Assembly: GCA_965250085.1 (NCBI GenBank)
Contig: OZ252287.1
Location: forward strand, 224,001-288,000
DNA length: 64,000 bases
Source: Candidatus Altimarinota bacterium
GTDB taxonomy: Bacteria > Patescibacteriota > Gracilibacteria > CAIRYL01
Direction of reading: 5' to 3'
The notes under the pieces are model-generated. The model was not told the DNA's origin. It did not search any database and worked only from the letters and a program-made list of their open reading frames with translations. Every line of letters begins with the position of its first letter. Position 1 is the first letter of the stretch. The position numbers and the translations under genes are program-made. Shown here in pieces: positions 1-64,000 of the stretch.

Positions 1-1570
1 CATTTGCAAGACTTTTGCAGATTTCTTTTTCCAACTCTCGAAATGCATCCCACCCGCCTTGTTCCACAATTTTAGAAATTGTTTTCCCAGATATTTTTTC
101 TATTTCTTGATCTGTATCCACAAAATCATGTCCGTACTTCTCTGCAAACGCTTTTCCTAAAGTCGTTTTGCCGCTTCCTCGCATGCCAATAAGTACAATA
201 TTCTTTTGGATCTTCCTCGGAATATCCACCCTGAGCGGAGTCGAAGGGTCTTGCCACTCCTCATACTCCTCCCAATATGTTGGATATGTTTTTCTGACAC
301 ATTCTGGATTTTGAATAACGACATCAGAAACAACTGCTCCGAGCACAGAAAAACACATAGCCACTCGATGATCATCATAGGTTTCTATCTCTGCTCCATG
401 AAGCAGACTTGGATCACCATGGATTTCAATTGCATCATTCCCAGACTCTATATTTGCCCCCATTTTTTTGAGGTTTTTAGTAAGTGCATGAATACGATCA
501 CATTCCTTGTATTTGAGGGTAGAAAGCCCTGTAATGCGAGACCGTCCCTCTGCACATGCAGAGAGTACTACTGCGGTCATTGCTGCATCTGGCATTAATT
601 CCAAATTGATTTCTCCCAGTGGTTGTAATTTCTTAGGACCGATCACAGATATCCCTCTTTGTCCTCCTTCCTTCGACCATGAGCTCAGGACCAAATGGTT
701 ATTAGGGGGATGCAGGGGGGGGCGCTCCCCGCTCTCCGCTCCTGACTCCCAACTCACATCACATCCCATTTTTTTGAGAACAATCTCTGCAAATTGAGCA
801 TCACCTTGGAGAGAGTTATGAGGAATATTCTTCATCACAACTTTGCCTCCCGTTATAGCAGCCAGAGCCATCGGATACGTTGCGGAGGTGGCATCTGCTT
901 CTACGGTATATTCCGAAGCAACAAAATTCTTGAGTATCTGAAAGGTCATCTCTACATATGGCTGAGAAACGAGGTTTCCTCGCACATCAATATTTATGTC
1001 AGGCAAGTGTGTTGCCAGTAGTAATAAGGCACTTACAAATTGCGATGAAATATTTCCAGAAATAGGAACTGTTTTGGAAGATATATTCAAATTTCCTTGA
1101 ATTCCAATAGGTGGAAATCCTTGTTTTTCTAAATATTCAACCTCTATGCCAAGATTCTGAAGAGCGTCTCCCAAATCTCTTATAGGTCTCTCTTGCATGC
1201 GATCATTACCACCAAGAAGAGTATTCCCCTTCCGAAGAATGCAAAGTGCTGTCAAAAATCGCAAAGTTGTTCCGGAGTTTTTACAGTCGAGTGTTATATC
1301 TCCAGTTTGCGCAAATCTCCCTTTTTCTCCGTGTATTTCAATATAATCATAATTCGCTCCCCCTGAATATTTTTCCTCTATAGAAACTCCGAGCTTTTTT
1401 AAAGCTTCTATCATGGCATCAGTATCTTCACTCTTCAAAGCTCCAAAAATCTGTATCTTTTTACCAGAAAGCGCAGCAAGTGGGAGCACTCGATTCGTGA
1501 TTGACTTTGATCCAGGAACGGTAAAACTTCCTTTCAATGGTTTTGAGAAAGGGCTAAGTTTGAGTTTCAT
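1..1570 (-). CDS. aroA: 3-phosphoshikimate 1-carboxyvinyltransferase fused to C-terminal shikimate kinase (AroA-AroK); 3' end beyond the window edge
   Basis: Not in the ORF track because there is no stop inside the window. Manual translation from ATG 1570 gives MKLKLSPFSKPLKGSFTVPGSKSITNR, then CKNSGTTLRF, MPDAAMT and YDDHRVAM. The same frame continues into NIVLIGMRGSGKTTLGK...FVDTDQEIE...GWDAFRELE (shikimate kinase P-loop). Confidence 0.93.
   Translation of the reverse strand, partial: MKLKLSPFSKPLKGSFTVPGSKSITNRVLPLAALSGKKIQIFGALKSEDTDAMIEALKKLGVSIEEKYSGGANYDYIEIHGEKGRFAQTGDITLDCKNSGTTLRFLTALCILRKGNTLLGGNDRMQERPIRDLGDALQNLGIEVEYLEKQGFPPIGIQGNLNISSKTVPISGNISSQFVSALLLLATHLPDINIDVRGNLVSQPYVEMTFQILKNFVASEYTVEADATSATYPMALAAITGGKVVMKNIPHNSLQGDAQFAEIVLKKMGCDVSWESGAESGERPPLHPPNNHLVLSSWSKEGGQRGISVIGPKKLQPLGEINLELMPDAAMTAVVLSACAEGRSRITGLSTLKYKECDRIHALTKNLKKMGANIESGNDAIEIHGDPSLLHGAEIETYDDHRVAMCFSVLGAVVSDVVIQNPECVRKTYPTYWEEYEEWQDPSTPLRVDIPRKIQKNIVLIGMRGSGKTTLGKAFAEKYGHDFVDTDQEIEKISGKTISKIVEQGGWDAFRELEKEICKSLAN
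227..248 (-). repeat. REP-like element CCCTTCGACTCCGCTCAGGGTG in the AroA-AroK linker (encodes DPSTPLRV)
   Basis: Imperfect palindrome sharing the core CCTTCGAC-n-GCTCAGG with the copy at 669-691, which is in the opposite orientation. Confidence 0.65.
651..722. repeat. Nested palindromic element inserted in frame inside aroA
   Basis: Outer arms CCCTCTTTGTCCTCCT and AGGGGGATGCAGGGGG enclose TCCTTCGACCATGAGCTCAGGAC. Encodes the non-AroA-like peptide RPPLHPPNNHLVLSSWSKEGGQRG. Confidence 0.65.
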
Positions 1571-1583
1571 GACTGAGCATTTA

Positions 1584-1629
1584 AATTTCCAATTTCTAAT
1601 TTCTAATTTCTAAATAAATCTTAATTCCT
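1584..1629. repeat. Heptamer tandem repeat (AATTTCT)n upstream of aroA
   Basis: AATTTCC-AATTTCT-AATTTCT-AATTTCT-AAATAAATCTT-AATTCCT; related array at 30775-30878. Confidence 0.7.
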
Positions 1630-1684
1630 CATGTCTGAAAAAATGATTGAGAATTCAGTGTTCAAAATTCAATATTGTTTTTCT

Positions 1685-1951
1685 CTACTTCTTTTTTCCA
1701 AAAAATATCTTATTCAGAGTGTGCCAAACACCTTTCTTTTTATGCTTTTTGCTCTGTTCTTTAATGGTCTCTCCTAGCAAAATACGGCTTTTTTCCCATG
1801 TTTCGAGTGTTTTTTTCTTTACCAGGTCTCTATTTTCCTTATCAGAAAGAGTCACTCCCAAAACCGAACCTATTGCACCACCAATAATCACTCCTGTGAG
1901 CAATTTTGAAGCCTTGCCTTCTCTCTTCTTTTTGTCATCTTTGTTTGCCAT
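1685..1951 (-). CDS. YtxH-like small membrane protein
   Basis: From ATG 1951: MANKDDKKK...KLLTGVIIGGAIGSVLGVTLSDKENRDLVKK (Gly-rich TM helix followed by a charged helix). Confidence 0.7.
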   Translation of the reverse strand: MANKDDKKKREGKASKLLTGVIIGGAIGSVLGVTLSDKENRDLVKKKTLETWEKSRILLGETIKEQSKKHKKKGVWHTLNKIFFGKKK

Positions 1952-2080
1952 ATTCGAGCAAAGTAAAAACCGAGCGCATTGTCGCGAAAAACAAAGAAAA
2001 AAACAAAGGAAAAACTCTTTTCTGTTCCATGAGATATGGTTCATGTTTTATACTCACTCTGCATCATTTTTCGCGAAAAA

Positions 2081-2632
2081 ATGGATCAGCAGAAAATTAT
2101 TGAAGCGACCAAAATAATTCTTCAGGCAATTGGAGAAAATCCTTCTCGAGAGGGACTTCGAGATACTCCAGAACGAGTTGCTCGATTTTGGCAAAAAGCC
2201 ACAGAAGGATACCAAGTAAATCCTAAAGATTTTATCACCGCATTTGATGGAGAAAATTATGACGAAATGATTCTCTGTCGGGATATTGAATTTCATTCAC
2301 TCTGCGAGCATCACCTCCTGCCTATCATGGGCAAAGCGCATATTGCTTATGTACCCCATAAAAAAATAATAGGACTTTCCAAACTTCCCCGTATTGTGGA
2401 AATGTTTGCTCGCCGATTACAAAATCAAGAACGCATGACCTCTCAAATAGCAGATACTATTCAAGATCTCTTAAAGCCAAAAGGAGTCGCAGTGGTGCTT
2501 TCCGCCAAGCACCTGTGCATGAGTGCGCGAGGAGTAGAGAAACAAAATGCAATAATGGAAACCTCAGCGGTGCGTGGACTCTTCAAAAAAGACGCTCGTA
2601 CCAGAGCAGAATTTTTTCAGATGATACGGTAA
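2081..2632 (+). CDS. folE: GTP cyclohydrolase I
   Basis: IGENPSREGLRDTPERVAR, SLCEHHLLP, IIGLSKLPR, RRLQNQERMT, HLCMSARGV; likely start ATG 2081. Confidence 0.97.
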   Translation: MDQQKIIEATKIILQAIGENPSREGLRDTPERVARFWQKATEGYQVNPKDFITAFDGENYDEMILCRDIEFHSLCEHHLLPIMGKAHIAYVPHKKIIGLSKLPRIVEMFARRLQNQERMTSQIADTIQDLLKPKGVAVVLSAKHLCMSARGVEKQNAIMETSAVRGLFKKDARTRAEFFQMIR

Positions 2633-2638
2633 ACGCCT

Positions 2639-3061
2639 TCATATCGTTTGCTCTCCCCGCAGTATTCTTCCAACGATATCTATCACAAAAGCAAGTTCTG
2701 TACTGACGGTAAGGAAGTCCGCTCTTTCTTCCCTTGAGATGATTCCTTTCTTCTTTGCCAGGCGCTCCATGACTAGCCGAGAGATCTCTTGTCGAACCTT
2801 CCATGCCCTGTCTTCTTCTTTTTTTTGTTCCTTTGAAAGCTCGTTCTGATTGGTGCTAAAATAACCTGTGAACTTTTGGTCAGGCAATTTTCCAAGAATT
2901 TCCCCTATTGAGCTCCTGCATTTTTCAAAACATTCTGCTACTTGATTGCTTTGATCCTCTTGCAAACCCCGTGATTGTGAACCAGGTTTTTGACGAGATG
3001 TTTCTATGCAAGAATCAACAAAGGATTGTTTCCAGTGGGATACTTCTTGCTGAGTTGTCAT
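2639..3061 (-). CDS. Hypothetical protein
   Basis: 140-aa ORF from ATG 3061, preceded by a consensus sigma70-type promoter; no recognisable domain. Confidence 0.6.
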   Translation of the reverse strand: MTTQQEVSHWKQSFVDSCIETSRQKPGSQSRGLQEDQSNQVAECFEKCRSSIGEILGKLPDQKFTGYFSTNQNELSKEQKKEEDRAWKVRQEISRLVMERLAKKKGIISREERADFLTVSTELAFVIDIVGRILRGEQTI

Positions 3062-3082
3062 GAAAAGTATAAAAGGGTAAGT

Positions 3083-3111
3083 TTTATAATAAATTTTTAA
3101 GCATTTGTCAA
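3083..3111 (-). promoter_or_regulatory. Sigma70-type promoter for the 2639-3061 gene
   Basis: Minus strand TTGACA-17 nt-TATAAA. Confidence 0.65.
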
Positions 3112-3205
3112 CATTTAGTGAACGTGTCATTCGCCATTTGGCGATCATTACAGACCCTGTAATCCGAAGATAGGTGGACTGGCAGGCAATTCACTGGAGA
3201 AAGTA

Positions 3206-3234
3206 TTGACAAAAAAACTTATAAGATGTAAAAA
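3206..3234 (+). promoter_or_regulatory. Sigma70-type promoter for the TPR gene
   Basis: TTGACA-17 nt-TAAAAA, about 28 nt before ATG 3263. Confidence 0.55.
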
Positions 3235-3262
3235 GATCCCCTTTTATATTTTTCATTTACAA

Positions 3263-4531
3263 ATGACAGAAAAAAAAACTTCTGCTTCGAAAGAGAGTAA
3301 AAAAACCGCAGAAAGTGCGGACAATCTTGCTGTTGAAGAACATCTTCTCAGAGATCTGATAGCAGCAGGACCGTTACCAAACGATATTGCATCTGCTGTT
3401 TATAAAAAATTCCAGGGTGTTTTTGACGAACACATAAAGCGGGATCCCAACAGTGCTAGTGCCCATGAATACTTAGGATATGTTCTTTCTCAACAAGGAA
3501 ACTATGAAGAGGCAGAGGCTTCTTTCAGAAAGGCGATAGAGCTGGATCCGAACAATGCTAGTTCCCATAACAACTTAGGATATGCTCTTAATAGACAAGG
3601 AAAACATGAAGAGGCAGAGGCTTCTTACAGAAAGGCGATAGAGCTGGATCCGAACAATGCTAGTGCCCATAACAACTTAGGATATGCTCTTAATAGACAA
3701 GGAAACTATGAAGAGGCAGAGGCTTCTTGCAGAAAGGCGATAGAGCTGGATCCCAACTATGCTATTGCCCATAACAACTTAGGAGATGCTCTTAATAGAC
3801 AAGGAAACTATGAAGAGTCAGAGGCTTCTTTCAGAAAGGCGATAGAGCTGGATCCCAACTATGCTAGTGCCCATGAATACTTAGGATATGCTCTTAATAG
3901 ACAAGGAAAACATGAAGAGGCAGAGGCTTCTTTCAGAAAGGCGATAGAGCTGGATCCGAACAATGCTAGTGCCCATAACAACTTAGGATATGCTCTTAAT
4001 AGACAAGGAAACTATGAAGAGGCAGAGGCTTCTTGCAGAAAGGCGATAGAGCTGGATCCGAACAATGCTAGTGCCCATAACAACTTAGGATATGCTCTTA
4101 ATAGACAAGGAAACTATGAAGAGGCAGAGGCTTCTTACAGAAAGGCGATAGAGCTGTATCCCAACTATGCTAGTGCCCATAACAACTTAGGAGATGCTCT
4201 TAATAGACAAGGAAACTATGAAGAGGCAGAGGTTTCTTGCAGAAAGGCGATAGAGCTGGATCCGAACAATGCTAGTGCCCATAACAACTTAGGATATGCT
4301 CTTAATAGACAAGGAAACTATGAAGAGGCAGAGGCTTCTTGCAGAAAGGCGATAGAGCTGGATCCGAACAATGCTATTGCCCATAACAACTTAGGATATG
4401 TTCTTTCTCAACAAGGAAAACATGAAGAGGCAGAGGTTTCTTACAGAAAGGCGATAGAGCTGGATCCGAACAATGCTATTGCCTATCGCGGACTGGCAAA
4501 TGTCCTTGAAAAACAACAGAATGCGTCATAA
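3263..4531 (+). CDS. Tetratricopeptide repeat protein (about 10.5 TPRs)
   Basis: 34-aa units ASAHNNLGYALNRQGNYEEAEASxRKAIELDPNN; likely start ATG 3263 (MTEKK). Confidence 0.95.
   Translation: MTEKKTSASKESKKTAESADNLAVEEHLLRDLIAAGPLPNDIASAVYKKFQGVFDEHIKRDPNSASAHEYLGYVLSQQGNYEEAEASFRKAIELDPNNASSHNNLGYALNRQGKHEEAEASYRKAIELDPNNASAHNNLGYALNRQGNYEEAEASCRKAIELDPNYAIAHNNLGDALNRQGNYEESEASFRKAIELDPNYASAHEYLGYALNRQGKHEEAEASFRKAIELDPNNASAHNNLGYALNRQGNYEEAEASCRKAIELDPNNASAHNNLGYALNRQGNYEEAEASYRKAIELYPNYASAHNNLGDALNRQGNYEEAEVSCRKAIELDPNNASAHNNLGYALNRQGNYEEAEASCRKAIELDPNNAIAHNNLGYVLSQQGKHEEAEVSYRKAIELDPNNAIAYRGLANVLEKQQNAS
3439..4485 (+). repeat. 102-bp tandem repeat, 10 full units plus a partial unit
   Basis: GCTGGATCC(G/C)AAC recurs at 3541, 3643, 3745 ... 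4459 with period 102 and very high DNA identity. Confidence 0.97.
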
Positions 4532-4705
4532 GGAATCTTCTTTTGTTTTTCCTCTTTCACCTAAATACGGAAAGTGACTGGCACAGAATCTTTATCTTTA
4601 TTTGGTGATTTAGATCTAGGTGTATAACTCCTTCAATAAGAATTCAGGTCCTTCACTTTTTTTTAAAAAATGACTATGATATCTGCTGAAGTTTTTTGAA
4701 GTAAT

Positions 4706-5758
4706 ATGCCCATTTTGCACAACAGAAAAAATAAAGAAATTCTTAAGAAAAAGCTCCAAGAAGAGTCTTTTAAACGCATAACACTTTCCTTTTATCGATA
4801 TGTACATATTGATGATGTGCAAACGTTTCGCGATAGTCTCTATCTGAAATGGTCAGATCTCAAAATTTTTGGCCGTACATATGTCGCCAGTGAAGGAATC
4901 AATGCTCAAATCAGTGTTCCAGAACACAATTGGCAGGCATTTCTGAACCACATGAAGTCTCACAAGGAACTCCATGATATTCCTCTTAAAATTGCCATAG
5001 AAGACGATGGGAAGTCATTTTATAAGCTTATCGTACGCGTGAAAAAACAAATAGTTGCTGATGGTTTGCATGAAAATGAATATGATGTAACAAAGGTGGG
5101 GAATCACCTGACAGCCGAGAAATGGAATGAAGCTATGGATGATCCGGATACGATTATTGTAGACATGCGCAATCATTATGAGAGTGAAGTGGGACACTTT
5201 GAAAACGCTATTTGCCCGGATGCCGATACCTTCAAAGATGAACTTCCAATGGTAAAGGAAACATTGAAGGGTAAAAAAGAGAAAAAAGTACTTCTCTACT
5301 GCACAGGAGGTATACGATGTGAGAAAACGAGTGCGTACCTCAAGCACCATGGATTCAAAGATGTGAACCAGTTACATGGGGGTATTATTGACTATAAGAG
5401 ACAAATTGAAAGATCCAATCTCCCCTGTCGATTTCAGGGAAAAAATTTCGTTTTTGATGAACGCCGAGGCGAGCGCATTACTGACGATATTGTCAGTGAA
5501 TGCCATCAATGCGGGGGTCCATGTGATGAACATGTAAACTGCGAAAATGATGCTTGTCACCTGCTCTTTATTCAATGTAATGATTGTAAGAAAAAATATG
5601 ATGGATGCTGTACTTCCAAATGTCAGAAGACCATTCATCTCTCACCCGAAGAACAAAAAAAACTCAGAAAAGGAACGTCAAATGCCCCAGGCGTTTATAA
5701 AAGCCGGCTCAGACCAAAGCTAAAAGATATCATCTACAGCAAGGGTCACACGGAGTAG
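4706..5758 (+). CDS. trhO: Rhodanese-related tRNA uridine(34) hydroxylase TrhO/YceA family
   Basis: SFYRY, GRTYVASEGINAQIS, DMRNHYESEVGHFENA, LLYCTGGIRCEK, LHGGIIDY, GKNFVFDER and a Cys-rich C-terminus. Confidence 0.92.
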   Translation: MPILHNRKNKEILKKKLQEESFKRITLSFYRYVHIDDVQTFRDSLYLKWSDLKIFGRTYVASEGINAQISVPEHNWQAFLNHMKSHKELHDIPLKIAIEDDGKSFYKLIVRVKKQIVADGLHENEYDVTKVGNHLTAEKWNEAMDDPDTIIVDMRNHYESEVGHFENAICPDADTFKDELPMVKETLKGKKEKKVLLYCTGGIRCEKTSAYLKHHGFKDVNQLHGGIIDYKRQIERSNLPCRFQGKNFVFDERRGERITDDIVSECHQCGGPCDEHVNCENDACHLLFIQCNDCKKKYDGCCTSKCQKTIHLSPEEQKKLRKGTSNAPGVYKSRLRPKLKDIIYSKGHTE

Positions 5759-5766
5759 TGCAACTT

Positions 5767-6075
5767 TTAAAATATATTCAATATTCGCTTTACATCACCC
5801 TCTATCTGTTTTGTTATTTCATCGTCAAAAGATCCATTTTCTGATGATGAAAAAGTGAGAAGTGGTCTTTTGGACTTCCCAAACCCCTCTCTGTTTGGGA
5901 CAAGCTTCAACTTAAATTTTACATCTCCTTCCAAAGAATCCACAATTCCTTTTAATGCCTCTTCATTTTCTTGCACGGTATCAATCAATCTTTCATCAAG
6001 ATAGAGCGTATGTGTATACTCTGTGTTCTCGCCTGTATTATCTGAGGAGGTAACTGAAATTATCTCGGGCTTCAT
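5767..6075 (-). CDS. Hypothetical small acidic protein
   Basis: 102-aa ORF with ATG start filling an intergenic gap. Confidence 0.6.
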   Translation of the reverse strand: MKPEIISVTSSDNTGENTEYTHTLYLDERLIDTVQENEEALKGIVDSLEGDVKFKLKLVPNREGFGKSKRPLLTFSSSENGSFDDEITKQIEGDVKRILNIF

Positions 6076-6172
6076 AACGCTTTTTGTAATATTAAAACTT
6101 TATTATATTATTAAATAAAAACTCATTATTTACAAGAGCTCTTGAGGGAAAAACTTAAAAAATGTAACAAAA

Positions 6173-6661
6173 TTATCCCAAATCAGGAGCTTTACTTCTC
6201 TTTTTTTTAATTTGAATCTTTCGATGCCCTTCTTCTCCAATACTTTCGGTTTCAAGGCCTTCATATGTATTGGCAATGTACAGGTGGATAATGCGACGAA
6301 GAAACGGATTCATTGGTGGGAGAACCTGCGACATTCCTGTAGACTGTACCGCCTCACATTTTTCACTCGCAGCAGTAATCATGCGATCTTCTTGTCTCTT
6401 GCGGTATCCATTGATATCAACACGAACACTACTTTTTTCTCCAAAATCCTGCTTCCAGAGCAAACTCTTGACTACCGATTGCAAGGCACTCAGTGATTGT
6501 CCAAAGGTGCCAATCATCAAGGGAGCATCTTCTTCTTCTACTTCTACTTCTGCTCGAATAATCCCATATTGATCCTCTGCAACATGAATTTTTGTAAACG
6601 TTAATTCCATAACTCTCAGGAGTGCGCTGACGGTGTCTTTGACGACAACAGTTTTTTCCAT
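6173..6661 (-). CDS. Jag/KhpB (EloR)-like RNA-binding protein with KH and R3H domains
   Basis: MIGTFGQSLSALQ, VDINGYRKRQE, LPPMNPFLRRIIH (R3H), TESIGEEGHRKI. Confidence 0.88.
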   Translation of the reverse strand: MEKTVVVKDTVSALLRVMELTFTKIHVAEDQYGIIRAEVEVEEEDAPLMIGTFGQSLSALQSVVKSLLWKQDFGEKSSVRVDINGYRKRQEDRMITAASEKCEAVQSTGMSQVLPPMNPFLRRIIHLYIANTYEGLETESIGEEGHRKIQIKKKRSKAPDLG

Positions 6662-6806
6662 ACAGAAAAAATAAGATTATTAAAAAAAAGAGGAAAGAAG
6701 AGGTGAAAATAAAGTTAAGATCTCGTTTTTTACTTTAATTTATGACAAAATATGATTCCAGTGCGGACGGCATTGTACCAAGTTTTTGTAAAATTTAAAG
6801 GAAAAA

Positions 6807-8126
6807 ATGTCCTTTTGTGACAAGACCAACATCACCGTGCTCTCTGGAAGCGGAGGAGACGGATGCGCTTCATTTCGCCGAGAAAAGTATGTCGCCAAAG
6901 GAGGGCCTCATGGTGGAAATGGAGGAAAAGGAGGTGATGTGATCATTATGGTAAATCCACACTTAAATTCTCTCATTGACCTGCATACCAAAAAATATTT
7001 TAAAGCCAATCCGGGAAAAATGGGATCGTCATATTTGAAAAATGGAGAATCTGCTGAAGATTTTATCATTGAAGTACCGGTAGGAACTCTCCTAAGTGAT
7101 CCGGACACAGAGGAAGTAATAGCTGATTTGAATACAGACAACATGTCTGTCATCGTGGCACATGGAGGACGAGGTGGCTACGGAAATGCGCATTTTACAT
7201 CATCAACCAGACAGGCTCCCCGATTTGCAGAGCTTGGAGAGCCGGGAGAAGAAATATCTCTTACCTTGGAACTCCAGCTCGTTGCTGATATTGGAATTAT
7301 TGGCCTTCCAAGCGTGGGGAAATCTACTCTTATTTCAAGAATTTCGGCAGCGAAACCAAAAATTGCGGAATATCATTTTACAACTCTTGTTCCGAATCTA
7401 GGAGTCGTACGGCTTTCCTCTGGGAGATCTCTTGTCGTGTGCGATATCCCAGGACTTATCAAAGGAGCTCATGAGGGAAAAGGATTGGGCGATCAGTTTT
7501 TACGACATATATCACGAAGTCGAGTACTCGTGCATCTTGTGGACGTCTCACAAAAAGATCTTGCTCAGGACTACGCAACTATTCGCACGGAACTCAAAAA
7601 ATATTCAAAAGAGTTGTTTCAAAAAAAAGAAATTGTAGCATTTAATAAAATTGATACTTTGCAAAATGACAAAGATCTTCTCAAAATGATCACGAAGGAG
7701 TTTTGTCAAAAAACTCGCATTGCTCAAAAAAATATATTTTCCATCTCAGCAATCACAGGAGTTGGTATTCCTGAACTTTTGGAAGAGATGTGGAAAGGAA
7801 GTGCATTAGAAAAAAAATCACTCCAAAAACCACAACCGTCACTCAAAAAACAAGTAGTATTAAAACCGCACCTAAAAGACGCAGAATCAGCAAAAAAATG
7901 GCATATCGAGCCGGAAAAAAATGGATTTCGTATATACGGAACTCGTATAGAGCAAATTGCGGTCATGACGAATTATGAAAACCCAGAAGCGGTGATGAGA
8001 CTGAGAGATGTGTTTAAAAAACTCGGAATTGAAAAAGCGCTCCTCAGACTCGGTGCTCAGATGGGAGCAAAACTTTTTTTGAAAGATAAGGAACTTGAAT
8101 TTGTGCCCAGTGTGCTCAAGAAATAA
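6807..8126 (+). CDS. obgE: GTPase ObgE/CgtA
   Basis: Gly-rich Obg fold SFRREKYVAKGGPHGGNGG, GLPSVGKS, YHFTTLVPNLG, DIPGLIKGAHEGKGLG, NKID and a C-terminal OCT-like domain. Confidence 0.97.
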   Translation: MSFCDKTNITVLSGSGGDGCASFRREKYVAKGGPHGGNGGKGGDVIIMVNPHLNSLIDLHTKKYFKANPGKMGSSYLKNGESAEDFIIEVPVGTLLSDPDTEEVIADLNTDNMSVIVAHGGRGGYGNAHFTSSTRQAPRFAELGEPGEEISLTLELQLVADIGIIGLPSVGKSTLISRISAAKPKIAEYHFTTLVPNLGVVRLSSGRSLVVCDIPGLIKGAHEGKGLGDQFLRHISRSRVLVHLVDVSQKDLAQDYATIRTELKKYSKELFQKKEIVAFNKIDTLQNDKDLLKMITKEFCQKTRIAQKNIFSISAITGVGIPELLEEMWKGSALEKKSLQKPQPSLKKQVVLKPHLKDAESAKKWHIEPEKNGFRIYGTRIEQIAVMTNYENPEAVMRLRDVFKKLGIEKALLRLGAQMGAKLFLKDKELEFVPSVLKK

Positions 8127-8153
8127 TCAAATTATGATACACTTTCCCTGCAT

Positions 8154-8711
8154 ATGAAACTTCTTGTTTTCCTCGGAAACATCGGCAAAAAGTATGAAAA
8201 AACACGGCACAATGCCGGATTTTTGTGCGGAGATTCTCTTCAAAAAAAATGGGATTTTGAAGAGTGGAAAGAATCCTCCAGGTTTTTTGGAGAAACAACT
8301 CAAGGAATATATTTGAAAGAAAAATTATTGTTTCTAAAACCCTCTACACTCATGAATCGATCAGGAAAATCCGTGCGATCTGTGGTTGATTTTTATAAAA
8401 TACCACTTCAAGACATTGTGCTTATCTATGACGACAAGGATATTGAATTTGGAAAAGTAAAATATCGAAAAAGCGGCTCTTCTGGGGGGCACAAAGGAGT
8501 GAAAGATATTCTAAGAGTTTTGGGAACAGAGGATATTCAAAGAATCAAAATTGGGGTAGATAGTGAAAAAAGGGAGCAATACAACGAAACTTCAGATTTT
8601 GTGCTCGCAAAATTTTTACCAGAAGAGCGAGATGCCCTGCCAGAAATTTTTGAAAAAGCGTTAGAAAAAATAGAAGAAATAATACAAGAATCGAGTGATG
8701 CATCATCCTGA
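8154..8711 (+). CDS. pth: Peptidyl-tRNA hydrolase
   Basis: LGNIGKKYEKTRHNAGF, KPSTLMNRSG, SGSSGGHKG, RIKIGV, DFVLAKF. Confidence 0.95.
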   Translation: MKLLVFLGNIGKKYEKTRHNAGFLCGDSLQKKWDFEEWKESSRFFGETTQGIYLKEKLLFLKPSTLMNRSGKSVRSVVDFYKIPLQDIVLIYDDKDIEFGKVKYRKSGSSGGHKGVKDILRVLGTEDIQRIKIGVDSEKREQYNETSDFVLAKFLPEERDALPEIFEKALEKIEEIIQESSDASS

Positions 8712-9755
8712 TTCTCGTATTCCCTTTTGGTACTTCTCAAAAATCACTTCCACCTCCTGAGAGTTTGTCACTTGCATGAGCTGAGTTCTGAGATCTTTGG
8801 CTCCATAAAATCCTTTTGCATACCATCCTAAATGCTTTCGCATATTCCAAAAATTTCTATCTCCTAATAATCTCTCAAATGCTTGGCTGTGAACTATAGC
8901 TGCTTCAATGCGTTCCGCTTGATTTGGAATATGACCTGAAAAGAACCATGGATTCCCATACGTTGCTCTTCCCACCAGGACTCCATCCACTCCGTACATC
9001 TGTATTTTATCTTTTGCGTCTTTGAGTGAAGTCACATCACCATTTCCCAAAAATGTGATCCCGCTCTGCTGACACACCTTCGCCGCTTTTTCCAGCACTT
9101 CCCAATGAGCCTCTCCGGAATACATTTGCTTCAGTGTCCTCCCATGTACCGTAATATTTGCAGGACGCTCTTCCAGTAAATGCGCGACCCACTCCTCTGC
9201 TACAATTTCATCATAGCCGATTCGTGTTTTGACGGATACGGGCAAGAGCTTTCGGAGTGGCTCCTGAGGGTTCATTTTGGTGATAGCAGTAATCATTCGT
9301 GGACGAACTTTTGCTTCTTCTAGGGTAATACCATTGGACCAATCAAGAGCTGCTTTTTTACAAATACGAATGAGTTTTTTCGCTTTTTCTGGTGTACGAA
9401 TAAGACCTGCTCCAGAGCCTCTCCTCGCTACCTTATTCGCCGGACATCCCATATTGATATCAATACCATCAAACCCGAGTCGGCAGAGCATAAGGACTGA
9501 TACATAGAAAGATTCCTCTTCTACTCCATAGATTTGACCCACAATGGGTCTTTCTTCTGCACTATATCCAAATGCGTTCAACATTTTTGCCGCGCCACGA
9601 GCCAGCCCTTCTACATTTGTAAATTCAGTAATAATCACACCTGGCTTACTGGTCACTGCCGTGATATATCGAAAGGCAGCATCTGTCACGCCATCCATAG
9701 GAGATAAGCCAATAATAGGGCGCTTTATGGTGTCCCAGAATCCTCGATCTGTCAT
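8703..9755 (-). CDS. tRNA-dihydrouridine synthase (Dus family)
   Basis: LSPMDGVTD, GIDINMGCP, SGAGLIR, PVSVKTRIG, TVHGRT, GNGDV, GVLVGRATYGNPW, MRKHLGWY. Confidence 0.95.
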   Translation of the reverse strand: MTDRGFWDTIKRPIIGLSPMDGVTDAAFRYITAVTSKPGVIITEFTNVEGLARGAAKMLNAFGYSAEERPIVGQIYGVEEESFYVSVLMLCRLGFDGIDINMGCPANKVARRGSGAGLIRTPEKAKKLIRICKKAALDWSNGITLEEAKVRPRMITAITKMNPQEPLRKLLPVSVKTRIGYDEIVAEEWVAHLLEERPANITVHGRTLKQMYSGEAHWEVLEKAAKVCQQSGITFLGNGDVTSLKDAKDKIQMYGVDGVLVGRATYGNPWFFSGHIPNQAERIEAAIVHSQAFERLLGDRNFWNMRKHLGWYAKGFYGAKDLRTQLMQVTNSQEVEVIFEKYQKGIRESG

Positions 9756-9890
9756 GCACACATCTTATATTATTTCATGAAAAAACATGAATCATAAAAG
9801 AGAAAGAATTCTTTTTCTCTTCCTGCCCTTGGTTCTTTTCTCACAACTGGCTCTTGATTTCTTGATCTCGCCTATCTCTTTCTTTTTATA

Positions 9891-10379
9891 TTAATCATCC
9901 TGAGCTTTGTGGAGTAAAGCAATATTGTACGCCGCCAATAAAAGAACTAACAAAAGAGGAATCCAAAAATAACTATCCCTTATTGGGGCAAAGGAGTTTG
10001 ATACTTTTTTTACCTTTCTGGCCGTAACTGATGCCAGCAGAGAATCACGAGTCACCACATCTCCGTTTTCTTCAAAGAGAGAAAATTCATCCGGATCTCC
10101 ATCCAAATTCTTATCAATAGCCTCCATTTCCAGTTCCAAATTTTCATCATATCGTCTCCATTTTTCATATATTTTATCTTCATTCGTGTCATGAATGGTC
10201 AAAATGAGCTTGCCATCCCTATAATAGGCTCTCTGATCGTTCGCACCGTCTTCATTGGTATCGGTCTCTATCATAACGTCATAATCCACTTCAATATCTT
10301 TGGCGACCTCAATCAACTTCGCCGAAGCAAACGCTGGAAAAAGAAAAAATACCAGAGCGGACAGAAACACTTTTTTCAT
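9891..10379 (-). CDS. Secreted or membrane-anchored protein with DxNxDG calcium-binding-like repeats
   Basis: Signal peptide (…AFASA), DTNEDG, DTNEDK and DKNLDG motifs, and a C-terminal TM helix. Confidence 0.7.
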   Translation of the reverse strand: MKKVFLSALVFFLFPAFASAKLIEVAKDIEVDYDVMIETDTNEDGANDQRAYYRDGKLILTIHDTNEDKIYEKWRRYDENLELEMEAIDKNLDGDPDEFSLFEENGDVVTRDSLLASVTARKVKKVSNSFAPIRDSYFWIPLLLVLLLAAYNIALLHKAQDD

Positions 10380-10453
10380 AGGGAAAGGGGGAAATGCGAA
10401 TGGATTATAAACTGCATTTTTTTATATTGCAATATTGTGTTAAAAAACAAATA

Positions 10454-10487
10454 CCCTCTCCCTTTTGAAGGGGGAGTTGGAGGGGGT
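10454..10487. repeat. Intergenic purine/pyrimidine palindromic repeat
   Basis: CCCTCTCCCTTTTGAAGGGGGAGTTGGAGGGGGT, similar in style to the outer element inside aroA. Confidence 0.55.
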
Positions 10488-10514
10488 TTTAAATCTTGGT
10501 ACAATAGAGCACAA

Positions 10515-10775
10515 GTGAAAAAACGAAAAACTCTTCTGGTCACTTGTGCGTGTGGGCAAAAGCTCGCCAAATACGCAAAAGGCGGCAAGGGACGTCTTGT
10601 GAAAATGTTTTTGGAGCGAATTAAAGAAGATCAGCAGCAGCTTTTTCTCACTTCGCCTCCTCAAAAACTCCATGAAAATATTGTGTGTCCTTCATGTCAC
10701 AAACGGGTCGCTACTATTCAAATTATAAATGGGAGATATGCTGCAAAGCTTAATCAAGGGGCCATTAGTTCTTAG
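10515..10775 (+). CDS. Small putative zinc-binding protein
   Basis: From GTG 10515: CACGQKLAKYAKGGKGRLVKMFLERI...CPSCHK; extended -10 element TGGTACAAT just upstream. Confidence 0.7.
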   Translation: MKKRKTLLVTCACGQKLAKYAKGGKGRLVKMFLERIKEDQQQLFLTSPPQKLHENIVCPSCHKRVATIQIINGRYAAKLNQGAISS

Positions 10776-10786
10776 AAATAATAAGA

Positions 10787-10820
10787 AAAAAGCCTTCTGG
10801 GAAGTCCCGGAAGGCTTTTT
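10787..10820. terminator. Bidirectional intrinsic terminator
   Basis: AAAAAGCCTTCTGGGA-AG-TCCCGGAAGGCTTTTT between convergent genes. Confidence 0.85.
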
Positions 10821-10843
10821 AAGAAACAAAGGAAACGAAAAGT

Positions 10844-11041
10844 TTATGCCTTTGCAACCTTTGCGGCTTTCATACCGCCTCGATCTGAAGGAGCTTCTTC
10901 AAAAGTGACGGCGTCACCTTCGCTGAGCTCATTAAACATGATTCCTTCCAAGTCAGAGACGTGGAAGAAGAGATCCTTGCTCCCATCTTCAGGAGTAATG
11001 AATCCGAATCCGTTTTTCAGAACCTTAATGGTTCCATTCAT
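10844..11041 (-). CDS. Cold-shock domain protein
   Basis: MNGTIKVLKNGFGFITPEDGSKDLFFHVSDL (RNP1 and RNP2 motifs); start ATG 11041. Confidence 0.95.
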   Translation of the reverse strand: MNGTIKVLKNGFGFITPEDGSKDLFFHVSDLEGIMFNELSEGDAVTFEEAPSDRGGMKAAKVAKA

Positions 11042-11273
11042 ATGGAAAAAAATAAAAAAATAGAAATCTGCAATAAGTTTCGACTGTGCAGAAATAAAAT
11101 ATTCTTGTATTTTCTCCAGCAAGTAAACCTTTGCGGCGGGGATGATAGCAGAAACAAAGAGAAAGGCAATACTTTTTTCACTTTTTCTTTAAGAAACCAA
11201 GTAAGAGGCTTTTTGACAAAAAAGAGGTATATCTTTACCATGCTCCGTGATTTTATCACTTATCTCCTTTTTT

Positions 11274-11696
11274 ATGACATTTGCAAAGCTCAGACGAAGT
11301 AAAAACTTTCGTCTCATTCTTATCTTGGCACTCCTCATTATTGTGGGAATCCTTTGGTTTACTTGGGAAAAATTTCGCCTCATACTCGCCGGATTGTTCC
11401 TCACTCTTCTGATCGCATTGGGGATGGAAGTCTCTGGAAATGACTGGGATATTGGCAAGCTCATTGAAACCGGATCACTCGATGAATCCAAGGTCCAACA
11501 AACCGAAAATGGCACATGGCTTATTGGAGATGAGTGTGATGAAAACAATTTGAACTGTGGCAATTTTAAGTACCAGGAAGAAGCACAGACACTCTTTGAA
11601 GGCTGTGGAGGCATGGAAAATGATGTGCATAGACTCGATGGAGATGGTAACGGAGTTGTATGTGAGGCACTCCCCTCTCGTGCGAACGCCAGCTAG
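11274..11696 (+). CDS. Membrane protein with C-terminal Excalibur calcium-binding domain
   Basis: Two TM helices followed by NCGNFKYQEEAQ...DVHRLDGDGNGVVCEALP. Confidence 0.85.
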   Translation: MTFAKLRRSKNFRLILILALLIIVGILWFTWEKFRLILAGLFLTLLIALGMEVSGNDWDIGKLIETGSLDESKVQQTENGTWLIGDECDENNLNCGNFKYQEEAQTLFEGCGGMENDVHRLDGDGNGVVCEALPSRANAS

Positions 11697-11722
11697 ATAT
11701 TTCCTCTTTATAAAGAAATTTT

Positions 11723-11755
11723 AAAAAGCAGGTGATGAAAAATCCCCTGCTTTTT
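11723..11755. terminator. Intrinsic terminator
   Basis: AAAAAGCAGG...CCTGCTTTTT downstream of the Excalibur gene. Confidence 0.65.
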
Positions 11756-11763
11756 GGTGTGCT

Positions 11764-12024
11764 ATGAAGGCTCTGGCGGTGTTTGGCTTCGCGGAAATGC
11801 TGAAGAATGAAGGAGCGAGGAAGATGAAGAGTATTTTTAAGAAGCGGTTTACGGGCAAGACTTTTTCTCGGCAGTTTGAAAAGATCGAGAGTTTTGATCT
11901 TCCGATTTCAGTTGAGTTTGAGCCGTTTGTGAAAATTGAGAAGGATTTGAAAGAGATAAAACCGCTTCGATTAGAGAATTTTAAGGATTTTTTAATTTCT
12001 GATGTCGTTAAAAATGGAGTATGA
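11764..12024 (+). CDS. Short ORF, possibly a remnant of a minimal nucleotidyltransferase
   Basis: The C-terminus (IKPLRLENFKDFLISDVVKNGV) resembles MNT C-termini, but no catalytic motif is visible. Confidence 0.3.
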   Translation: MKALAVFGFAEMLKNEGARKMKSIFKKRFTGKTFSRQFEKIESFDLPISVEFEPFVKIEKDLKEIKPLRLENFKDFLISDVVKNGV

Positions 12025-12047
12025 TTTTGACAACTTTTAAAGTTACA

Positions 12048-15000
12048 ATGAAAAAATGTTTTGAAAAATTTGTTCAAGAATTAAGAAAACTTTCCGATGG
12101 TGATCGGGAAGAAAGTTTCTATCCTGCTCTCAAGAGTTTTCTTGAAGAATTTGCCAGCAGTCTTCCTGCAACAAAAAATTTTGCAGTTGAGGCAATTCAA
12201 AATCCATCAAAAAGAAGGTTATTCGAAGCTGGAATTGATGGAGATGTCGGGTTTCCTGATTTTCAAGTCGAAAAAAAGGGAGAAATTACAATTGGACAAA
12301 TAGAGGTAAAGAAACCAAACAAACACTTGGACGATAAAGAGTTTCAGGAGCAATTTAATCGCTATAAAACTGAACTTGATAACATTATTTTTACAAATTT
12401 TAAAAAATGGGAATTGTGGCAGAATATTGATGGCAAGATGCGAAATATCGCTAATGCTGACTTTGATTTTTATGAAAAGTCCTTTGATACTGACGCATTA
12501 CAAGATTTGTTAGAAAAATTCTTTCTTGAAGAAATCCGCTATGCCAAAAACACAAAAGAACTCTCTGTTTTGCTAGCACGAAAAACAAAGACATTGCGAA
12601 AAACTGTACAAGTTTCATTGAAAAATGATAATGCTCCTTCCGAACTGATAGAAACCTTTCAGACTGTAAAAACAAATCTTGTGAGGAAGATTTCAATTGA
12701 AGATTTTGCTGATGTATATGCCCAAACTATTGCATACGCTCTCTTTTTTGCAAAAATTGAAAGTGAAAAAGAAAACAAAGGAAAGATTACTCGCTTTAAT
12801 GCACTTGAATTCTTGCCAACGGAAAGTGTTCCCCTCTTATCAAAACTCTATTCAATTATTGCGATCAATCAAAAAAAGGAAAGTGAAATTGAGATTGTGA
12901 CACAAATATTAGTGGAACAACTGAATCAGGCAAATTTTGAAATGATAAATGCTCAGCTCGAAAAGGAAAAAGGAGATCCTGTGATTTATTTTTATGAACC
13001 GTTTTTGAATGAATATGATAAGGAAACAAAAAAGGATCGCGGAGTTTTTTATACACCAAAAGAAATTACTGATTTTATTATCCGAGGTACAGATGAGATT
13101 TTACGAAAACACTTTGACTGTGAGGAATTGGGGATTGCTGATTCAAAAGTAAAACTCCTTGATCCCGCCACAGGATCAGCAACATTTCTGGTAAGTGCTA
13201 TTGAAAAAGCACATGATAATGTTTTTAAAAAGTTCGGAAAGAATCAAGAAAGTTTGGCGAAGGAAAGTTTTTTAAAAAATCTGGAAAATCATATTCTCGA
13301 AAATTTCTTTGGTTTTGAGTTGATGATGGCTCCATATGCCGTTGCTCACCTAAAATTACATCTTCTGCTCAAAAGGCTTGGTATCAAAAACGAAGCGAAA
13401 AAGCATTTTCAGGTACTCCTTGCAAATACTCTGGAAAAACCGAGCATGCCGCAACAGCAGATCGACGCCTTTGAGGATGAAATTACCAAAGAGTCCAGAA
13501 GAGCAAAGGAAGTAAAATCAAAAGAAGAAATTATTGCAATTATTGGCAATCCTCCATATAAAGGTGAATCTGAGAATAAGGGGGAAGGGTTTGAATGGAT
13601 TGCGGATCAATTAAAAGTCTATAAGGATTTTTCAAAGACGGATGGGGAAAATATTCACAGAGAACAAAATCCGAAGCTATTGAATGACGATTATGTGAAG
13701 TTTTTTCGATTTTCGCAGTGGAAAATTGCAAAAGAAAAACAAGGAATGGTGGCGATGATTACTAATCACGGATATTTAGATAATTCAACTTTTAGAGCAA
13801 TGAGAAAAAGTTTGATGGATGATTTTGACGAAATTTATATTTTAGATTTACATGGGAATTTATTAAAGAAAGAAAAAACACCTGATGGAGGGAAAGATGA
13901 AAGTGTTTTTACAATTCGCCTAGGAGCAGCAATTTGTTTTTTAATCAAGAAAAGAAATAAGAACACCCAACAAAAGAAAGTTTTTCATGCTGATATGTAT
14001 GGACTAAGAAAAGAAAAATTAGAAAAATTGAAAAAATTAGATTTTGAAAAAATAGAGTGGAAAGAAATATTTCCCAAGCCTCCAGAGTTTTTCCTTTTAC
14101 CAAAAAAAGAAAAAACAAAGGAGTGGAAGGGTGCCATAACCTTATTAGATATTTTCCCTCTTAATTTAAATGGTATAAAAACTTCTCGTGATAGCTTTGT
14201 AATTGATTTTGAAACTGAAACCCTATCAGAAAAAATTCAGATATTTTATGATGAAACGCTTAGTAGTTCCGAAATTGCTAGAAAATTTAATATAAAAACT
14301 GAATTTATCACTAAAGTTAAGAAAAAAAATAATAAGTTCTCCCAAAAAAAGTTACAAACCATTCATTATCGTCCATTTGATTTACGAGTAATATATTTTG
14401 ATAAAGACTTAATTGATAGACCGCGTACAAAGGTAATGCAACATCTTGTGGAAAGAAATAATATTGGTCTTTCTTTTGGTCGTGCTGGTGCCGTTGTTGG
14501 AGGAAAAGAATGGAATTTAGTCTTTTGTTCAAAGAAAATCGTTGATTTGAATCTTTTTTATCGAGGAGGAAACAACTTTGCCCCGCTCTTTCTTTATCTT
14601 GAAAAAAACAAAATTCCCAATTTTTCCAAGTCATTCATTTCTCAGCTTGAAAACATACTTCAAATTTCCTTCTCTGACCCAAACCTCCAAGACTGGATAC
14701 TCCACGAAAACGAACGCTTACCAGAAAATTCTAAAATTCAAATTGGAAAGCTAAAATCAAACAAATCATTTACAGCAGAAGATATTTTTGACTATATCTA
14801 TGCCCAGCTCCACGCTCCCAAATACCGCCAACATTTCGCCGAAGAACTCAAATCAGACTTTCCACGAGTAGTTCTGCCAAAAAACAGCACACAATTTTTT
14901 CAAATGACAGAACTCGGAAAAGAACTGAGGCTTTTTCATACACTTGAACATCCGAATCTCTCCACACCCTCCAATTGGAATTTTGGCACTCAGGAAATCA

Positions 15001-15278
15001 AAGGAGAAACAATTGAAGCAGTAGAATACGATGAAACAACTAAAGAAATCAAAGTCAACGATCAAACTGCTTTTACCAATATTTCCAAAGAAATATGGAA
15101 TTTTCAAATCGGCGGCTATCAAGTTTTAAAAAAATATCTCAAAGAACGCACCGGAACAAAAAAGAAAAAAGGAATGTCTCTTGAAAAATTTGATACACTG
15201 CACTTTCTTAAAATTTGTGCCGTTCTTTCTGAAACTTTACGATTACAAAAAGAAATTGATATAATTTTTAAATTCTAA
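12048..15278 (+). CDS. Single-polypeptide restriction-modification enzyme (PD-(D/E)xK nuclease, N6-adenine MTase and type ISP-like C-terminal specificity domain)
   Basis: GFPDF...GQIEVKKP, FADVYAQTIAYALF, YFYEPFLNEYD...RGVFYTP, LLDPATGSATF, IIGNPPY, YRPFD, YIYAQLHAPKYR...DFPRV, WNFQIGGYQVLKKYLKER; no helicase motifs seen. Confidence 0.9.
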   Translation: MKKCFEKFVQELRKLSDGDREESFYPALKSFLEEFASSLPATKNFAVEAIQNPSKRRLFEAGIDGDVGFPDFQVEKKGEITIGQIEVKKPNKHLDDKEFQEQFNRYKTELDNIIFTNFKKWELWQNIDGKMRNIANADFDFYEKSFDTDALQDLLEKFFLEEIRYAKNTKELSVLLARKTKTLRKTVQVSLKNDNAPSELIETFQTVKTNLVRKISIEDFADVYAQTIAYALFFAKIESEKENKGKITRFNALEFLPTESVPLLSKLYSIIAINQKKESEIEIVTQILVEQLNQANFEMINAQLEKEKGDPVIYFYEPFLNEYDKETKKDRGVFYTPKEITDFIIRGTDEILRKHFDCEELGIADSKVKLLDPATGSATFLVSAIEKAHDNVFKKFGKNQESLAKESFLKNLENHILENFFGFELMMAPYAVAHLKLHLLLKRLGIKNEAKKHFQVLLANTLEKPSMPQQQIDAFEDEITKESRRAKEVKSKEEIIAIIGNPPYKGESENKGEGFEWIADQLKVYKDFSKTDGENIHREQNPKLLNDDYVKFFRFSQWKIAKEKQGMVAMITNHGYLDNSTFRAMRKSLMDDFDEIYILDLHGNLLKKEKTPDGGKDESVFTIRLGAAICFLIKKRNKNTQQKKVFHADMYGLRKEKLEKLKKLDFEKIEWKEIFPKPPEFFLLPKKEKTKEWKGAITLLDIFPLNLNGIKTSRDSFVIDFETETLSEKIQIFYDETLSSSEIARKFNIKTEFITKVKKKNNKFSQKKLQTIHYRPFDLRVIYFDKDLIDRPRTKVMQHLVERNNIGLSFGRAGAVVGGKEWNLVFCSKKIVDLNLFYRGGNNFAPLFLYLEKNKIPNFSKSFISQLENILQISFSDPNLQDWILHENERLPENSKIQIGKLKSNKSFTAEDIFDYIYAQLHAPKYRQHFAEELKSDFPRVVLPKNSTQFFQMTELGKELRLFHTLEHPNLSTPSNWNFGTQEIKGETIEAVEYDETTKEIKVNDQTAFTNISKEIWNFQIGGYQVLKKYLKERTGTKKKKGMSLEKFDTLHFLKICAVLSETLRLQKEIDIIFKF

Positions 15279-15280
15279 AA

Positions 15281-15540
15281 ATGCCAAAATTCAACCCCAA
15301 AAACCCATTTAACGACTTGCCCTTACTCCCTCCAAACTTCAACTTCAACGAAGTCGACATCCTCAAAACCTGCAATACCGCCAATATTGCCCTTGCCGAA
15401 CTCAAAGGACAAAACCTCGTCATCCCTCTGATTCCTCAATACTCATGCATCCCCTGCTCATCAGTAAGTCAGTAGAAAGCTCTGAAATAGAAAATATCCA
15501 TACGATCATAAAAAGAGTGTTCCAACTGGCGCGCGTTTTC
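15281..15540 (+). pseudogene. Fic/DOC family N-terminal remnant, frameshifted and truncated
   Basis: PFNDLPLLPP...ANIALAELKG, continuing in another frame as SILMHPLLISKSVESSEIENIHT; no HPFxDGNGR core follows. Confidence 0.8.
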
Positions 15541-15612
15541 AACGCGTGCCTTCTTCCCCCCTTCCCAAACCCCAAAAAATAAGTACAATATCCCGGTCAT
15601 TTTTGAAACCGT

Positions 15613-16515
15613 ATGAAAGTCTGGGTTTTGACTCGCCGGAGCAATTTTGAGAAGTATTCCAACCAGCGATTTTTGGAGGAAGGAAAAAAAATGAAAATGA
15701 ACGTAGAGCTCATGTGTCCGCAAGAATTTGAGCTCATCGTCACCAAAGAAGGAAAAAAGAGTATCCTCCATCAAGGGAAAGTAGAATCTATGCCAGATGT
15801 GCTTATTCCTCGTATGGGCGCGAGTACTACCTATTTTGCCCTCGCCGTCATCCGGCATTTAGAAAAACTGGGAGTCTATGTGCTCAATACCAGTGAATCT
15901 ATTGAAAAGGCAAAGGACAAACTCGCCAGTCTGCAGATCTTGGCCACGGAAAATCTTCCTTTTCCCAAAACCATGCTTGCCAAACTACCACTCAATAGCG
16001 AAATGGTCGAAAAAGAATTTGGCTTTCCCGTCGTGCTCAAAACTATTTCCGGCATGCAGGGCAAAGGAGTCATGCTGTGTGAAAATAAAGAAAACCTTGA
16101 AGACATTATCAACCTCCTTGGAAAGTCGCGAAACGGAAACCTGAACCTTATTTTTCAGGAATATATTGCTGCCAGTCGCGGAAAAGACCTTCGCGTGTTT
16201 GTGGTGGGAGGCAAAGCCTTAGGTGCTATGCAGCGCACTGCCCCTGAAGGGAAGTTCAAAACTAATTTTTCCGCTGGAGGAAGCGTAGAATCATTTACAC
16301 TGCTTCCAGAAGTGGAATGGCTTGCCATTGAATCCGCCAAACTTTTGAATCTGGAAATTGCCGGTGTGGATATCCTGTTTGATGAAAGCGGTTACAAAGT
16401 GTGTGAAATCAACTCTTCTCCTGGTTTTGAAGGTTTTGAATACGCGACAAAAATCAACATCCCCGAAGAAATCTACCACTTCCTGCAAGTGAGACTTCAA
16501 GGAGAGATGAGCTAA
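15613..16515 (+). CDS. rimK: RimK-family ATP-grasp alpha-L-glutamate ligase
   Basis: PDVLIPRMGAS, AKDKL, FPVVLKT..GMQGKGV, QEYI...GKDLRVFVVGG, FKTNFSAGG, AGVDIL, CEINSSPGFEG. Confidence 0.92.
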   Translation: MKVWVLTRRSNFEKYSNQRFLEEGKKMKMNVELMCPQEFELIVTKEGKKSILHQGKVESMPDVLIPRMGASTTYFALAVIRHLEKLGVYVLNTSESIEKAKDKLASLQILATENLPFPKTMLAKLPLNSEMVEKEFGFPVVLKTISGMQGKGVMLCENKENLEDIINLLGKSRNGNLNLIFQEYIAASRGKDLRVFVVGGKALGAMQRTAPEGKFKTNFSAGGSVESFTLLPEVEWLAIESAKLLNLEIAGVDILFDESGYKVCEINSSPGFEGFEYATKINIPEEIYHFLQVRLQGEMS

Positions 16516-16541
16516 AATGAGATAGCATATAGAGAAGAAGC

Positions 16542-16739
16542 CTAAATGGTTTCAGCTTCAGTTTCAAATCGTTCTCTGTTTTCAACCATCCATTTCTTTT
16601 TGTCTTCTTCCCCTTTGCTCGGATCATTCATTACATCAGCATGGGCCTGCATATAATGGGGCATAAGTGCCTGCATCCACTCTTCGAATGTTTCGGCTTC
16701 AGCCACATGATCGCAAAGATCGCATTTGAGAGACCTCAT
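16542..16739 (-). CDS. Small putative metal-binding protein (DUF1059-like)
   Basis: CDLCD...AETFEEW...HYMQAH pattern. Confidence 0.7.
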   Translation of the reverse strand: MRSLKCDLCDHVAEAETFEEWMQALMPHYMQAHADVMNDPSKGEEDKKKWMVENRERFETEAETI

Positions 16740-16886
16740 AAAGTGTATATATAAAAGATGAGGTCAGTGTAACACATGCAAAAAAATTCCCAATTCGTGA
16801 GATGCTCAAAGTGGCTTTTTAGACAAAAAGAACACCTTCTCCATAAGCAATTGTGGCGTCTTGGTCGTGTGCGATGAACTGCCTCT

Positions 16887-17186
16887 CTAGTTGCACCATA
16901 CTCTTCCGCCAGATCCCGGGTCGTCAACTCTGCGATCCTTGGAAGCAATACCCCTCCTTATTCTCTTAGGAGAAGCCATTGATTCAGGGATGGGAATATA
17001 TGGGTACCTAAATTTAACTCGTGTTCTGGGCTGTTCCCCCTTCCTTGGATCGTGAGATCCTAATATTCCTGAGGTATTCCTGCTAACCTCGTTTCTCACT
17101 GGTTCTATTTCAGAGGAATCAGATGTCACCACCTCTTTCTGTTCTGTCGGTTCTGTACGAGGAGAAACTCGGTTTGGATTTTTCAT
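16887..17186 (-). CDS. Hypothetical low-complexity protein
   Basis: 99-aa ORF with ATG start and a pyrimidine-rich leader; no motif. Confidence 0.4.
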   Translation of the reverse strand: MKNPNRVSPRTEPTEQKEVVTSDSSEIEPVRNEVSRNTSGILGSHDPRKGEQPRTRVKFRYPYIPIPESMASPKRIRRGIASKDRRVDDPGSGGRVWCN

Positions 17187-17190
17187 ATAG

Positions 17191-17460
17191 AATAAAAAAG
17201 AAGAAAAAGATCCGAATACAACTGCTCATATGGAAATTGCTATGGTTTTACCTGAATACAGAGGAAATAATCTTCAGAGTTTTTTTATTCGGGAACGTTT
17301 AGAAATGGCAAGAAAAAAAGGGATGAAACATGTCGCTTCAACCGTTTCTGTAGAGAACATTCATAGTCTTGTAAACTTAAAAGATGAAGGTTTTTCTATC
17401 AAAAAAACGACGGAGAAATATGGAGGACGAATGAGACATCTTCTCTTAAAAAATTTATAA
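17191..17460 (+). pseudogene. C-terminal fragment of a GNAT acetyltransferase
   Basis: VLPEYRGNNLQ (motif A) and TVSVENIHSLVNLKDEGF (motif B); N-terminal half missing, with an in-frame stop just upstream. Confidence 0.65.
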
Positions 17461-17587
17461 AATTCCGCAAATCAGTATTAGAAAAATTCTTTCTTGTGCC
17501 CTTATCAAATGTAAAAAGTTGCCTCTTATACTCCATTACTCCCTGCCTACGGTGCTCATTTGTACGAAGATCAACTTGAGAAATATT

Positions 17588-17752
17588 TTACTTGCAAAGT
17601 ACTTCGAGTTGTCCAGTGCCAGCACAGGGTTTGCATCTCTCTTTTTTTTCACTGCTTTTTTCAAAACAAATAGGGCAGATAACAAAAAAATCACGTGGTG
17701 GATGTGAGTTTGCTTCGAGTGTCTCGATGCGTTTAAGAATTGATTTTATCAT
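17588..17752 (-). CDS. Small CxxC...CxxCxGxG zinc-finger protein
   Basis: CPIC...CKPCAGTG; likely start ATG 17752. Confidence 0.5.
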   Translation of the reverse strand: MIKSILKRIETLEANSHPPRDFFVICPICFEKSSEKKERCKPCAGTGQLEVLCK

Positions 17753-18068
17753 AGGGATACGACTGAGTGACCTCAAGTGTATCACATAAATCGTACGACC
17801 CCCTAGACTGGATGCCCCTCCCCGAGAGGTTCTTCCTTGTTCGTTCATTTTTTTGAAAACTTTGTTTTCTCAAAAGAATTCACTCGTCGTTATCAAATCA
17901 TGGTTCTCTGTCCAGCCAAAATAAAGGGATCAAAAATAACCCCGTCACTTCGTGATGAGAACACTTTCGATTGGCTCGGCGTAAGGTTGGAGGTTTTAAA
18001 GATTTAAAGAAATAAAACAGAACAATTCATCATTCTTGATTTTGTTCGTATTTAGTACAGATGCGGTT

Positions 18069-19265
18069 TTAATCAACACACGGACACTTCTTTGCATCTT
18101 TAAAACTCCAAATACGATTGCACAGAATCCATGCTGCTGTCCCCCCTAGTATTCCAATAGTTAACTGACCACTAAAAACCAAAGCGAATATCATTATATA
18201 AATTATCGATTCCTTCACAAGTAACCCATTTCTGTAAAGATGCCATATCCCTCCGCCATCTACTGCCTTTAATCCTGCCTTCATTAAAACTCCTATAAAA
18301 ACTGCGATAGGAACAAATGCCAAAATATTACTAAAAAAGAAAACTTCTATGAAGACCAGAATTCCGACCAGCATTCCTACAAATTGTGATTGAGCCTGAC
18401 CGAGCTGGAGAAGTTTTGTACGAATAAAGCCAACACTGCTGGGAATTCCTCCAATAAATCCTATAGCTATATTTACGATACTTTGATTTTTTAATTCCCT
18501 ATTCCCATCTTGTTTGGGAGAAAGTGCTCGCAAAGTTATGAGAGTAACGAGCAGTATTAAAAACGCCATATTTAACGACTGAAACACAACCAACCCCCAG
18601 GGTATATTTTGCAAGGTGATGTCAGGTATAAGTTCAAATAAACCCGCTAATTCAACATTCAGAGTTTTTGTTTGTATTTTAAAGAGAAAAACCACAACGC
18701 CTCCAAGAATCATACTCATAAGCGATCCTGAAAACATTCCAAACCAAGATGATTTTCCTTTGAGTTTTTTGAAAATTGGGAGCCATAAAAAAAGAAAACC
18801 CAATGTTCCCAGAGCGATCCATATCTCTGGAGATAAAAGTGCTTCAGATAATGTTTTTTCAGAGGGAAAGAGTTTTTTGATCTGCTTCCAAATAATCAGC
18901 GCTGCTACGCCATTTATAAATGCGGAAACAACAACATTTGGAACATATTTGAGAAAATTGCCCATTTTAAACTGCCCGGCCAAAAATAACCAAACAGCTC
19001 CCAATATGCAGGAAATCATCAGCGCACCTCTGTTCTCTCCAAAAACTGTGAGCATTCCCACAAAAAGTGCTGCTGTTGGCCCAATTGGCCCCGATGCTTT
19101 TACTTTCATACCCCCAAAAAAACTGTCGACAATAGAGGCTATTCCGTAAGACAAAATCCCAATAAGTGCCCCTACTCCTGTCCACACTCCAAAAGCTGCT
19201 CCGGCAGCAACAGTCAAAAAACTTACACTAATCGCCGAACTGACGTCTTGGATTTTTATTTTCAT
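18069..19265 (-). CDS. SulP-family anion transporter lacking a STAS domain
   Basis: SGPIGPTA, YVPNVVVSAFINGVAALIIWKQ, NRELKNQSIVNIAIGFIGGIP, LAFVPIAVFIGVL; start overlaps the upstream stop codon. Confidence 0.82.
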   Translation of the reverse strand: MKIKIQDVSSAISVSFLTVAAGAAFGVWTGVGALIGILSYGIASIVDSFFGGMKVKASGPIGPTAALFVGMLTVFGENRGALMISCILGAVWLFLAGQFKMGNFLKYVPNVVVSAFINGVAALIIWKQIKKLFPSEKTLSEALLSPEIWIALGTLGFLFLWLPIFKKLKGKSSWFGMFSGSLMSMILGGVVVFLFKIQTKTLNVELAGLFELIPDITLQNIPWGLVVFQSLNMAFLILLVTLITLRALSPKQDGNRELKNQSIVNIAIGFIGGIPSSVGFIRTKLLQLGQAQSQFVGMLVGILVFIEVFFFSNILAFVPIAVFIGVLMKAGLKAVDGGGIWHLYRNGLLVKESIIYIMIFALVFSGQLTIGILGGTAAWILCNRIWSFKDAKKCPCVD

Positions 19266-20470
19266 AATGGATGTTTTGTAAGATTGCGACTCAAAGCAAG
19301 TGGATTCACAATCATCGACCACAACACAAGGAAAAACACCAAACAGAGAAACAAACTCTTCCATTCAAAACTTTGAGGAAGAAGAAATACCAGTGCCACA
19401 CTCACTGCTCCGCGAAGTCCGGACCAGCTCAAGATACTCTTCCAGCGAGATTCGAATTTTGAACACATGCCGGCAATAATCGGACTGCTGCCGTAAATCA
19501 ATAGGAAACGGGATATCAGCACTCCTGCAGCGACTCCCAGCAGTGGCAAGCTCCACGGAAAAGAATGATTTGTTAAGATTACTCCTAATAACAAAAATAG
19601 TGTGCTATTTGCCAGGATTTCAAGCATTTCCCAAAAAGTATTCACAAAAGAAGATGGACCAAGCCTGGAACAGGTTTCTTTTTGGCAAAAAACAAAAACC
19701 ATCCCTGCCACGAGTGTGGTAATAATGCCCGAAGCATGAAAAATCTCCTCACCAAGAAAAAAACTGCCATATGCGACCAACAGTGAAAAAAGTGCCTGCA
19801 CAATTTCTGTTTCCCGCCAGCGAGTGTAGAGCAACTTGGCTCCCCATCCTATCACGCAGCCAATCGGCACCGCTCCTAGTACTTTCCAGCTCAGGACTCC
19901 TAATGCTTCAAGTGTAGTTACTTCATTAGTTCCAAAGAGAAGTCCTGAAAGAATTGTAAAGAGTACAATACTGGTTGCATCATTAAAAAGTGCTTCACCT
20001 TCAATCATGGTGTGCAGTTTCTCCGGCAGGCCAAACCTTCCGAGCAAGCCGCCTACTGCAACAGGGTCTGTACCGGCGATAATCGCACCAAACAGCATTC
20101 CTGTAAGCCAGCTCACTGGAAGTAAGAGCCAAGCAAGTGTGCCGATAAAGAGTGCTGAGAGAATAACTCCGACAATTGAGAGGTATAGTATGGGTCCCAG
20201 ATCATCTCTGAGCTCATGCCAATGGAGTTTTCGTGCGGCGTTAAACGTATAAATAGGGAGGAAAACAGACAAAATAACATGCGGATCGAGAGTATGAATC
20301 TGAAGTTCTCTAGGCAAATACCCTTGCAGAAGACCAAAAATCACTCCAATTCCAAGGATCCAGGTAGGAAATGGAATCACGGATTTTTTACTGTAGTGGA
20401 AAACGACAACACTGATTGAAATTATAAAAAGGGCAAGAACAATGATTTCAGTTATCAGTGAATGGGACAT
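19262..20470 (-). CDS. CPA1-family Na+/H+ antiporter
   Basis: FGAIIAGTDPVAV, MIEGEALFNDA, ASGIITTLVAG, WSGLRGAVSVAL. Confidence 0.92.
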   Translation of the reverse strand: MSHSLITEIIVLALFIISISVVVFHYSKKSVIPFPTWILGIGVIFGLLQGYLPRELQIHTLDPHVILSVFLPIYTFNAARKLHWHELRDDLGPILYLSIVGVILSALFIGTLAWLLLPVSWLTGMLFGAIIAGTDPVAVGGLLGRFGLPEKLHTMIEGEALFNDATSIVLFTILSGLLFGTNEVTTLEALGVLSWKVLGAVPIGCVIGWGAKLLYTRWRETEIVQALFSLLVAYGSFFLGEEIFHASGIITTLVAGMVFVFCQKETCSRLGPSSFVNTFWEMLEILANSTLFLLLGVILTNHSFPWSLPLLGVAAGVLISRFLLIYGSSPIIAGMCSKFESRWKSILSWSGLRGAVSVALVFLLPQSFEWKSLFLCLVFFLVLWSMIVNPLALSRNLTKHPL

Positions 20471-20604
20471 GAGCAAGTCGGAAAAGATTAGAGTTCAATG
20501 ATTTTTAAAATTCTAAGATATATATCACACTTTCGTTTACCAGGTAGTTCATATATATTTTTTCTTAGTGTATCATCATTTTTGAACCTTAACCCAATCT
20601 TTCT

Positions 20605-21534
20605 ATGATGCAGAATCTGAATCCTGTACCAGAAAACGGGCGTGTACCAGTTTGGTACAATGGGAAGCTTGTTGCTTTTGAGGATGCCACTATTCATGTC
20701 ATCACCCATGCCGTTAACTACGGCACTGCAGTTTTTGAAGGTATACGCGTGTATGATACAGAAAAGGGCGTCAGTATTTTTCATTTGCATGCTCATCTGA
20801 AGCGTTTGATGAAGAGTGCAGAAAAATTTGGCATCAAAACACCTTATAGCTACGAAGAGATTGTCCAGGCCTGCATTGATACTGTTAAAGCCAGCGGGCA
20901 CAAGGTCGGTTATATTCGTCCACAAATTCAATTTGGTCTGAGCAAACCAGGCCTCGGCAGTATTACCGAAGTCGAGATGTATATATTCTTTTGGCCGTTG
21001 GGCAAATACCGAGAGAATGAATTTCTACGCGTGGTATTAAGTGATATAGAACGTATCTCACCGAAGGCCGGTGATATCGAGGCAAAAGTAATGGGCTATT
21101 ACACCAATAGCCATTTTAATCATCAATTTGCTCACCATCATGACGCGGATGACGCGCTCATGCTGGATGTGAATGGAAATGTAGCCGAAGCTAGTTCCAG
21201 TAATGTGTTTATCGTGAAAGATGGCGTATTGATTACCCCAAAAACAGGATATATTTTAAAAGGAATAACCCGTGCTAGTGTGCTTGAACTCGCCGAAAAA
21301 GAACTCACAATGGAAACACAAGAACGAGTTGTCACTCCCGAAAATCTCGAATCAGCTGACGAGATATTTTTAACTGGAACAGCAGCTCAAATTGATCCAG
21401 TTACGAAATACAATGGCAAGCCGGTTGGCACTGGAGAACTTGGAAAGTTCACTGGAAAACTTCGTGAATCATATGTAAATGTCGCAAATGGGAAAGTCGA
21501 TGGCTATGAAGATTGGCACACACCAGTTTCTTAA
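20605..21534 (+). CDS. ilvE: Branched-chain amino acid aminotransferase (class IV PLP enzyme)
   Basis: THAVNYGTAVFEGIR, YIRP, AKVMGYYTNS, AEASSSNVFIV, ILKGITR, ADEIFLTGTAA. Confidence 0.92.
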   Translation: MMQNLNPVPENGRVPVWYNGKLVAFEDATIHVITHAVNYGTAVFEGIRVYDTEKGVSIFHLHAHLKRLMKSAEKFGIKTPYSYEEIVQACIDTVKASGHKVGYIRPQIQFGLSKPGLGSITEVEMYIFFWPLGKYRENEFLRVVLSDIERISPKAGDIEAKVMGYYTNSHFNHQFAHHHDADDALMLDVNGNVAEASSSNVFIVKDGVLITPKTGYILKGITRASVLELAEKELTMETQERVVTPENLESADEIFLTGTAAQIDPVTKYNGKPVGTGELGKFTGKLRESYVNVANGKVDGYEDWHTPVS

Positions 21535-21562
21535 TATCTAACTTTTTTCTATTTTCTTGTTT

Positions 21563-22351
21563 ATGAATTTCAAAATCATTAAATCCCTTGCCCAAAAAAC
21601 CAGTACTGCCACTGTCACCGATGTGCTGACGAAAGAAATTGGTGCTGGTACTCACGGGCATGAATCCCAGTACTTTATGCGCGGGCTCAAAACTGACACA
21701 CCCTACAATAAATTCATTGGAGAGGCCGTCACTGTTCGTTCACTGCCCATGCGCCCTGATCTGGCACGCGATGTGCAGGCAAAGCATAAGGATCGTGTTA
21801 AAAATGGAGATCCCATGATGCTTGCTTTTGAAGAATGTGGTCCGGGAAAGGTGTTGATTATTGACAGCGGTGAGATGAGTGATTCTGCTGTTGGGGGAGA
21901 TACAAAAATGGCATATCTTGACTCAAAGGGCACCGAAGGACTTGTTACTGATGGCGGATTACGCGACCGCAGAGATTTTGCCGAAGTATTTAAAATGACA
22001 ACGTGGTGTGGCGGCTATACGCCGCTTGTGGGCACCAAAGCCAAACTCTTTCCCTATGAATACAATGTGTCAATCAACTGCGCTGGCGTCTTGGTGCGAC
22101 CAGGGGATTATGTTTATGGTGATGAAAATGGTGTCATCTCAATTCCTGCTGAAAATATTGAAGATCTTCTAAACGCCGCAGTGGCCCGTGAGGCTTTTAA
22201 CACTTTTCTCCGCGAAAAATCAGTTAAAGAAAACATTTCACCAGGTGATCTCTTTGCCTCAAAAAAGATAATACTTCCCGAATTTTTAGAAAATGCTGAT
22301 TTAACAGATGAGCAAAAGACCACACTTGAACCGAAGGGAGACAGTGATTGA
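21563..22351 (+). CDS. RraA / HMG-CHA aldolase family protein
   Basis: IGEAVTVR, SAVGGD, GLVTDGGLRD, VSINCAGVLVRPGDYVYGDENGVISIP. Confidence 0.88.
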   Translation: MNFKIIKSLAQKTSTATVTDVLTKEIGAGTHGHESQYFMRGLKTDTPYNKFIGEAVTVRSLPMRPDLARDVQAKHKDRVKNGDPMMLAFEECGPGKVLIIDSGEMSDSAVGGDTKMAYLDSKGTEGLVTDGGLRDRRDFAEVFKMTTWCGGYTPLVGTKAKLFPYEYNVSINCAGVLVRPGDYVYGDENGVISIPAENIEDLLNAAVAREAFNTFLREKSVKENISPGDLFASKKIILPEFLENADLTDEQKTTLEPKGDSD

Positions 22352-22450
22352 AGATTACAATTTTCTGCTTATATACATTTCGAACTTTGGTAAATATGGC
22401 ATTTTTTGGCGACCCCTCAATAATACCTTGAAGAAAGCAAAAACTAATGG

Positions 22451-22525
22451 TGGCTCCCCGGACTGGATTCGAACCAGTGACCTAACGGTTAACAGCCGTA
22501 CGCTCTACCGCTGAGCTACCGGGGA
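22451..22525 (-). tRNA. tRNA-Asn(GTT)
   Basis: TCCCCGGTAGCTCAGCGGTAGAGCGTACGGCT-GTT-AACCGTTAGGTCACTGGTTCGAATCCAGTCCGGGGAGCCA; folds as a cloverleaf with encoded CCA. Confidence 0.97.
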
Positions 22526-22601
22526 TTACATGCGGTGTATGATGATTTTATTTGATAGTATAATCGTCCTCCTGACCTATCGAGATGAGTTTTACCAGAG
22601 A

Positions 22602-23792
22602 TTACGTGCGGTGAAACCGAAAAATCTCTCTTCCTACTATTTGCCCCTTTCTCATAAACTCTAAGCTTCCCCTCTCTGTTCCATTCCCAAAAGCAGAGGC
22701 AATATATCCAAAAGACTTGGCACTTTCAAGAACTTTTTGCAGATACCAATACCCACCGCCTGTTTTTCTCCAAAAAGGAAGGCTTATGATAATGGTCTCC
22801 GCTGTTGCATGTTCAAAAAAACCTTGATATATGGAGGTAATTTTTGTTCCCAGTTTTTGAAATTCTGACTCAGACAGAGGTTTTGAGCAAATAGGTCCGA
22901 GGTATCCTTCCGTCACTACTGCGTGTGACTCTTTTTTTCCGGAAAAGGGCTTGGTCGCATCATGCTGAATAATATTCTGAGTATTAAAATCAGGAAAAAA
23001 ATGTTTTATGTTTTCTTTCGTAGCTACCACCATTTTAGATGCAAGATCACTTCCAAAACAATCGACCACTAGGCGTGCCGCTTCGATCACAATAGATCCG
23101 GTTCCACAAAAGGGGTCCCAGATCTCGTGGGGCAAGTCTCCTGCTGTATTCCGTGAAAGATTGACCATAATAAGAGCAAGTTTGGGAGGAAGCATCCCCA
23201 CATGCATATCTCTCACTGGCTTTCCAAAATCTCTTTTTGCAAAAGCCTCCACGTCTTGCGCTGCAAGTGTTTCGGCAAGTACAAATCCTTTTTTTTCTGA
23301 AAAAATACAGAATTCCACATTATTCTCCTTTCCCAATTGCTCTTTGTGATATGTCCCTGCATCAAGATTTTGAAAATTACGATTTACAAACCGAATGGGA
23401 ATATTATTTTTCTGGCACTCTTTCTTAACACCAATCAGGAGCGTCTTGAGAAAGTTTCTCCTGGCATCAGGAGGAAAAGAAGAAATGCCAAAAAGAATTT
23501 TTTGATGTGATTTCTCATATTTTTTATATATTTGCTTATATATTTCATCCTGAATATCCAAAACTCGAGCAAATTCTCCCAAAATACGTCCGCATCGAAT
23601 GGATGATCCGAGTTCATTATAGGTTTGTTGAGTTTCTTTTTTGGAAAGACTTAAAAGATCCTTAAATTTTATGACCAAAACATTTGACACCAAAAGGGAC
23701 TTTGCAGAAGACTTGGGAAACCGACAAACGATTTCCTCAAAGGAAATTTTAGGGAATCTGCCACATTGAAAAAAAAAGAGTTCCGAAGTCAA
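22602..23792 (-). CDS. Trm11/UPF0020-like SAM-dependent RNA methyltransferase
   Basis: RDFGKPVRDMHVGMLPPKLALIMVNL, IWDPFCGTGSI, VVTEGYLGP; exact start uncertain. Confidence 0.85.
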   Translation of the reverse strand: MTSELFFFQCGRFPKISFEEIVCRFPKSSAKSLLVSNVLVIKFKDLLSLSKKETQQTYNELGSSIRCGRILGEFARVLDIQDEIYKQIYKKYEKSHQKILFGISSFPPDARRNFLKTLLIGVKKECQKNNIPIRFVNRNFQNLDAGTYHKEQLGKENNVEFCIFSEKKGFVLAETLAAQDVEAFAKRDFGKPVRDMHVGMLPPKLALIMVNLSRNTAGDLPHEIWDPFCGTGSIVIEAARLVVDCFGSDLASKMVVATKENIKHFFPDFNTQNIIQHDATKPFSGKKESHAVVTEGYLGPICSKPLSESEFQKLGTKITSIYQGFFEHATAETIIISLPFWRKTGGGYWYLQKVLESAKSFGYIASAFGNGTERGSLEFMRKGQIVGREIFRFHRT

Positions 23793-23835
23793 TTTACAAC
23801 TTTTAAACAGTTTCTGATTTTATTCTGTCACAAAG

Positions 23836-24330
23836 ATGAAAAAAATGCTCATTCAGTTCTGGAAACGTCATGCAGATATCACTTTGCTCGGTACAATAGG
23901 GGTACTTCTTTTTTCTATTGGATTCTTGGGAGGAACCATTTGGCAAAAGCGTTTTGTTTCTTTGCAAATTCCTGATTTGGTGTGGGCGGAAGAATCTTCT
24001 TCAGAGGTCTCTGTGCTTTTTCTCAAAAAAATTGAGAACGGTGTTCTCTCTGGAAATAATGAGGGGAAGCAAGTGCGCTTTGTGATTGGAGAGAAGCAAG
24101 AAGAGATTGTACCTCTTCAGAGTGGTGAATTTTCTTTTGATGTCACAACCATTCTTCCTAATTTGAAGCAAATACCTGCACCAACAGGCATGCTCTTTGT
24201 TGCATCAAAGAGAGGGAAAAAATTCTGGCCTCTGGATGCTCCAGAAGCCAATATGCTCTCTCCAAAAAATCGTATTTTTTTCAAAAATACAGAAGAAGCA
24301 ACATCGCAAGGCTTTGAGAGAGGTCGATAA
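23836..24330 (+). CDS. Membrane-anchored hypothetical protein with an Ada metal-binding-like C-terminus
   Basis: N-terminal TM helix; FVASKRGKKFW...SPKNRIFFKNTEEATSQGF. Confidence 0.7.
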   Translation: MKKMLIQFWKRHADITLLGTIGVLLFSIGFLGGTIWQKRFVSLQIPDLVWAEESSSEVSVLFLKKIENGVLSGNNEGKQVRFVIGEKQEEIVPLQSGEFSFDVTTILPNLKQIPAPTGMLFVASKRGKKFWPLDAPEANMLSPKNRIFFKNTEEATSQGFERGR

Positions 24331-24451
24331 TGCTTTTTTTGATAGTAAGAACCAAGTATACACAAAAACTGGTTTTTAGTTTTAAAGTAAAATATATAAT
24401 TATTCTGTCAACAGATTTTTTTGCGCGCATGAAAAATGGGAGAAAAAAGGC

Positions 24452-24480
24452 TTGCTTTTAACGATATCTCCTTCTAAAAT
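24452..24480 (+). promoter_or_regulatory. Sigma70-type promoter of the infA-rpsI cluster
   Basis: TTGCTT-17 nt-TAAAAT. Confidence 0.65.
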
Positions 24481-24501
24481 TCCCTGGCTTTTTTGAGCTT
24501 C

Positions 24502-24747
24502 ATGACAAAAGAAGATGTAATTGAGGTGGAGGGAATCGTTGAAGAATGTCTCCCTGGTGCAAAATTTCGAGTTCGAATTACTACAGAAGGATTTGTCGAT
24601 AAAGAAGGAGCTCCTATGACTGTGCTTGCTCATGTAGGAGGGAAAATGAGAAAGTTTTCCATTCGAGTAATCCCTGGGGATTCAGTCACCGTAGAACTTT
24701 CGCCCTATGACCTAACAAAAGGTCGCATTACCTATAGAGCAAAATAA
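24502..24747 (+). CDS. infA: Translation initiation factor IF-1
   Basis: [53 protein letters not shown]. Confidence 0.97.
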
Positions 24748-24760
24748 TTTTTCCATACTT

Positions 24761-24874
24761 ATGAAAGTACGTCCGTCTGTAAAAAAAATGTGTCAGCATT
24801 GCAGAATTATCCTTCGGAAAAAGGTAGTGCGTGTCATATGTAAAACCAAAAAACATAAACAGAGACAAGGGTAA
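24761..24874 (+). CDS. rpmJ: 50S ribosomal protein L36
   Basis: Manual translation [37 protein letters not shown]; below the ORF-track length cutoff. Confidence 0.97.
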
Positions 24875-24940
24875 AAGGATAAATGAATATCAGGATTATA
24901 AGCTTTTAGAACTTTCTATTTTTCACTTTTTAATTTGCGA

Positions 24941-25309
24941 ATGGCCCGTATTGCAGGAGTAAACTTACCAAACAAACGAATTGAAATTGCCTTGACCTAT
25001 GTTTTTGGAGTTGGGCTTTCACGAGCTCAGTTTATTCTTAAAAAGGCGGGTGTAGACCCTGAAAAGCGCGCGAATGAGTTAACGGAAAGTGAAGAGAATA
25101 AAGTTCGTACAGAAGTTCAAAAATTCCCTGTAGAAGGAGATTTGCGACAAAAAATCTCTCTTGATATCAAGCGTTTGGAAGAAACGGGATCATACAAAGG
25201 ATATCGTCACAGGCGCCGTTTGCCCGTGAGAGGACAAAGGACTAAAACCAATGCGCGTACTCGCAAAGGAAAAGCTCGAGTCCAAATCACAAACAAAAAG
25301 AAGGTATAG
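24941..25309 (+). CDS. rpsM: 30S ribosomal protein S13
   Basis: [10 protein letters not shown]...[21 protein letters not shown]. Confidence 0.98.
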
Positions 25310-25339
25310 GAATCCATTTTTTATCTCTTTGAAATTTTT

Positions 25340-25732
25340 ATGACAACCCCAAAAAAATCAGCACCAAAAAAGAAAGTAAAACGAGTGGTTCCCGAGGCAA
25401 AAGCATATATTACCGCAGGTTTTAATAACACCCTTGTGACCATTGCTGATCTGAATGGAGCTGTATTATCGTGGAGTTCTGCTGGTGCGGCTGGGTTTAA
25501 AGGTTCAAGAAAATCAACTCCATACGCTGCTCAGATGGCTGCTGAAAAAGCAGCAGGAAATGCGAAGGCATATGGGGTAGAAAAAGTTGCTGTTACGATA
25601 AAAGGAATTGGTCCCGGTCGAGAACAAGCTCTCCGAGGGCTTCATTTGGCTGGTTTTTCTATCTCCTCTATCGTCGATAGAACCCCTGTTCCTCACAATG
25701 GATGTCGTCCTAAGAAAAAACGAAAAATTTAA
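25340..25732 (+). CDS. rpsK: 30S ribosomal protein S11
   Basis: FNNTLVTI, GFKGSRKSTPYAAQ, TPVPHNGCRP. Confidence 0.98.
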   Translation: MTTPKKSAPKKKVKRVVPEAKAYITAGFNNTLVTIADLNGAVLSWSSAGAAGFKGSRKSTPYAAQMAAEKAAGNAKAYGVEKVAVTIKGIGPGREQALRGLHLAGFSISSIVDRTPVPHNGCRPKKKRKI

Positions 25733-25786
25733 AGCGACACATTATTTTTTCATCTTTCATTATTTTTTTACTTTCAATTTAATTTC

Positions 25787-26383
25787 ATGCGTTACACAGG
25801 ACCCAAGGTACGGCTTGCACGACGAGAAGGACAAAATCTTTTCTTAAAGAGCACATATAAAGGTGATTTTGGTAAAGTGCCAGGAGCTCAAAAAAAACGA
25901 TTTGGAAAATTGTCAGAATATGGGAAGCAGCTCAGAGAAAAGCAGAAAGCGAAACGTATCTTTGGCATTACTGAACGCGTATGCCGAAAATACTATGCAG
26001 AAGCAGTCCGGAGAAAAGGTGTTACCGGTGTGAATTTTCTCCGACTCTTAGAAATGCGATTTGATAACGTAGTGTATCGCGCAGGATTTGCTCTCACAAG
26101 AGCTCAGGCGCGCCAAATGGTGAATCATCGCGTATTTGAAGTAAATAAAAAAAGGGCTGATATTCCTTCTCAAGAACTTAAAGAGGGAGATGTTATCACT
26201 GTGAGAGAAAAATTTATAAATCATCCAGTACTCATACAAATGGAAGAAGAAAATCAGCTCTCTCCTAAATGGATTGACTCTGACTTAAAGAAAAGAACAA
26301 TCACCGTTACTCGAGTTCCAGAAGAAGACGAAATGGAGCAATCTATTGCCTTACATCTTATTGTAGAGTTTTACTCTCGATAG
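25787..26383 (+). CDS. rpsD: 30S ribosomal protein S4
   Basis: MRYTGPK, SEYGKQLREKQK, LEMRFDNVVYRAGFA, ARQMVNH, IVEFYSR. Confidence 0.98.
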   Translation: MRYTGPKVRLARREGQNLFLKSTYKGDFGKVPGAQKKRFGKLSEYGKQLREKQKAKRIFGITERVCRKYYAEAVRRKGVTGVNFLRLLEMRFDNVVYRAGFALTRAQARQMVNHRVFEVNKKRADIPSQELKEGDVITVREKFINHPVLIQMEEENQLSPKWIDSDLKKRTITVTRVPEEDEMEQSIALHLIVEFYSR

Positions 26384-26447
26384 TTCACATTTTTAGGATT
26401 CAATACTTCAAGAATTCTTCCTTTATTATTTTTTTCACTCTTTTCTT

Positions 26448-27422
26448 ATGCACATTATTCAAGAGGAAATCGGACCTCCAAAGATGACGGTTCAAACACA
26501 AGATACAAACACCGGAGTCTTTACACTGTCTCCTCTGCCTTCTGGTTTTGGTCATACTCTTGGGAATTCAATGAGAAGAGTTCTTTTGTCTTCTCTTCCG
26601 GGGGCTACCATTACCGCAATAAAGGTGAAGGGAGCTACTCATGAATATGCGACTCTTTCGGGCATAAAGGATTCTGTGTTAGATATTATTTTAAACCTTA
26701 AAAAAGTACGATTCAAAAAGCATTCTTCTGAAATGGAAATTATTTCTCTTGAAAAAAAAGGAAATGGACCTGTATTAGCAAAGGACATCAAATCTTCAAG
26801 TGACATTGAAATCTTGAATCCTGACGAAGTCATTACTATGATTGATGGAAAAAAAAGCTCTCTTTCTCTTCAGCTTAGGATCGAAAAGGGGGTTGGGTAT
26901 TTGCCAGTAAAAGATCGCGCAAAGAAAGAAGACGACGCCGAATGGATATTAGTTGACGCCGCATTTTCACCAGTACTGCTGTGTCGGTATGAAGTCATTC
27001 CTACTCGTGTAGGAGAAATGACAAATCTTGATAAACTCGAAATAGAAGTTAAAACGAATGGATCTCTTTCTCCTGAGGAATGTATTAAATTTTGCTCAGA
27101 GCTTTTGCAAAGATACTTCAATATCTTCAAAGCTGGAAGCGAAGAGATAGTAGAGCCAGACTACGTCACTGACTTTTCCCGAGCTTCACAGGCTGAAGAG
27201 CGGGTAGAGCCAGAGGAAAAAGAAAGTTACACTCCTATTGAGATTCTCAACCTTTCTCCCCGCACGCTCAATGCTCTTATTAATGGAGATATTGGGTCCA
27301 TAGAAGAGCTTACAAAATGTACTCTCGCAAAACTTTCAACTTTGAGAGGATTTGGGAAAAAAGCACAAGACGAGGTGTCCAGCGCACTTCAGGGCAGGGG
27401 TCTTTCTCTTTCAGAAGAATAA
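26448..27422 (+). CDS. rpoA: RNA polymerase alpha subunit
   Basis: GFGHTLGNSMRRVLLSSLPG, VDAAFSPV, LNLSPRTLNAL. Confidence 0.98.
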   Translation: MHIIQEEIGPPKMTVQTQDTNTGVFTLSPLPSGFGHTLGNSMRRVLLSSLPGATITAIKVKGATHEYATLSGIKDSVLDIILNLKKVRFKKHSSEMEIISLEKKGNGPVLAKDIKSSSDIEILNPDEVITMIDGKKSSLSLQLRIEKGVGYLPVKDRAKKEDDAEWILVDAAFSPVLLCRYEVIPTRVGEMTNLDKLEIEVKTNGSLSPEECIKFCSELLQRYFNIFKAGSEEIVEPDYVTDFSRASQAEERVEPEEKESYTPIEILNLSPRTLNALINGDIGSIEELTKCTLAKLSTLRGFGKKAQDEVSSALQGRGLSLSEE

Positions 27423-27451
27423 ACACTTTTATTTAAACTTTTTATCAATCC

Positions 27452-27808
27452 ATGAGACATCGCGTTCGATCTGTAAAGCTTGGCAGAAAAAAAGATCACC
27501 TCAAATCTCTTTTGAGAAACTTGGTAACATCTCTTGTTCTCCATGGGCACATTCAGACTACTGAAAAAAAAGCCAAAGCAATTCAGGGCATGGTCGATAA
27601 GTTGATCACAACTGTAAAAAAGAAAGAAGAACGAGAAGCAATACGAGAACTGAGAAAAGTCCTGTTTACAAAAGAGTCTTCTGAGAAAATGGTCCAAGAT
27701 CTCAAGAAGAGATATAAAGATAGGAATTCGGGGTTTACCCGTATTATACCTCTTGGAGTCAGAGAGGGAGATGGGGCATCAAAGGTCCAGATAGAACTTA
27801 TTTTGTAA
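27452..27808 (+). CDS. rplQ: 50S ribosomal protein L17
   Basis: MRHR...KLGR, IQTTEKKAK, RNSGFTRI...REGDGA. Confidence 0.97.
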   Translation: MRHRVRSVKLGRKKDHLKSLLRNLVTSLVLHGHIQTTEKKAKAIQGMVDKLITTVKKKEEREAIRELRKVLFTKESSEKMVQDLKKRYKDRNSGFTRIIPLGVREGDGASKVQIELIL

Positions 27809-27838
27809 CACGCCATAGATTTCTTTTATCCTTCACTC

Positions 27839-28270
27839 ATGAAAACAGTTCTTCCAAAAAAATCAGATATTACTCGCACGTGGCATATAGTAGATGCCAA
27901 GGGGAAAGTCTTGGGAAAGGTGGCAACAAAAGTAGCTGAAATTCTCAGGGGAAAACATAAAGCAATATTTACTCCTCATCTTGATACTGGCGATGCGGTT
28001 ATCGTTATTAACGCTAAAGATGTAGTCTTGACTGGTTCAAAACTTTCTCAAAAAAAATACTATCGTTCAAGTGGATACAGTGGAAGTGTGAAAGAAATAA
28101 GTGCAGAAAAACTTCTTGCAAAAGATCCAAAGCAAGTTTTGGAAAAAGCAATCTCAGGCATGATACCCCATAATCGACTCAAAAAAGGGATTTTGCAGCG
28201 CCTCAAAATCTATAAAGGTGATGAACATGCTCATGCTGCTCAAAGCCCAAAAATTCTTGAAATTTCTTAA
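27839..28270 (+). CDS. rplM: 50S ribosomal protein L13
   Basis: WHIVDAKGKVLGK, LRGKHKAIFTPHLDTGDAVIVINA. Confidence 0.97.
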   Translation: MKTVLPKKSDITRTWHIVDAKGKVLGKVATKVAEILRGKHKAIFTPHLDTGDAVIVINAKDVVLTGSKLSQKKYYRSSGYSGSVKEISAEKLLAKDPKQVLEKAISGMIPHNRLKKGILQRLKIYKGDEHAHAAQSPKILEIS

Positions 28271-28285
28271 TTTTTCTTCTTCTGT

Positions 28286-28735
28286 ATGCCAACTGCTCAA
28301 TCAAAAAGTACCAGTCCAAAAAAACCTTCTGTTAAAAAAGAGAGTTCTCGAACATATTTTTACGCTGTTGGAAAACGAAAAACTTCTATAGCGAAGGTGA
28401 AGCTTTATCCTAAGGGCAGTGGCTCTGTTTTGATTAATGAAAAGAAAGCAGAGGAGTATTTTTCTGGAACCTCTTTGGAAAAAATCCTTCTTCCTTTTAG
28501 TATTTTGGGTGATAAGAAAGGATATGACGTAGAAGCCAGTGTGCTTGGCGGAGGAAAAATGGGTCAATCAGATGCAGTATGCCATGGTATTTCAAGGGCA
28601 TTGACGATTTGTGATGATGGACTGAGGATTGTTTTAAAAAGAGCTGGACTGCTCACTCGTGATTCTCGTACGAAAGAACGAAAGAAGTATGGCCTCAAAA
28701 AGGCACGAAGGTCGCCACAATGGTCTAAGAGATAG
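28286..28735 (+). CDS. rpsI: 30S ribosomal protein S9
   Basis: AVGKRKTSIA, LTRDSRTKERKKYGLKKARRSPQWSKR. Confidence 0.98.
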   Translation: MPTAQSKSTSPKKPSVKKESSRTYFYAVGKRKTSIAKVKLYPKGSGSVLINEKKAEEYFSGTSLEKILLPFSILGDKKGYDVEASVLGGGKMGQSDAVCHGISRALTICDDGLRIVLKRAGLLTRDSRTKERKKYGLKKARRSPQWSKR

Positions 28736-28847
28736 AGCTTTCTCTCGTGTTTTAATTTAATGGTCTCCTTCTTTAAAAAAGTTACGATGAAATCTCAAGT
28801 ACTTTTGCTATTACGTTTGGTAATATATCCAGAAAAAATTTCTCTTC

Positions 28848-30725
28848 ATGCCAAAAAAAAAGAAAAAGAAGGCGTTTTATCGATGGAGAAAAAAGTATAA
28901 AAAGCTTCGTCACAGCTGGAAAAAATATTTCTCCTGGTCACGATGGAAATGGTGGATGGGAGCCCTTGTATTGATAATATTTCTGACCAAGACATTTTTT
29001 GCGTTTCATTCCTTCCAAAAAGAACTTTCTGACATTCAGACTCTTCAAGAAATAGAGCTCAATGATGTCTTGCAACTCAAAACTGCTCTGCGGCAAGAGT
29101 GCGATTCCGCAAATACCCTCAGAAACTATCTCCTCCTTCCTCCCAAAGATTGTGTGTTTCTGGACGAGAATGAAGGAGAAGACAGCACAACAGAGACGGC
29201 AGAAGATGCTCTGTATTTTTATGTCACCCTGCTCAAAACAAAGCAGGAGAATCAATCCTTGCACGAGGACTTCAAAGCCTTTGTGGAGAATTGGAACGGA
29301 GTAAATATCTCTGCGGAATCACAAAGCCCCTTTGAAATATCTCTGAACACCGCCAGTGGTGGTTCTGATGAATTTTTGGAGCTGACATTTGCGCACAAGG
29401 ATGAAGACCTCGCTCATATCACTGCTTCTCATCTGGAGCATCGATACGAAGTGGAGTTTGGTGACGAAAAACAAATATTTGGAGATATGGAAGAAGTAAA
29501 AAAATTCCTGGATTCTTTGTTCCAAAAAGCCCAACAAGCATCTGAAAAACCTCAAAATGACTCTCCTCCTTCTCCGGAACAAAATCCGCCCCCCATTTCT
29601 GCCACAGACACATCTTCGACTCAAATTCAGGTCTCCCCTCCCCCACCATCAGAACATGGAGAATCTCTTGCAAATATCACTCAAAACAAAACATTCCAGA
29701 AATATCTCACCGCTCTGGGATTTACGGCAGAGGAAATCCCAGATGAAAACGGTGGTTCAGTACGTATTGCCCTCAAACAAGGAGGACAAGTGGTGCGATA
29801 CATCTCTCAAGAAAGTGAAACGGGTGAACTGCTCGGTTCACTTCCCGATGGTTCTGCTCCCGTCAAACTGCAAGGGCTCAAAAGCCTGATAGCAGAGAAC
29901 AAGCGACTTAAAGAAGAAGCGGTGGATATTTCTGAATTTCAAAAAATACAATTTGGAAATCCTGTGGGAAGAGAAAACTATCTTCTTTTGGGACACAATG
30001 GAGGCAATATTGATACCATCATTCTGGCGAATATAGATCATGCCAAAAAGCGAGTGACGCTCATCAGTATTCCCCGAGACTTGCTCGTGGGAGAAAATAA
30101 GATCAATGCTCTGTATGCAAAATATGGAATGCACGCATTTGTTTCACAGATCCAGTCCATTACTGGGCAAAAGATCTCATACTATGGCTTGATTGATTTT
30201 TGGATTTTTATGGACGGCATTGATGCCCTGGGAGGCATCAGTCTCTATCTTCCACGAGCTATTGCCGATCCTACCTATAAGACATTTGATAACGAAGAAT
30301 GGGGCACCATGTTCTTTGAAAAAGGAACGCATCATCTCTCTGGAGTCCAGGCACTCAGACTCGCCAGAAGCCGCGCAACCTCGAGTGATTTTGAACGCGC
30401 ACGCAGACAACATCAGATCCTCTCCGCCGCTCATCAAAAAGCCAAAGGACTCAGTCTGCGTGATGCCAATACTTTGATCAATATTATTCGTGGAGTCCTC
30501 AAACGAGTGGAGACAAATATGTCTGCTCGCATAGCTATTGCACAATTTTTTAAGCTCAAAGATTATGAAATCCGATCAGGAAATGTCATGAGCACCTCGA
30601 ATATACTCGTTTCTGAGCAAAGAGAAACCGCTTACAATGGAGCAAAGCAATATATTTTGATCCCAAGAGATGATGACTGGGGATTGATTAAGAAGTATAT
30701 TTGGGGAGAAATTTTGAAGGACTAA
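28848..30725 (+). CDS. LytR-CpsA-Psr (LCP) family protein with a long extracellular N-terminal extension
   Basis: TM helix and Pro-rich linker, then NYLLLG..DTIIL, ISIPRDL, KINALY, LSGVQALRLARSR..SDFERARRQ. Confidence 0.9.
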   Translation: MPKKKKKKAFYRWRKKYKKLRHSWKKYFSWSRWKWWMGALVLIIFLTKTFFAFHSFQKELSDIQTLQEIELNDVLQLKTALRQECDSANTLRNYLLLPPKDCVFLDENEGEDSTTETAEDALYFYVTLLKTKQENQSLHEDFKAFVENWNGVNISAESQSPFEISLNTASGGSDEFLELTFAHKDEDLAHITASHLEHRYEVEFGDEKQIFGDMEEVKKFLDSLFQKAQQASEKPQNDSPPSPEQNPPPISATDTSSTQIQVSPPPPSEHGESLANITQNKTFQKYLTALGFTAEEIPDENGGSVRIALKQGGQVVRYISQESETGELLGSLPDGSAPVKLQGLKSLIAENKRLKEEAVDISEFQKIQFGNPVGRENYLLLGHNGGNIDTIILANIDHAKKRVTLISIPRDLLVGENKINALYAKYGMHAFVSQIQSITGQKISYYGLIDFWIFMDGIDALGGISLYLPRAIADPTYKTFDNEEWGTMFFEKGTHHLSGVQALRLARSRATSSDFERARRQHQILSAAHQKAKGLSLRDANTLINIIRGVLKRVETNMSARIAIAQFFKLKDYEIRSGNVMSTSNILVSEQRETAYNGAKQYILIPRDDDWGLIKKYIWGEILKD

Positions 30726-30774
30726 GCATCGAAAGGAATAATTTGTTTGTATAAAATATATTTTTCACTTTGAA

Positions 30775-30878
30775 AATTTTTAATTTATAATTCTTAATTT
30801 TTAAATAAATTCTAATTTTATAATTTTTAAAAATTGGAATTTAAAAAATTATTCACAAAAATTAAAAATTAAAAAATT
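30775..30878. repeat. AT-rich heptamer array with an inverted second half
   Basis: (AATTTTT/AATTTAT/AATTCTT)n-AAATAAAT...(AAAAATT)n; related to 1584-1629. Confidence 0.6.
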
Positions 30879-30891
30879 GCACATCTCAGCC

Positions 30892-31491
30892 ATGGATTCT
30901 CTCGACACACATTACCACCAGCTTGGCTTTGAATTGATCTGCGGTATTGATGAAGCCGGTCGAGGCCCTTTGGCAGGTCCTGTATATTGCGGTGCGGTGA
31001 TCCTTCCTCAAAATCATGGTATTGCCGACCTTGATGATTCCAAACTCCTCTCAGAAAAGGTACGCGAAGAGCTTTTTGAACAAATTATTTATACAGCTGT
31101 TTCGTACGGAGTAGTGGCTATATCCCCTCTTCAGATTGATAAAATAAATATTCTGAAAGCCACGAAGCGTGGCATGCAGAAAGCCGTGAAGAAACTCCAG
31201 ACTTCACCTGATATTCTGCTTCTGGATGCAGTGAATATCAATTTTCCGGAAATTCCTCAGGTAAATCTGATAAAAGGTGACAATAGAAGCGAATCCATTG
31301 CCGCCGCCTCTATTCTCGCCAAAGTAAGCCGCGATCGGTATATGCACAAGATGCATATGAAGTATCCACACTATAATTTTGCGAGGAATAAAGGCTATGG
31401 CACCAAAGAGCATCTCGAGGCTCTTAAAAAACATGGACCTTGTCCCATTCATCGAACTTCTTTTGCTCCTGTCAAAGATCTCAGTATATGA
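30892..31491 (+). CDS. rnhB: Ribonuclease HII
   Basis: GIDEAGRGPLAGPV, DDSKLL, IKGD..SESIAAASILAKVSRD, NKGYGT, HRTSF. Confidence 0.97.
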   Translation: MDSLDTHYHQLGFELICGIDEAGRGPLAGPVYCGAVILPQNHGIADLDDSKLLSEKVREELFEQIIYTAVSYGVVAISPLQIDKINILKATKRGMQKAVKKLQTSPDILLLDAVNINFPEIPQVNLIKGDNRSESIAAASILAKVSRDRYMHKMHMKYPHYNFARNKGYGTKEHLEALKKHGPCPIHRTSFAPVKDLSI

Positions 31492-31606
31492 AAAATCAAA
31501 TAGCACATGTGCTATTTGATTTTTTTTACATACCAAACTCACAAAAAAATATATATACTCCTCCCAAGCCAAATGGTGAAATACATCTCCTTTTTAAGGT
31601 CGTATA

Positions 31607-32461
31607 ATGGCACGATGGGACAGAATTAAAAGCAGAGGCCACGTTGAGGATCGTCGAGGAATGGGTCCCGCTATGGTTGGAGGGATTGGAGCCGCTGGGA
31701 TTCTCCTCTTTTTGGCTGTTAGCCTTTTTGGTGGAGGAGAGCAGGCGATGGAGATCATGGAGCAGTTTCAGGAATTTCAGTATCAAACGCCGCAGCAAAC
31801 AGGTGGTGAAGACATCTTTTCCGGAAAGGATGAGTACGAAGTATTCGCATCCACTGTTCTGGGATCGAATAATGATCTCTGGGAGCAGATATTTTCTGCC
31901 AATAATCTGCAGTATCAGGAGCCCACTATGGTGCTGTTTCGCGGAGCAACAAACTCCTCGTGTGGGGCCGCTACTTCTCAAGTAGGACCTCACTACTGTC
32001 CTCTGGACAATACTATTTATGTGGACGAAACTTTTTTTGATGAACTGCAGAGTCGTTTTGGAGCCGCTGGAGGAGATGTGGCGGAAGCCTATGTGATGTC
32101 TCATGAGGTGGGACATCATGTGCAAAATCTCTTGGGCATCAGCAATGATGTCCGACAGGCACAACAAAGATATCGTTCCAGTGCCAATGAACTCTCGGTA
32201 CAACTGGAACTCCAGGCCGATTGCTTTGCTGGTATGTGGGTCTATTCTATTGGCGGGCAAGGTGTACTGGAGCGAGGCGAAATCTTGGAAGCAATTGATG
32301 CTGCTGAGGCCGTGGGAGATGATCGCATTCAAGAAAAAACTATTGGCAGAACTCATCCTGAATCATGGACTCATGGTTCATCAGAAGATCGGAAAAAATG
32401 GTTTCTCATGGGATATGAACACGGGTCATTTAATAGGTGTAATACATTTGATCAGAGATAA
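31607..32461 (+). CDS. YpfJ-family neutral zinc metallopeptidase
   Basis: VEDRRG, GPHYCPLD, YVMSHEVGHHVQ (HExxH), ELQADCFAG, ESWTHGSS. Confidence 0.95.
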   Translation: MARWDRIKSRGHVEDRRGMGPAMVGGIGAAGILLFLAVSLFGGGEQAMEIMEQFQEFQYQTPQQTGGEDIFSGKDEYEVFASTVLGSNNDLWEQIFSANNLQYQEPTMVLFRGATNSSCGAATSQVGPHYCPLDNTIYVDETFFDELQSRFGAAGGDVAEAYVMSHEVGHHVQNLLGISNDVRQAQQRYRSSANELSVQLELQADCFAGMWVYSIGGQGVLERGEILEAIDAAEAVGDDRIQEKTIGRTHPESWTHGSSEDRKKWFLMGYEHGSFNRCNTFDQR

Positions 32462-32580
32462 ATTGAAGTTATTTTTGAACACTTCATAATATTACAAATA
32501 TTGCCTCAGTACGCATTTAGAACGCGTGCAATTCTCAAAAAAACTGGTATACTTTTTCCGTTTTTTAAAAAAATTATGCT

Positions 32581-34467
32581 ATGAAAAAAAATCTCAACCT
32601 CTCCCTCCTCTGCGTTTTTTTGCTGAGTGGTGTTTTTGGAGTAGCAAAATATGTTGTTGCTTTCACCGATGTAGATGATTCACATCCATATAGTGAGGCT
32701 ATTCTTGACTTTAAAGATGAGGGAAAAATTCAAGGGTATGAAGATGGAACATTTCGACCCGATACTACTATTGCCCGAGGTGAGTTTCTCAAGGTTTTAT
32801 TTGAAGCGAATCCAAGTTTGGAAGCTGAAGAAAATACAAACTGTTTTCCGGATGTGAAGGATGAATGGTTTGCGAAGTATGTGTGTACGGCAAAAGAAAT
32901 GGGAATTGTGAATGGCGGCGGTGATGGACTGTTTCATCCTGAGGACGAGATTATTTTTGCTGAAGCGGCGAAGATTATTTTAGCCTTCCAGTATGATTAT
33001 TTTTCCAAAGACAGTTTACAGGATGATCCATGGTATAAAGATTACTTAAGTAACCTCAGTGGAAGGAAGGTTGTACCCCCTAGCATTAGAGATGCTCACC
33101 ATAAAGTTACTAGGGGCGAAATGGTAGAAATAATCTGGAGAAAAGATAATTATGACCGCTTTAGAAAATCTAGCCTTTTTGTTCTTTGGAATGATGCCAC
33201 ATATACTTTAATGATTGACCTTGGTAATCCATATCACTGGAAAGATGGAATTGTGCGATATTACTCAATTGATATGCCAGAAGCTGATTTAGATTCCTTC
33301 ATTTATCTGGGAGAAGGTTATGCTCGGGATAAAAACTATGTGTATTATCGAGGTGAGACATTTGAACTGCCTGGGGTAGAGATGGATTCATTTGAAGTGC
33401 TGGGCAACCATTATTTCAGAGATGCCGATACAGTCTACTATAAAGACAAAAAAACACTTATAAATCCCACAACTGTTGAAGTGTTCAAATCGAATCTACC
33501 AAATGCAAGTCTGTTATGTTCATTGTGTCCATTTGCACGTGATAAAGAGAGTTTGTATTTTGCAGGTAAATTTATTCCGATTGATCTAGTTTCTTTTGAG
33601 TTTCTGGAATATAAGTATATAAGAGATAAAAATGGCGTGTACTATCAAAAATTTGACCATGAAGACAATATAACCATTGAAAAAATTGAAACTGCAGATA
33701 TAAATACATTTCAGCTTCTGAACGCTGGATATGCAAAAGGTAAAGACGCTGTATATTATTACGGGGAAGAATTAACGGATGCAGATTCTGATACCTTCAT
33801 TGTTTTTTCATGGTCTCACGGAAAAGATGCGAATGCTGTGTATTTTCAAGAACACAAAATTTCTGAAGATGTAGACTTCTTTAAACTTATAGGAATAGGG
33901 CAGGATAGTTTCTCAAAAGATTCACAATTTGTATACTATGGGGCAAATATTATTTCTGACGCAGATCCAGAAACATTTGAATTGATCGAGATCGAAGGAA
34001 TCTCTCCTCAACTGTACACAAAAGATAAGAATCATGTTTACTTTCTATCTGGCTATGATGAACGGCAAGGAGATATCGGAACTATCACTATACTTCCGGA
34101 ATTAGATTCAGAAACATTTGAAGTGTTAGGTCATGGGTATACGAAAGATACGAACGCTGTATATTACATTAACGAGAGAATTATTGGCGTAGATTCAGAA
34201 ACATTTGAAGTGTTGGGTTATGGGTATACGAAAGATACGAACGCTGTATATTACACTAACGAGAGAATTATTGGCGTAGATTCAGAAACATTTGAAGTGT
34301 TGGGTTATGGGTACATAAAAGATGCAAATGCTGTGTATTACAATCTCTACACCAATGAAATTAAAGAAGTTATCGGTGCCGATCCCACAACATTTGAGCC
34401 TCTTGATTGGGAATTGGCGAAAGACAAAAATTATGAATATAAAAGAGGCGAAAGAATTTCTCAATAA
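32581..34467 (+). CDS. S-layer homology (SLH) protein with DKNYY-type repeats
   Basis: Signal peptide; FTDV...GYEDGTFRPDTTIARGE; CFPDVKDEWFAKYVCTAK; repeated YAKDKNxVYY...D.ETFEVL units. Confidence 0.9.
   Translation: MKKNLNLSLLCVFLLSGVFGVAKYVVAFTDVDDSHPYSEAILDFKDEGKIQGYEDGTFRPDTTIARGEFLKVLFEANPSLEAEENTNCFPDVKDEWFAKYVCTAKEMGIVNGGGDGLFHPEDEIIFAEAAKIILAFQYDYFSKDSLQDDPWYKDYLSNLSGRKVVPPSIRDAHHKVTRGEMVEIIWRKDNYDRFRKSSLFVLWNDATYTLMIDLGNPYHWKDGIVRYYSIDMPEADLDSFIYLGEGYARDKNYVYYRGETFELPGVEMDSFEVLGNHYFRDADTVYYKDKKTLINPTTVEVFKSNLPNASLLCSLCPFARDKESLYFAGKFIPIDLVSFEFLEYKYIRDKNGVYYQKFDHEDNITIEKIETADINTFQLLNAGYAKGKDAVYYYGEELTDADSDTFIVFSWSHGKDANAVYFQEHKISEDVDFFKLIGIGQDSFSKDSQFVYYGANIISDADPETFELIEIEGISPQLYTKDKNHVYFLSGYDERQGDIGTITILPELDSETFEVLGHGYTKDTNAVYYINERIIGVDSETFEVLGYGYTKDTNAVYYTNERIIGVDSETFEVLGYGYIKDANAVYYNLYTNEIKEVIGADPTTFEPLDWELAKDKNYEYKRGERISQ
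34103..34340 (+). repeat. 87-bp tandem repeat (about 2.7 units) within the DKNYY region
   Basis: TAGATTCAGAAACATTTGAAGTGTT at 34103, 34190 and 34277. Confidence 0.9.
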
Positions 34468-34506
34468 TGCAATCTACTTTTTTTTCTATCTATTTCTTCA
34501 TTTCCT

Positions 34507-37500
34507 ATGAAAAAAATTATCAACCTCTCCCTCCTCTGCGTTTTTTTGTTGGGAAATTCGCTCTCTGCTTCAGCACTCAGTGATATTGGCAACCATAGAT
34601 ACCAGAGAGCCATCAGTCATATGGCAAATGAAGGAATTATCAATGGATATCCAGATGATACATTTCAGCCGGAAAAAACGGTCAACCGTGCGGAAATGGT
34701 AAAAATCATGGTGGGAGCCAAAGGTGTCACCCCTGCTGTTTCAGAATATCATGATTGCTTTCCCGATGTGCGCAGAGAGTGGTTTGCTCCCTACATCTGT
34801 TATGCAAAAGCTCAAGGATGGATCATAGGATATTACGATGCAACATTTCGTCCGGACCAAACCATAAATTTTGCAGAGGCTTCCAAGATTTTTTCCGAGG
34901 TATTTGAGCTTCCCGATGTTTCGTATACGACACACACTTCAGAAGCATGGTACATCTCTTATGTTCTTCGACTCATAGAGCAAAATGCTGTCCCGCCCAC
35001 TATACAAGGTTTCCAGGGTTCTCTTCGCAGAGGAGAAACGGCAGAAACCATGTATCGACTCATGGAGAACATACTCTCTTCAGATTCTCTGAGTTATTCA
35101 GATTTGGAGATACGATCTGGTATAGGGCTCGAATACCTCAGACTTCAGGAACTCTTGCAAGAAACGCAACAGCTTTCTCAAGAACACAGTTCTCGAAATC
35201 CTATTTTACAAACCCAGGAAACCATGCTCCTTCATAAACTTGGTATGCTCGAATCACGATATTCCAGAACACTTGCGGATAATGGTCTTTCTGTAGAGCT
35301 CTCAGGAGGATTTTCATCCGATTCACGCGGTTTTAGTGATATGCGACTCCTGACCGGTGAGCGAGCGATTGATGAGAGCTTGCAGTTGGGGTCTATTGGA
35401 TCAGATAGGTCTGACGGAAGTGATCAAACATCTGCAGATATTCCGATTTCAGATATTACCTCGGTATCAATCCCCTCTCATCCTTGGGATGAAATGTTGC
35501 AGGGAAAAACATTCTCCGTTCCTGCCATTGCAAAGCTCGCACCAAAAGACATGCTGTTTGTGCATATACAAAATGCTCAAGATTTCCTGGAGCTGGAAGA
35601 TACCATGATCTCTCTTTCCAAAGCATTTGGAGATCTGTACACCTTTGGACACATGGCTGAGCTGCGGCCAAAGATGCTACGGCGGCTGGGAATACCAAAT
35701 ATGGATACATTTGTGAGTCAGATAGATGAAGGAGGGTTTGTCAGTGCCGATCTTTCTTTTACGCCCCGCACCGACTATGCCTTGATATTAAAATTCAAAA
35801 GTACAACCGCTCAATCAGCATTTACAGCACTCTTGGGAAGTAGCACTCTTTCTGAAACCATTCAGGGATACACCGTCGTTGCTACCAATGCATCAGTGCT
35901 GGAAGAAATACAAAATGCAACCAAGAGCACCTCACTTTCCCTCTCTACGCAAAAAGATTTTCACTTTGCCCTTTCCTCGGTTGAGCCTAATAGAGATGGC
36001 ATGGTGTATCTTTCTGATGCATTTATCCGCAAACTCACTGGACCCGAATATCGCATCAATGCCCGACGGAGAAATACTGCTCTGAGCACTCTGAAGATGC
36101 TTCAATATGCTTCCTTTGCCTATCATCGCATTACCGGATCATGGCCAGATTCATTAGAGCACATGCGGAATGAACGATATATATCTCTGGATACCGTTTC
36201 TGAAGTTGCCAAGTACTCTGTTGATGCTCAGGGCAGAGTGCATCACTTGGATTGGGGAACTGTTTGGGAGGTCACGCCTGTGGGTCAGGTAGAGATTCCT
36301 ACTGTCTCAGAAACGGAAAAAGATCTTTATGAGCGATTTTTGAATGAATATCAGGGATACTTTCAGGAATTCTTTGATCCCGTTGTCATTGCCTTTGATA
36401 TTGACGAAGAGATTACCTTTCATACCGTTATCCTTCCGCTTATCGAAAATAGTCAGTACAACTGGCTCAAAATATTTACCGGGGGCATGACTTCCGAGCT
36501 TTCATTTATCAGTGACCCAGATAGAGCAGGAGATGTGTATTTTGCCTCCCACTTTGCCATTGATGATCTGCTGGCAGAATTGGGAGAACAATTTCTCTTT
36601 TCCCAGCCTAAAGAGGACAGCACACTTTCGGAGGAAGAATTTATTGAAATAGTGGAACAGGAAATCGCTGAGGAATTTGATATTGATCTTCAGCCCGGAG
36701 AACGGCTTCTGGACTTTATAGGAGATGAGATTTTGGTGGGAATCAATGCCGAGAGTTTTCAATCTAATGATGCAGAAAATATCGATGCATGGCTGGGGAT
36801 CAAAGTAACGGATCAGGAAAAAGCGCACATGTTTTTTGGGAAAATTCACGAGACTTTGTCTTCATCTCCTCAAAGCTCACAAGATGCTGTGCGAATATCT
36901 GACATCTCTACCCTACGCCTCGCTACTCAAATCTACTATGCCGATACTGCCACATATCCCGCAGATTTCTCCCCACTGGAAGGAGCATATATTGCCTCCA
37001 TACCCACTGATCCCGAAACAAATGAGCCGTATCTCTATGAGCTTCCTTCTGCTGACTGCTTCCGCATTACAACCCACCTGACCGCTCAAAACAATGCACA
37101 GCGGATGAAGGACGATGGAGGAGTGGATCCCAATCTGTATGAAGTGGGAACTCTTACGGACACCTGCAATCCCCTCTTTTCTGTTACCGATCCGGCGCAA
37201 TATGAGGCAGAAGCTCCTACTCCGCCTGAAATCCCAAAAAACGAATACAAAGGCACAGAATACTTTGTCCTCTCCTTCTACGAAGATGTGTACTATACAT
37301 TTTTAGACGACACGCTCTATATGACCCTCTCCAAACAAGCTCTTTTGAAAGTTATTGATGGATATCTGTCCCCCGAAAGCTCTTTCTCCGCCCATGTGCA
37401 AACACATATAGATAATATTGGATCTGGGCAGAGTATTGCTTTTCTTTTTGATTTGATAGCTCTTTCCAATACTCGATCAAGTTCGGGAGAATATATATTC

Positions 37501-37902
37501 GCTCCCAGCAAATGGAAATCTTTTCGTGATATTGAAAATAAAACAACATACCTGAGTGAAGCACTGACCCTTGCGGAAAATCTGCCCAATTTTGATGGAA
37601 CCCTCTCCAATAGCACCTCATATTATCGCTATGCTCCCAAAACTGTCTTTGGTGCAGAATTTGCAGTGCGCGATGGCAACATATTCCTCAGTGGCAATGG
37701 ACAAGAAGTAAATCTTTCCTCTTTAGGAATATCATTTTTTAGTGAAGAAGCAGATCTGATATATGAGACGATACTAGATCTTGAAAGCATTTCTGAGAAT
37801 ATGAAGGCTCAGTTGCAGGCTCTCAAAGGATTTGCTGTTGGACTTATGTTCACAGAAGAAGGAGTAGATATCAAAATATCTTTTGGAAGCCCAAAACAGT
37901 AA
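34507..37902 (+). CDS. Large SLH-domain surface protein with an internal pilin/pseudopilin-like segment
   Basis: Signal peptide; GYPDDTFQPEKTVNRAE; CFPDVRREWFAPYICYAK; internal QDAVRISDI...IYYADTATYP...YIASIPTDP...YLY. Confidence 0.85.
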   Translation: MKKIINLSLLCVFLLGNSLSASALSDIGNHRYQRAISHMANEGIINGYPDDTFQPEKTVNRAEMVKIMVGAKGVTPAVSEYHDCFPDVRREWFAPYICYAKAQGWIIGYYDATFRPDQTINFAEASKIFSEVFELPDVSYTTHTSEAWYISYVLRLIEQNAVPPTIQGFQGSLRRGETAETMYRLMENILSSDSLSYSDLEIRSGIGLEYLRLQELLQETQQLSQEHSSRNPILQTQETMLLHKLGMLESRYSRTLADNGLSVELSGGFSSDSRGFSDMRLLTGERAIDESLQLGSIGSDRSDGSDQTSADIPISDITSVSIPSHPWDEMLQGKTFSVPAIAKLAPKDMLFVHIQNAQDFLELEDTMISLSKAFGDLYTFGHMAELRPKMLRRLGIPNMDTFVSQIDEGGFVSADLSFTPRTDYALILKFKSTTAQSAFTALLGSSTLSETIQGYTVVATNASVLEEIQNATKSTSLSLSTQKDFHFALSSVEPNRDGMVYLSDAFIRKLTGPEYRINARRRNTALSTLKMLQYASFAYHRITGSWPDSLEHMRNERYISLDTVSEVAKYSVDAQGRVHHLDWGTVWEVTPVGQVEIPTVSETEKDLYERFLNEYQGYFQEFFDPVVIAFDIDEEITFHTVILPLIENSQYNWLKIFTGGMTSELSFISDPDRAGDVYFASHFAIDDLLAELGEQFLFSQPKEDSTLSEEEFIEIVEQEIAEEFDIDLQPGERLLDFIGDEILVGINAESFQSNDAENIDAWLGIKVTDQEKAHMFFGKIHETLSSSPQSSQDAVRISDISTLRLATQIYYADTATYPADFSPLEGAYIASIPTDPETNEPYLYELPSADCFRITTHLTAQNNAQRMKDDGGVDPNLYEVGTLTDTCNPLFSVTDPAQYEAEAPTPPEIPKNEYKGTEYFVLSFYEDVYYTFLDDTLYMTLSKQALLKVIDGYLSPESSFSAHVQTHIDNIGSGQSIAFLFDLIALSNTRSSSGEYIFAPSKWKSFRDIENKTTYLSEALTLAENLPNFDGTLSNSTSYYRYAPKTVFGAEFAVRDGNIFLSGNGQEVNLSSLGISFFSEEADLIYETILDLESISENMKAQLQALKGFAVGLMFTEEGVDIKISFGSPKQ

Positions 37903-37944
37903 TTTGAGAAACATTATATCAACAAAAAAGACTTTCCAAAATTC

Positions 37945-37973
37945 TTGATTTCTCTATACGAAATCGATACTAT
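37945..37973 (+). promoter_or_regulatory. Sigma70-type promoter upstream of the tRNA-Gly pseudocopy, GIY-YIG gene and tRNA-Gly
   Basis: TTGATT-17 nt-TACTAT, 15 nt before the first tRNA-like sequence. Confidence 0.6.
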
Positions 37974-37988
37974 TTCCAGCGCTTTTGA

Positions 37989-38055
37989 GCGAGTATAGTA
38001 CAGTGGCTAGTACACGACCTTGTCCCGCACTGCGGGATTGAGACATGGGTTTGAT
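37989..38055 (+). pseudogene. Degenerate tRNA-Gly copy with the anticodon region replaced by a palindrome
   Basis: First 34 nt identical to the tRNA at 38354; CCATGG replaced by TCCCGCACTGCGGGA; then TTGAGACATGGGTTTGAT; no 3' acceptor strand. Confidence 0.9.
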
Positions 38056-38074
38056 GATTTGTTTCTAGTTTAAT

Positions 38075-38350
38075 ATGAGTTATTCGGTATACATACTCCA
38101 GAGCAAGACAATCGGAAGAAGATATATAGGATATACTGAGGATGTAGAGAAGCGATTAGAACAACACAATTTAGGACTCAATACTTCAACCAGAAATTAC
38201 GGACCATGGAAAATAATCTATTTAGAAAAAGGATTTGAAACAAGGCAGAAAGCACTAAAAAGAGAAAAAGAAATCAAAAAGATGAAAGGTGGTATTCAAT
38301 TAAAAGATCTTTTACATCAATACTCTTCGAAGATAAAAAACTCACGATGA
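38075..38350 (+). CDS. Stand-alone GIY-YIG nuclease (YhbQ/UPF0213-like)
   Basis: YSVYILQS..RRYIGYTEDVEKRLEQHN...T.NYGPW....E...ALKREKEIK. Confidence 0.93.
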   Translation: MSYSVYILQSKTIGRRYIGYTEDVEKRLEQHNLGLNTSTRNYGPWKIIYLEKGFETRQKALKREKEIKKMKGGIQLKDLLHQYSSKIKNSR

Positions 38351-38353
38351 TAT

Positions 38354-38428
38354 GCGAGTATAGTACAGTGGCTAGTACACGACCTTGCCATGGTTGAGAC
38401 ACGGGTTCGATTCCCGTTACTCGCTCCA
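38354..38428 (+). tRNA. tRNA-Gly(GCC)
   Basis: GCGAGTA...CGACCTT-GCC-ATGGTTG...GGTTCGATTCCCGT-TACTCGC-T-CCA; complete cloverleaf. Confidence 0.97.
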
Positions 38429-39637
38429 GATAGGAATAACCTTCGAAAGGTTTGCCTTTTTCATTTTATATAAGCCATTTTTAAGAGGTTCGAGCGAGCC
38501 GAGAGCTTTTTCTGTGTCTTTCATCCCTTTTTGAATGGAAACGAATGGTTTATTCAGTTCCATAAACAATTTCTTGTCTTGGAGTAAAAAGTTCGAGCCA
38601 AGAGCAGAAAAAATTCTTCGTTTTGTTTGAAGGTCTCCTTTTTCAAATTCTACGCGGGCGTGTTGGGCAAAATTGAATATCTTTTCTATTTTGTTAAGCC
38701 AATTATTTTTCTCTGTGTTGTATGAGTTAATCCGTTGATTTAATTTTCTTTGTTCCTTTTCAAAGTTCTTCTTATGTTGCTTGTAAGTTTCGTCTGAAAT
38801 AACTCCTTTAAGAAGTTTTTGAAGAAGTGTCTCAATCATTACTTCATTCTCGTTGTATCGCTTTTGTAATTGAGTACGCTTTACGACGAACTCTTTTGTC
38901 TCTTGCTTTGACCGTTTACGCAACTCCTTTGCAAACCATTCAGCAAATGCTTTTGGAATTTGAATAGCATTCAGCACTTTCTCTATTTGTTTCTCAAGAT
39001 CTTTTACCTGAAGATATTTTTGACCGCACTTAATAGTAGGATTTTTTTTGGTACAACGAAGATAATGGTAAATACGCACTCTACCATCTCCCTTATTTAC
39101 TTTTCGTTTTGGTGGTTCTTCCGTAACCATACATCCACATTCAGCACACCTAATTAGACCATTGAAAGCGTGTTCATACTTATTTTTTCTAGCTTTTCCT
39201 TTTCTTCCGAGAATTATTTGTGCCTGATCAAAATCTTCCAGACTTATTATTGAAGTATGGTTTCCGTGCTTTATTTCTCCGTGCCAGTCATAAAATCCTG
39301 TATAGAAGAGATTATTGAATATCGCATACCAGGTACTCAAAGAAACTGGTGCGGATCTTCGAGTTCTTAATCCTTCTTCGTGTGCTAGTTCTTTTATCTT
39401 GGATACTGAAAAATTACCTGTTAATAGCCTTTGCCAGGCAGTTCGAAGGTGAGGGAGTCTTTCAGGATTATCCTTTACTTCCTTTATCTTATTTCTACGA
39501 GCTCTTTCTTTTTGAAATTTCTTCCAGGGAATCAGCGGCTTCTTGTCTTCACCAATAGGGATTACGGAGTATCCTGATTTTTCATAATTTAAAGCAGCTT
39601 TGAGTACTTCATTTACGTTTTTGTGATGATTGTTCAT
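38417..39637 (-). pseudogene. Chimeric ORF: Prim-Pol N-terminal fragment fused to the recombinase, zinc-ribbon and coiled-coil part of a large serine recombinase
   Basis: GYSVIPIGEDKKPLIPWKKFQ (prim-pol), then NNLFYTG...GNHTSII..EDFDQAQ, GLIRCAECG and YLRC; no catalytic YxRxS resolvase domain; stop codon lies inside tRNA-Gly. Confidence 0.78.
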
Positions 39638-39779
39638 TTACTTCATGATTAAAGATGTATTGGAATAGGCTGAGAATTCTTTCGGCACTAGCTTCTGCTT
39701 CCCTTTCGGTAATTTCTTCACCGAACTCAGCAAAATGTATTTGTTGATACTCCCTAATTGATTCTGGTGACAGTTTCAT
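39609..39779 (-). CDS. Small island-associated hypothetical protein (56 aa)
   Basis: Manual translation MKLSPESIREYQQIHFAEFGEEITEREAEASAERILSLF...; ATGA overlap with the upstream SpoVG-like gene. Confidence 0.65.
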   Translation of the reverse strand: MKLSPESIREYQQIHFAEFGEEITEREAEASAERILSLFQYIFNHEVNEQSSQKRK

Positions 39780-40051
39780 AAGGGATAATTAGTTATGTCT
39801 TTAACTTTCCTAAAAACAACCTCTTCAATCTCTTTCGACAAATCCTTATTCAGCGGATGAAAGAAGTTGATATGATGTTCTCCAATTTTCTTAGTCGGAT
39901 ATGTCAGCCTTAATCCTTCTCCATCTAAGCGCGTATGCACTCCAATCGATCCAAGATAGAGCTTGTTATCAAATACCAAGCTGGCAAAAGCTATGAGACC
40001 GTTCTTTGGTTTTATAGGTACTATTTCAACTTCGGTTATTACGTTGCTCAT
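39776..40051 (-). CDS. SpoVG-family nucleic acid-binding protein
   Basis: ITEVEI...GLIAFASLVFDNKLYLGSIGV...LTYPTKK...FFHPLN. Confidence 0.82.
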   Translation of the reverse strand: MSNVITEVEIVPIKPKNGLIAFASLVFDNKLYLGSIGVHTRLDGEGLRLTYPTKKIGEHHINFFHPLNKDLSKEIEEVVFRKVKDITNYPL

Positions 40052-40154
40052 AAATTTTGTTTAAATAAAAAAGCCCGCCGACGAGCTGACGCTCTCAGCG
40101 TATCAATAAGTAACCGTGTGATTAAAGGTGTTTAAAAGCGGATTTTTGTGTGAT

Positions 40155-41327
40155 TCACAGGGTGTTTTTGAGGATTATTTGTTCAGTTATCTCTACCAAT
40201 CCACCATTTAACCGAATTAGAAAAGAATCTGTTAGCTCTTTTGGGGCTTTTGCTTTTTTAAGTTTTACACGTAATCTATTCCTTAATCCTTTAATTTGAT
40301 CTGCATAGAATACTCTTTTTGTTCCAGTTTTTCCATGTGGTAACTGATGTTGAACTTTCTCTCCTCCAAATGCATTATTAAAAACTTCGCACGGTGTTGT
40401 TCCCTCATTAATTCTATGAATAGACTTCCCTCCAAAATAAAATTGTAGCTTCAAAGGATCATATTCAACCTTTAATGAACGGTGTCGTCGCACATTATTT
40501 TTTATTGTTTCTGATTCAGTATTCTTTTTACTTTTTAGTCCTGTTTTAAGATATTCAAAGTCAAATTCAAAAGTTAGACCTTTCATTTTTTCTTTGAAAT
40601 CGTCATAAAACTTTTTGTATATATTAATGCGAAATGCCCAAAGATATTTATTTTTTTCTGTAAAAGATAAATGATCTTCGACAGCTCCTATATGCACAAT
40701 TTTAATATCACCAATTTTCTCTAAAAACATCATAACCGCAACAAAATCTAAGTCATCATGGTGACTCTCCTGATTTACAATTAAATTCTTATCAGGATGA
40801 TCTTTGAGTAAGGAATATATTTCTTTAACTATTTTTTCTGTCTGTTTTTCAGCTTTCAAGAAATTCTTTTCTTTCATAAACAATTCATCATTCTTCCATT
40901 GTCTTAAATATGACTCTATAAAGCGCCACACTGCCGAAGGATCAAGATTGATTGAATACATATGACTTTCACTTCCTTTTGGTTTTGGCGTGAAAATAGC
41001 AAAAGGATCATAATCGTCATTATTATCATCAAATTTGTATCGAAGAGATTTTAGCAGGTCACTGAACGCTTCTTCCTTAAAGTGGTCTATGTAGAGCTCT
41101 TTTATTACTCCATATTGCTTACACAGCGATACTAAGTAATCATAGAAGTCTTTATCAGGAATCATTTCACATATAGCATCACTCTCATAGAATCCAGGAT
41201 AATCAAAAAAGCCTTTACCATGATTGCTTTCATTTCCTCGTTCCATGGCATGACTATATTCAGCCATCAAATAATAAACGATGAATAGTAATCTGCTGTC
41301 ACAATATGTAAAAGAAAACCTCTTCAT
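40155..41327 (-). CDS. Hypothetical island protein, possible C-terminal winged-helix domain
   Basis: 390-aa AT-rich ORF ending FYADQIKGLRNRLRVKL...IRLNGGLVEI; start uncertain. Confidence 0.6.
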   Translation of the reverse strand: MKRFSFTYCDSRLLFIVYYLMAEYSHAMERGNESNHGKGFFDYPGFYESDAICEMIPDKDFYDYLVSLCKQYGVIKELYIDHFKEEAFSDLLKSLRYKFDDNNDDYDPFAIFTPKPKGSESHMYSINLDPSAVWRFIESYLRQWKNDELFMKEKNFLKAEKQTEKIVKEIYSLLKDHPDKNLIVNQESHHDDLDFVAVMMFLEKIGDIKIVHIGAVEDHLSFTEKNKYLWAFRINIYKKFYDDFKEKMKGLTFEFDFEYLKTGLKSKKNTESETIKNNVRRHRSLKVEYDPLKLQFYFGGKSIHRINEGTTPCEVFNNAFGGEKVQHQLPHGKTGTKRVFYADQIKGLRNRLRVKLKKAKAPKELTDSFLIRLNGGLVEITEQIILKNTL

Positions 41328-41428
41328 TATTGGTTCATTACTTTTTTAGTATCTTTTGACAAAACAAATTTTAGCCGTTTTATCTAAGGAAATAAAGTGA
41401 AGAGTCGATGAAACACTACATAATATAT

Positions 41429-43342
41429 TTATTCTCCTTTACCGTAATGATCCTCAATTATTCTATGAGACATTTCAACCAGTTCATCATAACCGCGTTT
41501 AGCTCTTGGATCTTCCCCCATATCTTTAATATGACGATCATCAAATCCAAGCAATTGTCCTTCTGTTTCTGAAACATCAGCTTTGCCGATATTGTGTTCT
41601 TGCTGAAAACTATGGATTGCAGTAGTAGGATCCCCATCATAAAAAACTATATGATTTGGTCTTTGTTCAGGATGTTGTTCAAAATATTTTTCCCAATACT
41701 CTCTTGCAGGAATTGTGTTCTGAGCTCGCTTCCAATTTGCACTAGCTGATCGTAATTGGCTTAGTGCAGCATCTTTCTTGGTGTCTCCAAAACCAATAGA
41801 ACCATTGTATTGATATTGATTTATGCCATCAACACTACTAAATAAATTACGTGTAATCCCCATAGCAGCTTCTTCAGAAAATCCAAGTTTCATAATTTCA
41901 CTTCTAAATACGTCAAAACAGGTTCTCTCTCTATCTTCTCTGTTAGTCCAATAATCGTTTCTTTTTGCATCATATTCTTTGTAGGCTTGAATGACTGGTG
42001 ATTCATCGGTCAAATTTTCTGCCCACTCAACAAAAGCCGCAATAAGTTTTTCATCTTCTACCATTACTCTTTTTTCTTCGCCATCGACAGTTTGTAGTTC
42101 AGAAGCATATTTTGATCCAGTTTCAGGATCTACAGGAGTATTTTCTGGTAGAAATACTATCCCAGCATCAACAGGAATACCAGAATTATCTAAAGTTGAA
42201 GGCCAAACAAATATATCGTTCCATTTAGTTTCACTTTGAGGTCTTGTAAAATCTTTTTCTGATCCATTGAAAGCGTAATCGTATTGTGAAGCTAAAACAT
42301 CAGAAGGGTACAGAAAGAAAACTTCGTTATTCCTTTCTCCGCCATAATAACCATCTGCTACAAGTTGAGCAGCAAAGTGAACAGCAGTTTTATCAGGATA
42401 ATTTGGTGCAGTTGCAAGAGAATGGTTTAGTTGAGCATTAAGTCTGGCTTTCGCCTCTTCTTCATTTTCAGCTTTTAGAGCCCAATCCTCAAGAAATCTT
42501 CTTACAGACACCTCATCTCTTGAACGTAATCCATCACGAACAGCCATAGGTGAACGAAGTATTTTTTTATCTTGCAATACGCCAACTAGTCCATCGTGAA
42601 ATTCTTCCAAACCACCTGAATGGTAAATCATAGCATTATGGTCGCGGAAACCTTGGCGTGTAACATGTGATAAATAATGAGGATTTAATCTGCGCCATAG
42701 TGCAATATATTCATCTGTAGTTAACCCAACAAGAATTTCTGGTCTTAATAATTCTCTTTTTTCTTCATTCGAAAGCGGAACAGTTTCCATTTTTTCATAA
42801 TATGCATCAAGTAGACTCCTAGGACTTGGGATTTCTGCTTGTTTTTGACTTAATTCTTCCAATTCACCTCTTATTCTTACTGCTTGAGTAGATAGTTCTG
42901 TTATTTCCACTTCTATTGAAGTAACTTCTTTTTGCAAGTTGACAGCAGCTTTGTCTCTTATTCTTAATAGCTTTTTTAGTCGTACAAATAAAGTTTCTAA
43001 TTTTTGTTCTAAGGCTAAGACTTTCTTTGCTTTAGATGTCTCTAGCAATGCTGCTGCTTGTTCCCTTCGCTTTAAATCTTCTTCCTTTTCTGTAATACTA
43101 GCTAATACAGCTTTTTGTCGTCTACGAGCTTCTGAAACTTCTGATTCGACTCTTTCTCCACCCTCTTGATCATATTTTTCCGAAATAGCACGAGGATCAA
43201 ATAACGTACGCTTGATCTGATCAAACGTTCTGTTAGCTACATCCATCAATTCAGGCATTGCACTACTTTCAAGTGCAGGCTCTTGCGATGAACCACTTTC
43301 TAGAGGAGTATCTTTTGCTTTTTGTTGTTCCTGATCATTCAT
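41429..43342 (-). CDS. Hypothetical protein with N-terminal coiled coil and a globular C-terminal domain
   Basis: 637-aa ORF; heptad-rich residues about 60-170; motifs LSHVTRQGFRDH, VHFAAQLVAD.YYGGE.NNE.FF.YPS. Confidence 0.8.
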   Translation of the reverse strand: MNDQEQQKAKDTPLESGSSQEPALESSAMPELMDVANRTFDQIKRTLFDPRAISEKYDQEGGERVESEVSEARRRQKAVLASITEKEEDLKRREQAAALLETSKAKKVLALEQKLETLFVRLKKLLRIRDKAAVNLQKEVTSIEVEITELSTQAVRIRGELEELSQKQAEIPSPRSLLDAYYEKMETVPLSNEEKRELLRPEILVGLTTDEYIALWRRLNPHYLSHVTRQGFRDHNAMIYHSGGLEEFHDGLVGVLQDKKILRSPMAVRDGLRSRDEVSVRRFLEDWALKAENEEEAKARLNAQLNHSLATAPNYPDKTAVHFAAQLVADGYYGGERNNEVFFLYPSDVLASQYDYAFNGSEKDFTRPQSETKWNDIFVWPSTLDNSGIPVDAGIVFLPENTPVDPETGSKYASELQTVDGEEKRVMVEDEKLIAAFVEWAENLTDESPVIQAYKEYDAKRNDYWTNREDRERTCFDVFRSEIMKLGFSEEAAMGITRNLFSSVDGINQYQYNGSIGFGDTKKDAALSQLRSASANWKRAQNTIPAREYWEKYFEQHPEQRPNHIVFYDGDPTTAIHSFQQEHNIGKADVSETEGQLLGFDDRHIKDMGEDPRAKRGYDELVEMSHRIIEDHYGKGE

Positions 43343-43560
43343 TTTTGTTTGTTAAATCATACAATTATACCTTATTTAGGGAACATTTTCAATGATAGCA
43401 CGACTGTAATGTGTATTCCTTTAATCATTGTGCAAACTGCAATCGAGACAAGAACTGCTTATTCAAAAGAAGTTCACAGGTTCGATTAGCTTCCAGTAAG
43501 GAGCTCCAAGAGTATGAACCTGAGTGAAACGACGAAGTAAATACTTTGGTGGTTAATTTT

Positions 43561-43893
43561 TTATTCTTCAGTTTTTTTATCATTCTCTACAAGTTTTAAT
43601 ACTCCTGCTTTTGTAGCATCAGAAATCTCAGCAATATATATAAAAATTTCAAGACCTTGAGATCCTTCTCCTACGTCGAGCTCGATCTGATCTCCATCAA
43701 AAATATCAAATTCTCGATCAGGTTGCAGTCCAAAAACATATCGGCATCCATTTCTGACATTTTCTGCCAATTCTCCGATTCCACTATCTTCTATCATAAT
43801 TGCATACTCCTCAGATTCTCCAGAGGTATTGGTTATGGCAAATCTGTTTTTACCATCTTTTATTATAAGCGAAGGTTCAAAATCCTGTGACAT
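43561..43893 (-). CDS. Hypothetical acidic protein
   Basis: 110-aa ORF with ATG start, preceded by TTGACT...TATACA-like elements on the minus strand. Confidence 0.6.
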   Translation of the reverse strand: MSQDFEPSLIIKDGKNRFAITNTSGESEEYAIMIEDSGIGELAENVRNGCRYVFGLQPDREFDIFDGDQIELDVGEGSQGLEIFIYIAEISDATKAGVLKLVENDKKTEE

Positions 43894-44076
43894 TTGAGTG
43901 TTTAAATAATTGTATATAACTTTATAGTATATTAGTCAATTTTGCAAATGGTTATAACATCAGCAAGAGAGATTATGACAGAAAAGTCATTTATAAGTAT
44001 AAAAACAATAACCTCTTGCATTTCTCTTAGGATTTTGAAAGAATTTCCCCGCTATTTTTTTAAAAAGAAAAATTGT

Positions 44077-44286
44077 ATGGCTATCTACGCAGTAAAGAAA
44101 AAAGATGAAACCAATGAGCGCCTTATCAAGCGTTTTAAGAAGCAATTTCAAAAAGCTCGTATTTTACAAGAAAAACGTGCCCGAAAGTACTGGTCCCAAA
44201 CACCAAAAAAGCGAGTTATTCGAAAAAAAGCCATTATGAGAGAGATGTATCGAGAAAAAAGAGCTCGAGAGCAATTCTATGCATAA
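44077..44286 (+). CDS. rpsU: 30S ribosomal protein S21
   Basis: From ATG 44077: MAIYAVKKKDETNERLIKRFKKQFQKARILQEKRARKYW. Confidence 0.88.
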   Translation: MAIYAVKKKDETNERLIKRFKKQFQKARILQEKRARKYWSQTPKKRVIRKKAIMREMYREKRAREQFYA

Positions 44287-44323
44287 ATTCAAACAGGTTC
44301 GTATATTTTGCTGAAATATTGGC

Positions 44324-45709
44324 TCAGTTGCTCTTTCGAACTGACTTGTGTTTTATCCTTCTGATAAAATTTCTTTTCTTCGATCCTTTCATCTCCATAA
44401 TAATTGGAGTTCCTGCAAAACCAAATGCATCACGAAGTCTGTTTTCGAGATACCTTTGAGAAGAAAAATGAAGCTTTTGTAAATGCCTCCCGTGAAATAT
44501 AAAGTGTGGAGGGAGTATTCCCACTTGGGATCCGTATTTAATTTTGGGAAATGTATTTTTGATACCAGCAAGTGGATGAAGTTGTTGCACTTCCGACAAA
44601 AAAGCATTGAGTTCTGCCGTAGAAACTCTCTTTTTTCGTTCTATAACTATTTGTTCTGAAAGGTCAAAAATCTTATAAATATTTTTTCGCTCCAAGGCCG
44701 AGAGAAATAAAACTGGTGCCCATGGAAGAAATGGAAGTTCTTTTTGAAGATGTGCGTGAAACATTTTTTGCTCTTCTTCTCCTTTTCCCTGAAGATCCCA
44801 TTTATTTATTCCCAATATAACTCCAGTTTTTGCTTCTATAACATGCTCTAAAATTCTTTTATCTTGATGAGTGACTCCTTCTTCAGCACTGATAAGAAAA
44901 AGAGTTATATCTGCCCTGTGCAATGCTACCAAGCTTCGCAACACAGAATATTCTTCTAATTCTTCTACAATTTTACTCTTTCGGCGAATACCAGCGGTAT
45001 CAATAAATCGAAATTTTCTCTTTTCCCACGCAACATCCATGTCTACCGAATCTCGTGTTGTTCCTGCTATTTCAGAAACAATAAGTTTCTCTGAATCGCT
45101 CAGTGCATTGATCAGTGATGACTTTCCAACGTTTGGTCTTCCCAGTACTGCAATAGAGAGCCTATCTTGTTCTGATTGAGCATCTTTTTGAAATCCCCTC
45201 TTCCAGAGGATATTTTCTACTTTATGTACCAACTTTGAAGTGCCAATTCCTTGAAGAGCTGAGATAAAAATCGGTGCATTCTCTCCAAGTCCAAGTGAAT
45301 ACAGATCTCCTTCATCAAGAATTGTAGATTTTCCTTCTTTCATGGTTCCGACAACAAGAATGGGCTTTGTGCCCGATCTTTTCCTCAAAAGCCTGGCAAC
45401 TTGATGATCAGCAGATGTGAGCTCGTTTTTTGTGGAAATACAAAACACGACCATGTCAGATTCTTGCAGAGCAATTTCTGCCTGTTTTTGAACATTTTCT
45501 TCTATTTCCCCTTCTCGTTTTCCAAATTCAAGTCCTCCGGTGTCCACAAAAAGCATGTCAATTTTCTCACCTTCATAAAGTCCACTTACCGGATCTCGAG
45601 TTGTTCCAGATATCGGGCTTTCTATAGCGATTCTTCTCCCTAAAATACGATTAAAGAGTGTGGATTTTCCAACATTTGGCCGACCAATAATTGCAACAAC
45701 TGCTGGCAT
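44324..45709 (-). CDS. der: Ribosome biogenesis GTPase Der/EngA
   Basis: Tandem GTPase domains with GRPNVGKS twice, GTTRD twice, DTGG and DTAGIRR, and a KH-like C-terminus. Confidence 0.97.
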   Translation of the reverse strand: MPAVVAIIGRPNVGKSTLFNRILGRRIAIESPISGTTRDPVSGLYEGEKIDMLFVDTGGLEFGKREGEIEENVQKQAEIALQESDMVVFCISTKNELTSADHQVARLLRKRSGTKPILVVGTMKEGKSTILDEGDLYSLGLGENAPIFISALQGIGTSKLVHKVENILWKRGFQKDAQSEQDRLSIAVLGRPNVGKSSLINALSDSEKLIVSEIAGTTRDSVDMDVAWEKRKFRFIDTAGIRRKSKIVEELEEYSVLRSLVALHRADITLFLISAEEGVTHQDKRILEHVIEAKTGVILGINKWDLQGKGEEEQKMFHAHLQKELPFLPWAPVLFLSALERKNIYKIFDLSEQIVIERKKRVSTAELNAFLSEVQQLHPLAGIKNTFPKIKYGSQVGILPPHFIFHGRHLQKLHFSSQRYLENRLRDAFGFAGTPIIMEMKGSKKRNFIRRIKHKSVRKSN

Positions 45710-45927
45710 AAAAAAAAGGAAATATCAAAGAAAGTATAGGGCATGAATCAGGAAGCGTGAAGCATGAAATATGTTTCAAAATCTACGGCTCATAATTTTT
45801 AATATATCAATTCTGAAATAATTGTTTTGCTGTTTCCTCTCTTCCTTTTTACAATATTTCGTCAAGAAAGAAGCATTGAAAAAAAACTTGTTTTCCGGTA
45901 AAATGATAGGATTTATAAATATTAAAA

Positions 45928-47532
45928 ATGCATATGCTTCACAAAGCAGGACTTGCTCTTTTCCTTCTTATTGCTACTCTCGGCATTGTTGTCGGTTTGA
46001 ACAATATAAGCAAAGGTGAGACTGGTCTTCTCAAAGGACAAATAACAACGGGTGATCTTACTTGCCCGCAATCGGTGTGTAATATCTGGCATGACGGATC
46101 TACCGATTCTACTTGTAAGGCGAAAAAATTTACAATTGCTAGTGGAGAGCGTTGCACGTACACAGGGTTTGTAGAGAATGCAGGACTTGTTTGGAAAACA
46201 GGTGACCCCAATCATTCAAATCCAGACAGAAGGGATGTCGCTACCCTCTCAATTATTGGAAATAACTGTACTGAGCAAACAATCGATTTCCCCGGATGTG
46301 GTCAGCAAGCACTGAGCATTACGTGTGATACCGGTGAGGTTGTCTTTGCCACTGATGATAGTTCTTTTGCTCAGATCAGTGAGTCGTGCATTCCGTATTC
46401 TGGAGGAGATGGAGATGGAGATGGAGACGGTGATCCTACCGATCCCTTGGCAATATCGATCCCTTCTCAAACTATTTCTCTGGGAGAAACTCCTCAGAAT
46501 ATTGTTATCTCCGGTGGAACTCCTGGATATGCTGTTATAAACATAACGGACAATGGAACGGGGCTTACTGCTGTATTTGATGGGAATAATACTCTCACAT
46601 TCTCTAATGCTACTACTGGGGTCGGTACCCTTCAGGGAACTGTAACTGACGCTGGTAGTCAATCGGTAAATTTTTCCATTCTTGTTTCAGAACAGGTTGA
46701 TTCTTTTTCTATAGATTCCTCTTGTGCCGAACAAACTGTGTTTGTTGGTGATACATGCGTACTGGTAGCCACAGCACCTCTTTCTGACGGAAGTACTCGA
46801 GATATTTCTGCTGAAGTCACTTGGCAAGGATTTGAAGGCATTGGAGAGGTTACTAATAATGTACTTGAAATAACAAAGAGAGATGCTGTACCTCGTACAA
46901 CAGCTGTTATTTCAGCAAGTAAGGAAACAGTAGCTTCAGATAATACTTTTAATATTTTTGTAGAAGAAAGAGTTCCCATTATCGAATCTGTAGAAACCCT
47001 TGGAAACTTTGGGGTTGAGCGGGCTACGACCGAAACACTCTATATCAGAGTATCGAGTGAGCAAGGTCAAGCCTCATTACAGGATGTTGAAGTATGGTTT
47101 GTAGAAGGCGCTTTTTCTTCTCCGGAAAGTATTCCTCAAAGTGCTCAAAGATTTGCAGTATCTGACTCAAGCGTTCCGCCAGATATTACTGAAGAAAGTA
47201 CCGTGCCTATTACGGTGTTGTTAAAACTTCCTATTTTTATTCCCGATTTCGCAGAAATGGATGATGGTCCATTTACTTTTCTCATAAACATCCATACGAG
47301 TTCTGGCAATGTAATATCTGCTGTAGAGCCAAGTTTTTTGGGAAGAGTGGCTTCAGGCGATGCCAATGGGGATGGAGATTTGACACTTGTCGATGCGATT
47401 CTCATTCTGAAGATGGCGAATCGTGAAATCGTTCCTACTTCGGCTCAACTTTTAGAAGTAGACTTTAACAAAGACTCGGTAGTGACTGTACTAGATGCTA
47501 TTTATGCACTTCGTCTTTATTTTAGCAGTTAA
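45928..47532 (+). CDS. Secreted or membrane-tethered Ig-like repeat protein with C-terminal dockerin
   Basis: N-terminal hydrophobic helix, Cys-rich and beta-rich modules, and C-terminal GDANGDGDLTLVDAILIL...DFNKDSVVTVLDAIYALR (duplicated Ca-binding loop-helix). Confidence 0.82.
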   Translation: MHMLHKAGLALFLLIATLGIVVGLNNISKGETGLLKGQITTGDLTCPQSVCNIWHDGSTDSTCKAKKFTIASGERCTYTGFVENAGLVWKTGDPNHSNPDRRDVATLSIIGNNCTEQTIDFPGCGQQALSITCDTGEVVFATDDSSFAQISESCIPYSGGDGDGDGDGDPTDPLAISIPSQTISLGETPQNIVISGGTPGYAVINITDNGTGLTAVFDGNNTLTFSNATTGVGTLQGTVTDAGSQSVNFSILVSEQVDSFSIDSSCAEQTVFVGDTCVLVATAPLSDGSTRDISAEVTWQGFEGIGEVTNNVLEITKRDAVPRTTAVISASKETVASDNTFNIFVEERVPIIESVETLGNFGVERATTETLYIRVSSEQGQASLQDVEVWFVEGAFSSPESIPQSAQRFAVSDSSVPPDITEESTVPITVLLKLPIFIPDFAEMDDGPFTFLINIHTSSGNVISAVEPSFLGRVASGDANGDGDLTLVDAILILKMANREIVPTSAQLLEVDFNKDSVVTVLDAIYALRLYFSS

Positions 47533-47543
47533 ATATTTTTTCT

Positions 47544-50500
47544 ATGAAAAAAGCTGTTTTTCTTTCAATGCTCTTACTCGGCGCCTTTGGGATTTACATC
47601 ATAAATCTTGAGGTAGATTTCTTTAATGCCATGCTCCAGTATCAAACAAAAATTACAGCTTCGCTTTTTGGTGGTGGCGATGAAGCAGCAAATGAAGTTC
47701 CGACAGATGTATATATTCCAGGTGATTTTGTGGCCATTGCAGGAGAAAATGGTGAAGTATCCCTCAGGAGCGCTGGAAATTGGGAAAATGTCCTTGGACT
47801 CTCTTTTTCTATTTCTTGGGATGCGAGCAAGGCAACCTTTACTGATGTGCTTACTCTTGGGACCGTCTTTGAATCAGAAGGGTTTTTTGTTGATAAAAAT
47901 GTAAATCAAAGTGAAGGAACACTCAATGTTGCTCTCGTAAAAGGAAGTAACGGTGTTCAGGTTCAAGAAAACAATGACCTTCTGAGCATTGGGTTTGCTC
48001 TTTCAGCAGATCTTATTGTAAATGATGTTGTTGATATAAGTATTCATACTGCAGAAATTGCCTATGAAGACACGGCAACCCAAACGCTTCTTTCTGAAAA
48101 TATTTCAAGTGAAGGAGGAGCTATCACTGTGCAAAATGTAAGTATTTCTGCTATGCCACTGGCTTTACCACAAGTCACTGCAACCATCAGTAGCAGTGCT
48201 CAGAAAGCAAACAGTGTTGCGCTCAAGGCACCTCAAGCACTCTCTGAAATTGTAGGAATGAGCTTTGTGATGGAATGGAATAAAAATGAAGCAACTTTTT
48301 TGAATGTTTCCCTTGATGGGACAGCCCTGGAAGGATCTAACTTCTTGGTAGAGCACTTTTTGGAAAACCCTGGAGTCTTGAGAGGAGCACTTGCCAGCAG
48401 TGGGAGTGGAGTAAATACTGAAAATAACCAATCACTCATAAATATAGCAGTGGAAATCTCAGATACACTTGCAGTTGGAAGTATTGTAGACTTTCTCTTT
48501 AGAGACGTTGAAGTGATTTTGAGTGATTTGAGTGTGCAAACACTTGAAAACCAATCGGTGTCGCTGACAGTAAGCACCAGAGGCACCTTGCAACTCCTGC
48601 AAACCAGAACTCTTTCTCCTACTTCTCTGGAACTTGAGTTTTCCGATTTTATACGTACTGCAAGTATTGGTGATGTAATTATTTCTCCAAACATTGTGAA
48701 TGCGAGTTCCACTCTTGTAAGAGATAATAAAAAGATAATTCTTGAAAATCTTGATCCCCAGACCTCGCAAAGACTTTATAGAGTCGATGTGTTGCCGACA
48801 CTTCGCAGCAATTCTGAAGGAACTATTGACCCTGAATTTTCCACTGGATTTATGAGTGGCTTCCCAAATGGAAGTTTTGACCCTTGGGACTTTTCTGTAG
48901 AAAGTGCACAAGTACTTTCTGGAGATACTGTCGAGGTTATGTTTTCTGAAAGTATTGCCGATGAAATCACTCCATTGAATGTTGATATGCTTTATGATGC
49001 AGATGGCGTAACTCGCAGATTGACGGTTGTGAACACGAAGACTCAAGGGAGAAAACTTACGCTTCACACTGCACTTCAAGACGAAGGAGAACAATATGTA
49101 TTTTTAGCTCGCAGAAATCAGTTTAAAAATATTTCTGAGACCCCTCTTAATAAGATGAATAATATTGCTTTTTTTGGATTTGAAGAAATGCTCCCACAGA
49201 TCACTTCGCTGACTCCAACAAGTGTCATGAATGATGTGGATACAGACGTAACGATCTCTGGCGTGTATCTCCCTCTCGATATCTCTGAAATTAAAGTAGG
49301 AGGCACTTCAGTAAACATTGTAGGATCTTCAACAAACACGGAGATCATATTTACCCTTCCTGCGCAATTTATAAGTGGCAGCCATGAAGTTCAAATATTT
49401 ACATTACATGGAGATATTATTACTGCATCTCAAAATCTTGTGGTTTCAGATCCTGCTTTGGCAATCCGGGTTCTCTCTAAAGAAAGCTATGCCAGTCCTG
49501 AACAAGTTGAGCCAAATCAAACGACAACACTTTGGACAGTTGTTGAAGATCCACGAGGGGTTTCTGATATCGAAAAGGTTACTGCTGATCTCAGAGAATT
49601 TGAAGGGTCTCCTACTGCAGAATTCACGCCTGACAAAATTGTAAACCTTCAGAGATGGTATTCACTTGATCTTACCATCCCCAGTAGTATCCGAATTAAA
49701 GAAGGTGTTCCCTATATCATTCCCGTTACAGCAGAAAATAAGAGTGGTGAAACTGCAAAAGGAACAGTATCTCTCTTCGTTGTGAGAGATGCTACCGGAA
49801 ACAACCCTCCAGAGATCATCAGTGCAGCATCCAGTAAACCAAATGTTGCTCCTGGATCGGATACCACTTTCCGATTCACTGTACAAGTACGAGACGCAGA
49901 CGGAGCGAATGATATTAGGCGGGTAGTAATAGATGCGACACAAATTGGTCTTCATCCTCTTTCTTTAACTCCTCTCGAAAGTGGTGATGGGGGACCGTTC
50001 CCAACCAAAATCTGTACTGAAAGTGATTATGTTCTTGGTGAATATGGTGAATGTGTGAATGGAGAACAAATTCGAAGTGTTCAGAAAAAGTCTGGTGTCG
50101 ACTGTCGAGACGATGCGATCATCCACGAGGCGCTTGAACGACGATCATGTACTACTGCTTTTCTTGAGAACTTTCAGAATATGCTCTTTTCAAAGGCATA
50201 CGCTCAAACAGTACCTGGAGTGAGTACTCGGTTTTTCCTTAGTGATGAACTTACCCTTCCGGTGGACGTCGTCCAAGGAACATATGACCTTCCCGTAATT
50301 GTTACTGACCGTCAGGGAAGTGAAGTTACTGGCATTCTTTCCTTTGCGGCAGTTCGTACGAGCGGTGGTGGTGGTGGTTCTCCTCGTATAGACGATAAAG
50401 ATATTACCTTCTCTCCGAGTAAAAGTATGAAACGTGACGGAAAAACAGTATATACCATTACTATAAAAGTTACTGATGCTAATGGAGGAGATAATGTAGA

Positions 50501-52112
50501 GAGCGTTGTAGCAGATCTTTCGCCCCTCAAGCTTCCTCCAACACCAATGGGAAAAGTAGCAACCGTGGGAGATACTGTTTTCTTTAGTACAGAGTTTGTC
50601 GTTCCCGAAACAGCATTCATTGGTTTTAATACTATGGAGTTTGTTGCTAGTGATGCACAAGGAAATACCACTTCAGAAAATGTAACCATTGAAGTTGTCA
50701 AAGCGAATGAAGATCCTAACGGTCGTGACCCAGAAGTGTATTCTGAAAGAGGCTATATGACTCCAAAATTTGCGATGAATGATGGACTTACTCGTTTTAG
50801 CACTTTTGTATTTGTACAAGACAGAGATGGATTCGATGACATTTCCCATGTGACATTGGAGCTCGGGAACATCGCTCATTTTTTCGGAAAAACATCATAT
50901 CAGTTTAATCCTTACGAGAATGTTAATGGAGAAGGTGAAGACGATAATCCTCCAAAAGTCTTTTCACTTATTCCTCAAGCAATTGCACAAGAGGAAAGCG
51001 AAAGTATTTCTGAAAAATGTGTCACGACTCCAACTCTTGTATGTATGTTTCCGTCGATAACCGAGGGAGATGCTGGACGATGGTGGTATGTTCCGGATCT
51101 TGTTATCCCTCCTACGACTCCTGTGCCTCCGAGTGGAGAACCATATTTGCTAAGAGTTGTGGCTACTGACCACTCTGGCAGATCTGGAGAAGGTATTGTA
51201 AAAATTGCTGTCACAGAGCCTAGATCATTTGTTTCTACTCAACACGAACCATTTCTTACCTCTGCTGTTGCTACCGATACACGTGAGGTACAAGCACTTT
51301 TTTCCACTCCAATAGAACGAAAAAAAATCGTCAGCAGTGCCTTTAAAATTGTTGGCAAAAACAATGTTCTCGAAGTACTTCCCATACAGGGAGTCAGTAT
51401 GTCTTCTGATGGAAAATCGGTAACCCTCAGGACAAATTTTATGCTTCCAGTGCCCTATACCCTTATTGTTGATACCGAAAAGCTGGGAGTAGAACGCATA
51501 AGCTTCAGTGGAGACAGAATAGATTTTGAAGGATATTCCCGAGAGATTGCAGAGAATGCAGATGAGCCCAGTGCGCTTGTCGCGAAATCGAGAAATGGGA
51601 ATACTGTGGAAATCTCTTTTGACAACCCTCTTCTTCCTTCTGAACTCCATGCTGCAGAATTCAAAGTATATGAAAGAGCCAATACCAATAAGTCCCTAGA
51701 AATAAAAAAAGTCTCTCTGGGATCAAATGGAACACTTGTGACTCTGCTTACTTCAGCTCAAAAAACAGGAATCGAATATACGGTTCATATCCAAAATGTA
51801 AAAAGTGTTTATAAAAAGGTTTTGAAGAGCAAAAAACTCAATTTCATCGGAAGTAAAATGAGTTCGGATCAATTTGTTCGTCTCTGGAATCAAGCAGATC
51901 TTGATCGAAATGGAAAAATTGATTTTTCCGACTTTACCCTCTTTTCAGCTGTATATGGCAGTGAGCAAGAAAACTCTCCTGGAGATCTCAATGGAGATGG
52001 ACTGATCAACTTTTCTGACTTCACAGCTTTTGCCGGACTGTATGGCACTTTGCCTCCCCCACCCCCAGTGTCAGAAAAAACTCAAGAATCTGGCAAAATT
52101 ATTGGAAGCTAG
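47544..52112 (+). CDS. Large scaffold-like surface protein: two cohesin-like domains, Ig-like/IPT modules and a C-terminal dockerin/EF-hand pair
   Basis: VLGLSFSISWDASKATFTDV and IVGMSFVMEWNKNEATFLNV (cohesin-like); PQITSLTPTS...VTISG (IPT); ADLDRNGKIDFSDF...GDLNGDGLINFSDF. Confidence 0.8.
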   Translation: MKKAVFLSMLLLGAFGIYIINLEVDFFNAMLQYQTKITASLFGGGDEAANEVPTDVYIPGDFVAIAGENGEVSLRSAGNWENVLGLSFSISWDASKATFTDVLTLGTVFESEGFFVDKNVNQSEGTLNVALVKGSNGVQVQENNDLLSIGFALSADLIVNDVVDISIHTAEIAYEDTATQTLLSENISSEGGAITVQNVSISAMPLALPQVTATISSSAQKANSVALKAPQALSEIVGMSFVMEWNKNEATFLNVSLDGTALEGSNFLVEHFLENPGVLRGALASSGSGVNTENNQSLINIAVEISDTLAVGSIVDFLFRDVEVILSDLSVQTLENQSVSLTVSTRGTLQLLQTRTLSPTSLELEFSDFIRTASIGDVIISPNIVNASSTLVRDNKKIILENLDPQTSQRLYRVDVLPTLRSNSEGTIDPEFSTGFMSGFPNGSFDPWDFSVESAQVLSGDTVEVMFSESIADEITPLNVDMLYDADGVTRRLTVVNTKTQGRKLTLHTALQDEGEQYVFLARRNQFKNISETPLNKMNNIAFFGFEEMLPQITSLTPTSVMNDVDTDVTISGVYLPLDISEIKVGGTSVNIVGSSTNTEIIFTLPAQFISGSHEVQIFTLHGDIITASQNLVVSDPALAIRVLSKESYASPEQVEPNQTTTLWTVVEDPRGVSDIEKVTADLREFEGSPTAEFTPDKIVNLQRWYSLDLTIPSSIRIKEGVPYIIPVTAENKSGETAKGTVSLFVVRDATGNNPPEIISAASSKPNVAPGSDTTFRFTVQVRDADGANDIRRVVIDATQIGLHPLSLTPLESGDGGPFPTKICTESDYVLGEYGECVNGEQIRSVQKKSGVDCRDDAIIHEALERRSCTTAFLENFQNMLFSKAYAQTVPGVSTRFFLSDELTLPVDVVQGTYDLPVIVTDRQGSEVTGILSFAAVRTSGGGGGSPRIDDKDITFSPSKSMKRDGKTVYTITIKVTDANGGDNVESVVADLSPLKLPPTPMGKVATVGDTVFFSTEFVVPETAFIGFNTMEFVASDAQGNTTSENVTIEVVKANEDPNGRDPEVYSERGYMTPKFAMNDGLTRFSTFVFVQDRDGFDDISHVTLELGNIAHFFGKTSYQFNPYENVNGEGEDDNPPKVFSLIPQAIAQEESESISEKCVTTPTLVCMFPSITEGDAGRWWYVPDLVIPPTTPVPPSGEPYLLRVVATDHSGRSGEGIVKIAVTEPRSFVSTQHEPFLTSAVATDTREVQALFSTPIERKKIVSSAFKIVGKNNVLEVLPIQGVSMSSDGKSVTLRTNFMLPVPYTLIVDTEKLGVERISFSGDRIDFEGYSREIAENADEPSALVAKSRNGNTVEISFDNPLLPSELHAAEFKVYERANTNKSLEIKKVSLGSNGTLVTLLTSAQKTGIEYTVHIQNVKSVYKKVLKSKKLNFIGSKMSSDQFVRLWNQADLDRNGKIDFSDFTLFSAVYGSEQENSPGDLNGDGLINFSDFTAFAGLYGTLPPPPPVSEKTQESGKIIGS

Positions 52113-52170
52113 AAGCGTTGAAGCACAAGGAAAAAAGAGTGTCATCTTTCATTTAAAATTTATAATTTCC

Positions 52171-52767
52171 ATGCTCATGAACAAAAGAAGCATCATCATC
52201 AGCTTTGCAATTGTCACTTTTATTTTTTCCGCTTGCTCATGGCAGACAAAAGAAAAAAAAGAGGTATCTCGTTCATCAGAGAGCTTACTTATTCAAAAAG
52301 TAGAAACAGAACAAACTTTGGAAAAAAATGTGTTTCTGAGTATGAATGTCATGGAAAAAAATGAGAACACGGTCAAAGTGCAGCTTTTCCTAGAAAACCC
52401 ATCAAAGAGAAAACTGGAAAGTGTTCGCTCTTGGATCAGTTTTCCTTCGGACATCTTAGAAGGAACCAAAATTGAATTTCCCACAAATGCTCCCTATACA
52501 CTCACGGCTCCTGGAGAAGAACAGTTTGATAATAAGGATGGACTCGCAAAGATTGGAGTGTCTTTTGATTCAGATTTTGTGCCAGAAGGTATTGTGCCTC
52601 TCGCAACGCTTCATTTTGACAAATTGCAAAATGAATCTGCTGCTCTGAGTTTCTTTGATGCTCGAGATGAAGGACATACTCAGGCACTTATGTTTCACAA
52701 GAGAGGTCTGAGAAATGTATTGGATGAGGGCAAGTTAGAGGTATTGATGGTAGAGACAGAGAAATAA
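52171..52767 (+). CDS. Lipoprotein with a cohesin-like domain
   Basis: Lipobox IFSAC; VKVQLFLENPSKRKLESVRSWISFPSDILEGTKI...DNKDGLAKIGVS...LATLHF. Confidence 0.72.
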   Translation: MLMNKRSIIISFAIVTFIFSACSWQTKEKKEVSRSSESLLIQKVETEQTLEKNVFLSMNVMEKNENTVKVQLFLENPSKRKLESVRSWISFPSDILEGTKIEFPTNAPYTLTAPGEEQFDNKDGLAKIGVSFDSDFVPEGIVPLATLHFDKLQNESAALSFFDARDEGHTQALMFHKRGLRNVLDEGKLEVLMVETEK

Positions 52768-52777
52768 AAACCAATTC

Positions 52778-52868
52778 CGTCATTCTGATTCCGCCGAAGG
52801 TGGATGAAGAATCTCAGAGCAAGCGGCATAAGAGGTCCTGAGTTTTTTTCGTCTGTGGCGAATCAGTA
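52778..52868. repeat. Composite CGTC-tagged REP-like element
   Basis: CGTCATTCTGA[TTCCGCCGAAGGTGGA]TGAAGAATCTC...GAGGTCCTGA...[TTCGTCTGTGGCGAA]TCAGTAT. Confidence 0.65.
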
Positions 52869-52935
52869 TCCCCGAAAGAAAATTGGGGAAGAATATGGAT
52901 AACTCCAATTGTTTTGAGGCTTAAAAAGTGGTACA

Positions 52936-55392
52936 ATGGAGCTAACTTTTCCTTCAATACAAATGCTTAAAAAAATCATGAAACTCCTCGGTACAAAGCG
53001 CAAAAAAGCTTTTGTACTCTGGTTCAAAGAATTGGGAATTAAAGATGTTCCTTTGGTGGGAGGAAAAAATGCTTCCCTTGGTGAAATGTATCAGCGCTTG
53101 ACCGAAAAGGGGGTCAAAATCCCAAATGGATTTGCCATTACTGCATATTCATATCACTACATACTCGAAGAGGCAGAAGTAAAAGATAATTTGAAAGAGA
53201 TCTTAAAAGGACTCGATCCTAAAAATATTCGGCAGCTCCAAAAAGCAGGAAAAGCAGCCCGAAGGCTTATTCGTGAAACTGCATTTCCAGAGGACCTGAC
53301 CGAGGAAATTCTTGCTTCATACAAAGAAATGGAAAAGATGTATGGCAAGAACTGTGATGTTGCCGTGCGTTCATCCGCTACAGCAGAGGATCTTCCAGAT
53401 GCATCATTTGCCGGACAGCAAGAAACCTATCTCAATATTCGAGGAAATAATAATTTATTGAAATCATGTCATGATTGCTTCGCTTCCCTTTTTACCGATC
53501 GCGCTATTGCTTATCGAGAAGAAAAAGGATTCGATCACTTTAGCATCGGACTTTCTATTACTGTTCAAAAAATGGTGAGATCTGATATTGGTACTTCTGG
53601 TGTCATGTTTAGTATCGATACCGAGACAGGATTCCAAAATGCTGTATTTATCACTGCTGCCTATGGTCTTGGTGAAAATGTAGTGCAAGGAGCGGTAAAC
53701 CCTGATGAGTTTTATGTGTTTAAACCTACACTCGATCAAAAAGGATGCGTGCCAATTCTTAGTCGAAAAATTGGAGAAAAACAAATTAAAATGATCTATC
53801 AAAAATCAAAAAAAGGAGGTTCTCCTGTAAAGAACATACCTGTTCCAAAAAATCAAAGAGAGATGTTTTGCATTTCTGATACAGATGTCATTGTCCTCGC
53901 AAAATGGGCCAAGATTATTGAAGATCACTATTCGAAAGAAGCAAAATATTTCAAACCTATGGATATGGAATGGGCAAAAGATGGAAAAACAGGTGAGCTC
54001 TTTATTGTACAAGCACGTCCAGAGACGGTGCATTCTCAAAAAGACGGCTCAGTTTTGGAGGAGTACAAGCTACAAGAAAAAGGAAAGATTTTGGCAACAG
54101 GAGCGCCTGTTGGTGCAAAAGTAGCCAGCGGAAAGGCCAGTGTGATCTTGCGCCCCAGTCAAATTCTTAAGTTTAAAAAAGGAGATGTGCTCATTACTGA
54201 TATGACTGACCCCGACTGGGTGCCAATTATGAAAATTGCCTCTGCCATTGTCACTAATCGCGGAGGGCGCACTTGTCATGCTGCCATCGTCTCCCGTGAA
54301 TTGGGGATTCCGTGTGTCGTGGGGACCAATAATGCGACCAAGGTGATAAAAAATGGAAAGTCGGTAACTGTTGCATGTGAAGGCAATGGAGGACATGTGT
54401 ACGAGGGGCTTCTCAAATATAACGTTAAAAGAACAAGTCTCAAAAATCTTCAAAAGCCAAAAACAAAAATTATGATGAATATTGGAAATCCTGAAATTGC
54501 TTTTGAAAGTTCGTTTCTCCCAAATGATGGAGTGGGACTCGCGAGACTGGAATTTATTATCAATTCTCATATTCAAATTCACCCTCTGGCACTTCTAAAC
54601 TATAAAAAACTGACCAACAAAAAACTCAAAGCGCAGATCGAAAAACTCACTCATGGATACAAAGATAAAACAGAATTTTTTATCGATCGCCTAGCGGAAG
54701 GAGTAGCAACCATTGCTGCGGCCTTTTACCCCAACGACGTTATCGTTCGCATGAGTGATTTTAAGAGTAATGAATACGCAAATCTGATTGGAGGAGAACT
54801 GTACGAACCTGAAGAAGAAAACCCTATGCTCGGGTGGAGAGGTGCCAGTAGATATTATGATCCAAAATATTCTGATGCTTTTGCTTTGGAGTGCAAAGCG
54901 TTAAAAAAAGTGCGAAACAAAATGGGACTTACAAACGTAAAAGTGATGATTCCTTTCTGTCGCACAGTTGAAGAAGGCAAAAAAGTAATGACTCAGCTGA
55001 GAAAAAACGGTCTTAAACAAGGGGATAACAATCTTGAAATATACGTAATGTGTGAGATTCCTAGTAATGTGATTTTGGCTGATCAGTTTGCAGAAATTTT
55101 TGATGGATTTTCCATTGGATCAAACGACCTCACTCAGCTGGCTTTGGGAGTCGACCGTGATTCATCCTTAGTAAGCCATGTCTACAACGAGCGAAATGAT
55201 GCGGTTAAAGCCCTGATTCGCCAAGTGATCAAAGTGGCAAAACGAAAGAAAAAGAAAATCGGGATTTGTGGTCAAGCGCCAAGTGATTATCCAGAATTTG
55301 CCCGATTCCTTGCTGACGCTGGTATAGATAGTATGTCACTCAATCCTGACACTATCGTCAAAACAATTATTGATCTGACAAAAAAGAAATAG
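52936..55392 (+). CDS. ppsA: Phosphoenolpyruvate synthase
   Basis: VGGKNASLGEM, VAVRSSATAEDLPDASFAGQQET, IVQARPETV, GGRTCHAAIVSRE, EENPMLGWRGASRY, FSIGSNDLTQ; the true start may be ATG 52963 or 52978. Confidence 0.97.
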   Translation: MELTFPSIQMLKKIMKLLGTKRKKAFVLWFKELGIKDVPLVGGKNASLGEMYQRLTEKGVKIPNGFAITAYSYHYILEEAEVKDNLKEILKGLDPKNIRQLQKAGKAARRLIRETAFPEDLTEEILASYKEMEKMYGKNCDVAVRSSATAEDLPDASFAGQQETYLNIRGNNNLLKSCHDCFASLFTDRAIAYREEKGFDHFSIGLSITVQKMVRSDIGTSGVMFSIDTETGFQNAVFITAAYGLGENVVQGAVNPDEFYVFKPTLDQKGCVPILSRKIGEKQIKMIYQKSKKGGSPVKNIPVPKNQREMFCISDTDVIVLAKWAKIIEDHYSKEAKYFKPMDMEWAKDGKTGELFIVQARPETVHSQKDGSVLEEYKLQEKGKILATGAPVGAKVASGKASVILRPSQILKFKKGDVLITDMTDPDWVPIMKIASAIVTNRGGRTCHAAIVSRELGIPCVVGTNNATKVIKNGKSVTVACEGNGGHVYEGLLKYNVKRTSLKNLQKPKTKIMMNIGNPEIAFESSFLPNDGVGLARLEFIINSHIQIHPLALLNYKKLTNKKLKAQIEKLTHGYKDKTEFFIDRLAEGVATIAAAFYPNDVIVRMSDFKSNEYANLIGGELYEPEEENPMLGWRGASRYYDPKYSDAFALECKALKKVRNKMGLTNVKVMIPFCRTVEEGKKVMTQLRKNGLKQGDNNLEIYVMCEIPSNVILADQFAEIFDGFSIGSNDLTQLALGVDRDSSLVSHVYNERNDAVKALIRQVIKVAKRKKKKIGICGQAPSDYPEFARFLADAGIDSMSLNPDTIVKTIIDLTKKK

Positions 55393-55549
55393 TGACACAT
55401 GTGCAAAACGTAGTGCATTTTCCTTGTCGCTGTACACATTGCTGTTTCACGATCTGTGGCAGTCATGTATCTGGCAAGTGACGTGTAGTTACTTCGAGGG
55501 AGATGGCTCTCTTATCTGCAGAGTCAGTGGGCAGTTATTTCGCTTATCC

Positions 55550-55578
55550 TTGCTTTTTTTTCCTGTTTTTGATACAAT
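55550..55578 (+). promoter_or_regulatory. Sigma70-type promoter of the giant adhesin gene
   Basis: TTGCTT-17 nt-TACAAT. Confidence 0.6.
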
Positions 55579-55643
55579 TACCGGATGGCATAATATTCTC
55601 ATAATGATTGCAGGATGCTTTCTCACTAATTCGTTCAGAAAAT

Positions 55644-58600
55644 ATGAATATCAAAAACAAATACTCTCGCTTATTTTCCCGGACAATTGCTTTGATAGCA
55701 GCATTTTCTATAATACAGGGAGAGATTGTGGCGATTCCCCTGGCGTATGCTCAGGAGGAACAGATAATAGAGGAACAGGAAACTAGAGAAGAACTGCAGG
55801 ATACTCAGGATTTTGAGGAGGAAGAGGAGGAAGATGAAGAAGTATCAGAGGATGAGACTACAGAGGGTTCTGAAGAAACTAGTGTAGAAGAAAAAGAGGG
55901 TGAAAATGAAGATACAGTTGAAGAAGGAGAAATAGAAATAGAAGAGGAGGCAGAAGTTGGCGGTGAGGAGGAAGATCAGAGTGAACAGGGAAATGAATCA
56001 GAATCAGAAAATAAAGAAGTGTCAGAAGAAAATACTGAGGACACAGTGAACGACGAGGAAGATGAGAGTGAAAAAAAGGAGAATGGAGATGATGAAATTT
56101 TAGAGGATAAGACTATAGGAGATTCTGAAGAGGAAGAGGTTGGCGATGAAAAGGACGGTGAGGATGAGAGTGAGAAAAATGATCAGAGTGCAAATGATGA
56201 AGATGAGAGTGAGGAGAATGGTGAGGAAGAGGAAGAAGAGACAGATGCTGTGTCGGAAGGAAATGATCAGAGTGCAAATGATGAAGATGAGAGTGAAGAG
56301 AATGGTGAGGAAGAGGATGGAGATGATAAAGTGTCAGAAAAAACCAGTGAAGAGGAAGTCGAATCAGATGAAGAGACACAAGAAGACTTTCTTGGTATAG
56401 AAGGACTTTCCGGAGAATTGAGAATATTAGATGAGAATAAGTTTGCTTTTGTACTGACCGAGCGGGATGTACCTGAACATCGTGAAGGACAAGCGATCAA
56501 TCAAACTGAAGTGCTTGAAACCTTGACCAAGGCACTCACCACCAGTGAGGAAGTGCTGGCTGAAAAAGAAGCTGATGAGGATAAAAATTTTATTACCAAA
56601 ACCTTCACCTCTGATGTATCTGATCTCTCAGAAGTAGTTACCGATGATCCAGAAGAAATTATCGAAGAAGTGGTGGCTGAGATCGTAGAAGAAAATCAAG
56701 AATTTACCAATTTCTTTAGTGTGCAGATCACGCCAAAAGCTGGCGGGGAGACTATCACTCTTGACCCAGCAGAAGAGTATTCTTTTGTCTCTGGTTCGGT
56801 GGTGTTGGTGCTCGAGCCCAATCTAGTGCTGGACCCAGGCACCTACATCATCACGGTGGAGGTGGTGAACCCGATTACTGGAGAAACCGAAATCATTACC
56901 CAAGATCTCAATTGGGGTGTCTTGGCGATGAATACTAATCAAGATACGTACTTGGCGAACGACACTGCTACTATTGATTTTGGGATGATAGATGAGACGG
57001 GGGCTGTTGTGTGTGATGGAGCATTGGATCTGGATATAACTAAGCCAGATGGAAGCACCACTACACTTTCTACCGCTAGCGGCGATATCGTCGTGTCGGA
57101 AACTTGCGGAGAATTGACGAATGATATTCCGGCGGACTACACGACCACCTACGCTTTCACCCAAGAAGGCACCTACACTCTCGCTCTCGACGCAGTAAAT
57201 GCAAATGGTGCGTATTCCGATGTTACTTTTGGCAGGCTGGAAAAAACGGTTGTGGTGGGGGCAGCCTCTTTTGATGCGGTGATTTCAAGAAATATGAACA
57301 CCCGTCTTTTCCCAGGCAAAGATGCTGATGTGTCTATTACCCTTGATTTTTCCACCGATTTTGCTGGTGGGATCTATGATGTGGCACCGCTGGAGTTTGA
57401 GTTAAAAAATATTGGGCAGGGTGGAGTAGAAGACATTTCAGAATCGGGTGAACACAAAGTGATCGTCTGGAATGTAACGGCGAGTGCCGGAGAAAGCATT
57501 ACCCTGAGCTACACCTACAACGCACCAGATGTGTCTCCGTACTTTTACACCGTGGGTCCACTGCAGAGTGCTGATGGGAGTATCGTGGAAGCGCAGGTGT
57601 GGCAGATTGCCAATGACGCGCTACCAGCTCCGGGAGCGGTGGACACTAATCTTGAACTATGGCTTAAGGCAGATGCGGGAGTAGAAGAAGCTGCCAGTGA
57701 CCCAGCAGAAGATGCCGATGCGGTACTTAACTGGTTAGACCAATCAGGAAACAACAATGATGTTACGCAAGCTACCACAGCAAATAAACCTGCGTATGCT
57801 GCTTCTACTATTAATTTCAACCCGGGCGTGGATTTTGATGGAGTAAACGATATCCTGAAAGGGAGCAGTGCCCTCTTGGCAAACACGCCCGGTTTTGATG
57901 TGTACATGGTTACGCAAACAGACGCTACTCAAACTCAAAACTATGGAAGAGCCTTCTACGCAGGGGGGACAGTAAGTAATGGCCGTATTAATCTTATCCT
58001 TGGAGTCAATAATGCCAACCCTCGAATTATGAGAACTCTGGGACATCAAGGGGCAACAAATATCATTAATGTTGAAAATGTAAGCGCTGTTGGCATCCCA
58101 ACACTCTATGAAGGACGTCTCGATGATGCCAACAACGATCGCCTTTTGATAGTCAATGGAACAGAACATGATAATGATGCCTTTACCACTAATACGAACA
58201 ATGGCACAGATAACTTTATGTCTCTCGGAGCTGAAATAGGAGAACCGACCTTTAGTTATGAAGGAATGATTACCGAGATAATCGTATACAACCAGGACAA
58301 CGCCACTGCCGCAGATCGACAAAAGATCCAATCCTACCTCGCCCTTAAATACGGTATTACCCTAGACCAAGGTACGGCCCAAGACTATCTCGCTAGTGAT
58401 GGCACGGACAAAATCTGGGATAAAGACGCCACAGGAGCCAGCACTTATGACAATGACATAGTGGGAGTAGGTCGTGATGATGATAGTGCCTTGGGGCAGG
58501 TCCAATCAAAATCTGTCAACGACGATGCCATCGTCGAGGTCTTGGCAGAAAGCGAAGGTACCAACGCGGCCAACAGCTTTGTCGATATTGCAGATTTAGA

Positions 58601-61600
58601 ATTTCTCACTTTTGGAAATGATGATGGTGCTGCTACATGGACTGCTACTGGCGCACCCACTGACTATGAGATCCTCACGCGACAGTGGAGTGTCCAAGAA
58701 ACAGGCGATGTCGGTACCGTGCAGCTCGATATAGATGTGGCTGATGCTGACTTTGACCTTCCGAGTGTTCTTGATGATTACTATTTTATTTACGACGCTG
58801 ACAATGATGGCGACCTCTCTGATGAAACCCCTGTCGTTATGACCGACCAAGGTGGCAACATCTGGCGGATTACAGGCATTAACTTTGATAGTGGAGAGGA
58901 GTTTACCCTGGCTCGGGCAGAGCCTCTTTCTCCAGGAGGGGTTGCTTCCAACTTACAACTTTGGTTCAAGGCCGATGCAGGAGTAACGGGCACTACAGCC
59001 GTAACCGCCTGGACAGACCAAAGTGGTGCAGGATACGACGCCACGGCTACCCAAGGTCCCGAACTTTCCACCAACAGCATCAACTTTAATCCTGCATTGG
59101 ATTTTGTAAGTGCAGGCAGTGAATATTTACAAATTATCAACGGAATTTTAGGCACATCTACCCACAATGATGCTTGGGTATATACCGTTTCCAAAACAGA
59201 TCTGGATCAGCAGCAAAACATTTTCTTTGAGAATGTTTCCGGAACAAGTGAATATTTTAATCTTATAACGCCTTGGAACAATGAACAGACCTATTTCGAT
59301 TTTGGCAATATTACAGTGGCAGGAAGGATTCAGGTACTCTGGGGGAGTAATTATGGAGATTATAATATGTGGACTTATGGAACTTCTGACGGAACCGCAA
59401 CCCCTAACAGTACCCGTAAGGTCATTCAACGCGATGGAGCCGTTATTGCCTCCAACAACAACAATGATAACGCTACCGGAAATAATTCCAACTTCAACAT
59501 AGGAGGAGGCTATTCAGATGGTGTGGGCACAACCAACAGTTTTGACGGAAAGATAGCTGAAATGATCGTTTATTTAGGTGTGCCTTCTGCATTAGAGCAA
59601 GAGAAAGTGCAAAGTTATTTGGGCGTTAAATACGGTATCACCAAAAATAGTGCCGACAACGGTGGTACTGGCGGAGAAGATGAACGAGATTACTTTGCCA
59701 GCGATGGCACCGTAATCTGGGATTACTCTGCTAACTCCACCTACCACAATGATGTAACCGGTGTCGGTAGAGATGATGACAGCGGTCTCGGTCAAGTCGA
59801 GTCTCGCTCAATCAACGCTGATTCCATCATCCACATTACCGCTGATGGAGAAGGTACCAACGCCGCCAACAGCTTTGTCGATATTGCAGATTTAGAATTT
59901 CTCACTTTTGGAAATGATGATGGTTCAACATCCGTAGCCTCTTCGGAAGTTCCTTCGGGCATCGATGAGCGTCTCGCTCGCGAATGGCTCGCACAGGAAA
60001 CAGGAGATGTCGGGAACATCACCATAGCCTTTGATCTTGATGATCAAACAGCGCTTACAAATACTGGAACCGCTTCGGATTATAGGCTTCTCGTAGATGC
60101 AGACGGCGACTTCTCCAACGCTACTATTTCATCAGCCACCGTAGCGTTTGTGGGGAATGAAATTACTTTTTCTGGAGTTTCTGAGCTGGATGATGGTGAG
60201 TATTTTACCGTCAGCATGGTGAACTCCGCCCCCACCGACCTTCAAATTGACGGTGGAAACACCGATAGTATTGATGAAAACACTTCCTCTGGAACAACCG
60301 TTGGAACCCTAACAACAACTGACGCTGATGGAGGAGACACTCACACATACACCTTTGTTGCTGGTACGGGAGATGAAGACAATGCCAAGTTCACTATCGG
60401 AGGTGCAGGGTCTGACGAAGTGAAGCTTGCCTTCTTGCCTGACTTTGAAACGCCCGTCGACGCCAACACCGACAACACCTACAACCTGCGGATTGAAACT
60501 AGTGACGGAGCCCAAACTTACGCCGAAGCCATCACGATCACAATCAACGACCTTAACGTCGCTCCAACCAACATTGATATTGATGGTGGCAATACTGACT
60601 CACAGTCAGAAGGAACAGCTGCAAACACTGTGATCTCTGCAATCACCTCAACTGATGATGGCGAAGACAATACGGAAAGCTACACATACTCGCTCACTTG
60701 TACCGTAGCTGGAGTTGATGACGCCCACTTTAATATCTTAGGTACTGATCTTCGCAACACAACAGTCTTTGACTTCCTGGTACCAGTTGATGACAATACC
60801 GACAATGACTACGAGATTTGTCTACGAGTTACGGAAACCAATGGAGGTCTCACCTATGATGAAAACTTCACCATCACCGTGACTGACACAAACTCTGCTC
60901 CAACTGATATCCAAATTGATGGAGGGAACACCGACAGTATTGATGAAAACACTTCCTCTGGAACAACAGTTGGAACCTTAACAACAACTGACGCTGATGG
61001 AGGAGATACTCACACATACACTTTTGTTGCTGGTACGGGAGATGAAGACAATGCACTCTTCACTATCGGAGGTGCAGGGTCTGACGAAGTGAAGCTTGCC
61101 TTCGTGCCTGACTTTGAAACTCCAGTGGATGACAATACCGACAATACATACAACCTGCGTATTCAAACGGATGATGGTAATGGTGGCACTTATGTAGAAG
61201 CTATTACTGTGACAGTTAATGACCTTAACACTGCTCCAACCAACATTGATATTGATGGTGGCAATACTGACTCACAGTCAGAAGGAACAGCTGCAAACAC
61301 TGTGATCTCTGCTATTACTTCAACTGATGATGGCGAAGACAATACGGAAAGCTACACATACTCGCTCACTTGTACCGTAGCTGGAGTTGATGACGCCCAC
61401 TTTAATATCTTAGGTACTGATCTTCGCAACACAACAGTCTTTGACTTCCTTATCCCCGTTGATGACAATACCGACAATGACTACGAGATTTGTCTACGAG
61501 TTACGGAAACCAATGGAGGTCTCACCTATGATGAAAACTTCACCATCACCGTGACTGACACAAACTCTGCTCCAACTGATATCCAAATTGATGGAGGGAA

Positions 61601-64000
61601 CACCGACAGTATTGATGAAAACACTTCCTCTGGAACAACAGTTGGAACCTTAACAACAACTGACGCTGATGGAGGAGATACTCACACATACACTTTTGTT
61701 GCTGGTACGGGAGATGAAGACAATGCCAAGTTCACTATCGGAGGTGCAGGGTCTGACGAAGTGAAGCTTGCCTTCGTGCCTGACTTTGAAACTCCAGTGG
61801 ATGACAATACCGACAATACATACAACCTGCGTATTCAAACGGATGATGGTAATGGTGGCACTTATGTAGAAGCTATTACTGTGACAGTTAATGACCTTAA
61901 CACTGCTCCAACCAACATTGATATTGATGGTGGCAATACTGACTCACAGTCAGAAGGAACAGCTGCAAACACTGTGATCTCTGCTATTACTTCAACTGAT
62001 GATGGCGAAGACAATACGGAAAGCTACACATACTCGCTCACTTGTACCGTAGCTGGAGTTGATGACGCCCACTTTAATATCTTAGGTACTGATCTTCGCA
62101 ACACAACAGTCTTTGACTTCCTTATCCCCGTTGATGACAATACCGACAATGACTACGAGATTTGTCTACGAGTTACGGAAACCAATGGAGGTCTCACCTA
62201 TGATGAAAACTTCACCATCACCGTGACTGACACAAACTCTGCTCCAACTGATATCCAAATTGATGGAGGGAACACCGACAGTATTGATGAAAACACTTCC
62301 TCTGGAACAACAGTTGGAACCTTAACAACAACTGACGCTGATGGAGGAGATACTCACACATACACTTTTGTTGCTGGTACGGGAGATGAAGACAATGCCA
62401 AGTTCACTATCGGAGGTGCAGGGTCTGACGAAGTGAAGCTTGCCTTCGTGCCTGACTTTGAAACTCCAGTGGATGACAATACCGACAATACATACAACCT
62501 GCGTATTCAAACGGATGATGGTAATGGTGGCACTTATGTAGAAGCTATTACTGTGACAGTTAATGACCTTAACACTGCTCCAACCAACATTGATATTGAT
62601 GGTGGCAATACTGACTCACAGTCAGAAGGAACAGCTGCAAACACTGTGATCTCTGCTATTACTTCAACTGATGATGGCGAAGACAATACGGAAAGCTACA
62701 CATACTCGCTCACTTGTACCGTAGCTGGAGTTGATGACGCCCACTTTAATATCTTAGGTACTGATCTTCGCAACACAACAGTCTTTGACTTCCTTATCCC
62801 CGTTGATGACAATACCGACAATGACTACGAGATTTGTCTACGAGTTACGGAAACCAATGGAGGTCTCACCTATGATGAAAACTTCACCATCACCGTGACT
62901 GACACAAACTCTGCTCCAACTGATATCCAAATTGATGGAGGGAACACCGACAGTATTGATGAAAACACTTCCTCTGGAACAACAGTTGGAACCTTAACAA
63001 CAACTGACGCTGATGGAGGAGATACTCACACATACACTTTTGTTGCTGGTACGGGAGATGAAGACAATGCCAAGTTCACTATCGGAGGTGCAGGGTCTGA
63101 CGAAGTGAAGCTTGCCTTCGTGCCTGACTTTGAAACTCCAGTGGATGACAATACCGACAATACATACAACCTGCGTATTCAAACGGATGATGGTAATGGT
63201 GGCACTTATGTAGAAGCTATTACTGTGACAGTTAATGACCTTAACACTGCTCCAACCAACATTGATATTGATGGTGGCAATACTGACTCACAGTCAGAAG
63301 GAACAGCTGCAAACACTGTGATCTCTGCAATCACCTCAACTGATGATGGCGAAGACAATACGGAAAGCTACACATACTCGCTCACTTGTACCGTAGCTGG
63401 AGTTGATGACGCCCACTTTAATATCTTAGGTACTGATCTTCGCAACACAACAGTCTTTGACTTCCTGGTACCAGTTGATGACAATACCGACAATGACTAT
63501 GAGATTTGTCTACGAGTTACGGAAACCAATGGAGGTCTCACCTATGATGAAAACTTCACCATCACCGTGACTGACACAAACTCTGCTCCAACTGATATCC
63601 AAATTGATGGAGGGAACACCGACAGTATTGATGAAAACACTTCCTCTGGAACAACAGTTGGAACCTTAACAACAACTGACGCTGATGGAGGAGATACTCA
63701 CACATACACTTTTGTTGCTGGTACGGGAGATGAAGACAATGCACTCTTCACTATCGGAGGTGCAGGGTCTGACGAAGTGAAGCTTGCCTTCGTGCCTGAC
63801 TTTGAAACTCCAGTGGATGACAATACCGACAATACATACAACCTGCGTATTCAAACGGATGATGGTAATGGTGGCACTTATGTAGAAGCTATTACTGTGA
63901 CAGTTAATGACCTTAACACTGCTCCAACCAACATTGATATTGATGGTGGCAATACTGACTCACAGTCAGAAGGAACAGCTGCAAACACTGTGATCTCTGC
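55644..64000 (+). CDS. Giant secreted adhesin (>2780 aa, truncated by the window): acidic N-terminal region, two LamG/ConA-like modules and tandem cadherin-like domains
   Basis: Absent from the ORF track, consistent with no stop in the window. ATG 55644 MNIKNKYSRLF...IPLAYA/QEE; E/D-rich tract; PGAVDTNLELWLKADAG and PGGVASNLQLWFKADAG with KIQSYLALKYGITL; NSAPTD..IDENTSSGTTVGTLTTTDADGGDTHTY...PDFETP (frame checked at 60222). Confidence 0.9.
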   Translation, partial: MNIKNKYSRLFSRTIALIAAFSIIQGEIVAIPLAYAQEEQIIEEQETREELQDTQDFEEEEEEDEEVSEDETTEGSEETSVEEKEGENEDTVEEGEIEIEEEAEVGGEEEDQSEQGNESESENKEVSEENTEDTVNDEEDESEKKENGDDEILEDKTIGDSEEEEVGDEKDGEDESEKNDQSANDEDESEENGEEEEEETDAVSEGNDQSANDEDESEENGEEEDGDDKVSEKTSEEEVESDEETQEDFLGIEGLSGELRILDENKFAFVLTERDVPEHREGQAINQTEVLETLTKALTTSEEVLAEKEADEDKNFITKTFTSDVSDLSEVVTDDPEEIIEEVVAEIVEENQEFTNFFSVQITPKAGGETITLDPAEEYSFVSGSVVLVLEPNLVLDPGTYIITVEVVNPITGETEIITQDLNWGVLAMNTNQDTYLANDTATIDFGMIDETGAVVCDGALDLDITKPDGSTTTLSTASGDIVVSETCGELTNDIPADYTTTYAFTQEGTYTLALDAVNANGAYSDVTFGRLEKTVVVGAASFDAVISRNMNTRLFPGKDADVSITLDFSTDFAGGIYDVAPLEFELKNIGQGGVEDISESGEHKVIVWNVTASAGESITLSYTYNAPDVSPYFYTVGPLQSADGSIVEAQVWQIANDALPAPGAVDTNLELWLKADAGVEEAASDPAEDADAVLNWLDQSGNNNDVTQATTANKPAYAASTINFNPGVDFDGVNDILKGSSALLANTPGFDVYMVTQTDATQTQNYGRAFYAGGTVSNGRINLILGVNNANPRIMRTLGHQGATNIINVENVSAVGIPTLYEGRLDDANNDRLLIVNGTEHDNDAFTTNTNNGTDNFMSLGAEIGEPTFSYEGMITEIIVYNQDNATAADRQKIQSYLALKYGITLDQGTAQDYLASDGTDKIWDKDATGASTYDNDIVGVGRDDDSALGQVQSKSVNDDAIVEVLAESEGTNAANSFVDIADLEFLTFGNDDGAATWTATGAPTDYEILTRQWSVQETGDVGTVQLDIDVADADFDLPSVLDDYYFIYDADNDGDLSDETPVVMTDQGGNIWRITGINFDSGEEFTLARAEPLSPGGVASNLQLWFKADAGVTGTTAVTAWTDQSGAGYDATATQGPELSTNSINFNPALDFVSAGSEYLQIINGILGTSTHNDAWVYTVSKTDLDQQQNIFFENVSGTSEYFNLITPWNNEQTYFDFGNITVAGRIQVLWGSNYGDYNMWTYGTSDGTATPNSTRKVIQRDGAVIASNNNNDNATGNNSNFNIGGGYSDGVGTTNSFDGKIAEMIVYLGVPSALEQEKVQSYLGVKYGITKNSADNGGTGGEDERDYFASDGTVIWDYSANSTYHNDVTGVGRDDDSGLGQVESRSINADSIIHITADGEGTNAANSFVDIADLEFLTFGNDDGSTSVASSEVPSGIDERLAREWLAQETGDVGNITIAFDLDDQTALTNTGTASDYRLLVDADGDFSNATISSATVAFVGNEITFSGVSELDDGEYFTVSMVNSAPTDLQIDGGNTDSIDENTSSGTTVGTLTTTDADGGDTHTYTFVAGTGDEDNAKFTIGGAGSDEVKLAFLPDFETPVDANTDNTYNLRIETSDGAQTYAEAITITINDLNVAPTNIDIDGGNTDSQSEGTAANTVISAITSTDDGEDNTESYTYSLTCTVAGVDDAHFNILGTDLRNTTVFDFLVPVDDNTDNDYEICLRVTETNGGLTYDENFTITVTDTNSAPTDIQIDGGNTDSIDENTSSGTTVGTLTTTDADGGDTHTYTFVAGTGDEDNALFTIGGAGSDEVKLAFVPDFETPVDDNTDNTYNLRIQTDDGNGGTYVEAITVTVNDLNTAPTNIDIDGGNTDSQSEGTAANTVISAITSTDDGEDNTESYTYSLTCTVAGVDDAHFNILGTDLRNTTVFDFLIPVDDNTDNDYEICLRVTETNGGLTYDENFTITVTDTNSAPTDIQIDGGNTDSIDENTSSGTTVGTLTTTDADGGDTHTYTFVAGTGDEDNAKFTIGGAGSDEVKLAFVPDFETPVDDNTDNTYNLRIQTDDGNGGTYVEAITVTVNDLNTAPTNIDIDGGNTDSQSEGTAANTVISAITSTDDGEDNTESYTYSLTCTVAGVDDAHFNILGTDLRNTTVFDFLIPVDDNTDNDYEICLRVTETNGGLTYDENFTITVTDTNSAPTDIQIDGGNTDSIDENTSSGTTVGTLTTTDADGGDTHTYTFVAGTGDEDNAKFTIGGAGSDEVKLAFVPDFETPVDDNTDNTYNLRIQTDDGNGGTYVEAITVTVNDLNTAPTNIDIDGGNTDSQSEGTAANTVISAITSTDDGEDNTESYTYSLTCTVAGVDDAHFNILGTDLRNTTVFDFLIPVDDNTDNDYEICLRVTETNGGLTYDENFTITVTDTNSAPTDIQIDGGNTDSIDENTSSGTTVGTLTTTDADGGDTHTYTFVAGTGDEDNAKFTIGGAGSDEVKLAFVPDFETPVDDNTDNTYNLRIQTDDGNGGTYVEAITVTVNDLNTAPTNIDIDGGNTDSQSEGTAANTVISAITSTDDGEDNTESYTYSLTCTVAGVDDAHFNILGTDLRNTTVFDFLVPVDDNTDNDYEICLRVTETNGGLTYDENFTITVTDTNSAPTDIQIDGGNTDSIDENTSSGTTVGTLTTTDADGGDTHTYTFVAGTGDEDNALFTIGGAGSDEVKLAFVPDFETPVDDNTDNTYNLRIQTDDGNGGTYVEAITVTVNDLNTAPTNIDIDGGNTDSQSEGTAANTVIS
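60222..64000 (+). repeat. 672-bp tandem repeat (two cadherin-like domains per unit, about 5.6 units in the window)
   Basis: Units start at about 60222, 60891, 61563, 62235, 62907 and 63579; near-identical antisense ORFs recur at a 672-bp period. Confidence 0.97.

What the first reader, a model, noticed from the sequence alone, without database searches (positions are those of the whole stretch)
37945..38428. GIY-YIG nuclease cassette duplicating tRNA-Gly, with the upstream copy's anticodon swapped for a perfect palindrome
Seen: promoter, then a tRNA-Gly copy (37989-38055; first 34 nt identical to the intact gene), then a 91-aa stand-alone GIY-YIG gene, then 3 nt, then the intact tRNA-Gly(GCC). 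In the first copy the CCATGG at the anticodon is replaced by TCCCGCA-C-TGCGGGA (38023-38037). The tRNA sequence resumes (TTGAGACA.GGGTT.GAT) and breaks off in the T-loop. Known: GIY-YIG domains act as homing endonucleases in introns, but this is not an intron because both copies contain the 5' half. Inference: a minimal selfish unit (tRNA-derived repeat, hairpin and nuclease) that propagates at tRNA genes, uses the tRNA promoter and possibly RNase P processing for expression, and may mobilise or recognise the short CGC-hairpin family found elsewhere in this window. The pseudo-tRNA could also serve as a guide, decoy or leader RNA for the nuclease.
Basis: partly seen in the sequence, partly recalled or inferred. 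Interest (0 to 1): 0.8.

Follow-up and report, generated by a model that had tools for sequence, protein, structure and literature searches.

The report
Nuclease cassette nested in tRNA genes
A tiny nuclease gene is wedged into a glycine tRNA gene that was partly duplicated so that it still works, and the same hairpin-marked layout recurs at many tRNA genes in many bacterial phyla, which points to a family of selfish DNA that the literature I could search does not describe.

Summary
A 34/34-nt copy of the 5' part of tRNA-Gly(GCC) is followed by a 15-nt perfect palindrome in place of CCATGG. Then come 18 more tRNA-derived bases, a 91-aa GIY-YIG ORF, 3 nt, and the genome's only tRNA-Gly(GCC).

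It is not a one-off.
- The same genome has a second cassette at tRNA-Pro(TGG) and ORF-less hairpin relics at three more tRNAs.
- In 41 related genomes, one clade of these nucleases is tRNA-adjacent, and its sub-clades track tRNA identity.
- Among the best 80 homologous loci in GTDB species genomes (Patescibacteria, Bacteroidota, Ignavibacteria and others), 73 abut a co-oriented tRNA. Of the 80, 58 carry a partial copy of that tRNA on the other side of the ORF. Of the 73, 35 carry a TCCCG…CGGGA hairpin there.
- Empty sites, and a hairpin-bearing pseudo-copy without the ORF, exist in relatives.

The protein is a minimal Slx1/UPF0213-type domain, not an I-TevI/SegB type.

Best reading (about 0.6): a selfish cassette addressed to its cognate tRNA gene by homology, which keeps the tRNA intact through partial duplication. 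The role of the hairpin is unresolved. Phage T4 SegB is the nearest known analogue. Eight literature searches found no description of this arrangement.

The parts
37945..37973 (+). Candidate native tRNA promoter (TTGATT, 17 nt, TACTAT) and leader, now in front of the pseudo-copy
   Evidence: Read. It matches 8 of 12 consensus positions, below the 9 of 12 threshold of the scan. It aligns with the leader upstream of tRNA-Gly(GCC) in the empty-site relative L037. Relatives carry comparable hexamers about 25 nt upstream of tRNA-Gly.
37989..38022 (+). Pseudo-tRNA-Gly, segment 1: tRNA positions 1-34, 34 of 34 identical to the intact gene
   Evidence: repeat family D1, spacing 365 nt; E 3e-13, the only non-tRNA match in the genome.
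38023..38037 (+). 15-nt GC palindrome or hairpin replacing CCATGG, which removes the anticodon. A member of the conserved TCCCG...CGGGA hairpin family
   Evidence: unique in the window. (as DNA, -6.4 kcal/mol, z = -2.9). (the most conserved non-coding block in 4 genomes). (family enrichment).
38038..38055 (+). Pseudo-tRNA-Gly, segment 2: tRNA positions 41 to about 57 with 2 mismatches, ending in the T-loop
   Evidence: positions 41-54, 93% identity.
38056..38074 (+). Short spacer or 5' UTR before the ATG
   Evidence: Partly alignable with the spacer of the ORF-less locus in G004.
38075..38350 (+). 91-aa minimal GIY-YIG nuclease of the Slx1/UPF0213 lineage
   Evidence: PF01541, E 1.4e-15. (invariant Y6, Y17, G19, R27, H31, E64, K68 in 20 cassette proteins). 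(PDB profile search: UPF0213 2e-18, SLX1 3.5e-10, I-TevI 0.0036). (AlphaFold2 pLDDT 92.9; Slx1 TM 0.65, rmsd about 2 A).
38354..38428 (+). Intact tRNA-Gly(GCC), the only gene for this tRNA in the genome
   Evidence: 40 tRNA genes, one Gly-GCC.

Best explanation
The region 37989-38428 is one copy of a widespread selfish cassette that lives inside tRNA genes.

The cassette consists of three parts: a minimal Slx1-like GIY-YIG nuclease gene, a hairpin-interrupted partial copy of the host tRNA, and the regenerated intact tRNA.

Relative to the ancestral locus (leader, tRNA, trailer), the 5' part that is still joined to the native leader has become the pseudo-copy. Its anticodon is replaced by the hairpin. 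A second copy of the 5' part, next to the ORF, completes the functional gene.

I infer the following.
1. The cassette moves and is kept by homologous recombination within the tRNA sequence. This could be double crossover or gene conversion after a break, or Campbell-type integration and excision of a small circle.
2. Target choice is therefore encoded in the tRNA homology arms rather than in the 91-aa protein. That would explain why nuclease clades track tRNA identity.
3. The nuclease supplies breaks or nicks at a generic structure, either the conserved hairpin or cruciform or an arm of the tRNA gene. These breaks stimulate the recombination and also produce tandem amplification.
4. The ORF and the essential tRNA are co-transcribed from the tRNA promoter.

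A crossover 5' or 3' of the hairpin would yield the two observed forms: pseudo-copy, ORF, tRNA, and tRNA, ORF, pseudo-copy.

Shown: the anatomy, its recurrence, conservation of the catalytic residues, the hairpin family, empty and relic sites, and the concordance of nuclease clade with tRNA identity.
Inferred: nuclease activity, its substrate, the recombination route and transcription.
For: 1. A second cassette in the same genome sits at tRNA-Pro(TGG). It has a 5' copy, a 15-nt hairpin of the same TCC...GGA form in place of the anticodon arm, a 96-aa GIY-YIG ORF, and then the intact tRNA.

2. In 41 related genomes I found 80 GIY-YIG ORFs. In the clade that holds the window's protein, 27 of 36 ORFs have a co-oriented tRNA within 180 nt, and 3 more are inner units of tandem arrays. 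A sister clade of 26 has none.

3. tRNA identity needs 17 changes on the nuclease tree (33 rows, 17 labels, minimum possible 16). Label shuffles give a mean of 25.9 and a minimum of 23; 0 of 500 reach the observed value.

4. Among the best 80 loci of 272 relatives in GTDB species genomes, spanning several phyla: 73 of 80 have a co-oriented tRNA within 120 nt; 58 of 80 have a partial copy of that tRNA on the other side of the ORF, mostly 100% identical; 57 of 73 have a GC hairpin there; and 35 of 73 have a TCCCG...CGGGA hairpin, at 3.5 per kb against 0.25 per kb elsewhere.

5. The site is polymorphic among relatives.
- tRNA-Gly(GCC) stands without a cassette in L037, L039-L042 and L045.
- G004 (same family) keeps the pseudo-copy with the identical hairpin at the same position, but has no ORF.
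- G013 has an empty tRNA-Met site, while its congeners G017 and G019 are filled.

6. The sequence upstream of the pseudo-copy aligns with the leader of the empty-site tRNA in G001. The sequence upstream of the intact copy does not.

7. Both orientations occur. When the tRNA follows the ORF, the far copy is the 5' part. When the tRNA precedes the ORF, the far copy is the 3' part. The hairpin stands at the same anticodon position in both forms. Both forms occur in the Phe-specific clade.

8. Tandem arrays of the unit occur in L010, L012, L016 and L017. tRNA-Phe in L076 was hit twice.

9. The catalytic residues are invariant in 20 cassette proteins. The fold is closest to the Slx1 nuclease domain.

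10. There is a precedent. T4 SegB is a GIY-YIG homing endonuclease in a tRNA cluster whose recognition site includes the T-stem-loop motif (abstract, PMC2330249). It cleaves inside tRNA genes and drives recombination-dependent segmental amplification (sections 9 and 10 of PMC13096335).
Against: - No movement was observed. Concordance between nuclease clade and tRNA identity is also what vertical inheritance of ancient insertions would give, and related genomes are not independent samples.
- The contigs of the 4 runs laid show no empty allele and no excision joint. Contigs drop rare variants, so this is weak either way.
- The protein has no DNA-binding domain, so sequence-specific cleavage like I-TevI or SegB is unlikely. 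Its substrate is unknown.
- The intact tRNA, in some loci together with its upstream flank (L013, L107), is fully present in the filled allele. The usual homing logic, in which the filled allele is immune, is therefore not met.
- Nothing shows that the nuclease recognises the hairpin. The hairpin's unpaired middle is mostly 3 nt (26 of 37) but ranges from 0 to 5, which does not settle whether a hairpin or a duplex palindrome is read.
- Bacteroidota Pro(CGG) cassettes lack the hairpin.
- ORF-less hairpin inserts flanked by 12-19-nt direct repeats could mean that the hairpin element moves on its own.
- ARAGORN sometimes calls hairpin-bearing pseudo-copies as tRNAs (L076, L125). A few of the 'intact' and up/down assignments may therefore be wrong.
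Confidence: 0.6

Rival explanations
1. The hairpin element is the primary mobile unit. In this reading it is a MITE-like palindromic insert that enters hairpin loops of tRNA genes and creates long target duplications. The GIY-YIG protein is its transposase-like nuclease, present only in 'autonomous' copies, or is merely cargo.
For: - Hairpins sit in or replace the D-loop, the anticodon arm or the T-loop, which are the natural hairpins of the tRNA gene.
- ORF-less hairpin inserts of about 70-155 nt in the window's genome are flanked by direct repeats of 12-19 nt. They lie at tRNA-Arg, tRNA-Met, tRNA-Leu(GAG), the tRNA-Ser trailer and one non-tRNA site.
- 11 of 18 hairpins of the family in this genome lie within 300 nt of a tRNA gene.
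- L076 has a pseudo-copy with a hairpin plus a 79-nt tandem duplication and no trace of an ORF.
- In L013 and L107 the duplication includes 24-25 nt of upstream flank, as a long staggered cut with fill-in would give.
Against: - The ORF-less cases are equally explained as cassettes that lost the ORF. The G004 spacer still aligns in part with the window's 5' UTR.
- The duplication lengths vary from 12 to about 90 nt, unlike the fixed target duplications of known transposases.
- No GIY-YIG DNA transposase is known. This statement is recalled, not tested here.
- Hairpin-less cassettes exist.
Confidence: 0.15
2. The cassette is a host-serving, domesticated module. A structure-specific nuclease is kept in tRNA operons for tRNA-gene maintenance or for SegB-like amplification of tRNA genes, for example against tRNA-targeting toxins. 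The partial duplications are collateral scars of its breaks.
For: - SegB-driven amplification of tRNA genes is adaptive in phage T6 (PMC13096335, abstract and section 9).
- Tandem arrays occur here.
- Cassettes persist at order and class depth with intact catalytic residues.
- The 2006 survey regarded prokaryotic Slx1-like proteins as mostly vertically inherited (passages of PMC1564403).
Against: - Presence is patchy. 11 of 41 related genomes have no homologue detected. Empty sites occur within a genus.
- Repeated loss of the ORF leaves relics.
- A separate clade of 26 ORFs that is never next to a tRNA looks like the housekeeping copy.
- The arrays amplify pseudo-copies, not functional tRNAs.
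Confidence: 0.12
3. The function lies at the RNA level. The pseudo-tRNA plus hairpin is a cis-regulatory leader, an antitoxin-like RNA or a guide for the nuclease.
For: - The hairpin stem is conserved in sequence across phyla, and pairing is kept through double changes such as TCCCGT/ACGGGA, TTCCGCC/GGCGGAA and TGCCGAT/ATCGGCA.
- The hairpin is adjacent to tRNA-derived sequence and lies in the presumed 5' UTR of the ORF. It is the dominant element of the centroid fold.
Against: - In the tRNA, ORF, pseudo-copy form the hairpin lies downstream of the ORF.
- The leader as a whole is no more structured than shuffled sequence (z = 0.14).
- No Rfam family matches.
- An 85-91-aa GIY-YIG core has no RNA-binding module.
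- Perfect palindromes are equally expected of a DNA-level element.
Confidence: 0.06
4. The duplication is the att remnant of the neighbouring integrase-type element, or an assembly artefact.
For: A 406-aa ORF with Recombinase and zinc-ribbon domains lies on the minus strand at 38417-39637 and overlaps the 3' end of the tRNA.
Against: - That ORF lacks the catalytic resolvase domain and lies on the other side of the tRNA.
- The repeat is the 5' part of the tRNA and encloses only the GIY-YIG ORF.
- The same layout recurs at 58 of 80 loci in other genomes. I did not survey those flanks for recombinase genes.
- Contigs of 4 runs reproduce both junctions.
Confidence: 0.02

Closest known systems
Phage T4/T6 SegB, a free-standing GIY-YIG homing endonuclease in the tRNA gene cluster
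   Same: - It is a GIY-YIG nuclease gene embedded among tRNA genes.
- Its recognition site includes the conserved T-stem-loop motif, and its cuts fall inside tRNA genes.
- It promotes its own inheritance and recombination-dependent tandem amplification of units made of segB plus a tRNA.
- It is statistically associated with tRNAs.
Sources: abstract of PMC2330249; abstract and sections 9 and 10 of PMC13096335.

Here the window's pseudo-copy ends in the T-loop, and tandem arrays occur.
   Different: - SegB belongs to the I-TevI/Seg lineage. That it has a C-terminal DNA-binding part is recalled, not tested here.
- The window's protein is a bare 91-aa Slx1/UPF0213 domain (PDB profile E 3.5e-10 to Slx1 against 0.0036 to I-TevI).
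- The cassette is chromosomal and the protein is rare in phages: 6 weak hits in 50,697 records.
- SegB sits between tRNA genes. I saw no report of a hairpin-interrupted partial copy of a split-and-restored tRNA in the parts I read.
Prokaryotic Slx1-like / UPF0213 proteins (PDB 1zg2 BH0048, 1ywl EF2693) and eukaryotic Slx1
   Same: - Same family by sequence profile (2e-18, 2e-16 and 3.5e-10) and by fold.
- A minimal stand-alone GIY-YIG core without the C-terminal Asn region, as the 2006 survey describes (passages of PMC1564403).
   Different: - The 2006 survey treats these proteins as mostly vertically inherited repair proteins. Its three uses of the word 'tRNA' concern a TrmH fusion (the one shown in the passages) or the references, not gene neighbourhood.
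- The tRNA-embedded clade described here is distinct from a clade of 26 ORFs that is never next to a tRNA.
- Eukaryotic Slx1 needs Slx4 and carries a RING domain.
Integrative elements and prophages at tRNA genes (att duplication), and the archaeal tRNA-disruption model
   Same: - The insertion keeps the tRNA functional because the element supplies a replacement segment. The displaced segment remains as a partial direct repeat.
- In Caldiarchaeum a 5' tRNA fragment lies 1.8 kb upstream of the gene, with a recombinase-encoding element between them (abstract of PMC3293823).
   Different: - There is no integrase inside the repeat interval. The whole insert is about 330 nt.
- Either the 5' or the 3' part of the tRNA can be the duplicated one.
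- The displaced copy carries a conserved hairpin.
Free-standing GIY-YIG ORFs and GC-rich (double-)hairpin elements of fungal mitochondria
   Same: Recalled, not tested here: mitochondrial GIY-YIG ORFs that insert at gene ends and bring a replacement gene segment, leaving the displaced piece as a partial duplicate; and mobile GC-rich double-hairpin elements. Many Patescibacteria cassettes here carry a double hairpin in the anticodon loop.
   Different: - A different genetic system, with protein-coding host genes.
- I saw only search listings that mention double-hairpin elements. One sponge paper I opened contained neither the term nor a nuclease link.
- No sequence relationship was tested.

Membership tests
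GIY-YIG superfamily, Slx1/UPF0213 lineage | Match to the GIY-YIG domain model above the curated cut-off | tested here: met
   PF01541 at 57.7 bits against a cut-off of 22.6, E 1.4e-15. NCBIfam has no named family for it.
GIY-YIG superfamily, Slx1/UPF0213 lineage | Catalytic residues (the two Tyr, Arg, His/Asn and Glu) conserved | tested here: met
   Y6, Y17, G19, R27, H31 and E64 are invariant, and N32 is present in at least 90%, of 20 cassette proteins. The assignment of catalytic roles is recalled from the family literature.
GIY-YIG superfamily, Slx1/UPF0213 lineage | Closer to Slx1/UPF0213 than to the I-TevI/UvrC lineage | tested here: met
   PDB profile search: 1zg2 2e-18, 1ywl 2e-16, SLX1 3.5e-10 to 9e-8, I-TevI 0.0036. 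Foldseek: Slx1 TMq 0.63-0.65, I-TevI 0.48-0.49, UvrC 0.44-0.47.
GIY-YIG superfamily, Slx1/UPF0213 lineage | Nuclease activity | not testable with these tools
   Requires biochemistry.
Free-standing homing endonuclease gene | Presence/absence polymorphism at the same conserved site among relatives | tested here: met
   Empty tRNA-Gly(GCC) sites in L037, L039-L042 and L045. An ORF-less relic in G004. Empty tRNA-Met in G013 against filled sites in G017 and G019, all of one genus.
Free-standing homing endonuclease gene | Site-specific cleavage of the allele that lacks the gene, with the filled allele immune | not testable with these tools
   Requires biochemistry. On sequence alone the immunity condition looks unmet, because the intact tRNA, in L013 and L107 together with its upstream flank, is retained in the filled allele.
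Free-standing homing endonuclease gene | Horizontal spread, shown by a gene tree that disagrees with the species tree | tested here: inconclusive
   Distribution is patchy, and the Phe clade contains both orientations. No species tree was built. Concordance between clade and tRNA identity fits either homing or vertical descent.
Seg/I-TevI-type homing endonucleases (such as SegB) | N-terminal GIY-YIG domain joined to a C-terminal DNA-binding region | tested here: not met
   The ORF is 91 aa. The model shows only the catalytic core plus one C-terminal helix. There are no other Pfam domains.
Integrase-mediated insertion at a tRNA gene (att repeat) | A tyrosine or serine recombinase gene within the element bounded by the tRNA-derived repeats | tested here: not met
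   Only the GIY-YIG ORF lies between the repeats. The neighbouring recombinase-like ORF is outside the repeats, on the other side of the tRNA, and lacks the catalytic domain.
tRNA intron (group I, or bulge-helix-bulge type) carrying an endonuclease gene | A single tRNA interrupted once, with non-overlapping exons; a ribozyme or splicing motif | tested here: not met
   Both copies contain positions 1-34. No Rfam intron or ribozyme match at E up to 1.

The most novel reading that the evidence does not exclude
These cassettes are a previously unrecognised class of bacterial mobile element in which nucleic acid, not protein, does the addressing. The tRNA-derived arms choose the target gene by homology. 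A conserved hairpin (TCCCG...CGGGA, single or double) is the handle on which a bare 85-91-aa Slx1-like, structure-specific nuclease acts. ORF-less hairpin inserts are its non-autonomous relatives. In the boldest form, the transcript made of hairpin plus half-tRNA guides the nuclease to the tRNA gene.
Probability: 0.2. Interest if true: 0.85.

Novelty: new variant of a known kind. Interest (0 to 1): 0.72.

Why it matters
- It would give a concrete biological role to part of the large, uncharacterised UPF0213 / bacterial Slx1-like family. It would also show that this lineage, thought to be vertically inherited repair proteins, includes selfish members.
- It would explain a class of tRNA pseudo-fragments and GC hairpins around tRNA genes. 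In the window's genome 9 of 40 tRNA genes have such a hairpin within about 170 nt. These features confuse tRNA finders: ARAGORN called hairpin-bearing copies as tRNAs in L076 and L125.
- The cassette is about 330 nt and rides inside single-copy essential tRNA genes of very small genomes without killing them. That makes it a compact natural model of 'safe-harbour' insertion.
- If the hairpin proves to be the nuclease's handle, it would be a minimal structure-directed nuclease system and could be tested directly in vitro.

Tried and rejected
**Homodimer prediction.** Complex prediction with two copies of the nuclease and alignment A2 gave the verdict 'no answer'. I do not use it as evidence either way.

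**Rfam.** The window 37000-39500 and 8 cassette loci, at E up to 1, gave only the intact tRNAs and chance-level hits. Nothing matched the hairpin, the double hairpin or the pseudo-copy.

**Expression.** The look-up of sequencing runs listed no RNA holder. The 5 rows come from 2 studies, 4 of them from one sample, and are kept as contigs only. Transcript ends, RNase P processing and rare empty alleles could therefore not be examined. Read laying showed no joints.

**Hairpin family inside the window.** There are no further members.

**Phage carriage.** tblastn against 50,697 phage records found 6 weak hits. I did not follow them up.

**NCBIfam.** No family matches the nuclease.

**Literature.** Eight full-text searches found no paper describing bacterial chromosomal GIY-YIG genes flanked by partial tRNA duplications or hairpin-bearing pseudo-tRNAs. 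The supplementary data of PMC13096335 (SegB homologues and neighbourhoods) and of PMC1564403 might bear on the novelty claim, and I could not see them.

**Ideas rejected.**
- tRNA intron: both copies hold the 5' half.
- Integrase att remnant.
- Assembly artefact.
- Terminator role for the hairpin: no T-run follows it, and the only tRNA-Gly(GCC) lies downstream of it.
- P-nucleotide-like palindromes made from local sequence: the arms are similar between loci and are not derived from the tRNA.

**Not done.**
- A species tree and reconciliation.
- A tree of the 80 GTDB loci.
- dN/dS.
- A survey of the remaining 192 of the 272 relatives reported.
- A survey of the 80 GTDB flanks for recombinase genes.
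Full report
**What is there.**
The window has two tRNA genes. One is tRNA-Gly(GCC) at 38354-38428. Upstream of it lie, in order:
- 37989-38022, identical to tRNA positions 1-34 (34 of 34);
- 38023-38037, a perfect 15-nt palindrome standing where the gene has CCATGG;
- 38038-38055, which continues the tRNA sequence (positions 41 to about 57, two mismatches) and stops in the T-loop;
- a 19-nt spacer;
- a 91-aa ORF at 38075-38350, followed by 3 nt and the intact tRNA.

The ORF matches Pfam GIY-YIG (E 1.4e-15). The pseudo-copy is not recognised as a tRNA by Infernal even at E up to 1.

The window belongs to a single-contig genome of 1.37 Mb with 40 tRNA genes. Gly-GCC is present once. The 34-mer is the only non-tRNA match of this tRNA in the genome. 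The palindrome is unique in the window. Contigs of four public runs, all from one sample that may be the source of the assembly, reproduce both junctions with no differing letter.

**It recurs in the same genome.**
Six GIY-YIG paralogues exist. One is a 96-aa ORF directly upstream of tRNA-Pro(TGG). Upstream of that ORF is a 5' copy of tRNA-Pro in which the inner anticodon arm is replaced by a 15-nt hairpin of the same TCC...GGA form.

A scan for this hairpin family finds 18 members in the genome. Eleven lie within 300 nt of a tRNA gene, and 9 of the 40 tRNA genes have one within about 170 nt. About 1% of the genome lies that close to a tRNA. At tRNA-Met, tRNA-Leu(GAG) and tRNA-Arg(TCT) the hairpin sits in a partial tRNA copy flanked by direct repeats of 15-19 nt, with no ORF.

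**It recurs in related genomes, and nuclease clades follow tRNA identity.**
In 41 genomes of the same class, 30 have homologues. I fetched the flanks of all hits and found 80 GIY-YIG ORFs. A quick maximum-likelihood tree (99 columns, so many forks are unresolved) shows three groups.
- A clade of 36 holds the window's protein. In it, 27 ORFs have a co-oriented tRNA within 180 nt and 3 more are inner units of tandem arrays.
- A group of 18 is only loosely linked to tRNAs (6 of 18). It holds the other four paralogues of this genome.
- A clade of 26 (SH-aLRT 100) has no tRNA neighbour at all and looks like the housekeeping UPF0213 gene.

Inside the first clade, sub-clades correspond to tRNA identity across genomes: Gly-GCC, Ser-GGA, Met, Pro-TGG, Phe and Asn. 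tRNA identity needs 17 changes on the tree, where 16 is the minimum possible. Label shuffles give a mean of 25.9, and 0 of 500 reach 17. Related genomes are not independent, so this shows a tight association, not its cause.

**The far side of the ORF carries a piece of the same tRNA.**
When the tRNA follows the ORF, the upstream piece is the 5' part. When the tRNA precedes the ORF, the downstream piece is the 3' part.

The pieces are usually 100% identical to the neighbouring gene, although the tRNAs themselves differ between genomes. The pieces are interrupted by a GC hairpin that replaces or splits the D-loop, the anticodon arm or the T-loop.

The ORF often runs into the following tRNA and uses a stop codon inside it (22 of 57 cassettes of that orientation).

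**It is widespread.**
A scan of one genome per GTDB species with an alignment of four cassette proteins found 272 relatives. The best 80 come from records titled Peribacteria, Gracilibacteria, many Patescibacteria, Chitinophagaceae, Pedobacter, Bacteroidales, Ignavibacteria, Omnitrophota and some MAGs labelled Gammaproteobacteria.
- 73 of 80 have a co-oriented tRNA within 120 nt.
- 58 of 80 have a partial copy of that tRNA on the other side of the ORF.
- 57 of the 73 have a GC-rich perfect hairpin in the 150 nt on that side, at 6.9 per kb against 0.88 per kb in the rest of the loci.
- 35 of the 73 have specifically a TCCCG...CGGGA hairpin with a stem of at least 6 bp, at 3.5 per kb against 0.25 per kb. 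Its unpaired middle is 3 nt in 26 of 37 cases, with a range of 0-5.

In many Patescibacteria and Ignavibacteria Ser, Tyr and Thr cassettes the anticodon loop holds a double hairpin with a conserved sequence. The window's single hairpin matches the second of the two. Pairing is kept through double changes in the arms.

One caveat: ARAGORN calls some hairpin-bearing copies as tRNAs (L076, L125). A few assignments may therefore be wrong.

**Empty, relic and filled sites.**
- tRNA-Gly(GCC) stands alone in L037, L039-L042 and L045.
- G004, of the same family as the window's genome, has the pseudo-copy with the identical hairpin at the same position and about 30 nt of spacer, but no ORF. The hairpin is the most conserved non-coding block in the alignment of four genomes.
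- In one genus, G013 has a clean tRNA-Met site, while G017 and G019 carry the cassette.
- The sequence upstream of the window's pseudo-copy aligns with the leader of the empty-site tRNA in G001, including the TTGATT hexamer. The sequence upstream of the intact copy does not. The pseudo-copy is therefore the original 5' part, still attached to its leader. The insert lies within the old gene.
- tRNA-Phe in L076 bears an ORF-less relic upstream and a full cassette downstream.
- Tandem arrays occur in L010, L012, L016 and L017.

**The protein.**
Twenty cassette proteins share invariant Y6, Y17, G19, R27, H31, E64 and K68 in window numbering. A profile search of PDB sequences gives UPF0213 proteins (2e-18, 2e-16), then Slx1 (3.5e-10 to 9e-8), and only then I-TevI (0.0036). 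The AlphaFold2 model (pLDDT 92.9) superposes best on Slx1 nuclease domains (TMq 0.63-0.65, rmsd about 2 A), against 0.48-0.49 for I-TevI. There is no DNA-binding domain. Phage records hardly contain the protein (6 of 50,697, weak hits).

**How it most likely works.**
The anatomy is that of an insertion inside a tRNA gene that brings its own replacement for the displaced tRNA part. The nuclease is too small to read a tRNA-specific sequence. I therefore propose that the tRNA-derived arms provide the address through homologous recombination. That would lock each cassette lineage to one tRNA species and explain the concordance between clade and tRNA identity.

A small circle, or a linear fragment, holding a hairpin-interrupted tRNA copy plus the ORF would give two products. 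Crossover 5' of the hairpin yields pseudo-copy, ORF, tRNA. Crossover 3' of it yields tRNA, ORF, pseudo-copy. The reverse event restores a clean site. Unequal events give arrays.

The nuclease, by analogy with Slx1 and with SegB, would supply the breaks or nicks that drive these events. All of this is inference.

The role of the hairpin is the main open point. Four candidates remain:
- the nuclease's structural handle;
- a block that keeps the two repeats from recombining or being converted;
- a means of destroying the anticodon of the spare copy;
- an independent small element.

Because the only tRNA-Gly(GCC) lies downstream of the hairpin, and the candidate promoter lies upstream of the pseudo-copy, the hairpin is unlikely to be a terminator.

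**Comparison with what is known.**
The nearest analogue is T4/T6 SegB. It is a GIY-YIG homing endonuclease in a tRNA cluster whose site includes the T-stem-loop motif (abstract of PMC2330249). It cuts inside tRNA genes, is associated with tRNAs in phages and drives recombination-dependent segmental amplification (abstract and sections 9 and 10 of PMC13096335).

The present family differs in four ways: its lineage (Slx1-like, not Seg/I-TevI), its size, its chromosomal residence, and the hairpin-bearing partial copy of a split-and-restored tRNA.

The 2006 survey of the superfamily describes prokaryotic Slx1-like proteins as minimal and mostly vertically inherited. In the passages I read it says nothing about tRNA neighbourhood. 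Eight literature searches found no description of the arrangement. Subscription journals and supplementary files were out of reach.

**Verdict.**
I file it as a new variant of a known kind: free-standing nuclease genes that exploit tRNA genes. Confidence is 0.6 for the selfish, homology-addressed cassette. Interest is 0.72, because the pattern is strong, spans several phyla, touches essential single-copy genes in minimal genomes, and is directly testable.

Noticed in passing
window 38417-39637 (minus strand), with 39609-40051: A 406-aa ORF has Recombinase and zinc-ribbon domains but lacks the resolvase catalytic domain (partial XisF match). Its stop overlaps the last 12 nt of tRNA-Gly. Its first 60 or so residues match nothing in the recombinase models. 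It looks like the decayed end of an integrative element at the 3' side of the same tRNA. A SpoVG-like ORF follows at 39776-40051.
   Followed up: partly
G000 C1:500560-500625, 888660-888705 and 44383-44555 (outside the window): ORF-less partial copies of tRNA-Met, tRNA-Leu(GAG) and tRNA-Arg(TCT) carry the same hairpin family and are flanked by direct repeats of 15, 17 and 19 nt. A non-tRNA hairpin insert with a 12-nt repeat lies at C1:982879-982972.
   Followed up: partly
G000 C1:940115-940300 (L002), 612470-612726 and 1364490-1364610; L038 downstream of tRNA-Gly: The loosely tRNA-linked GIY-YIG paralogues have their own conserved leader: an inverted repeat around a variable core, with four tandem repeats of about 19 nt in L002, followed by a second motif with a hairpin. 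Parts of this leader occur without an ORF directly after tRNA-Ser(GCT) and tRNA-Gly(TCC), and after tRNA-Gly(GCC) in G004.
   Followed up: no
G000 C1:333500-333780 and 612080-612360: Two copies of a repeat of at least 280 nt contain a tRNA-Thr(CGT)-like 3' part (91% over 34 nt). One copy lies about 500 nt upstream of a GIY-YIG paralogue.
   Followed up: no
L018:1730-1870 (G026); L125:1099-1174: L018 has a near-complete second tRNA-Thr copy with insertions of 34 and 35 nt in the D-loop and the T-loop. In L125 the tRNA-Pro(CGG) called by ARAGORN has its D-arm replaced by a GC hairpin, so it may be a pseudo-copy or an unusual functional tRNA.
   Followed up: no
L043, L044 and L046 (downstream of tRNA-Gly-GCC); L007:1815-1900: A 60-100-nt insert with a hairpin lies directly after tRNA-Gly(GCC), followed by a copy of the tRNA's last 13 nt. 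It is a miniature att-like duplication without any ORF.
   Followed up: no
L008:1212-1245 and many loci in G013, G017 and G019: A repeat of about 30 nt upstream of the tRNA-Met cassette is dispersed at several further loci (about 6 to 10) in each of three congeneric genomes, at 87-100% identity.
   Followed up: no
G000 genome-wide (for example C1:13466, 42511, 73342, 294157): A separate hairpin family with arms TCCCCCTT / AAGGGGGA has 13 copies in the genome, mostly not close to tRNA genes (2 within about 760 nt). They may be terminators.
   Followed up: no
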